Below, piece by piece: positions 1 to 36,788 of a DNA stretch of 36,788 nucleotides (position 1 is the stretch's first letter; each line of letters begins with the position of its first letter). Both the position numbers and the translations under genes were made by a program. This DNA comes from Candidatus Sumerlaeales bacterium (lineage in GTDB: Bacteria; Sumerlaeota; Sumerlaeia; Sumerlaeales; Sumerlaeaceae): assembly GCA_038243585.1 (NCBI GenBank), contig JBBSQY010000035.1:1-36788 (forward strand), written 5' to 3'. The notes under the pieces are model-generated. The model saw only the letters and a list, made by a program, of their open reading frames with translations. It was not told the DNA's origin and ran no database searches.

Positions 1-379
1 CAAGACGGCGAATCTCATTGGAAATTGTCCGCTCCATGACCCGCTCTACCCCAAGGCGCGCCGCAGTCAGGCGTTCTTCCATCTCAAAGATGTCATCCGC
101 ATACCAGTTCTCCGCTTCCATTTCCAGTATGGCCTCTCGTAAAATCAAGGCAATCGGACTCTGTGGGAACTCAGGGGTCCGCCTGAAAACCTCCTCCAGA
201 CTTCCTGCCGTGTCCAAGACTTTATCAAAGCGGTCTGACTGCCCTCCCGCCACTCTCACCATTTTTAGCTTATAGAGAATGATTACCCACGAGATCACAG
301 ACAGACCCAGGCAGCCAATTAGGCAAAGCACGCCCATAAAGTCACTGTCTGTAACAGCCCGCACGATATCGACGTGCAT
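1..379 (-). CDS. MotA/TolQ/ExbB proton channel family protein (5' part, runs off the window)
   Basis: Not in the ORF track because it has no stop. Manual translation from ATG at 379 (GAGG SD upstream) gives MHVDIVRAVTDSDFMGVLCLIGCLGLSVISWVIILYKLKMV...ERTISNEIRRL, with the TM1 'LSVISWVII..K' pattern and the cytoplasmic loop ending 'E..RL' typical of TolQ/ExbB. Confidence 0.8.
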   Translation of the reverse strand, partial: MHVDIVRAVTDSDFMGVLCLIGCLGLSVISWVIILYKLKMVRVAGGQSDRFDKVLDTAGSLEEVFRRTPEFPQSPIALILREAILEMEAENWYADDIFEMEERLTAARLGVERVMERTISNEIRRL

Positions 380-428
380 CGCCTCAACGCCGGACACCGC
401 GAGCAGGGGACCAAAGTCATTCATCAAG

Positions 429-1349
429 TCAGCTTTGAATTCCCAGGCGCTCAAGAACGCCCTGAAGTTCATCAAGAGACTGGTAATGGATCTCGATTTT
501 GCCCTGATCTTCTCCGGTGGTTGAAATGGACACCCTGCAAGCCAGTGAGTCGACCAGCTGCTCCCGAAGGCGTTGGACGAATTCCGACTCAACTTTAGGA
601 GGCGTGCGCTGTTTGGATTTGCCCTTGCGAGACGCGCCAGCGTCTATCATTTCCTTGGCTTTTAGCTCTGCCTGCCTCACGCTCAGGTAATCTGTCACGA
701 TAAGATCCCTTAAGATCACCTGATCGCGATTGTTCTCCAGGGACAAGATGGCCCTGGCATGACCAGCCGTAATCCGCTCTGCCTCTATATCTTCCTGCAT
801 GTGGGCAGACAGGGTTAACAGGCGAAGGGCGTTAGCCACTGCGGGACGGCTTTTCCCTACTCGTTCCGCAATATCCTCGGCAGTCAGAGAAAAAGCTCTC
901 TGCAGGCTCTGATAAGCCCGCGCCTCTTCCAACGGATTGAGGTCCTCGCGTTGAAGATTCTCTACCAGGGCGTATTCAAGAAGGTCTTGATCTGACAGTG
1001 CATCAAGAATAATTACAGGAACCTCGCGAAGACCAGCCAGTTGCGCCGCGCGCCAACGACGCTCACCTGCAACAATCACATAGTCGTTCTTGCGAGGCAT
1101 TACAGCAATTGGCTGGATCAATCCACGCAGCTTAATAGATTCAGACAGGCCAAGTATCGCCTCTTCATCAAAATACTGCCGAGGCTGCGCCTCATTACGC
1201 CTTATAGCCGTAATAGACAAGACCGTTGGTGGAACAGTAGGGGAGGAATTTACCGGAGCATCCTTCACGCCATTCACGACTGCTTTAGTTGGCTTCTGAG
1301 GGAGCAGGGCTTCAAGCCCGCGACCCAGAGCTCGCTTTTTTGGCTGCAC
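429..1349 (-). CDS. parB: Chromosome partitioning protein ParB (Spo0J)
   Basis: N-terminal KKRALGRGLEALL, QPR, GLIQPI, the CTPase motif AGERRWRAA, ENLQREDL and HTH VGKSRPAVAN. Start placed at GTG 1349 (GAGG SD) instead of the track's TTG 1367. Confidence 0.97.
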   Translation of the reverse strand: MQPKKRALGRGLEALLPQKPTKAVVNGVKDAPVNSSPTVPPTVLSITAIRRNEAQPRQYFDEEAILGLSESIKLRGLIQPIAVMPRKNDYVIVAGERRWRAAQLAGLREVPVIILDALSDQDLLEYALVENLQREDLNPLEEARAYQSLQRAFSLTAEDIAERVGKSRPAVANALRLLTLSAHMQEDIEAERITAGHARAILSLENNRDQVILRDLIVTDYLSVRQAELKAKEMIDAGASRKGKSKQRTPPKVESEFVQRLREQLVDSLACRVSISTTGEDQGKIEIHYQSLDELQGVLERLGIQS

Positions 1350-2094
1350 GGATGACCTCTTCGGCAAGTGATATGTAGTTTCGAGTGCCCATGCTTCTAA
1401 AATCGTATAATATTATAGGTTTTCCGTGGCTGGGCGCCTCAGCAAGGCGAACCGACCTTTGAATCTGAGTCTTAAATACTTTATCCCCGTAATATTCCCG
1501 AACATTGGCGTCAACCTGCTGGGCGATGTTCAGGCGATTGTCAAACATTGTCATGACAATACCCAGCACATCCAGGTCTGGATTCACGCCGCCGCTCTTA
1601 ACCCGGTCAATGGTCTGCATGAGCATAGACAGGCCCTCAAGCGCGTAGTACTCGGCCTGCACTGGAATTATGACCTGATCGCAGGCCGCCAGAACGTTCA
1701 AAGTAAGCAGGCCAAGGGACGGCGGGGCATCGATAAGGATAAATTGATACTTATCCCGCAAAGGCAGCAGGGCGTTTTTAATGCGGTTTTGACGGTCATC
1801 CATCTCCACCAGTTCAAGCTCAGCGCCATAAAGATCCGAGGATGATGGAATAACCTCAAGGTTATCAACGGCTGTCTTCTGCGGCGCCGACGCACCATCT
1901 TCGGGATTTAATATTAACTGGTACGTGGTAATACCGGTCCGATCCACTGCCAGCGCCGACGACGCATTAGCCTGGGGATCGGCATCGACGAGTAAAGTTC
2001 GCTTACCTGCGGCGGCAAGGCACGCGGCAAGGTTGACGGCGGTGGTGGTCTTTCCGACTCCACCTTTTTGATTAACAAAGCCTATTGTGAGCAA
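1312..2094 (-). CDS. parA: Chromosome partitioning ATPase ParA (Soj)
   Basis: Deviant Walker A NQKGGVGKTT, DADPQAN, DAPPSLG, PVQAEYYALEG and RLAEAPSHG; directly upstream of parB. Confidence 0.97.
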   Translation of the reverse strand: MLTIGFVNQKGGVGKTTTAVNLAACLAAAGKRTLLVDADPQANASSALAVDRTGITTYQLILNPEDGASAPQKTAVDNLEVIPSSSDLYGAELELVEMDDRQNRIKNALLPLRDKYQFILIDAPPSLGLLTLNVLAACDQVIIPVQAEYYALEGLSMLMQTIDRVKSGGVNPDLDVLGIVMTMFDNRLNIAQQVDANVREYYGDKVFKTQIQRSVRLAEAPSHGKPIILYDFRSMGTRNYISLAEEVIRAAKKASSGSRA

Positions 2095-2168
2095 AGGGAG
2101 ATTAAATCCTGCGGGAGAATGCGTTGAGTTGCCAATGACTACGACTACGGGTCAATACAAAACGGGGC

Positions 2169-2184
2169 TGTTTCACGTGAAACA
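2169..2184. promoter_or_regulatory. parS: parS site 1 (TGTTTCACGTGAAACA)
   Basis: Perfect match to the consensus 16-bp bacterial parS palindrome; extends to a 20-bp palindrome at 2167-2186; upstream of parA. Confidence 0.95.
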
Positions 2185-2194
2185 GCTGTCGAAG

Positions 2195-2210
2195 TGTTTC
2201 ACGTGAAACA
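2195..2210. promoter_or_regulatory. parS: parS site 2 (TGTTTCACGTGAAACA)
   Basis: Second perfect parS palindrome, starting 26 bp after the first. Confidence 0.95.
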
Positions 2211-2215
2211 AACAC

Positions 2216-2629
2216 TTAATCGCCGCTCTTGGCAGCACCGCTACCGGACGGTTTAGAAGGGGAGGAACTGGCAGAATCGCTGCTTTTCGACTCGCCTCCA
2301 CCCTTTGAGGCACCCTCGCTCTTCGAGCTACCAGCCTTAGAGCTGTCGCCACTCCCGGATCCTGAATCACTGCTCTTGCTCTCGGATTTACTCCCTCCGG
2401 AATCTTTCGCCCCTCCACTGTCACGGGCACCACCCTCAGAACCACTTTTCCCCTTATAATCCGTGATGTAAAACCCGCTCCCTTTGAAGATCAGGCCCGT
2501 ACCGGCACTTAGCAGCTTAATCAATGCGCCGCCGCACGCCTCGCACGTATCCTTAGCGGGTTCTTTGATCGACTGAAAGTAATCGAATTCCTTGCCGCAT
2601 TTTGTACACTCATATTCGTAGGTAGGCAT
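2216..2629 (-). CDS. FmdB-family zinc-ribbon protein with Gly/Ser/Lys-rich disordered tail
   Basis: MPTYEYECTKCG...CEACGG...LIFKGSGFYITDY is the FmdB signature. Start at ATG 2629 (GAGGG SD) rather than 2683. Confidence 0.9.
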   Translation of the reverse strand: MPTYEYECTKCGKEFDYFQSIKEPAKDTCEACGGALIKLLSAGTGLIFKGSGFYITDYKGKSGSEGGARDSGGAKDSGGSKSESKSSDSGSGSGDSSKAGSSKSEGASKGGGESKSSDSASSSPSKPSGSGAAKSGD

Positions 2630-2733
2630 TGACGTTGATCCCTCTGTAATTCTTATATTATATGGTATCTGATGTTCATACACTTGAAACGCGCGGCCAT
2701 TGTCGCTACTTTGCTGCTGGAGTTACACTCGTC

Positions 2734-4203
2734 TTGTCGAAGATACTGGTTGTAGGCACCGGGCCTCTCTATTCTCCCGAAATCAAATTTTTTTGCGGAC
2801 AATCTCTGCGAACATGGCACCTAACGGATGCCCTAATTAAGGCGGGCCATTCCGTCGAGCTCATTGTCATACAGACCGACGGGCACACGCCGCCGCCTGA
2901 ACTGGAGGGGCACGTCGCCCAGGCCCGCTATGGGACGTTTAACTACGGCATTATCCATTCCTGGAATCCTGGCGTAGTACTTAACATTCTGCAGCAGGTA
3001 CACGATGCCAACACGTTCGACGCAATTATAGCCATTAATGTCAACGCAGCGGCTATTGCGGCGCAGCTAAAAACACGCCTCCCGTTCTGGGCCGACCTTA
3101 TGGGCCACATGATGGGGGAGGCGCAGGCGAAATGCGGAACAGAGAAGTCCGACGACCTCCTGCTGCACTTCTGGTCGCGCCAGCGCAGCGTGTTGCGGCG
3201 GGCAGACCGGATTTCCGTGTCTGCACACAAACAGATGTATGCCGTCATAGGAGAACTCGGCGTGTTGGGGCGTCTCGGCTATAAAAATGCTGCGCATTCG
3301 TTTTGTTCAGTTATTCCCATCGCGGCGGACCCAATGTTTCTCAACATGGACCTCCCAGTAACTGAGAAGCATTACAGAGGCACGATATTCCCGGATGACA
3401 CGTTTGCGGTGCTCTGGACTGGTGGCTATAACACCTGGACAGATGTTAGCGCCCTTGCCGCCGCGCTCACACTGGCCATGGAACAGGTCCCACGGCTGCG
3501 GTTCGTCTCCACCGGCGGCGCTATTCCTGGCCATAACGAGGGGACTTATCCGGAGTTTAAGGATCTAATGCGTCGCAGCGGTTTTGATGACCGCTGTCAT
3601 TTCCTCGGATGGGTTGAGGGAGGAGAGCTTCCACAACTCTACGCGGAATGCGATCTGGGCCTCAATATTGACGCCATGAGCTACGAAACCCTGCTTGGCG
3701 GACGAAACCGGCTTGTAAACATGATGGCAGCGGCTCTTCCTATATTGACGACGGTCGGCACTGAACTGAGTGAAATAGTGGCCGACAGTCGCCTCGGCTA
3801 CACCGTGCGCATCGGACGGGTGCAGGAATACGCCGACGCGATGGTTCGCGCGTCAAAAATCTCTCCAGAACGGCGGCAATTGGGCAACCGGGGCCGCGTC
3901 TATGTTAAAGACAACTTTACACCCGAAATTGTTTCAAAACCCCTGCTCAAATGGGCAGCTAACCCGGAGAATGCACCCGACAACAGAGATAAACTGGAGC
4001 AATTCCCGAACGAACATCGACTTGCGGCCATTGCTTCCAACCCCCTGGAAGCGGAGGGACTGGCCTTGGATCAGGGAATATTGGCAGATTATCACTCTCT
4101 TCGTCAGAAAGTCGCCGATATGGAGAGCGAAATGGCCCAGCTCCGGGGAAGCCGCTTATTTAAGCTGAGAGAAAAGATGCATAAGGTCCGACGACCTAGT
4201 TAA
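2734..4203 (+). CDS. Glycosyltransferase, GT4-like (GT-B fold), with C-terminal coiled coil
   Basis: KILVVG start, LIKAGHSVELI, RRADRISVS, CHFLGWVEGGEL..LYAECDLG and MAAALPILTT. Start probably TTG 2734 (GGAG upstream); the track gives 2662. Confidence 0.8.
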   Translation: MSKILVVGTGPLYSPEIKFFCGQSLRTWHLTDALIKAGHSVELIVIQTDGHTPPPELEGHVAQARYGTFNYGIIHSWNPGVVLNILQQVHDANTFDAIIAINVNAAAIAAQLKTRLPFWADLMGHMMGEAQAKCGTEKSDDLLLHFWSRQRSVLRRADRISVSAHKQMYAVIGELGVLGRLGYKNAAHSFCSVIPIAADPMFLNMDLPVTEKHYRGTIFPDDTFAVLWTGGYNTWTDVSALAAALTLAMEQVPRLRFVSTGGAIPGHNEGTYPEFKDLMRRSGFDDRCHFLGWVEGGELPQLYAECDLGLNIDAMSYETLLGGRNRLVNMMAAALPILTTVGTELSEIVADSRLGYTVRIGRVQEYADAMVRASKISPERRQLGNRGRVYVKDNFTPEIVSKPLLKWAANPENAPDNRDKLEQFPNEHRLAAIASNPLEAEGLALDQGILADYHSLRQKVADMESEMAQLRGSRLFKLREKMHKVRRPS

Positions 4204-4249
4204 TTTATTAAACCACTCAGTTGTGATTTTTAACATAAGGTGGCAGACC

Positions 4250-5359
4250 ATGCAGTCTCACGAATTTAAGTTCAAAATGCCTTTCGGTGAAACGATTGAC
4301 TGTCGTTTTCTCGACGACGCTGGCACTACCTTTTGGCTGGACCGCCTGCGAAGCTATCCGGAGATCCGCATGGGAGAAATTGGAGTCAGCCGCGCAGGGC
4401 GTACCATGTATGGACTTATGGTGGGGCATGGCGAATCGTATATGAGCATTACAGCCGGAGCTCACGCAGACGAACCCGCCGGTCCCATTACGGCCTGCCT
4501 GCTGGCCGCCTTTCTTGCTGGTGAATCTCCCCAGGCAGCGGAACTGCGCGATGCATTTACCTGGTTGATCTGCCCACAGGTCAACCCGGATGGCGCAGAA
4601 GCCAACAAAGGGTGGTTTGCGCCCATACCCGACTTTGAAACTTACCTGAAACACGTTAAACGGGAAGGCCCCGGCGACGACATTGAATTTGGATACCCGG
4701 ATATGCGCCCGGAAAACAAGGCTGTGGCTGAGTTTTTAGAGGCTGGCGCACCCTTCGAGTTCCACGCCTCGCTTCATAGCATGGGCGTCGCTGAAGGTGC
4801 CTGGATGCTGGTAGGCAAACCTATTTCCGGTAAGATTAAGGGATTGATTAACGAGCTTTCCCATTATTTTTTGAAGTCCGGCTTTCAACTTCATGATATA
4901 GAACGACGCGGAGATAAAGGCTTTAGCCGCATCGCCCCCGGCTTTTGCACTACCCCTACAAGCGTTGCTATGCGCAAACACTTCGAGAAGCTCGGAGATT
5001 TCGAGCAAGCTGACAAGTTCTCGTTGAGCAGCATGGAGTTCATCCAGCTAGACAACCCATCTGCAATTGTCATGGTCACAGAACTGCCTGTCTTTACTAT
5101 TAACGGGGGATACGTAAAGGGCCGCTCTCTGCCAAAGCCATCCTCGCGAGTCCCTAAGCCAGGGATGACTCAGTACGAGAAATTCCGGGCCGGCTTGCGC
5201 GATTGCATGGATAAAAACGACATGGATGGGGCGCTGGAATTAGGGAAAAAATTCGATATACAACCGGTGCCGTTTGAGGTGCAATGCGCGACACAGCTTG
5301 ATATCCTCATGATCATGTCATTCGCAATGGCCAATCACAACGATCAGGGACTTGATTAA
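4250..5359 (+). CDS. M14 family zinc carboxypeptidase-like protein
   Basis: HxxE zinc motif AGAHADEPAG, NPDG, third ligand in SLHS, and catalytic-type TELP. ATG 4250 follows the SD TAAGGTGG. Confidence 0.8.
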   Translation: MQSHEFKFKMPFGETIDCRFLDDAGTTFWLDRLRSYPEIRMGEIGVSRAGRTMYGLMVGHGESYMSITAGAHADEPAGPITACLLAAFLAGESPQAAELRDAFTWLICPQVNPDGAEANKGWFAPIPDFETYLKHVKREGPGDDIEFGYPDMRPENKAVAEFLEAGAPFEFHASLHSMGVAEGAWMLVGKPISGKIKGLINELSHYFLKSGFQLHDIERRGDKGFSRIAPGFCTTPTSVAMRKHFEKLGDFEQADKFSLSSMEFIQLDNPSAIVMVTELPVFTINGGYVKGRSLPKPSSRVPKPGMTQYEKFRAGLRDCMDKNDMDGALELGKKFDIQPVPFEVQCATQLDILMIMSFAMANHNDQGLD

Positions 5360-5406
5360 TATTTTACTGATCAATCCAGCCAGCGTCTGGTAGAGTACCA
5401 GTATCT

Positions 5407-5754
5407 ATGTTGCTGACTATTCTCAAATCCAAAATTCACCGCGCCACTGTAACCCAGGCGGAACTCGGCTATGTGGGAAGCATCACCATTGATCAGGATC
5501 TTATGCGCGCAACCAACTTGCGAGAACACGAAAAAGTTCACATTGTCAACAATAACAATGGTGAACGCTTCGAAACATACGTGATCACCGGCGAACCGGG
5601 CAGTGGCGTGATCTGTTTAAATGGCGCCGCAGCACGCAAAGCCGCCGTTGGCGACGTTATTATCATCATGGCCTTTGCTCAAATGACGCCAGACGAAGCG
5701 GATCAATTTGTTCCCGCTGTTGTTCACCCTGGCGACAGGAACCGGCTGCAGTAG
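5407..5754 (+). CDS. panD: Aspartate 1-decarboxylase
   Basis: [10 protein letters not shown], self-cleavage site [16 protein letters not shown] and LNGAAAR. Confidence 0.97.
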
Positions 5755-5785
5755 CCCGATACTTTAGTGGGAGCCATTAAGGTCC

Positions 5786-6088
5786 CTATTCGGCGACGAT
5801 ATCCTGAGCTTCGAGCAATGAAATCCGATCTACCAGTAGTTGCAGCTGATCGCATGTGACCGCCTTGCCGTCTGCACCGGCCTGCGGAGCGTCGTCTGCA
5901 GCCAGTACTTCATTCAGGTTCATAAGCGCCTCCTGATAGCGGTTCAGATTGCGTGTCTCGAGCCGCTGAACCACAAGCGCCTTGTGTGGGAAATCTGGCA
6001 AAGCCTTAGCAAAGGCAATAACCTCGTCAATATTGACCATTTGAGTTTGGTCCATGGCTTGTGGATTATCCATTATGAGGGGCTCCAT
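5786..6088 (-). CDS. Hypothetical protein (small, helical)
   Basis: Fills the gap between panD and the DsbD-like gene with protein-like composition. The true start may be ATG 6073 (GGAG SD). Confidence 0.65.
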   Translation of the reverse strand: MEPLIMDNPQAMDQTQMVNIDEVIAFAKALPDFPHKALVVQRLETRNLNRYQEALMNLNEVLAADDAPQAGADGKAVTCDQLQLLVDRISLLEAQDIVAE

Positions 6089-6098
6089 TGGCTAGTAG

Positions 6099-6126
6099 TG
6101 TCGGGCAGGCAATCGCCTGCCCGACA
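6099..6126. repeat. Perfect 12-bp inverted repeat TGTCGGGCAGGC-AATC-GCCTGCCCGACA
   Basis: Seen directly in an intergenic position between co-oriented genes. It has no U tract, so it could be a terminator, a stabiliser or a REP-like element. Confidence 0.75.
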
Positions 6127-6197
6127 AGTTACGTATGCGGCTTCCTATAAATTTGTCACTGCTAAAGCACAATGAATTGTTTTAGTTGCAAACAATA

Positions 6198-7160
6198 TCA
6201 CATTTTCTGATTAAGTTCAAGCAATACCGGTTCAGCAGGCGAAGTGCCGGAAACTGGCTGGTAAACGAGCGTTCCTTCAAGGCGCCTGAGCGGCTCTGCG
6301 GAGTTTTTGCCCGGCTCTGCCTTCCAAGTGAACTTAACCGGCCCATCATAAGTTTTAATGCTTCCTGATGACTCAACTTTCCCATCAATAGTCGGAGGGT
6401 CTATAACATAGCCCGTCTGATCGACGGGAAAAAAGTTTGCAGGAAAAACACCATTATGCCCATCAGCGACCAGCTTTGTTCCAGCTGGCGGAGTGATTGT
6501 CATTTCGTAATTTGTGGTGCTCCCGGATGACGTGGATGTTAGCTTTACCTCGGAAGGCAGTTCGCCAACAGCCTTCGGGAGCATCTGGCGATACTTCTTA
6601 AAGATCTCCTGGTTAGCGGGTTTACCTGGCCCCACCGGGAGGGAAAGGGTGAGTTCCTTGCTGTTGGGAATGCAGCGATCGCTACACATCAGCCAGCGGG
6701 ATTTGGCAGTCACCTGCACCTGCCCGTTCTCAGGCAGTCCGGCCGCCTGCGCTTCCACCATCAACATGACTTCGCCATCATAACCATAGCTGACAACAGG
6801 GCCGGGAGACTGGAATCGAATTGGGGCGGGATACAGCGTTTCACTGACGGACGCACCGGGAGGCAGGCCCCACTGGACTGTTGTAGCGAAGCCGCTCGCG
6901 CCGGGAGATTTGTAATAGATGTGCCATTCTGGTTGGATCTTATAGAGAACCCCAAGTGTAAAAGTAGTACCAGGTTGCACAGCGGTCGTGTCCGCCATAA
7001 GAGTTGCCTGTACGATGGAGTCCTTGGCGGTGGCTGCCGGTGCGGCAGACTTGTTGACGGAGGTTGATTGAACAGGAGCGGATGGCTGGGCCTGACATGC
7101 GGCCACGAGGCAAAGGGCCGATGTAGCTCCTGCAATCTTTAGTAACGGTAAAGTACGCAT
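6198..7160 (-). CDS. Lipoprotein with protein-disulfide reductase DsbD N-terminal-like domain
   Basis: Lipobox LVAAC; VQPGTTFTLGV..I.PEWHIYYKSPGASG, YGY.GEV and WLMCSDRCIP (CxxxC); no DsbD transmembrane domain. Confidence 0.8.
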   Translation of the reverse strand: MRTLPLLKIAGATSALCLVAACQAQPSAPVQSTSVNKSAAPAATAKDSIVQATLMADTTAVQPGTTFTLGVLYKIQPEWHIYYKSPGASGFATTVQWGLPPGASVSETLYPAPIRFQSPGPVVSYGYDGEVMLMVEAQAAGLPENGQVQVTAKSRWLMCSDRCIPNSKELTLSLPVGPGKPANQEIFKKYRQMLPKAVGELPSEVKLTSTSSGSTTNYEMTITPPAGTKLVADGHNGVFPANFFPVDQTGYVIDPPTIDGKVESSGSIKTYDGPVKFTWKAEPGKNSAEPLRRLEGTLVYQPVSGTSPAEPVLLELNQKM

Positions 7161-7388
7161 TTGCGAAGGTTTTCCTTATCTTTTGTGCAATTTTCGACAA
7201 CGAGTTCGCGCTGCAACCCTGTGTCTTGCCATTCGACAAGGACTACCTGCTTTGATGTTCCAAAATCTGCCAAAAAGAAGAAAGAACCATATGGCAGATA
7301 TGGCTTGCCCTGATTGTCAGGATGGACTGCAACTTGTAGTACAAAGCACGTTGTTTAATCAAATTATGTATTTACCAAGGTCAGGCTT

Positions 7389-8633
7389 ATGAACGCTTTT
7401 AAAATGGCGGCGGTTATGTGTGCGTTATGCGCCCCAGCAATCGCTCAGACAGTAACCGATCCCGCACTGATTGTGGAACGGGTCTCACCCCTGGGTGGAT
7501 TATCCCAACCAACCGGCATGGCTTTCATCGGTACCAATGATATATTGGTAAATACCAAGAAAGGCGCCGTCCGCCGTGTGACCAATGGGATTGTGACGGA
7601 AACGCCGGTGCTGACATTGCCGGTAAATTTTAGAAGTGAACGTGGGTTGCTGGGAATCACCCTCCATCCAGAATTCGCCAGCAACAACCTGGTTTACGTG
7701 TTCCACACCGCTGCGGCCGTGTCTGCGGGTGAACCGATCGCAAATCGCGTTAGCCGGTTTACATGGAACGGCTCGACTCTTCAAAACGAACAGGTCATTA
7801 TAGATCTGCCAGTACTTCCCGGAGAAAACCATAACGGCGGAATCATCACCTTTGGCCCGCCGAATGTTCCGGCTTCGGTGCAGAAGCTCTTTATCATTAT
7901 TGGCGATTTAAATCTCAATAATCAAACGGAAAATTATGCAGGAGGCGCGGCACCTGATAATAGCGGCGTGGTGGTAAGGCTGAATGGCGACGGCGGGATT
8001 CCATCCGGCGCGGATAAAGGTCCGTTTTTCGACGTGGCCGGCGGCAACGTCAGCCTGCAATCCATGTATGCTTATGGCATCAGAAACAGTTATGGGATAG
8101 ACTTTGACCCGGTTTCCGGTGCGCTGTGGGATTCGGAAAACGGCCCTAGTGACAATGACGAGATCAACAGGATCGACCCCGCATTTAACAGCGGCTGGGA
8201 GCGGATCATGGGAGTTACAGCAACCCCGCCAGCGACGTTGGTCCAGTTTAGCGGCGTAGGAACCTACTCAAATCCGGAATTTACCTGGGCAGGCATCGTT
8301 GCCCCCACATCAGTTCACTTTTTACGCAGCGCTGCTCTGGGTTCCCAGTATGAAAATGACTTCTTTGTCGGCTGCAACAACGGTGCCAAATTGTACCGAT
8401 TCCAGCCTAATCCCACGCGCACCGGATTTGAACTTTCCGGAAATCTCGCAGACACGATATTGAACGCCGGGGACTCCGACGCACCTATCGTGTTTGGCGA
8501 AGGCTTTCGGGTGGTTACGGGATTACAAACCGGCCCAGACGGCTACTTATATGTCTTAAGTCTTCAAGATGGAGCCATCTACCACATCAAGCCGCTCGTT
8601 ACATCAATAGAGGGCTGGGGGCTTTACGAGTAA
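7389..8633 (+). CDS. Secreted PQQ-dependent sugar dehydrogenase (GSDH / soluble aldose dehydrogenase family)
   Basis: Signal peptide (AIA|Q), PTGMAF, ERGLLGITLHPEF, HNGG, YGIRNSYG, ENGP..NDEIN and GPDGYLYV beta-propeller motifs. Confidence 0.9.
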   Translation: MNAFKMAAVMCALCAPAIAQTVTDPALIVERVSPLGGLSQPTGMAFIGTNDILVNTKKGAVRRVTNGIVTETPVLTLPVNFRSERGLLGITLHPEFASNNLVYVFHTAAAVSAGEPIANRVSRFTWNGSTLQNEQVIIDLPVLPGENHNGGIITFGPPNVPASVQKLFIIIGDLNLNNQTENYAGGAAPDNSGVVVRLNGDGGIPSGADKGPFFDVAGGNVSLQSMYAYGIRNSYGIDFDPVSGALWDSENGPSDNDEINRIDPAFNSGWERIMGVTATPPATLVQFSGVGTYSNPEFTWAGIVAPTSVHFLRSAALGSQYENDFFVGCNNGAKLYRFQPNPTRTGFELSGNLADTILNAGDSDAPIVFGEGFRVVTGLQTGPDGYLYVLSLQDGAIYHIKPLVTSIEGWGLYE

Positions 8634-8687
8634 AGCCAACCCGTCTATCACTTCCCCGAAACGATGTTTGTTAATCGCTCATTTCTA

Positions 8688-8791
8688 CGCGCCGAAGGTG
8701 CGAAATACACCAACCCAGGGCAACGCCAGGGGGCAACTTGCCTGAAACCTCAAGGGCTGAAGACCCGGCTTATCATCCGGACTTCAGCCCT
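8688..8791. repeat. Cluster of imperfect palindromes (REP-like) between convergent genes
   Basis: CGCGCC-GAA-GGTGCG, CCCAGGGCAACGCCAGGGG, and AGGGCTGAAG (8753-8762)...CTTCAGCCCT (8782-8791). Confidence 0.5.
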
Positions 8792-8833
8792 GAAATTTTC
8801 TACTGAACTTCGCCCTACTTTGTGTTGCCTATC

Positions 8834-9694
8834 CTACTTTTTCAGGCCTGAGGGCAGGCCTTGGGGGAATTCTTCCTTGATGGCCTTTTGGATTTCCGCC
8901 ACGCGGTTTTCAGGGTTCGGGTGCGTGCTGAAAAACTCCGGCGTTTTTCCCCCTTTTGCGGATTCCGCCAGTACGTTCATAACCTGTATCATCGCGTTGG
9001 GATCATATCCCGCCTCCGCCATAAAACGCACGCCCAACCGGTCACTCTCCAGCTCATCGCTGCGACCATATTTCATGCTCACGAGCTGGCCGACAGCCAT
9101 CGCCACCATGGCGTTCGTGCGCGAGCTTCCGGGCCGTTCCGGATCCGAGGAGGCAATAACCGCAGCGCCGGTAAGCCCCTGGGTCAACTGCTGTTTCGCT
9201 AGATGCTCAGCACCGTGGCGTCCGACAACGTGGCCAATCTCGTGAGCTAGCACACCGGCAATTTCGGCTTCCGTACTCAGCTTGTCGAACAAAGCGTCAG
9301 TCATGAAAATCTGGCCGCCTGGAAGTGCGAAGGCGTTGATGACTTTAGAGTCTCCCAGCAGGTGAAACTCGTAGGGATACTCGCTTTTGCCGGCGTCGCT
9401 GCCTGCTACGATGGCTTTTCCAATGCGATCAACCGTTGCCCGGCCATCCGCGTTGGCGCTGGGGCCTCCGAAATTTTGCGCCATCTCAGGCGCGGCCTGC
9501 AACCCCAGGGCGATCTCCTGCTTCTTGTCCATTTTCACATACTGCTTTTCGCCTGTTACCAGGTTCTTCTGGCTGCTGCTGAAGTAAGAAACGACAGATA
9601 CCAGGGCTATAACGATGGCGATGATAATCTTAATTTTGCCGCCGCCGCAGCCCATCCGTCTTTGCCCACCATCACCACGTCCAAATTGACTCAT
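8834..9694 (-). CDS. M48 family metallopeptidase
   Basis: N-terminal TM anchor, INAFALPGG, HEIGH zinc motif, ELESDRLG, AGYDP and STHP..ENR. Confidence 0.92.
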   Translation of the reverse strand: MSQFGRGDGGQRRMGCGGGKIKIIIAIVIALVSVVSYFSSSQKNLVTGEKQYVKMDKKQEIALGLQAAPEMAQNFGGPSANADGRATVDRIGKAIVAGSDAGKSEYPYEFHLLGDSKVINAFALPGGQIFMTDALFDKLSTEAEIAGVLAHEIGHVVGRHGAEHLAKQQLTQGLTGAAVIASSDPERPGSSRTNAMVAMAVGQLVSMKYGRSDELESDRLGVRFMAEAGYDPNAMIQVMNVLAESAKGGKTPEFFSTHPNPENRVAEIQKAIKEEFPQGLPSGLKK

Positions 9695-9778
9695 TCTATT
9701 TCTCCAAGTAAAGTTCTGACTGAATTAGCTAATGCCGTACCTATAAGAGAGCAATTACGAAATAATTAAAAGGTAACT

Positions 9779-10690
9779 ATGGACGACCCTGTTGATCTGA
9801 GAACTCTCCCCATCGAAAAACTGATAGAGCGGTCGCAGGCGCTGGTGGAGGCGTTGCCGTACATACGCAAATTTCACGGTGCCACGGTAGTCATTAAATA
9901 TGGCGGCCACGCCATGGTGGATCCCATACTAAAACGAATGATCATTCAGGATATTTCCCTGATGAACACCGTAGGGATGAATCCCATCATCGTGCATGGC
10001 GGGGGACCCGAGATCACTGCGCACCTTAAGAAACTCGGAGTCCAGTCCACCTTTATTGACGGCCAGCGGGTGACCGATCAGGAGACCCTGGATGTAGCTG
10101 AGATGGTACTGGCCGGTAAGATCAACAGCGAAATCGTTATGGATCTGACCAAGGCGGGAGTACGCGCCGTGGGCATGAGCGGTAAAGACATGGGGCTGAT
10201 AACGGCCCGCAAGCTTTACCATCAGCCGACGCCTGATCATTCTCCTGCGGATATAGGATTTGTTGGCGAGGTGGAGAGCGTCAATCCGGACGTCATTCGC
10301 ATTTTTGAACAGCATAAGATTGTGCCGGTCATTTCCCCAATCGCGGTGGATGCGCAGGGGCAGACCTATAATATTAACGCAGACACTGCGGCGGCAGCCA
10401 TAGCGGGAGCTCTGCGAGCGGATAAGTTCATCCTGCTGACCGACGTTAAAGGGGTCCTGCGCGACCGCTCAGATGACAACACGCTTATCAGCAGTATGAG
10501 ACAGGATGAGGTAGAGGGCCATATTCGGGATGGCGTTATCAACGGGGGGATGATCCCGAAGGTGCGGGCATGCCTGGCTGCCTTGCAGGCGGGGGCTCAC
10601 AAAACCCATATCCTCGATGGTAGACAACCGCATTCCCTGCTGCTGGAATTGTTTACAGATCGCGGCATCGGGACTCAGATTGTTCCGTAA
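9779..10690 (+). CDS. argB: Acetylglutamate kinase
   Basis: EALPYIRKFHG.TVVIKYGG, VHGGGPEI, YNINADTAA and GGMIPKV. Confidence 0.97.
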   Translation: MDDPVDLRTLPIEKLIERSQALVEALPYIRKFHGATVVIKYGGHAMVDPILKRMIIQDISLMNTVGMNPIIVHGGGPEITAHLKKLGVQSTFIDGQRVTDQETLDVAEMVLAGKINSEIVMDLTKAGVRAVGMSGKDMGLITARKLYHQPTPDHSPADIGFVGEVESVNPDVIRIFEQHKIVPVISPIAVDAQGQTYNINADTAAAAIAGALRADKFILLTDVKGVLRDRSDDNTLISSMRQDEVEGHIRDGVINGGMIPKVRACLAALQAGAHKTHILDGRQPHSLLLELFTDRGIGTQIVP

Positions 10691-10766
10691 TAAGCATCTT
10701 TAAAATCGTAGCGAAATAAGACGGAACCGTGTCTTAACAATCCTGATCTATAATCGGAGCTGAACA

Positions 10767-11549
10767 ATGGTTAACACGTTTTTTAAACATGCGGCTGTGG
10801 CCCTGCTGATTTCCGCCGGTCTTTCCGGATGCACTAAAGAGGAAGATACCGGACTTGCGCGGATCCCTGAACTGACGCAGGCGGCGACTCCTGCCTCTGC
10901 GCAGACTACGCCAGCAGAACAGAACAGCGAATGGCAGGCTCCTCCGCTTCACCTGGCATCCGGACACGGAAACGATCATTCCGCAAGCACCACAGCTTCC
11001 GCTGCGGAGGACCCTAATATGTTGATTCAGCCAGGGCAGACCAAGGTAATGGCAGGTGGCAATATTCTTCAGGTGGCCGGGCTGGCGTTCACGGTTTCAG
11101 ACAGCTGGAAAAACGTGAAGCCAGAGAGTCCTGTTCGGGTGGCAGAATATGAGTTGGCGGGAAGCGGCGGCCCTGCGCAGATGGCGGTATTTTATTTCGG
11201 CAAAAATCAGGGCGGCGGCATTGAAGACAATATCAAAAGGTGGGCGGGCCAGTTTACTGCAGACCCGACAACCACCGGCACCGGCGGCGCACAGGTAGGC
11301 CGCATTGAGAAGGATAACCTGCGCCTTGCGCTGGTTAAGACCGAAGGAACCTATGATGCAGGTAGCATGGCTCCCATGGCGCCAAAAACTGGTCCTATGC
11401 CAGGTTTCGCATTGTTCGGCCTGGTAGTGGAAGGTGGCCCGGAAGGCAGCGTATTTATCAAAGTGACCGGTCCCAAAGCAACCTTGGCAGAACAGGATAA
11501 AGCCCTCGAAGAAATGGCACAGAGCGTACGGGTAAGCGAGTACAAATGA
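10767..11549 (+). CDS. Conserved hypothetical lipoprotein
   Basis: Lipobox LSGC, a low-complexity linker, then a globular domain with GGGIEDNIKRWAGQF and FIKVTGP. The stop overlaps the gmhA start (ATGA). Confidence 0.75.
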   Translation: MVNTFFKHAAVALLISAGLSGCTKEEDTGLARIPELTQAATPASAQTTPAEQNSEWQAPPLHLASGHGNDHSASTTASAAEDPNMLIQPGQTKVMAGGNILQVAGLAFTVSDSWKNVKPESPVRVAEYELAGSGGPAQMAVFYFGKNQGGGIEDNIKRWAGQFTADPTTTGTGGAQVGRIEKDNLRLALVKTEGTYDAGSMAPMAPKTGPMPGFALFGLVVEGGPEGSVFIKVTGPKATLAEQDKALEEMAQSVRVSEYK

Positions 11550-12178
11550 CAGAAGGCGGGGGCGCAGCAAACTCCGAGGGCAGAGATCTGCGAACCGAAG
11601 GCGTGGCTCGCGGGCATTTGGAAGCGTCGGCGCGTCTGAAACTTCTGTGCGCTGATACGCTGGCGGAATCCATTGATGCCGCCGCCATTGATCTGTTGTC
11701 AGCCCTGCGGCGCGGAAAAAAAATCCTGGTCTGCGGAAACGGCGGGAGTGCTGCAGATGCCCAGCACCTGGCCAGCGAATTGACAGGACGGTTTGTGCGT
11801 CACCGCCGCGCCCTGCCAGCCATTGCTCTTAACACCGATACCAGCGCCCTTACCGCCATCAGCAACGACTACGGTTACGAGATGGTTTTCGCTCGCCAGG
11901 TAGAGGCCCTGGCGGCGGCGGAAGATGTGCTGGTGGTAATCTCCACCAGCGGAGAAAGCGCCAGCATCCTGCGGGCGGCAGAGGCCGCGCGTGTTGCCGG
12001 TTGCGCGGTAATTGGCCTGTCCGGGCGCGATGGTGGAAGACTCGCCAGCTTATGCGACCGCTGTATTATAGTCCCCAGCACAGAAACCGCGCTGATCCAG
12101 GAGGTGCACGAGAGCATCATTCACTCGTGGGGCACCGTAATAGAAGGCTGGTACCTGGGCGAGGCAGACGCCCTGTAA
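11546..12178 (+). CDS. gmhA: D-sedoheptulose 7-phosphate isomerase
   Basis: CGNGGSAADAQH, TAISNDYGY, ISTSGES and IQEVH. Confidence 0.95.
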   Translation: MTEGGGAANSEGRDLRTEGVARGHLEASARLKLLCADTLAESIDAAAIDLLSALRRGKKILVCGNGGSAADAQHLASELTGRFVRHRRALPAIALNTDTSALTAISNDYGYEMVFARQVEALAAAEDVLVVISTSGESASILRAAEAARVAGCAVIGLSGRDGGRLASLCDRCIIVPSTETALIQEVHESIIHSWGTVIEGWYLGEADAL

Positions 12179-12192
12179 TCATAAAAAGTTTC

Positions 12193-12229
12193 GGACAGGT
12201 CAGACAAAGGTTACTCATCCGACCTGTCC
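12193..12229. terminator. Hairpin between convergent gmhA and the PilB-like gene
   Basis: GGACAGGTC...GACCTGTCC inverted repeat, with an A/T run on the left side. Confidence 0.55.
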
Positions 12230-12236
12230 AATAGCA

Positions 12237-14222
12237 TTACTCCGTTGTTTTGCCTGTTTCCATGTCTTCGATTGACGGAAGTTCAATGGTTGGAATGCCT
12301 TGAATGTCCGCCATAGACCGCGCTGGAACCGGCTCAAAAGTCGGATCCATCTCGCGGGCTGTCTCGCGAACGGTGTCTTTCATTTCCTTGCGAATTTGCT
12401 CCGCATTTTCTCGCGGTGTATGCTTCGCCACTTCTTCAAACGTAGTCACGCCCAAGCAAATTTTCAGCCATCCATCCTGGCGCATGGTTGTCATTCCCTG
12501 GCTTACAGCTGTGTCATGGACCTCATCGGTTGATCCCTGATTCAGAATCAGCGTCTGAACTTCCTCTGTCACTTCAAGCAATTCAAAAATGCCGATACGC
12601 CCTTTGTAACCAGTGCCATGGCATTCGTCACAGCCGCGGCCCTTCATGAACGTGATATCTCCGACCTCTTCTGGCGTCGTGCCGAACTCGGCCAGTTCCT
12701 CAGGCAAAGGCTTGTAGGGGGCACGGCAGCGGGGGCACGTCATGCGAACGAGACGCTGCGCGATAATACCAGCAAGGGTTGACGTAATAAGAAACGGCTC
12801 CACGCCCATGTCAATCAGTCGGCTGATTGTGGCCGCAGCGCTGTTTGTATGGAGCGTTGAAAATACAAGATGGCCCGTCAGAGACGCCTGAATGGCGATC
12901 TGCGCGGTTTCGGAGTCGCGGATTTCGCCGACCAGAATCACGTCGGGATCCTGACGAAGAATGGCCCTAAGGCAGCGTGCGAAGGTAAGTCCGACCTTTG
13001 GATTGATACTGATTTGCACCAGTCCGTCCAGCTGGTACTCCACCGGATCTTCCGTGGTAATGATTTTTTCCGTCGGCTCGTTAATCTCGTTGAGCGCGGC
13101 GTAAAGAGTCGTTGTCTTCCCGCTGCCGGTAGGGCCGGTCACGAGCATGATCCCGTTAGGTCGCTTGACCAGCTTCATGAACCGCTCCACTACGGCATCG
13201 GTCATTCCAATTTCCGCAACGCCCACCATCATGGCGTTCTTGTCGAGCAGACGCATAGCAATACATTCGCCGTGAACGACAGGAAGTGAGGATACGCGGC
13301 AATCGACTTCGCGGCCGTCAATCACCAGCTTAATACGTCCATCCTGGGGACGGCGGGTCTCTGCAATGTCCATAATCGACATAACTTTGAGACGGCTGAG
13401 AACGCCCTGCTGCCAGCTCTTAGGCGGGCTTGGAATCTCGCGGAGCACACCGTCCGTGCGATAGCGGATGCGCAGCACACCGGAAAAGGGTTCGATGTGG
13501 ATATCACTGGCGCGCTCTTTAATGGCCTGAAGGATCAGCAGATTGCAAAAACGGATAATTGGTTCCTGAGACTGGATACGGCCGAGATCGCTGAGGTCAA
13601 TAGTACCTTCAGCGGAGCCCCCCAGTCCTCCATCCTGATCGCCGATATCTAGATCATCCACCACCTGGTCAAGGGTCTGATCGCCCACGCCGTAGTAGAT
13701 GTTAATGTAATCCGTAATTTCTTCTTCTTTGGCGACAACCGCATGGATCTCACGAACTTCGTCGCTGTTCATCATGAGGCGCAGGTCGTCTACGACGCGG
13801 ACGTTAAGGGGGTCGGCGATGGCAACGGTGAGCAAACCAGATGGCTGATCGAACTTAACCGGAAACACTTTCCAGCTTCGCACGAGATCCGAAGGAATCC
13901 GCTTAAGCAGGTCTTTTGTCAGGGATGCCCGTGGATAGTCGGTCATGCGAACCAGTTCAAGACCGGCCTGATCAGAAAGGATCTGCAGCATGTCCTGTTC
14001 AGCGCCAACGTTCAGTTCAGGAAGACGCTCCGTCGGGCGAAGCCTGCTTCCGGCTTCCGAGTTGTTTACATCCACTTTGTTTTGCGGGCCTGCAGGTCGT
14101 TGCTGGGCAGGCGGTCGAGGCTGACCTGGCTGCGCGGGAGGCGCCGCCGGCTTGGCCGCGGCCTCTGGATTATCGTTTTTGGCGTCATCGCCCTTGCCCG
14201 TTATCTTGCGGAAAATTGACAT
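12237..14222 (-). CDS. Type II secretion / type IV pilus assembly ATPase (GspE/PilB family)
   Basis: T2SSE_N domain, ASDIHIEP, RRPQDGR, Walker A GPTGSGKT, EDPVEY, LRQDPDVILVGE, TGHLVFSTLH and tetracysteine CPRC...CDEC. Confidence 0.93.
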   Translation of the reverse strand: MSIFRKITGKGDDAKNDNPEAAAKPAAPPAQPGQPRPPAQQRPAGPQNKVDVNNSEAGSRLRPTERLPELNVGAEQDMLQILSDQAGLELVRMTDYPRASLTKDLLKRIPSDLVRSWKVFPVKFDQPSGLLTVAIADPLNVRVVDDLRLMMNSDEVREIHAVVAKEEEITDYINIYYGVGDQTLDQVVDDLDIGDQDGGLGGSAEGTIDLSDLGRIQSQEPIIRFCNLLILQAIKERASDIHIEPFSGVLRIRYRTDGVLREIPSPPKSWQQGVLSRLKVMSIMDIAETRRPQDGRIKLVIDGREVDCRVSSLPVVHGECIAMRLLDKNAMMVGVAEIGMTDAVVERFMKLVKRPNGIMLVTGPTGSGKTTTLYAALNEINEPTEKIITTEDPVEYQLDGLVQISINPKVGLTFARCLRAILRQDPDVILVGEIRDSETAQIAIQASLTGHLVFSTLHTNSAAATISRLIDMGVEPFLITSTLAGIIAQRLVRMTCPRCRAPYKPLPEELAEFGTTPEEVGDITFMKGRGCDECHGTGYKGRIGIFELLEVTEEVQTLILNQGSTDEVHDTAVSQGMTTMRQDGWLKICLGVTTFEEVAKHTPRENAEQIRKEMKDTVRETAREMDPTFEPVPARSMADIQGIPTIELPSIEDMETGKTTE

Positions 14223-14465
14223 TCTGGTTCACCGTTCGGGTCCCGCCGGCCAATGCGAAGCCGCTGCGGGTTAATGCGCGATCTGAAGAAAAACTGATGC
14301 AGGACAACGATCACATTCATGCAACAATAAACTACCCACCGCATCAGGGGCGCTTCAAGTGTTTTTTTGACTGCAAGGGAAGGGGGAAGTTCCATGCAGT
14401 AGGATTAGTAGCGCCGTTCATTACTGAGTTGTGCCTCGTGTCCCGGCGTAATTACCATAATTTCC

Positions 14466-16145
14466 TTATCGCGCTTCCGCCACCATTGCGTCGTACTTCT
14501 GTTGATCAGCGTATAGTTCTCGGTGGACCTTCATTTTGGCGTCGTGGTAGGCGGCGGTTTTGGCATTCGGCTTAATTACGGCGCCAGCGGCACTCATGGC
14601 GGCCATAGCCGCCGGGATATCTTTATAGATGCCCGCTCCAACTGCTGCCAGGATGGCTCCACCAAGCAAGACAGCCTCCGGCTCTCTGGGCAAAACGATT
14701 TCGCAGCCAGTCGCATCGGCATGTTCCTGCATCCAGAGAGGATTTTTTGTTCCGCCGCCACAGGCGTGAAGTCTCGTAATCTTATAACCCTCGGCGTTAA
14801 GCGCTTCCACGATATCTCGGGTGCCGTAAGCGATAGCCTGAATCGCAGCGTAATACTGAAGCGCCAGATCGTCCAGCGTTGCGTGAAGCGTAAGGCCATG
14901 AATTGCCCCGCGGGCGGATGGATCAGCGTTAGGCGAACGGTTACCATGGAAGTATGGCAACATATGATATCCCTGGGTCAGGCGACAACGCTGCTTCAAC
15001 TTGCCCACGGCGGCCAGGGCGTCTACCCTGCCATTCAGAAATTCATAAACGGTCACACCCTCGGCTTTTGCCTCTTTTACTGCTTCGGCATGGCGTGGGT
15101 GGCTGGCGATCACAAAATCAATCAACTGCCCAGTGGCACTTTGGCCGCCCTCGTTCAGCCACATGCCCGGAATCATTGCGCTGTAGTAGGGGCCCCAGAC
15201 ACCTGGAACAAAACGAGGTTTTTCGCTGACCACCATGTGACAGGTACTGGTACCGCCAATAAGACAGAGCACATCATCGAACGAAACAGCATCAACCGTC
15301 GAACCGGCATTGTCTCCGCGCTTTTTCGCGGCGGTGGATTTACCCATTCCCAAAACGCCAAGGCCACCGGCATGGGCGTCAATAATTCCAACAGCAACCG
15401 GGGTACCGACTTCGAGCCCTAGTTCCCGGGCGGATTCATAGTTAAGACCGCCGGCGCAGTTTCCCATGGGTTCCACCATTTTGCCGAAAGCGCCTCGAAT
15501 GAGACCATCGGCCAGCTTGTTTTTGCTGAAAAAGTCCTTGTTCCAGCGGGCACCTTCTTTCTCGTGTCCCAGGTAGGTCCATTTGCAGACAATAGTGCAC
15601 AATGACCGCACGTCGCGCCCGGTTGCGCGGTAAGTTAACCAGTCGGGCAGGTCAAAATAGCGGGTCGCGCGCGCCCAGGTATCTGGGAGGTTTTTCTTCA
15701 ACCACATAAGCTTAGGCACCTGATGTTCCGGAGACACCTTGCCTCCCAGAAAGCGAATCACATCATGGCCCTGGGCCGTCAGCCGAGCCGCCTCGGCCAT
15801 GGCGCGGTGGTCCATCCATACTATCACGTTCTGGTCGTCCTCCCCCGTAGGAGAGATCGTCACTGGACCATCCTGATCATCCACCGCCACCAGGGAACAA
15901 GTCGCGTCAAAAGCGATGCCCGCGATTGAAGCCCCCGTAAGTCCCGCCTGTTTAAGGGCTGCCTTTGTAGACGCACACACAGCCTTCCAGATATCCGTAG
16001 AAGATTGTTCCACAAAATCGGACTCTGGACGCCAGGTCTGGATTGTCCTGGAGACGGTTCCGACCATGTGGCCTTTAAGGTCGAAAATTCCGGCTCGGGC
16101 GCTACCGGTACCTACATCTATGCCGATGACATGGGTGGGTGACAT
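14466..16145 (-). CDS. FGGY-family carbohydrate kinase (pentulose/D-ribulose kinase-like)
   Basis: GIDVGTGSAR, FDATCSL, WMDHRA, IDAHAG, GTSTCH, EGGQSATG, FHGNRSP and CGGG.KN. Confidence 0.92.
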   Translation of the reverse strand: MSPTHVIGIDVGTGSARAGIFDLKGHMVGTVSRTIQTWRPESDFVEQSSTDIWKAVCASTKAALKQAGLTGASIAGIAFDATCSLVAVDDQDGPVTISPTGEDDQNVIVWMDHRAMAEAARLTAQGHDVIRFLGGKVSPEHQVPKLMWLKKNLPDTWARATRYFDLPDWLTYRATGRDVRSLCTIVCKWTYLGHEKEGARWNKDFFSKNKLADGLIRGAFGKMVEPMGNCAGGLNYESARELGLEVGTPVAVGIIDAHAGGLGVLGMGKSTAAKKRGDNAGSTVDAVSFDDVLCLIGGTSTCHMVVSEKPRFVPGVWGPYYSAMIPGMWLNEGGQSATGQLIDFVIASHPRHAEAVKEAKAEGVTVYEFLNGRVDALAAVGKLKQRCRLTQGYHMLPYFHGNRSPNADPSARGAIHGLTLHATLDDLALQYYAAIQAIAYGTRDIVEALNAEGYKITRLHACGGGTKNPLWMQEHADATGCEIVLPREPEAVLLGGAILAAVGAGIYKDIPAAMAAMSAAGAVIKPNAKTAAYHDAKMKVHRELYADQQKYDAMVAEAR

Positions 16146-16235
16146 GGGGGGGTAATGGTTATCCTTTTTCGTAACTGGTTTTCTAAAACGTCAGACTTGA
16201 TCTACGTGGCTTGAAACTCTGATGGGCGCTGAGTC

Positions 16236-17792
16236 TCACCGCAGTGCCACGTCCAGGTCTCGCATCAGATTTTGCTGCAGGGCGGGATCAGCGCCGGTGT
16301 GAGTACCTTTTACCGTGCCGTCTTTTCCGATAACTACAAGGTGTGGGATCCCGGTAACGCCGAACGCCCCCGCCAGTTGTCCAGACGGATCCAGCCCAAC
16401 GGGAATGGAGAGACCCTGCTTCTGCACAAAAGACTGAATCTGCGCAGAATCTTCAGCCATATTGACCGCGAAGAACTCTACGCCACGCCCTCGGTAGGCA
16501 TTAGCGACCTGTCCAACCACCGGCAGGGATTGCTTACACGGCCCGCACCAGGTAGCCCAGAAATCCAGAACCACCGCTTTTTTTCCACGATAGGAAGCAA
16601 GGTCAACCGTTTTGCCGTTCAGCAAACTCAACCGGATGCCTGGTGTGGTAGCCGCTGATGAGGGTGGCGGCGGAGCAGATTGCTGCTGAGCGGGCTGGTA
16701 GCTGGCGCCCGATGGCACGCTGTCGGGCTTTGAGCCGGAAATGGCCGCCTGCACCACATTGTTTTGGCTTTCACTCAGGGATGGTAAAACGCCTGAGTCA
16801 ACCGGATCCAGCGCCGATTGTAGCCCCACTGCGCGATCCAGATTCGGTGGCGGATCAAACGCGAGATTAAACTCACGATTCGAACTGTCGCGGCGCTTTT
16901 CCGTCCCAGACTTCTTTTCCTGCCCGGAATTTTTCTTTTTGCCCGTCGATTTTTCAATTTTAATTTTGCTCTCGGAGGCCACCACGGCAGGCGATCCGAG
17001 TCTGTCAGTCCGCACCGCTGTCTCTGGTAGTTTAAGCTGAAACGTCGAATCCGGAAGCTCGACATTAACGCGCCAGCGAAATGAAACTTCCGTTTTCGCC
17101 GAAATGGCGTTGTCTTCTCCCGGCGAAGCCGGAATGGTCATGGTGCTGGAGATTTTCACAGGGAGCGGAATTGGTCCCTGCGCAACCCAAAGATCCACAT
17201 CGCCCGCTCGCGTTGGCAACACCAGGTGATTGCACGGCACCCCCAGCACAACATCGTCCTTTATCAGGCGCGGCTCGCCCGTGAGGACAGCGCTCAGAGA
17301 GGCCGTAGTATTGGAAGAAAACAGACCCGTCACCACCATGCCATAAGGTGCCGACATTGCCGCTACCGTAGCGTCCGTATTTCCAGATACCGGCGTTACC
17401 ATGTACTTTGACAGAACCGGAAGATAAAGCGTACAGTTAATGCCGTCGATGGCCATGGCACTGGCGCTGATATCGCTTTGCGTTGTCCACACCACATGGT
17501 CCGGACGGCGATACCAGACCCGGCTGAGGCCGCCAGTCTCTTTAGTCGCTCCCGCGCCGGTTACGGTCGTGGTGCTGGCCAGTTCCACGAAAAATGTGGA
17601 TTGCGAGGCCAGGTGGCGGGCCATTTCCGCATACAGTTTGCTTGCATCGTCATCCAGAGAGACAACAGCAGCAGAGGAGCCGGCAATACCTGCGCCGGAT
17701 GATGGCATGGCAACATCAGATAAAAGCAGCGGAGCGCCGTAGACAGGCGAAATTGCCATAAGTCCGGTCACGGTAAACAGCCATAAGCGCAT
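16236..17792 (-). CDS. Secreted DUF2092/LolA-like domain fused to TlpA-family thioredoxin
   Basis: Signal peptide, RRPD..., TLYLP..KY, VPCNHL..VDLWV beta-rich LolA-like domain, a disordered linker, then LDFWATWCGPC and GIPHLVVIGKDG. Start likely ATG 17792; the track gives 17846. Confidence 0.8.
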   Translation of the reverse strand: MRLWLFTVTGLMAISPVYGAPLLLSDVAMPSSGAGIAGSSAAVVSLDDDASKLYAEMARHLASQSTFFVELASTTTVTGAGATKETGGLSRVWYRRPDHVVWTTQSDISASAMAIDGINCTLYLPVLSKYMVTPVSGNTDATVAAMSAPYGMVVTGLFSSNTTASLSAVLTGEPRLIKDDVVLGVPCNHLVLPTRAGDVDLWVAQGPIPLPVKISSTMTIPASPGEDNAISAKTEVSFRWRVNVELPDSTFQLKLPETAVRTDRLGSPAVVASESKIKIEKSTGKKKNSGQEKKSGTEKRRDSSNREFNLAFDPPPNLDRAVGLQSALDPVDSGVLPSLSESQNNVVQAAISGSKPDSVPSGASYQPAQQQSAPPPPSSAATTPGIRLSLLNGKTVDLASYRGKKAVVLDFWATWCGPCKQSLPVVGQVANAYRGRGVEFFAVNMAEDSAQIQSFVQKQGLSIPVGLDPSGQLAGAFGVTGIPHLVVIGKDGTVKGTHTGADPALQQNLMRDLDVALR

Positions 17793-17994
17793 GCTTGCGT
17801 GATATATTGAACTGCCGGGTGCCATTAGATACAGAGATTCTTCCACCGTTACGAGGTTTAGTGAGCGTTAATCAGCTACTTGGAGCAACAAAACCCAGAA
17901 GAAGCAGGCGTGTCAATGGCAGGTTGGGTAAAATTTTGAACCGGCGCTGCTCCGGTGTAAGCAGGAATATTACGAATCCGGGCGAGACACCTTG

Positions 17995-19272
17995 CTACTT
18001 CACATACGGTATCGTCAGCGGCCCCTGGGGCAACACTGCCAGTCGCGCATTCGGACCGTGTTCGCGCAGGGCCTCAAGGATTCCCGACTCAAGGTCGTCC
18101 ACCGGTTGCAAATTCAAGCGCCGAACAAGGTCCGGGTCCAGCGTGCTGAAAAGCCGCACGTCGGCCTTTTCCTGGATCAGCGCCAACTTTTGCGCTTCCC
18201 ACTGATCGAACACGCTGTATCCGGGAGCCTCTATCATGTCCAACAGCGCACGCGGATTAGGTCGGCTGGTCAGGATTTCATAAAAATTACCGTGGCTGGG
18301 GATTCCGTCGCTGCATTCCGCAACGGAAATGATTGTTCCACCTGGCTTCACGATCTGCGCCGCCGCCGACATCCCTTTCACCGCCTGGTACAGGTTCTGA
18401 TCGAGAGGAAAACCGCTGTTACTGGTGACAACAACGTCAAACGGCTCGTCGAATCCGACCGTCGCATGATCAAGTACTGCAGAGCAGCCGCGACGGTGTG
18501 CTGCCAGCCAGTCGCCTACGTAGTATCCCGTGATATCTTTCTGTCCGTTGAGCGTGACGTTCACCATAAAATCAGGCGGACACATCTCCGATGCCGCTCG
18601 TGTCTCCGCCTGTAACGGATTGTTCTCCAAAACGCCCCAGGTCGAATTCACGTGTCCGATCATGTAGGCGTCATGGAAGCTTAAAATATTATCAATGGCG
18701 GCGATGCCGGGGAACAAAGCTTTGGGACCGCCGGAGAATCCTGCAAAAAAATGGGGTTCGATGAAACCCATGGTCAGCCGCTTATCCGCCTTGACGTACT
18801 CCCGGCATAATCGAACGTTTACGCCCCGAGGGGTAACACCCACTTGCTCCATGGTGGAATCATCAAAGGAGTTGTGGTTGATCACTCGGCACTCGCCCAT
18901 CACCCGCTCGCCAAACATTTCGAGCAATTCCTCCGGCGTGTTGGGGCGATGCGCTCCCGTGCCGACGATCACCGTGACAGAAGCCGGTTTTACGCGCAGT
19001 TCATCCAGAATCCAAGGGATAAGTTTTTTATTGGGAACAGGCCGGGTGCCGTCACTGGTGACTATGACAAGGGATTCACCCGGCTTCATCAAATCCGCCA
19101 GTGGCGCACTGCCGATCGGTTGCCGAACAGCGCGCAAAAACTCCGCATACTCGTCCGCCAGCCCCGCCTGCCGTTGCGGCTCAATAACTGTCGAACAATC
19201 CCCAGGCACATCCACGACAACATGACCTCTGCCATACAGAATTTCAACTTTCAGCGGCGATTGCACACTCAT
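17995..19272 (-). CDS. larA: Nickel-pincer-dependent lactate racemase family protein
   Basis: SDGTRP, GAHR, INHN, EPHFFAGFSGGPK, FH and DQNLYQAVKG correspond to LarA active-site motifs; AAGGAG SD. Confidence 0.92.
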   Translation of the reverse strand: MSVQSPLKVEILYGRGHVVVDVPGDCSTVIEPQRQAGLADEYAEFLRAVRQPIGSAPLADLMKPGESLVIVTSDGTRPVPNKKLIPWILDELRVKPASVTVIVGTGAHRPNTPEELLEMFGERVMGECRVINHNSFDDSTMEQVGVTPRGVNVRLCREYVKADKRLTMGFIEPHFFAGFSGGPKALFPGIAAIDNILSFHDAYMIGHVNSTWGVLENNPLQAETRAASEMCPPDFMVNVTLNGQKDITGYYVGDWLAAHRRGCSAVLDHATVGFDEPFDVVVTSNSGFPLDQNLYQAVKGMSAAAQIVKPGGTIISVAECSDGIPSHGNFYEILTSRPNPRALLDMIEAPGYSVFDQWEAQKLALIQEKADVRLFSTLDPDLVRRLNLQPVDDLESGILEALREHGPNARLAVLPQGPLTIPYVK

Positions 19273-19344
19273 GGCAAGGCTCCTTTAGCGCAGGGGTTGA
19301 TCAGGTGAACAGAAGAGAGATACACACGGCGCGGATATTTCAGC

Positions 19345-19399
19345 AAAAAAAGCAAAGGAGCCGGCGTGGGAACTACCAATTGCCCATCCGGCTCCTGCT
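19345..19399 (-). terminator. Intrinsic terminator in the larA upstream region
   Basis: Minus strand AGGAGCCGG...CCGGCTCCT stem followed by TTGCTTTTTTT, about 70 nt before the larA ATG. Confidence 0.75.
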
Positions 19400-19574
19400 G
19401 TAATGAAACGTCGGACCAATTCTGTTAGAGCCGGCTAACGTTGCATCCCCAAAGCGATTAGTCCACCCTATGATCTGAAATTGGTTAACCCAGATTCAGT
19501 GCGAAAAGAAAGTATTACATTAGTGTCTATAAGGAGGTCGCACCTGGTATTTGTATTACAAAAAAGCGTATAAG

Positions 19575-19603
19575 TTGACACGCCGTCAAAAAGAGTGTAA
19601 ATA
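19575..19603 (+). promoter_or_regulatory. Possible sigma70 promoter for prfC
   Basis: Perfect TTGACA, a 17-bp spacer and a weak -10 (TAAATA); it overlaps an imperfect inverted repeat at 19580-19615. Confidence 0.4.
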
Positions 19604-19712
19604 CTTTGATGGCGTTCCGACCCGTCTTAAAACAACATAGAATGAAATCAGCTTACCACATCCACACCCCGTTTTGAATTGCGCCTCCACCCTCCCGGTA
19701 AAACAGCGAGAC

Positions 19713-21335
19713 ATGACCACTTCCATTCCAGCCGACCAGATTCAACGGCGACGTACATTTGCGATAATTTCGCACCCGGATGCGGGTAAGACCACGCTTA
19801 CAGAAAAACTTCTGTTATACGGCGGCGCGCTCCATCTCGCCGGTTCGGTAAAGGATAGAAAAGCCCAGCGCTCTGCCACCAGCGACTGGATGGAACTTGA
19901 GAAGAAACGCGGCATCTCCATCAGCAGCACCGTGCTCCAGTTCGACTATGAAGGCTTCCGGATCAATCTGCTCGATACCCCAGGCCATAAAGATTTTTCC
20001 GAAGACACCTATCGCGTTTTGACGGCCGTTGACGCCGTCGTCATGGTGATTGACGCCGGCAAGGGCATAGAAACCCAGACCCGCAAGCTCTTCGAAATCT
20101 GCCGTCGCCGCGGCGTTCCCATCTTCACATTTATGAACAAGCTGGACCGCATGTCGAAAGAACCGATGGAGCTTTTGGACGAGCTTGAAAGCGTGCTGGG
20201 CATTGGCGCCTTCGCGGTTAACTGGCCGCTCGGCATGGGCAGCCAGTTCAAGGGCGTGTATGACCGCCTGAAAAAACAGGTGCATCTTTTTGAGCGTACG
20301 GTAGGCGGTGCGTACCGTGCTCCCGTTCAGATCACAGATATTTCCGATCCCCAGGTGGACGCCACCGTAGGAACAGGCATAGCCAACCAGGTGCGCGAAG
20401 AACTGGAAATGCTGGAGGGAGCCGGAGAAGATTTCAACCATGGGTTGCTCCTGCAGGGTCGCCAGACCCCGGTCTTTTTCGGCAGCGCAGCTAATAATTT
20501 CGGTGTTCAGCTCCTTCTGGATTATTTCCTGGAATACTCCACACCGCCGCGCTCCCGCACAGCAGTAAGCGGTCGTGTGGTCGAGCCGACCGACGAAGCA
20601 TTCAGCGCGTTTATTTTTAAGATTCAGGCAAACATGGATCCGAACCATCGCGATCGCATCGCGTTTCTCCGCGTGTGCAGCGGGCGCTTCGAGCGTGACA
20701 TGCCGGTGACCCTTTCGCGCACGGGCGCGAAGATTCGCCTGTCAAATTCCGCAAAGCTGTTTGGACAAAAACGGGAAACTGTAGACGAAGGCTACGCTGG
20801 AGATGTTCTGGGACTGGTGGGCCATTCGGCGTTCCGTATCGGCGACACATTGACCGAAGATCCCGCCATACAGTACGACGAAATTCCTCGTTTCGCCCCG
20901 GAATGCTTCGCCGCTGTTTACAGCAAAAGCACGGCGCAGTTCAAGCGGTTCCGCGACGGCTTGGACCAGCTGCTACAGGAAGGCGTCGTACAGGGGTTGT
21001 ATCTCCGAAACTCCAACAGCCGCACCCCGCTACTGGCCGCCGTGGGTCCCCTTCAATTCGAAGTGGTCCAATACCGGCTCGAAAGCGAATATGGTGCAGA
21101 TTGCACCATCGACCAGACCGCGTTTCAGATAATGCGCTGGATTGATCCGGAAACGCCGGAAGATGCGATGGACGCAATGTTGATCCCCAGCGGAGCAGCC
21201 ATAGCAGATGATTCCCAGGGCCAGCCCGTGCTGCTACTCACCGGCGAATGGGCGGTAAATTACTTCCTGGATAAGAACCCAGATATAAAGATCTCAGATC
21301 AACCCTACATTTCGGAAATGACCATAGCGGAGTAA
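19713..21335 (+). CDS. prfC: Peptide chain release factor 3
   Basis: RRRTFAIISHPDAGKTT, SDWMELEKKRGISI, DTPGHKDFSEDTYR, FKIQANMDPNHRDR and VGPLQFEV. Start at ATG 19713. Confidence 0.97.
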   Translation: MTTSIPADQIQRRRTFAIISHPDAGKTTLTEKLLLYGGALHLAGSVKDRKAQRSATSDWMELEKKRGISISSTVLQFDYEGFRINLLDTPGHKDFSEDTYRVLTAVDAVVMVIDAGKGIETQTRKLFEICRRRGVPIFTFMNKLDRMSKEPMELLDELESVLGIGAFAVNWPLGMGSQFKGVYDRLKKQVHLFERTVGGAYRAPVQITDISDPQVDATVGTGIANQVREELEMLEGAGEDFNHGLLLQGRQTPVFFGSAANNFGVQLLLDYFLEYSTPPRSRTAVSGRVVEPTDEAFSAFIFKIQANMDPNHRDRIAFLRVCSGRFERDMPVTLSRTGAKIRLSNSAKLFGQKRETVDEGYAGDVLGLVGHSAFRIGDTLTEDPAIQYDEIPRFAPECFAAVYSKSTAQFKRFRDGLDQLLQEGVVQGLYLRNSNSRTPLLAAVGPLQFEVVQYRLESEYGADCTIDQTAFQIMRWIDPETPEDAMDAMLIPSGAAIADDSQGQPVLLLTGEWAVNYFLDKNPDIKISDQPYISEMTIAE

Positions 21336-21465
21336 GAAGAGAGGGGCACCGCATTGATGTTGCGGGTCGGCTGCAAATTAATTAAAAAGTCCACTTAAGC
21401 GGGGCTTCTCGACCGCTTCAGCATCTAACCTTAAAAATAAAAACCCACTGCCCGTACCAGTATCC

Positions 21466-24400
21466 CTACTTGGTCGAGTAAATCACCGTGATCACATTCT
21501 CCCCCGGACGGCGCACTTTCAACTTCAGTTCCCCGTTGTCGTACTGGCTGTCTGTCAGCGGCACCGGGCCGCCGTTAATGTCGAACCGGTGCGGTTTTCT
21601 CGGTAGCTTTATTGATACCGTGCTTAACTCGCCGCCTTTATTGTCCACCCGGACCGTAACACTGCGCCGATCTTCATTCTCCGTGGCTTCAATTTTGCCA
21701 CCGAGGAAGGCTGACTTGTCCCAGTCGGTCACTACCACCCCGTCTGCTTTCTTGTTAATAACTTCAGCGATTACAGGCGGAGCCAGCCACCACAGGTAAG
21801 GATTGACGCGGGCACGGTCCAGATACTCGCTCAGAGTTGCAAAGCTGTCGCCACCGAGGCGCGCCCGCAGGTAAATGTGAGGCAGAGTGATGTAACCGCT
21901 GTTGCCCTGATACAGGGTTTTATAGGGATAATTAAACTGGCCGTCCATCCACTGAGGATAATTCTTTTCAAAAACCTGCTCATAGTTTCGCAGGGCGTCC
22001 TGTGCATAAGTCATATAAAGATCATGATTTTCTGTCTGGATGCCATTTCCGCTGATGTTACTGGTGGCGTTCCACGGATAGCCGTCCAGTTCTCCTTCCA
22101 GAAAACCCTGTCCCTCGTGGAACCCAAGGACGACAGAATGGCTTCCTTTAAACCCGTTTGAGGCGGCGAAATCATTGTAAACAAACCGGTTCAAGCCAAT
22201 TATTGCGGTTCGCGCCAGGGTGTAGAGGCCGTAATGATAATCCTCCTGCCGACCGGCTCCCCGCGCGAGCTTCGCATAAGCAGCGGCGGCGGCGTAGGTG
22301 GCATTTTGTCCGTCACCGGCGCCAGTACCGTGACCGTGGGCACTGTTTGAAGCCCGCATCCATTCCCAGTCATCCGTAACAGTAAACCAGGTGAACATCC
22401 GCTCAACGGCATCCCAGTTATCAAGGGCAAGCTTCCAGTTACCGCTGTATTTCACATAAGTTTCCAGACCATATAAGGACAGGCCATTACCCCAGTCCTG
22501 ATCGTATTTCTTAAATTGAGGCCCTTGCAAAAATGAGGTATACCAGTATTCCAGTCCAGAAAATGGCTCAGTCTGGGAATTCCAAAAATGTCCTCCCAGC
22601 GCCGGAACGACTGTAGCTGCACCGTTATCCATCAGGAGTTTGCGATGCTTAGGCGTCAGGTAACTGTAAGCCTGGTAAGCCTGAGTGCGGGATTTGTAAA
22701 GCACATCCACTGCCGTAATGCTTGTGCTGGTTCCCAAGTCTGTGACGGCATAGTTATTAAGCAGGCTGATAAGAGGCTGCTGGTCAAACATTTCCAGCTG
22801 AGCTCGTTCTGCCAAAGGCGGCACTGGCAGATCGTATGACAACAAGTGAATGAGTTGGTCAGAGCCCTGACCAGACGAGCCCGCCAGGGCGGTCGTCGTC
22901 GTTCCTGCCGAGCTTAACGGGGTACTGTAGTGCATATCACCACTAAAGGCTAATACGCCGGTAGAAGACGTTTGCGGGCCGCTCACCGGATAACCCAGCG
23001 CCTGCTGTACATAATCAACCTGCGGCGGCCGAATCAAAAATGGCCCACCCAGATCCACTCCCCGAGCAGGACGGTACCTGGCGGCCTGAAAAACCCGGAT
23101 TGCAGAAGTATTTTTTATAGGCGTAAAATACTCGTCTACACCCACCGGCTCGTAAAGTCCCACGCGAAACCATTGGCGAAGCACCTCCGCCGGATCCTGC
23201 CCCGGCCGTACCGCGCGAGCAATATCCGACAGCGATTGAACAGGTCCACCGGCTTGAAACTTATATAAACCAAGCGGGTAAAATATATAGACGCCCGCCT
23301 CATCCTTTGATCCTTCTGGCCGCGCCAGGCTAATATCAACATGGGCCGAGGCCTGGGTTACGTTTACGGATAGCCCTGTCGCCACTAGAATGGCCGGGGT
23401 ATTGGATGGACCTGTAGGTAAAAATCCATAAGCTGAGAGACCAGACGGCTTCTTATCACCAAAAACGGCACGCATTTCGTCATCGGTAAGCGGAAAGATC
23501 TGGCCAGTGGTTTGAGGAAATCGAACTCGAAACTCCAATACCGAACCTTGTTCCAGGCGTAAAACCGCTCCGGGATAAAGAACGTTCTGGCGAAGAGAAT
23601 AGGAAACGGGCCGTGATCGGGCAATGCCAGAGACGCCGCTGAGACGGTGCCAGCTATCAATGCCCGGTTCCTGAGCGCCGCGCCTGGTTTCGACCTTAGT
23701 CACTCGGTCGAGCATGACGTCAAAAGTTGGCCCCTGCCGGGTCGCTATGCGAGTCGGACTAACCTCGCTCAGTGCGGGCAACCCGTTATGTTCCAGCTCC
23801 CCAAAACGGCCGAATGATGGACGTTTTCTTTGCAGAAGCGAGGCGCTAACCTCTGGGTCGGCCGCAAGTATCGCTGCGCGCGCAAGTTCAATATCGATGG
23901 TTGGCACCGACGAAGTCGGCTTATCTTCAGGGGGAGGAAGCGACGCAGGAACCGAAGGAGTCAGACAAAAAGTTAATGTTTTGGACTTAATTCCGAAAGT
24001 AGGACGCCCTCCCGGACCGGACATACGCAACGCGAACACGTTCACGCCGGGTTTTAACGCCTCCCTGTCTATCGTGTACATTCGCGGACGAAACTCCGCA
24101 ATGCCCCATCCCGAAGTCTGGCCAATCTGCTTCCCGTTCCAGAAAGCCTCGTCGTTTCCGTCGATGTCGCCGATGGTTATACGTCCGGAACAGGCCTTAG
24201 GTATAGGGTCGGGTAACTGGACAAAGCAAAACAGGACGCCGGTTCCGCCTTGCACGGCGCTGCGCAATGTAACCGTTGGCGTAGTGGGTGTGCCTCTCGC
24301 CCGGATCTGTTCCACAGTGCTGCCCGGCGGCAGATCTGCGGAAGCATACCAGGTAATCTTTCCCAGGTCATAACTCTTAAAGTCAAATATAGGCGGTTTC

Positions 24401-24522
24401 GCGGCCGAGGCTTCGGCGCGAGGCGGCTGCACAGAGCTGCCCGTAGTGACGTATTGTCCCATCGCCGCTCCAGAAACCGCCAGCAGAATGCCTGTCCAAA
24501 CCATAGGCACAGCAAATCTCAT
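21466..24522 (-). CDS. Large secreted protein, probable carbohydrate-active enzyme (sugar-binding jelly roll plus helical barrel)
   Basis: Signal peptide from ATG 24522. IGDIDGNDEAFWNGKQIG...LKPGVNVFALR resembles a galactose-binding/GH2-N domain. The C-terminal half is rich in Trp, Tyr and Asp and helical, like (alpha/alpha)6 glycosidases. Confidence 0.6.
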   Translation of the reverse strand: MRFAVPMVWTGILLAVSGAAMGQYVTTGSSVQPPRAEASAAKPPIFDFKSYDLGKITWYASADLPPGSTVEQIRARGTPTTPTVTLRSAVQGGTGVLFCFVQLPDPIPKACSGRITIGDIDGNDEAFWNGKQIGQTSGWGIAEFRPRMYTIDREALKPGVNVFALRMSGPGGRPTFGIKSKTLTFCLTPSVPASLPPPEDKPTSSVPTIDIELARAAILAADPEVSASLLQRKRPSFGRFGELEHNGLPALSEVSPTRIATRQGPTFDVMLDRVTKVETRRGAQEPGIDSWHRLSGVSGIARSRPVSYSLRQNVLYPGAVLRLEQGSVLEFRVRFPQTTGQIFPLTDDEMRAVFGDKKPSGLSAYGFLPTGPSNTPAILVATGLSVNVTQASAHVDISLARPEGSKDEAGVYIFYPLGLYKFQAGGPVQSLSDIARAVRPGQDPAEVLRQWFRVGLYEPVGVDEYFTPIKNTSAIRVFQAARYRPARGVDLGGPFLIRPPQVDYVQQALGYPVSGPQTSSTGVLAFSGDMHYSTPLSSAGTTTTALAGSSGQGSDQLIHLLSYDLPVPPLAERAQLEMFDQQPLISLLNNYAVTDLGTSTSITAVDVLYKSRTQAYQAYSYLTPKHRKLLMDNGAATVVPALGGHFWNSQTEPFSGLEYWYTSFLQGPQFKKYDQDWGNGLSLYGLETYVKYSGNWKLALDNWDAVERMFTWFTVTDDWEWMRASNSAHGHGTGAGDGQNATYAAAAAYAKLARGAGRQEDYHYGLYTLARTAIIGLNRFVYNDFAASNGFKGSHSVVLGFHEGQGFLEGELDGYPWNATSNISGNGIQTENHDLYMTYAQDALRNYEQVFEKNYPQWMDGQFNYPYKTLYQGNSGYITLPHIYLRARLGGDSFATLSEYLDRARVNPYLWWLAPPVIAEVINKKADGVVVTDWDKSAFLGGKIEATENEDRRSVTVRVDNKGGELSTVSIKLPRKPHRFDINGGPVPLTDSQYDNGELKLKVRRPGENVITVIYSTK

Positions 24523-24732
24523 CCTGCGAAAATCGGCCCTGCTATAAATGCCGAAGTTCAGCAGAGGAAAAACAGATTCTTTTTCATAATTTTCACAATC
24601 CGCTCCAGCCCTCATCTTACGCCAGTAGCTTTACAGCTAAAAAACAGATTATTTGCAGAGGCCGTCAAGAGACAAAACATCGCCACTAGAGGCAGACCAT
24701 GAGAATCCAATAAGAAAAGGATTTTTCAAATC

Positions 24733-24969
24733 ATGAGCGATCTCGTAACAGTAAGCACTGCGGCGCGCCGCCTGTCCGTCAGCAAGAAGCGCGTGTACCA
24801 GCTTATCCAGGCGGGCCATTTAGATAGTTTACGCCCTAGCCCGCGTTCTATCCGAATCACAAGAGACAGCGTCGACAGGTTTATCACCGATGGAGTGCGC
24901 AACGAAAAGCGCGAATTGGGGCTGGATCTCGAACCTCTTCCAAAGCGATCCCGGATACAAGGATTATGA
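24733..24969 (+). CDS. Small HTH_17 (excisionase/BldC-like) DNA-binding protein
   Basis: LVTVSTAARRLSVSKKRVYQLIQAGHL...SIRITRDSVDRFI is a classic Xis/MerR-like winged HTH; AAGGA SD. Confidence 0.85.
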   Translation: MSDLVTVSTAARRLSVSKKRVYQLIQAGHLDSLRPSPRSIRITRDSVDRFITDGVRNEKRELGLDLEPLPKRSRIQGL

Positions 24970-25079
24970 GCGATGTTAAAACAAAATTTTTTAGTTAATT
25001 TAGGTCTCTGGCAGAAAAAATTGTGTTTTGGTATGCGATCGGTTTGGGGTAAATCCTCAACCGATGGATCCTGACGCTT

Positions 25080-25425
25080 CTATTACTTATTATATATAAC
25101 ATAGTACTCTATATAATAGTATCTGTAGTAGGGCCTGTGGATATGGGGATAACATTTTAAGTTATCCCATATCAATAATGTGGGATGCGTTATCGGGTGT
25201 TGACGGAAATAGAAAGTCCCCACAGGACGCTGTTATACCGGCTGCGATTTTCAAATAACGACGTTTTTACTCACGAGCGTAAGCCAGCCTGTGTAAAACT
25301 TTCCAACGACTTCTGTCGTACCCTTGTCAAAAAGTGGAAAGTATCTGCCACCTCAACCACGACAGAACAAAGGGTTATTCACATATCCACAGGGTTATCC
25401 CCAAGCTGCCTGACTTGTGGACGAA
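25080..25425. other. oriC: Chromosomal replication origin oriC (DUE, DnaA-trios and DnaA boxes)
   Basis: AT-rich 25081-25125; TAGTAG trios at 25126-25131; GGCC; overlapping boxes TGTGGATAT (25136-44) and TGGGGATAA (25144-52); further boxes TGTGTAAAA (25290-98), TTATTCACA (25375-83), ATATCCACA (25383-91) and TTATCCCCA (25395-403); parABS in the same window. Confidence 0.88.
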
Positions 25426-25601
25426 AATCCTGACAATGTACTTAAGTACAATATTATCAAACATTAACAAAATATGATAAGGAAGATAACAGCTTGATCG
25501 GGCGAAAACGCGCCGGAAAAATTCAGAAAATTTACCATTTTCTCCACTTCAGCGACCACACCCGCAACCAGCCTGATTTTTGTAATTTTTACGCATCTAA
25601 A

Positions 25602-26777
25602 TTACAGTTGAAGTGAAGCGATAGAAGTTGGCCAGGGATTATCATTGTACAAAGTGGAAACAAAACACGGTTTAGGAAAGGCATAGAAATATCCCGGGTG
25701 GAAATGTGACCCGTGTTCTTCGAGCAGAAACTCCACTAGTTGATTCTCATCTGAAAATTTTGGCTGCTCCAGCGACGCGCAGAGGTATGGACCCGCCTCC
25801 GGGATTGATACGTTCCAACCTACAGTGCGCCCTAGTCGTCCCTCTAATCTGGCTCGTTGCAGCGCCGAGAGGCGATAAACCTCCGTCATTGCTCGGGACC
25901 CCAGCAGATTAGGGATGGCCGCCTGCGTAATCTCCTGAACGGGCAAAAATGAGTCTTGCATATATTCCAAAGCGTTCAGCATGGGCGCATACGCTGCGGT
26001 TTCTCCCTCTACCACGATCCATCCCGCCTTTAAGCCCGGAAGATAATGGGATTTTGATAACCCATTCAAGGTATACGAAAGTCGCGATCCAAAGCTACCC
26101 GGCCGCGGTACCTGCGCGTTCTCCAGTCGGGTGTAGCTGCGAAAGACCTCATCCATGATCAATGGCACGTTGGCCCTGTTAGCGACCTCACAAATGGCAC
26201 CCATTTCAGTTTCGTTGATAATGGTTCCGGTCGGATTATGAGGACTGACTAACACAATCGCGCAGGTCCGCGGCGTGATCTGAAATTCCAGTTCCATCGG
26301 ATCAATTACCCAGCGCGTGGTTCCACTGGCATCCGTGGTTTTATCCAGATGATACCGCCGAACCCGAAGTCCCGCAATTTTCGCCAGGTCGTCAAACAAA
26401 GGGTAGGTCGGAGCAGGACAGAGCACCTCGCCATGTTCCCTTGCTAACAGGCGAAACAGGTAAAAATACGCCAGGCTTGTGCCGGGAGTAAGCAACACTT
26501 GCGTCGGAATAATGCTGTTCCCGTGCCTGGCGGCTATGACTTTCCGCGCCGCCAGGCACCCGAGGGGATCCGCAGAGTAACGAGCGCTGCGCGCACCCGC
26601 CTCTGCGAGTACTTCTTTAAGCAGGTCCGCATCAAACCGGAAGCCGTGATCATAAGGATTTGCCGTAATGAAATCCTGAACAGGCAACCCGGCATCCACT
26701 CGCGCTTGTAATTTTCTCGCCAGCGGCGACGCCTCCGGCGTTCCCCATTCACGCCAGAGCGGCTGCCCTCTACTCAT
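25602..26777 (-). CDS. Pyridoxal-phosphate-dependent aminotransferase class I/II
   Basis: LTPGTS, PTYPLF, SPHNPTG, DEVF and PLP lysine in NGLSKS...GLKAGW. Confidence 0.9.
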   Translation of the reverse strand: MSRGQPLWREWGTPEASPLARKLQARVDAGLPVQDFITANPYDHGFRFDADLLKEVLAEAGARSARYSADPLGCLAARKVIAARHGNSIIPTQVLLTPGTSLAYFYLFRLLAREHGEVLCPAPTYPLFDDLAKIAGLRVRRYHLDKTTDASGTTRWVIDPMELEFQITPRTCAIVLVSPHNPTGTIINETEMGAICEVANRANVPLIMDEVFRSYTRLENAQVPRPGSFGSRLSYTLNGLSKSHYLPGLKAGWIVVEGETAAYAPMLNALEYMQDSFLPVQEITQAAIPNLLGSRAMTEVYRLSALQRARLEGRLGRTVGWNVSIPEAGPYLCASLEQPKFSDENQLVEFLLEEHGSHFHPGYFYAFPKPCFVSTLYNDNPWPTSIASLQL

Positions 26778-26788
26778 ATGAACCGGTT

Positions 26789-27181
26789 CTATCGCTTTTT
26801 AAGGTCGAGAGATGCGCTGTTCATGCAATAGCGCTGGCCAGTAGGCGCCGGGCCATCGTTAAATACATGGCCCAGATGTCCCCCGCATTTGGCACATAGC
26901 GCCTCTGTGCGCGTCATCCCGTGAGCAGTGTCGCTCTCCGTGGCAACACAGTCGCCAATCGGTTGAAAAAAGCTGGGCCAGCCGGTACCGCTGTCGAACT
27001 TTGTAGAAGAGTCAAAAAGTGGCTCCCCGCACGCGGCGCACTGGTAAACCCCTTCCGCTTTTTCATCATTGTATTTATTGGCGAAAGGTCGCTCCGTGCC
27101 CTTCTCGCGCAGAATTCTATATTGTTCCGGAGAAAGCTCCTGCTTCCATTGCTCATCAGTTTTTTTAGTGCTGTCAGCCAT
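26789..27181 (-). CDS. msrB: Peptide-methionine (R)-S-oxide reductase
   Basis: [49 protein letters not shown]. Confidence 0.97.
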
Positions 27182-27287
27182 GAGTCGTTTCCTTTTCTTT
27201 ATATGTCTTTGCTATATAGACTTCAATGCGCAAAGGGTATTCCTGCTGGTCAGGAATACCACGCCTGCATTTGAATACGCTTTTCCC

Positions 27288-28208
27288 ATGCGCCAAATTG
27301 GATTTATAGACACCGAAAGCCAGGCCCGGGTTTTTCGGTCGTACCTGCTGACCCTGGGGATGCACTCAGACGTAGAGTCGGCCGGCGACAAGCGCTGGTC
27401 TGTATGGGTGCATGAAGAAACCCGGCTGGAAGATGGCCGTATTGAACTGGAAAAATACCTGGCCGATCCAAAAAATCCACGATACCAGGCGGCGGCGGCC
27501 TTGGGCCAGGAAATCGAGAAGACGGAAAAAAAGGAAGTCAAGCGCTTCAAAAACCGTCACGTGGATATGCGTACTCAGTGGCATAAGAGCCAGATGATGG
27601 GCGGGAAACTTACGCTGATCCTTATTTTTATCAGCGTCGCGGTGACGGCTCTCATGTATATGCCTGGGTGGGGACAAGTTATCAGGCAATGGTTTTCCAT
27701 CATGGGATACCAGGTCGAAGGCAACATGATGTATTACAGCAAACGCCCCCTCGACGAAGTTTTGCACGGTCAGATATGGCGGCTTATCACCCCGATATTT
27801 CTGCATTTTGGCATCATGCACATCCTGTTTAATATGCTTTGGCTTAAGGCCTTGGGGGGTGCGGTTGAAGCCGTGGAGGGAACCTGGCGACTGGCTCTAC
27901 ATGTGCTGGTATACGCTTTGGCGGGCAATGTGCTCCAGGTTTTCATAGCCGGACCCACGTTTGGCGGTATGTCCGGTGTAAACTATGGACTGCTTGCATA
28001 CGTGTGGCTTGTAGGTAAATACTCCAATGAACAGCGCTACTATATAGACCCGCTTAATCTGGGATTAATGATGGTTTGGTTTTTCGCCTGCCTGTTCGGT
28101 CTCATCCCGAACATTGCAAACGGCGCCCACGCGGGTGGGCTTGTGCTGGGGGCAATCTGGGCGACAGTTCATCTCCGGCGGATTCCTTTTACCAACTTCA
28201 GGTTTTAG
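27288..28208 (+). CDS. Rhomboid intramembrane serine protease (GlpG-like, with N-terminal cytoplasmic domain)
   Basis: WRLITPIFLHF..HILFNMLW, catalytic GMSG and AHAGG. Start at ATG 27288; the track's 27069 overlaps msrB. Confidence 0.92.
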   Translation: MRQIGFIDTESQARVFRSYLLTLGMHSDVESAGDKRWSVWVHEETRLEDGRIELEKYLADPKNPRYQAAAALGQEIEKTEKKEVKRFKNRHVDMRTQWHKSQMMGGKLTLILIFISVAVTALMYMPGWGQVIRQWFSIMGYQVEGNMMYYSKRPLDEVLHGQIWRLITPIFLHFGIMHILFNMLWLKALGGAVEAVEGTWRLALHVLVYALAGNVLQVFIAGPTFGGMSGVNYGLLAYVWLVGKYSNEQRYYIDPLNLGLMMVWFFACLFGLIPNIANGAHAGGLVLGAIWATVHLRRIPFTNFRF

Positions 28209-28430
28209 CCTATCCTTCTGCAGGACGGGCCTTACAAGCAAACTATACGATAGCTTGTGGGCTTCCTTAAAGAGAAAATGTAGCATCATACGTATTCATG
28301 GTTGAAATACGGGAGCAGGCATTCCATAGGTTGCATTGTTCTACGCGCGATAATCCTGGCGAACCCGGCGCCTGGTGTTGTCGCAATGCGTTTCTCTTGT
28401 AGCCGGGTAGTCTGCTGAGGATATAATAAC

Positions 28431-28874
28431 GTGGAACAGAAAACGCCTTCTCATGGCACCGCCTTTTGGCGTATGCCCAAACCGGTTATTGAGCCTGCCG
28501 GCTCTGCAACAGCAAATACCCCGGGACCCGAAAAGGTTCAGTTAGCCCGGGAACTGGCCGCGAAAGCAGCCGAAATAATTCCATCAACATTTGAAAAGGT
28601 TCTGCCCCGCGGATATACAGTTGCGGGATCCGTGCTCATTATGGCCCGATTTGAAATAATCGGGTCACGCGGCTACGCCTTGTATGGGCGTCATAGCCAT
28701 TGGGGCGATAAGGAAACAGTCGTATTTCTTCGAGATATTGAAGAAGACTGGCTGGCCGAACTCGGAAGTTATATGCGATGGCAGCTTCGCCATGATCCTT
28801 TGGCCAATGCCACGTTTCAGCACGCTCTTGTTCATTTGCAAGAGGAAGCGGCGCAGCGCGTTAAAGCCGTCTAG
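28431..28874 (+). CDS. Hypothetical protein
   Basis: 147-aa ORF with a GAGGA SD before GTG, followed by a terminator; no recognisable motif. Confidence 0.65.
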   Translation: MEQKTPSHGTAFWRMPKPVIEPAGSATANTPGPEKVQLARELAAKAAEIIPSTFEKVLPRGYTVAGSVLIMARFEIIGSRGYALYGRHSHWGDKETVVFLRDIEEDWLAELGSYMRWQLRHDPLANATFQHALVHLQEEAAQRVKAV

Positions 28875-28927
28875 ACGCTGGTGTTACATGGGCATTTGAC
28901 ACAAAAACATAAGCCACTAAAAAAGCA

Positions 28928-28958
28928 AAAAAGGACGGAAGAATCTTCCGTCCTTTTT
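28928..28958. terminator. Bidirectional intrinsic terminator
   Basis: AAAAAGGACGGAAGA-A-TCTTCCGTCCTTTTT between convergent genes. Confidence 0.9.
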
Positions 28959-29004
28959 AACGTTATGCCCAAGCTAACGCTTGTGCCATCAATCGTATTT
29001 CGGT

Positions 29005-29598
29005 TTATTTAACGTCAAGCAGTTCTATGTCGAACAGAAGCGTGGCGTTGGCAGGGATTGGTCCCATGCCGTCAGCGCCGTAACCCTGTTCTGCTGGGAT
29101 GGTCAGGCTGCGATGTCCGCCCACTTTCATTCCAACAAGGCCTTGGGTCCAGCCTTCAATCACCTGCGTCTTGCCGATGGTGAGTGTAAATGGCTGACCG
29201 CTATCCAGGCTGCTGTCAAATTTCTTGCCGTCTGTCAATGTGCCCGTATAATGGACGTCCACTGTGCTGCCACGGACAGCTTCTTTGCCTGTGCCTACCT
29301 CAGTATCGATATACTTAGTTCCTCCAGGCAGCGTTACTTCGGCGCCCGTTGCCGCTGCAGGAGCGGCAGGAGCCGCAGGAGTGGCAGCGTCAGCTGCGGG
29401 GGGCAAAGCTTCCGCTGGCGTCTCCACCGGAGCGGTGGCGTCAACTTCAGCAGCGACTGTTGTGTCACCCTCCGTTCCTGCGACCGGGGCTTCTGTTACC
29501 ACTTCAGTGGTAGTGCTTTCCTGCTCCTTGTTGCATCCGGCGGTGGTAAGAGCAGCCACGGCCAATAAAACGATGAACCAGCGATTCATATATTTCAC
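29005..29598 (-). CDS. FKBP-type peptidyl-prolyl isomerase, lipoprotein
   Basis: Lipobox TAGC, Ala/Pro/Thr linker, VHYTGTL.DG.KFDSS, VIEGW..G and IPANATLLFDIELL. Confidence 0.95.
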   Translation of the reverse strand: MKYMNRWFIVLLAVAALTTAGCNKEQESTTTEVVTEAPVAGTEGDTTVAAEVDATAPVETPAEALPPAADAATPAAPAAPAAATGAEVTLPGGTKYIDTEVGTGKEAVRGSTVDVHYTGTLTDGKKFDSSLDSGQPFTLTIGKTQVIEGWTQGLVGMKVGGHRSLTIPAEQGYGADGMGPIPANATLLFDIELLDVK

Positions 29599-29725
29599 CT
29601 TTCTGATATGTCAAAATTTCTGAATTTGACGAGTAGCAACCTACCCGACTTACGATGTGTCATGCGCCGAAAAGCGCTCCGCAACCTCAAATGAGTTTTG
29701 ACCCGCCATGTAGCGTAAAGCTATT

Positions 29726-30319
29726 ATGGCTATAATTCTAGGAGTAAGCGGCAGTCTGAGGAATGGTTCCACAACACTGACGCTAGTAAATAAAACATTG
29801 GAATTTGCCCGCGAAGCCGGTGCCGAGACCCGTTTGCTGGATCTGCGGGAATACCCTCTCCCCTTATACGAAGCTCACGAGAGCTACAAGGAAAACGCAC
29901 TGGTGGAGCGGATGATGAAAGTTGTGGAGGAGTGTGACGCCCTGGTCCTTGGCAGTCCGGAATATCACTCCTGCATGAGCGGCGCCATGAAAAATTTCAT
30001 GGATTTTCTCTACCGGGAGTTCGCCGGTAAAGTATTTGGACTGGTTTCGGCCACCGGCGGAAGCCAGGGCATCGGATGCTTTGATAGCATGCGCGCTTCA
30101 GTCCAGGCGTGCCATGGGTGGGTGCTTCCCTATGTTACGGCGGCCAATGGGCGGGATATCAGCGAAGCGGGAGAAATTACCAACCCTCGAACCCTGGATC
30201 GTCTTCGGCGCATGGGTCGGGATCTGGCTTTTTATGCCCCACTGATCCACGGCCAGTTCGTGAAAGACAGCGAACAATCAGCAGACGAAATCCCCGGTTT
30301 TGCGCAATGGCTGTCGTGA
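29726..30319 (+). CDS. NAD(P)H-dependent FMN reductase (flavodoxin-like)
   Basis: GSLRNGSTT, LPLY, SPEYH.CMSGAMKN..D and ATGGSQG. Confidence 0.9.
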   Translation: MAIILGVSGSLRNGSTTLTLVNKTLEFAREAGAETRLLDLREYPLPLYEAHESYKENALVERMMKVVEECDALVLGSPEYHSCMSGAMKNFMDFLYREFAGKVFGLVSATGGSQGIGCFDSMRASVQACHGWVLPYVTAANGRDISEAGEITNPRTLDRLRRMGRDLAFYAPLIHGQFVKDSEQSADEIPGFAQWLS

Positions 30320-30423
30320 CAGAAAATTAATGTCAGTAGTTTGCTCTTGCTCCCGCAACTTTGAATTGTCCGGTTAGTCCAATAATATTAAAGAGATAAC
30401 TTAAAAGAGGAGTTACACAAGCA

Positions 30424-31167
30424 ATGTCAACGATTCACAAGATCCTGTTAATGACAATGGCCGCATCAATGGTTTCTGTCAGCGCCATGGCGCAAACTAC
30501 GACAGCTACTGAAAGCGCATCAACGACTGCGACCGCAGACGCCAAAAGCACAGCCACTGCTTCCAGTGGAAACATGAAAGCTTTAAAACTGGATCTGCCG
30601 AAGCCTGTTTTCGTGGGTACTCCCAAAAACATAAAAGTGGAAAATCTTGAAGTCGCCAGCGCTGCTAAGCGGGAACCCCTGCAGGTGCCGGCCGACGTAA
30701 CAAATCTGGCTGAGGGTAAAGAAGTAACGGCCAGCGACGAGGAGCCAATTATTGGCGACATGGAACAGGTAACCGATGGCGATAAGGAAGCCGCCGACGG
30801 CAGCTACGTGGAATTTGGTCCCGGCGCACAGTGGGTTCAGATCGATCTTGGCCAGTCGTCAGAGGTTTACGCGGTTGTCTTATGGCACTATCATTCGATG
30901 GCGCGTGTTTATAATGATGTTGTCATAAAAATAGCAGATGACGCAGATATGATCTCCAATGTCCAAACCATCTTCAACAACGATCACGATAACTCATCTA
31001 ATCTGGGCGTAGGCAAAGATAAGGCTTACATCGAGACCAACGAAGGCAAAGTGATTGACGCCAAGGGCGTAAAGGGCCGCTATCTGCGCCTTTACAGCAA
31101 CGGAAACACTGCCAATGAACTGAACGATTATATCGAAGTGGAAGCTTACGGACGCCCTGTTAAGTAA
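30424..31167 (+). CDS. Secreted discoidin/F5-8 type C domain protein with Thr/Ser/Ala-rich N-terminus
   Basis: Signal peptide (AMA|Q), TNLAEGKEVTAS, VTDGD, QWVQIDLG, GRYLRLYSNG and YIEVEAYG; AGAGGAG SD. Confidence 0.8.
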   Translation: MSTIHKILLMTMAASMVSVSAMAQTTTATESASTTATADAKSTATASSGNMKALKLDLPKPVFVGTPKNIKVENLEVASAAKREPLQVPADVTNLAEGKEVTASDEEPIIGDMEQVTDGDKEAADGSYVEFGPGAQWVQIDLGQSSEVYAVVLWHYHSMARVYNDVVIKIADDADMISNVQTIFNNDHDNSSNLGVGKDKAYIETNEGKVIDAKGVKGRYLRLYSNGNTANELNDYIEVEAYGRPVK

Positions 31168-31173
31168 TAACTG

Positions 31174-32769
31174 GTGACCTTCGAATTACTAAAGCGCCGA
31201 GGCGCCTGGTGGCTGCTTGCGGCTACGCTGGCCCTCGGCGCTTTCTGTTTTCGGCTTCCAAAGCTGGCGGATCGACCCATGCACACCGACGAAGCCGTGC
31301 ACGCCGCCAAGCTGGGGATACTTCTGGAAACAGGGCAATACGAATACGATCCTCATGAGTATCACGGCCCGGTAATCTACTATGCAGCGCAACCGTTTGT
31401 ACGAGCGACCGGCGCAGCCACCCTGGCCCAGGTGGCCGATGAGACGCCGCTTCGCCTGCCAATCGTTTGCTTTGGTGCGTTGCTTGTGTTCGTCACCGCG
31501 ATGTCCGCCGGCAGCCTCGGGCGCTGGGAGGCGGGCTTTGCCGCTCTGCTGATCGCCGTTTCGCCGGCCTTCAGTTTTTACAGCCGCTACTATATCCAGG
31601 AAGTGCCTTTCGTGCTGTTTTGCTTCGTGACGCTTGGTGCCGGATGGCGGCTTCTGGAAACGCATCGAATTGTATGGGCAGTAGCGGCCGGTCTGGCGCT
31701 CGGAGTGGCCATAGCGCTTAAAGAAACCTGGATTATGGTAATGGGAACAGCCGCCCTGGCCGGTGGGCTTCTTCATCTTACCAGCACCCGCAGACCCTGG
31801 CCGTTGCCGTTCCTCTGGGGCCGGTTCGCTGGCCTGTTTTTCCTGACCGGAGTCGTCGGCCTGTTTACGGCTTTGATGCTGCTTTCTAATTTTTTTAGAC
31901 ATCCCCGGGCGATCGCAGACGCCTTTGGCGCCTTGCTTGGATATGCGTCGCGCGGCGTATCCGGCGACAGCAGCACCTTCGGCGCAGCCATCCATGATCA
32001 TCCATGGCATTACTATCTTCAACTACTTGCGTGGCCCTCAGTGGACGGCCCGTGGCTGTGGACCGAGGGTGGAACGCTCATCCTCGGTTGCGTCGGTATC
32101 GCCGCGGTAATTCGCCAGTGGCCGACAGCCCGCGGCGTTTGGCATTTTATCGTCATTTTTGCTATCCTGATTACAGCGTTCTACAGCGCCATCCCATACA
32201 AGACGCCATGGAACGTGCTGCCGATGTTGATGGCGTGGTGTCTGCTGGCCGGTCGCGGCTTCGCCGCCCTCCTGCAAATGGCGGGCAGCCGTCGTTGGGC
32301 AGCCGGCGTTGTCGCCATCCTATTGATGACACTCCCGGCCACGCTGGCGGTGCAGTCATGGCGGGCCACCATTGCGCGCCCTTCCGACATTCGAAATCCA
32401 TACGCCTACTCAGCCACGTCCTCAAACATCCTTCGCCTCGCCAAACGCGCGGAACAACTGGCCGCTGTCGCTCCGGCTGGAGACAGGATGTTAATCCAGA
32501 TCATCGCCCCGGCCAATGACTACTGGCCGCTGCCGTGGTACCTGCGAAAGTTTCCCCAGATCGGCTATTACCCGGATTTTTCCTCCGTCAGCTCAGATGC
32601 TGCCATTATCATATCCACCATTGATCCCGACAAGACAACCCTCGCCGCCGCCGGCCCCCGCCAGACCGAATATTACGGCCTGCGCGCCGAATCCATCCTC
32701 ACCACGCTGATCCGACAGGACCTGTGGGACGCCTTTATGGCGCGGCAAATGGAGAATACTAACCGATGA
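31174..32769 (+). CDS. Polytopic GT-C-fold glycosyltransferase-like protein (TIGR03663/Agl23-like, PMT superfamily)
   Basis: RLPKL..RPMHTDEAVHA acidic motif after TM1, YDPHEYHGP, SP...FYSRYYIQE, KET, YKTPW and WPLPWYLR; many TM helices. Confidence 0.8.
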   Translation: MTFELLKRRGAWWLLAATLALGAFCFRLPKLADRPMHTDEAVHAAKLGILLETGQYEYDPHEYHGPVIYYAAQPFVRATGAATLAQVADETPLRLPIVCFGALLVFVTAMSAGSLGRWEAGFAALLIAVSPAFSFYSRYYIQEVPFVLFCFVTLGAGWRLLETHRIVWAVAAGLALGVAIALKETWIMVMGTAALAGGLLHLTSTRRPWPLPFLWGRFAGLFFLTGVVGLFTALMLLSNFFRHPRAIADAFGALLGYASRGVSGDSSTFGAAIHDHPWHYYLQLLAWPSVDGPWLWTEGGTLILGCVGIAAVIRQWPTARGVWHFIVIFAILITAFYSAIPYKTPWNVLPMLMAWCLLAGRGFAALLQMAGSRRWAAGVVAILLMTLPATLAVQSWRATIARPSDIRNPYAYSATSSNILRLAKRAEQLAAVAPAGDRMLIQIIAPANDYWPLPWYLRKFPQIGYYPDFSSVSSDAAIIISTIDPDKTTLAAAGPRQTEYYGLRAESILTTLIRQDLWDAFMARQMENTNR

Positions 32770-33698
32770 ACCTGCACCCGCACATGCATCGCTTCTCGTC
32801 CGAAGTCATGACGACCAGTTTTGAGGCCGTTATCATTCATGAGGATGCTCACTACGCCAAAACGGCTGCGGCGGCGGTTTTCAGAGAAGTCTCTCGCCTG
32901 GAGCTTCTGCTGAGCCGCCATAACCCGGGCACGGATCTTTCCCAGGTTAATCGGTTGGGACCCGGACAATGGATGGCGGTAAATCTTGAAGTGGTCGAAT
33001 GCCTCGAAATTGCCGCGCGGGCTTACCACGAAACTGCTGGCGCGTTCGACGTGGCATTTCGATCAACGGAAGGCGGCACCCGGCCATCCGCCATGAATGC
33101 GCTGCTGCTGAGCAGACCTGACAAGGACGAACCGGACATGCCTTCGGATTACCTGGTGGGAGTTGATCCTGAGCCAGATACCGATAACGGGAGCGCGGAA
33201 CAGGGCGAGAGTTCCGGAATATTTAATGGTCTGGACATCGACCTCGGCGGCATAGGAAAAGGTTATGCCCTGGACAAGGCGCAGACGATTCTGGACGATT
33301 GGGATATTGATAACGTGCTGTTAAGCAGCGGCACCAGCACTGTGCTCGCTCGCGGTCCCGGTCCCTCCGGGGACGGCTGGCCCGTGGGCGTATCCGGCGA
33401 CTGGAGCGATGTGACAGGGCTCTCGATAACGCACCTGGTCAACTGCGCCCTCAGCGGCAGCGGGACCGCGGTAAAGGGCAGTCACATCAGGGTTCCAGCC
33501 ACCGGCGACGCCGCCCCGGCCATAGCCGCCTGGACCAAGTCAAGATCCGCCGCCTGGACCGATGCCATATCCACCGCGCTAATGGTAATGCCAGAAGCTG
33601 CGGCCCGCCCGCTCTGCGCTCAAAATTCAGATATAGCAGCCGTCGTACTCTACCCCGATGGCTCAGGGGCCTGTGTGCTGCTTGAGGGCGACTGGTAA
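32766..33698 (+). CDS. apbE: FAD:protein FMN transferase (ApbE family)
   Basis: MTT.F, LSRH...DLSQVN, TAGAFDV, DLGGIGKGYALD, GW.VGV, SGSG..HI and DAISTA; ATGA overlap with the upstream gene; no signal peptide. Confidence 0.88.
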   Translation: MNLHPHMHRFSSEVMTTSFEAVIIHEDAHYAKTAAAAVFREVSRLELLLSRHNPGTDLSQVNRLGPGQWMAVNLEVVECLEIAARAYHETAGAFDVAFRSTEGGTRPSAMNALLLSRPDKDEPDMPSDYLVGVDPEPDTDNGSAEQGESSGIFNGLDIDLGGIGKGYALDKAQTILDDWDIDNVLLSSGTSTVLARGPGPSGDGWPVGVSGDWSDVTGLSITHLVNCALSGSGTAVKGSHIRVPATGDAAPAIAAWTKSRSAAWTDAISTALMVMPEAAARPLCAQNSDIAAVVLYPDGSGACVLLEGDW

Positions 33699-33784
33699 TT
33701 TAAATCGAGATAGCACGCCTCATGATTATGCTGCACCCTGATTGACCAGTTCGTAACTCGTGATTGGACTGTCAAAGTACCAAC

Positions 33785-36193
33785 CTACCCGCGTAGCGTC
33801 ACTCCTAATTTGGCGTCCAGGTCTCCCAGGATTTTCTCGATCAACTGGTTCACTTCGTCATCGGTAAGCGTCCGGTCCGCTGCGCTGAATTTCAGGCTAT
33901 AGGCCATGCTGCGTTTTCCAGCCGCCATCTTTTCCCCTTCATACACGTCGAACAGTTTAATGCCCGTCAGCAGAGTTTTTCCACGCTTGGCGATGGCGGC
34001 TTCGATATCTGCCGCGAGAACGGACTTATCGGCAACAAGCGCCAGATCGCGTGTCGATGCGGGAAAGATTGGCACCTCTGAAATCTTCGGGTGTCTGGAC
34101 AGCAGCGGCGTCAGCGCGGTAAACGATCCGATAATCAAAACCGCGTCGCGCTTCAGATCCATATTATCCGCCACCTGGGGGTGCAGGTGGCCGACCATCA
34201 ACAGCGGCTTGCCTTCATGCTCAAGCACAGCGCTTTTCCCGGGATGAAAAGCCGCTCCCTCTCCTTCGGCGTTGACGGAACTGCTGACAATACCTTTAAC
34301 GTGCAGCGAATCCAGCAGAGCTTCACAAACTGCGCGGCCGTCATAGAAATCAACCGGGCGAGACGCGTTACGCCACCCATCGGCAAAGGCATTTCCGCTC
34401 ATCAGAGCAACGAAGCCCCACTCTTCTTTGACCGCGTTATCGCTGGCAGGCATATAGATTTTTCCGATTTCAAACAACCGCAAATCCAGTTCGCCACGAT
34501 TATGGTTATAGGCTGCGGTTGCCAGAATGGAGGGGAGCAGACTGGTGCGCAAAACCGCATATTCGCCAGACAACGGATTGCTGAGGTGCACCTGTGCCAC
34601 CCCAGTCAGCCCTGCCTTCTCGTTGGCGGCGGCGGCTTCGAAGCTGTAGTTGGTCGCTTCCAGAAAACCGCGTCCGGTCAGCACCCGTCGGATCTGGTAG
34701 GCCAGTTCATTGTCCGCGTTCCGAGTTGCCGGCCGACTGGAGATCGATGGCAGTTGAGACGGAATTTTTTCGTAGCCGACCACTCGTGCGATTTCTTCAA
34801 TCAGATCCACGTCACTTGTAACGTCTGGCCGATGCGCGGGAACTTGCACCATCAGATCGTTCTCGCCTGACGAGTCCAGTTGAAATCCAAGGGCACGCAG
34901 CGGACGAGAGATTTCGTCAATGTTCAGTTCGATACCAAGCAGCCGGTTAACCCTCTGAACATTAAGCGGAATGGCCTGAGTCGCCTGAGGTCCATTTAAA
35001 AACTCCACGCTCTCGGTTACCTTACCACCGGCCGTTTCCACGATGAGCGCCGCAGCCCGATTAATCGCCAGGTCCATGGCAGACCAGTCGGTGCCGCGCT
35101 CGAAACGGTAAGAAGAATCCGTGCTTTTGCCGAGACGCTTTGAAGTGCGCCGTATGGTTGCGGGATCAAAGTAGGCGCATTCCAGAAAAACATCTGTTGT
35201 TGAATCTTCAATTTCGGAGTTCAGACAGCCCATGATTCCTGCCAGGGCAATGGCTTTTTCGGAATCGGCTATCAGTAGATCGCGCTCGCTCAGCGTCAGT
35301 TCCTGAGCATCCAAAGTCGCAATTTTCTCGCCTTTAAATGCGTGGCGTACTACGACTCCGGCGCCGGAGACTTTTTTCAGGTCGAACGCGTGCAACGGTT
35401 GACCCTGCTCCAGCAGTATCAGGTTAGTCACATCCACTATATTGTTAATGCTGCGCAGCCCGGCGCTTTCCACTTTACGCTTAAGCCAGAGCGGGCTTGC
35501 GGAAATTTTAACGCCACGGATGACACGCCCGAGGTAGCGGGGACATGATTCCGGCGCTTCCACCAGCAGGTTTGTACTATCGCCAACTGATGCGGAATTT
35601 TCCGTCGGCACGACGTTGTCACCCGGTCTCCGGGCGCTGTCCAGATCCAGCATGGCCGCAATGTCGCGCGCTATGCCGAAAACCGAAAGGCAGTCCGGAC
35701 GGTTCGGGGTCACTTTAATATCAATCAATGCGTCAAAAGTCTCACCCTCCCGGTAAGGAGAATTAGCATCGTCGGACGGAGGCAGGATGAGCAGCCCATC
35801 ATGATCTTCAGTGAAACCGAGTTCCCGACCACTGCACATCATTCCCTGGCTGGCCTCACCGCGAATTTTGCTCTTTTTTATAGCCATGCCGTTAGGCAGC
35901 ACCGCGCCTTCAAGCGCCAGGGGGATCAGGTCTCCCGGCTGCATGTTTTTTGCGCCACAAACGATTCGAAACGGCTCCCCCTCCCCGGCTTGCACATCGC
36001 ACAGCGAAAGATTATCGGCATTTGGGTGAGGCTCCCGCGTAAGGATGCGTCCGACCACGACACGCCCTCCGGCCACTCCCAAGTCATTTACGCTCTCAAC
36101 TTCAAGCCCCGCCATGGTAAGCGTGGCCAGCAGTTTTTCCAAGGGCACCTCCGTGCCGAGCACTTCCATAAGCCACCGATAACTAAGCTGCAT
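33785..36193 (-). CDS. pheT: Phenylalanine--tRNA ligase beta subunit
   Basis: MQLSYRWL, HPNADNL, IVCGAKN, GMMCS..ELG, TPNRPDCLS, SSYRFERG, DLIEEIAR..GY, RDLAL and RTLTDDEVN. Confidence 0.97.
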   Translation of the reverse strand: MQLSYRWLMEVLGTEVPLEKLLATLTMAGLEVESVNDLGVAGGRVVVGRILTREPHPNADNLSLCDVQAGEGEPFRIVCGAKNMQPGDLIPLALEGAVLPNGMAIKKSKIRGEASQGMMCSGRELGFTEDHDGLLILPPSDDANSPYREGETFDALIDIKVTPNRPDCLSVFGIARDIAAMLDLDSARRPGDNVVPTENSASVGDSTNLLVEAPESCPRYLGRVIRGVKISASPLWLKRKVESAGLRSINNIVDVTNLILLEQGQPLHAFDLKKVSGAGVVVRHAFKGEKIATLDAQELTLSERDLLIADSEKAIALAGIMGCLNSEIEDSTTDVFLECAYFDPATIRRTSKRLGKSTDSSYRFERGTDWSAMDLAINRAAALIVETAGGKVTESVEFLNGPQATQAIPLNVQRVNRLLGIELNIDEISRPLRALGFQLDSSGENDLMVQVPAHRPDVTSDVDLIEEIARVVGYEKIPSQLPSISSRPATRNADNELAYQIRRVLTGRGFLEATNYSFEAAAANEKAGLTGVAQVHLSNPLSGEYAVLRTSLLPSILATAAYNHNRGELDLRLFEIGKIYMPASDNAVKEEWGFVALMSGNAFADGWRNASRPVDFYDGRAVCEALLDSLHVKGIVSSSVNAEGEGAAFHPGKSAVLEHEGKPLLMVGHLHPQVADNMDLKRDAVLIIGSFTALTPLLSRHPKISEVPIFPASTRDLALVADKSVLAADIEAAIAKRGKTLLTGIKLFDVYEGEKMAAGKRSMAYSLKFSAADRTLTDDEVNQLIEKILGDLDAKLGVTLRG

Positions 36194-36292
36194 CGCCGAA
36201 ATATCCTTTTGCCAGGTTAAACAATTTGGAATGGAACGTTAATGACAAACCAACGGCCACCGCTCTTCCATCCTGGTTGAAAACCGATTTTA

Positions 36293-36478
36293 CGGCATAG
36301 TGTTCATTAACCGATCTATAAAACGAAGAGCAACGGTAGGGATGGCCCGCCGGGCAGTCGGCCTAATACGAGTCGGAATGGCTCAGACACCGGCTCCCTG
36401 CTTATAAATCTTAACCAACAGGTGCACTACCCGCTGGACGTTGTTTATAAGGGGGAAAAACACAACCTTTTGTTGCCG
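36293..36478. ncRNA. Candidate long-hairpin ncRNA (6S-RNA-sized), strand uncertain
   Basis: Nested complementary segments CGGCA/TGCCG, GTGTT/AACAC, TATAAA/TTTATA, GGTAG/CTACC, GCCGG/CCGGC and GTC/GAC with a large internal bulge, in non-coding sequence. Confidence 0.35.
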
Positions 36479-36788
36479 CCATGCACTAATCTGAAGGCAT
36501 TAAGTGTATCAAAAGGTTCCATTTTAATAGTTTTGAAAATTTCCAACATGTGACTAGCTTGGGTCATAAGCACTTATATCCCAGCATTAAAGGTCGCTGG
36601 CAGCTAAATTGGCCTGACTGTTGCGTGGATAAAAAGACGAAACCCGACAATGTATCTGTTGTCTGATTTCAGGAATACAAATCTGTTGGTGGGTACGAGC
36701 AGGCCCCGAAACTGCTTACTGATTGCCTATGTCTCGACTAACTAAAATGTTACGAAAAAGCAAAGCAAGCGTTGGTATCAACATGGCC

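Follow-up and report, generated by a model that had tools for sequence, protein, structure and literature searches.

A probable chromosomal replication origin away from dnaA in Candidatus Sumerlaeales and its relatives

A gene-free stretch of about 350 bp in a draft genome of Candidatus Sumerlaeales is probably the chromosomal replication origin (oriC) of this bacterium. As far as its sequence allows us to judge, it would be a single, one-piece origin built on a basal unwinding system (BUS), located 23 kb from parABS and unlinked from dnaA. Throughout, 'the window' denotes the whole stretch of DNA that was analysed, 36,788 nucleotides of contig JBBSQY010000035.1 (assembly GCA_038243585.1). Its genome, G000, is available as 99 contigs (3.43 Mb, G+C 52.5%, 90% complete). 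The idea of a chromosomal origin came from an earlier note on this DNA, and it is backed by the uniqueness of the module in the assembly, its class-wide conservation, its linkage to parABS and the skew minimum of the closed genome G021, the skew data as a whole being mixed.

Architecture of the module

The order of elements described in the earlier note, an AT-rich stretch followed by TAGTAG, GGCC and overlapping DnaA boxes, can be read directly in the sequence at that place (Table 1). The tandem boxes overlap by one base. The note had counted at least four more boxes, including an overlapping pair; there are five further boxes, the pair among them. In the distal group, the boxes start at 25375, 25383 and 25395, in the orientation opposite to that of the unwinding tandem. 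Several relatives have a better box at +81 than the degenerate one of the window. A search of the window against Rfam gave no match, and a promoter scan returned four sites compared with 1.6 +/- 1.2 in shuffled sequences, a difference that tells us little.

Table 1. Features of the origin-like module and of its neighbours in the window
Feature	Position	Strand	Remarks
parB gene, single copy	429..1367	-	TIGR00180, 177 bits (cut-off 58)
parA-family ATPase gene	1312..2094	-	NCBIfam ParA-family, best E 2.6e-32, under equivalog cut-off; position ahead of parB
Two perfect parS palindromes	2169-2184, 2195-2210	.	Sole perfect ones in the assembly
Excisionase-type helix-turn-helix gene, 78 aa	24733..24969	+	TIGR01764 and PF12728 above cut-off
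AT-rich tract, predicted DNA-unwinding element	25080..25113	.	80% A+T over 25080-25125
DnaA-trio array TAA TAG TAT CTG TAG TAG	25114..25131	+	From sequence; register from 14-module alignment
GC-rich spacer GGCC	25132..25135	+	Identical in the B. subtilis scaffold
Trio-proximal DnaA box (B. subtilis box 7 position)	25136..25144	-	1 mismatch to TTATCCACA
Second tandem box (B. subtilis box 6 position), TTATCCCCA	25144..25152	-	1 mismatch to TTATCCACA
Putative degenerate box at +81	25216..25224	+	3 mismatches; placed by conserved spacing
Middle box at +155	25290..25298	-	2 mismatches
Distal box group: overlapping pair 25375-25391, box 25395-25403	25375..25403	+	1 mismatch each
Outermost box	25416..25424	-	2 mismatches; kept in both same-genus relatives

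The BUS of Bacillus subtilis (incC) consists of DnaA boxes 6 and 7, a GC spacer and DnaA trios (PMC6669920, PMC8287927, PMC10721633). The likeness to this order that the earlier note had pointed out extends to the letters, as the core of the module (25126-25152) has 25 of its 27 bases in common with the B. subtilis scaffold and differs at two, in a by-eye comparison with the supplement of PMC8287927. The published sequence rule calls for a run of three or more NAN trios no farther than 16 bp from a DnaA box, and systems of this kind were predicted in 85% of 2070 origins (PMC8287927). By this rule the window module belongs to the BUS, with 13 bp separating the end of TAA TAG TAT (25114-25122) from the box at 25136. 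A stricter feature of these systems, required in B. subtilis for full activity, is a central A in all three box-proximal trios. Trios 1 and 2, counted from the boxes, are TAG, but trio 3 (25123-25125) is CTG and has no central A, so that the module falls short of this feature. The break is shared by the relative G001, and the trio is intact in G002. As for its effect, a transversion at the central A is stated to slow strand separation in B. subtilis, with no statement of abolition in the pertinent text (bioRxiv 10.1101/2022.03.18.484894). Cytosine can stand for adenine in trios (PMC10721633), and the TCG trios carried by the module of G003 fit this replacement.

The tandem boxes have one mismatch each, where two and four are tolerated, and they have the right orientation next to the GC spacer, on the same strand as in B. 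subtilis. The distal boxes, at +155 to +281, are combined with the AT-rich tract. In B. subtilis a distal box worked at distances of 132-462 bp (PMC6669920), and those of the window lie inside this looping range; order and spacing are alike in the two systems. They also differ, as the box 6 position of the window, TTATCCCCA, is not a perfect box, and as the window module neither sits between dnaA and dnaN nor has a second half upstream of dnaA.

A single such locus in the assembly

With five boxes (at most one mismatch) in 400 bp, the module is the densest DnaA-box cluster of the assembly, the runner-up having three; about 0.003 clusters of that density are expected under a Poisson model. The 27-mer core occurs at no second place in the assembly, even with 7 mismatches, and a matrix made from nine relatives, with G000 left out, gives the module a score of 51.8 and the next site 19.0. 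The AT-rich tract is unremarkable by itself, with 35 regions equally AT-rich. No rival candidates were found at dnaA, mnmG, rpmH, gyrB or parABS of the assembly, which leaves a single such locus, near parS.

The other three-box clusters of the assembly were considered as origins and rejected, as four of five are inside long open frames and the one at C16:45681-45715, with three boxes in 35 bp, one of them perfect, has no trios. The latter group is possibly a DnaA-regulated promoter or a titration site.

Conservation of the module in the phylum

Searches of 41 genomes by DNA similarity and by pattern revealed the module in new gene contexts. A sequence-only model built from 14 modules then gave matches in 46 of 75 genomes from the phylum, at E values up to 1. 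Among 16 non-training matches at E < 0.02, 13 were accepted on inspection and three were dropped; those of G023 and G050 are inside open frames and devoid of boxes, and the match in G041 is also outside the accepted set. Together with the 14 training modules, that of G009 (E 0.62) and a degenerate one found by hand in G007, the count of genomes with a credible module reaches 29 of the 75, and 11 of 12 family relatives are among them. No credible module was found in the other 46, many of which are fragmented. There is one module per genome across the class.

All 14 aligned modules have an AT-rich tract (60-85%) at the corresponding place. Twelve of 16 modules have a backward box between +150 and +170 (shuffles give a mean of 0.6 and a maximum of 3), and all 16 have a forward box between +230 and +280 (shuffle mean 1.4, maximum 4), with the proviso that these spacing windows were picked after looking at the data and that the modules of relatives are not independent. 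The comparison with relatives that the earlier note had called for shows that the spacing of the boxes is kept across the class in different contexts, the direct neighbours of the module differing between genera.

In six family genomes (loci L242, L246, L248, L249, L259 and L270) and, by inspection, in G004, the module is directly next to an operon that includes a C4 zinc-ribbon coiled-coil gene. Most family members have this gene beside the origin, and it is probably the family's older origin neighbour; in G000 it is on contig C44. Another gene of the relatives presumably deserves the label Nif3-like. In the closed genome G007, a CRISPR array and cas genes directly follow the zinc-ribbon gene, 3 kb from the module (L098:6430-6730).

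The degenerate module of G007 is missed both by loose patterns and by the profile model. The clusters of this genome at 2,896 kb, 1,131 kb and 906 kb were rejected as origins as they have no trios; we take the first to be upstream of an nrdR-like gene and the second upstream of a dnaB-like gene. A trio match at about 2,681 kb is part of a second, different CRISPR array.

Only in G074, a genome outside the class, is the module next to dnaA, between this gene and dnaN. This genome provides a positive control for the model, which recovers the dnaA-dnaN module there, with a layout identical to that of the window module. Apart from this exception, no module was found within about 1.5 kb on each side of 29 of the 30 top-scoring dnaA loci and 11 of the 12 top-scoring dnaN loci. 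The best model scores at the module-less loci are 9.0 (dnaA) and 9.2 (dnaN), compared with 14-54 for the model matches. Beyond about 1.5 kb, the surroundings of dnaA were read in G000, G007 and G021. We did not retain G074 as a picture of the ancestral state, as its DnaA falls outside the clade of 30 class sequences (support 100 in a quick tree, on a long branch). Because of this position and of the presence of two dnaN genes in the genome, its contig C426 may be foreign or a contaminant. On that contig (L251, L284), gyrB is divergent from dnaA-module-dnaN-recF, an arrangement that we assume to be as in spirochaetes.

dnaA and the scattered replication genes

The sole full dnaA of G000 (C5:13685-15085, 466 aa) is on another contig than the module, at a distance of at least 25 kb. 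Its neighbours are an M28 peptidase gene on one side and a gene for a type II secretion pilin on the other. A gspG-like pilin gene follows dnaA in 20 of 30 loci, often with an M28 peptidase gene before it. On C5, mnmG lies 76 kb beyond dnaA; rpmH is on C14 and gyrB on C26, and no dnaN turned up in the assembly (90% complete), so that its surroundings were unreadable. In the draft genomes, module and dnaA are on separate contigs throughout, with lower bounds of 20-244 kb for their distance in 11 of them. In the closed genomes, dnaA lies 2.15 Mb from the module in G021 (6.0 Mb; 72% of the half-circle), with dnaN at 2.84 Mb, and 1.60 Mb from it in G007 (3.29 Mb), 41 kb from the antipode or 97.5% of the way.

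The module might be one half of a split origin, with a partner cluster next to dnaA or to another replication gene. Bipartite origins exist in B. subtilis and Helicobacter pylori (PMC4285127), the missing dnaN could hide such a partner in its flanks, and the three-box cluster on C16 might be seen as one. We nevertheless regard this as very unlikely. The earlier note had asked whether dnaA has its own box cluster, and no box with at most one mismatch is present around it, in the 5.5 kb at C5:11,500-17,000. The known halves are about 2 kb apart, across a spacer gene that is usually dnaA (PMC4285127), and no second cluster of this kind was found in the window or around dnaA, which is far more distant from the module in G000 and in both closed relatives. 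The module also has distal boxes of its own. Of the two possibilities that the note had left side by side, a relocated origin therefore fits, and a split one is unlikely given that there is no partner cluster at dnaA. 'Relocated' itself would be better put as follows: the whole ancestral dnaA-dnaN-rpmH-gyrB-mnmG cluster was scattered, with the origin remaining close to parABS.

The DnaA protein of G000 has all four domains (Pfam), and it aligns with B. subtilis DnaA (PDB 8btg) at E 2.7e-130. Its closest relatives are from Candidatus Sumerlaeota, Sumerlaeales or BRC1 (five of 80 loci, 60-82% identity). The residues of B. subtilis DnaA involved in base capture and backbone contacts have been named (PMC10721633). 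The G000 protein retains E183, N187, I190, I193, R202, K222, E228 and the arginine finger R264, with E223 replaced by D. By sequence, it thus has the trio pocket, arginine finger and domain IV predicted for a cognate DnaA. The recognition helix of the DnaAs of the class mostly reads DHTS, as opposed to DHTT in B. subtilis.

A second DnaA-type ATPase domain was identified at the end of a 1,370-aa TPR protein (G000:C49:7635-11747, minus strand; L002) that has no box-reading domain; most relatives have a homologous long frame. E183, I193, R202, R206, K222, E228 and R264 are retained in it, with the changes N187D, I190V and T225A. In the closed genomes its gene is 263 and 734 kb from the module.

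Linkage to parABS and other neighbours

The earlier note had stated that none of the usual origin neighbours was in the window. This is true of dnaA, dnaN, rpmH and mnmG, but the parA-parB pair and parS, 23-25 kb to the left of the module, had been overlooked. parS and dif were searched with consensus patterns that we presume to be the standard ones. parS is usually described as close to oriC. In 12 genomes (G000, G001, G003, G004, G005, G007, G008, G009, G011, G021, G035 and G036), parB is on the contig of the module, 3.5-24 kb away. The two are on different contigs in G002, G006, G010, G020 and G034; in G010, parS is 10 kb from the module although parB is elsewhere.

The gene adjoining the AT-rich tract codes for a helix-turn-helix protein of the excisionase type, and we regard it as a neighbour only. 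Together with the varying neighbours of the module between genera, it might evoke an integrated mobile element whose origin mimics oriC and includes the excisionase-like gene. However, no integrase or rep gene was found among the 29 window proteins scanned. Homologues of the small gene are present in 45 of 75 phylum genomes, in single copy in 44 of them; it adjoins the module in only two of 32 module loci and is 346 and 540 kb from it in two closed genomes. Given a single module per genome throughout the class, an origin of mobile-element descent is largely refuted and hardly credible. The helix-turn-helix protein rather looks like a housekeeping DNA-binding protein of the lineage, with no fixed link to the origin.

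Two other observations were made on this side of the module. A 40-base stretch upstream of the helix-turn-helix gene (24633-24680) has doubled depth; a near-copy is present on another contig of run X1, and the assembly holds no second copy. The extra depth and the near-copy may come from another organism. A 1,049-aa open frame (21466-24615, minus strand) has no match in Pfam or NCBIfam, and it also adjoins the module in G002 (63% over 302 aa).

GC skew and strand bias

The clearest skew signal comes from G021, in which skew is negative before the module and positive after it. Twenty samples of 20 kb, together with a stretch of 427 kb, put the switch 2.4 kb away from the module; the cumulative minimum over the 427 kb is at 5,349,216 and the module at about 5,346,850. 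In G007, nine of 11 left-arm samples are negative and the mean of the right arm is +0.012. The skew is about -0.09 on the left side of the module and stays flat over 300 kb on the right side, and the cumulative minimum, a broad one, lies at a distance of 178 kb from the module. In only four of 13 genomes (G003, G005, G010 and G021) does the skew of the 10-40 kb flanks turn from minus to plus where the module lies; 8% of 74 overlapping control windows show such a switch. There is no sign change in seven of the 13, including G000 (-0.021 on both sides), and a plus-to-minus change in G008 and in G004, whose right side is just 4.5 kb. The cumulative skew check proposed in the earlier note was thus favourable in G021, but neither G007 nor G000 gave the same picture. 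A search for dif to locate the terminus gave counts similar to those of its control. The note had also cautioned that prfC and pheT would be head-on to forks leaving the module. Their orientation is as described, but the caveat carries no weight, because the co-directionality of sampled long genes is 48% and 51% in two closed relatives.

Over the stretch between module and parS, the sign of the skew is that expected for forks leaving the module in 10 of 11 genomes; the signal is weak in G000 (z -2.0) and G008 is the failing genome. We devised this test once the data had been seen, and short intervals of this kind can be biased by the orientation of their genes.

The mixed skew leaves some room for the idea that the module is a DnaA-binding control locus that titrates or resets DnaA near the true origin, the latter being elsewhere, perhaps at parABS. 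Skew passes through the module in G008, G011 and G020, and in G020 it flips at parABS. Box clusters outside oriC are also origin-proximal in Bacillus (PMC3245932). We find this improbable, as the module displays the full unwinding order in the same layout as the dnaA-dnaN module of G074, as the assembly offers no other candidate, and as the skew of the module-parS stretch points away from the module in 10 of 11 genomes. Like the module, the box clusters known outside oriC, the DBCs of B. subtilis and datA and DARS of Escherichia coli, are intergenic and often origin-near (PMC3245932), but the window locus adds trios, a GC spacer and an AT tract in unwinding order.

The flip in G020, from -0.19 to +0.15, takes place 2 kb from parB (C3:21500-27000; L385, L386). 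No module was found in the 40 kb around parAB-parS, and the module of this genome is on contig C8, with a uniform skew of +0.16. The failing cases might be due to rearrangements that are frequent near the origin, to a recent relocation or to misassembly.

Discussion

If the module is the origin of the chromosome, as we think, its firing might follow the scheme known from B. subtilis. DnaA made in trans would bind the tandem boxes (PMC6669920, PMC10721633), and the boxes at +81 to +280 would loop back and supply more DnaA (PMC6669920). By analogy, a filament of ATP-DnaA could then extend leftwards over the top-strand trios and melt the AT-rich tract, where the helicase would be loaded. As for its history, the dnaA-dnaN-rpmH-gyrB-mnmG cluster presumably broke up early in the class. 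Rearrangements near the origin would have kept swapping its direct neighbours, with parABS mostly staying within 3-25 kb.

We found no published account of a Sumerlaeota oriC in a search that covered neither subscription journals nor origin databases, and the main text of a review on Sumerlaeota (PMC8092238) deals with neither oriC nor dnaA. The surprise is modest, because origins away from dnaA are already known from several phyla, and what we did not find in print is one for Sumerlaeota. Such origins have been described in E. coli (gidA), Caulobacter and Rickettsia (hemE), Chlamydiae (hemB), some cyanobacteria and Neisseria gonorrhoeae (PMC1470461, PMC4009838, PMC4285127). Like them, the window module is of one piece and has neither dnaA nor dnaN among the genes around it. 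In contrast with those groups, most of which hold a fixed neighbour gene, the neighbours vary in Sumerlaeia and a loose linkage to parABS remains. In N. gonorrhoeae, parA is likewise distant from the origin.

It is tempting to speculate further that Sumerlaeia keep dnaA late-replicating on purpose, as an initiation timer, that the origin is a free 350-bp module and that the class-wide TPR-DnaA-ATPase joins the filament, although we regard this joint reading as a long shot. The timing part rests on the terminus-side dnaA of two closed genomes, and there are no DnaA boxes at the dnaA promoter of G000. If it were true, the dosage of DnaA would double only near the end of a round and would time the next initiation without autoregulation. 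The module would be able to leave even parABS behind, as in G020, and a protein with most trio-binding residues and no box-reading domain would act on imperfect trios.

Our analysis thus places a likely origin for a bacterial class without a cultured model. It also provides a marker where dnaA-reliant origin finders would be wrong by megabases. The Bacillus-type unwinding core appears to have been kept nearly letter-perfect, while all the usual neighbour genes but parABS are gone. Modules in which the second or third trio is naturally broken would offer a test of how strictly trios are read.
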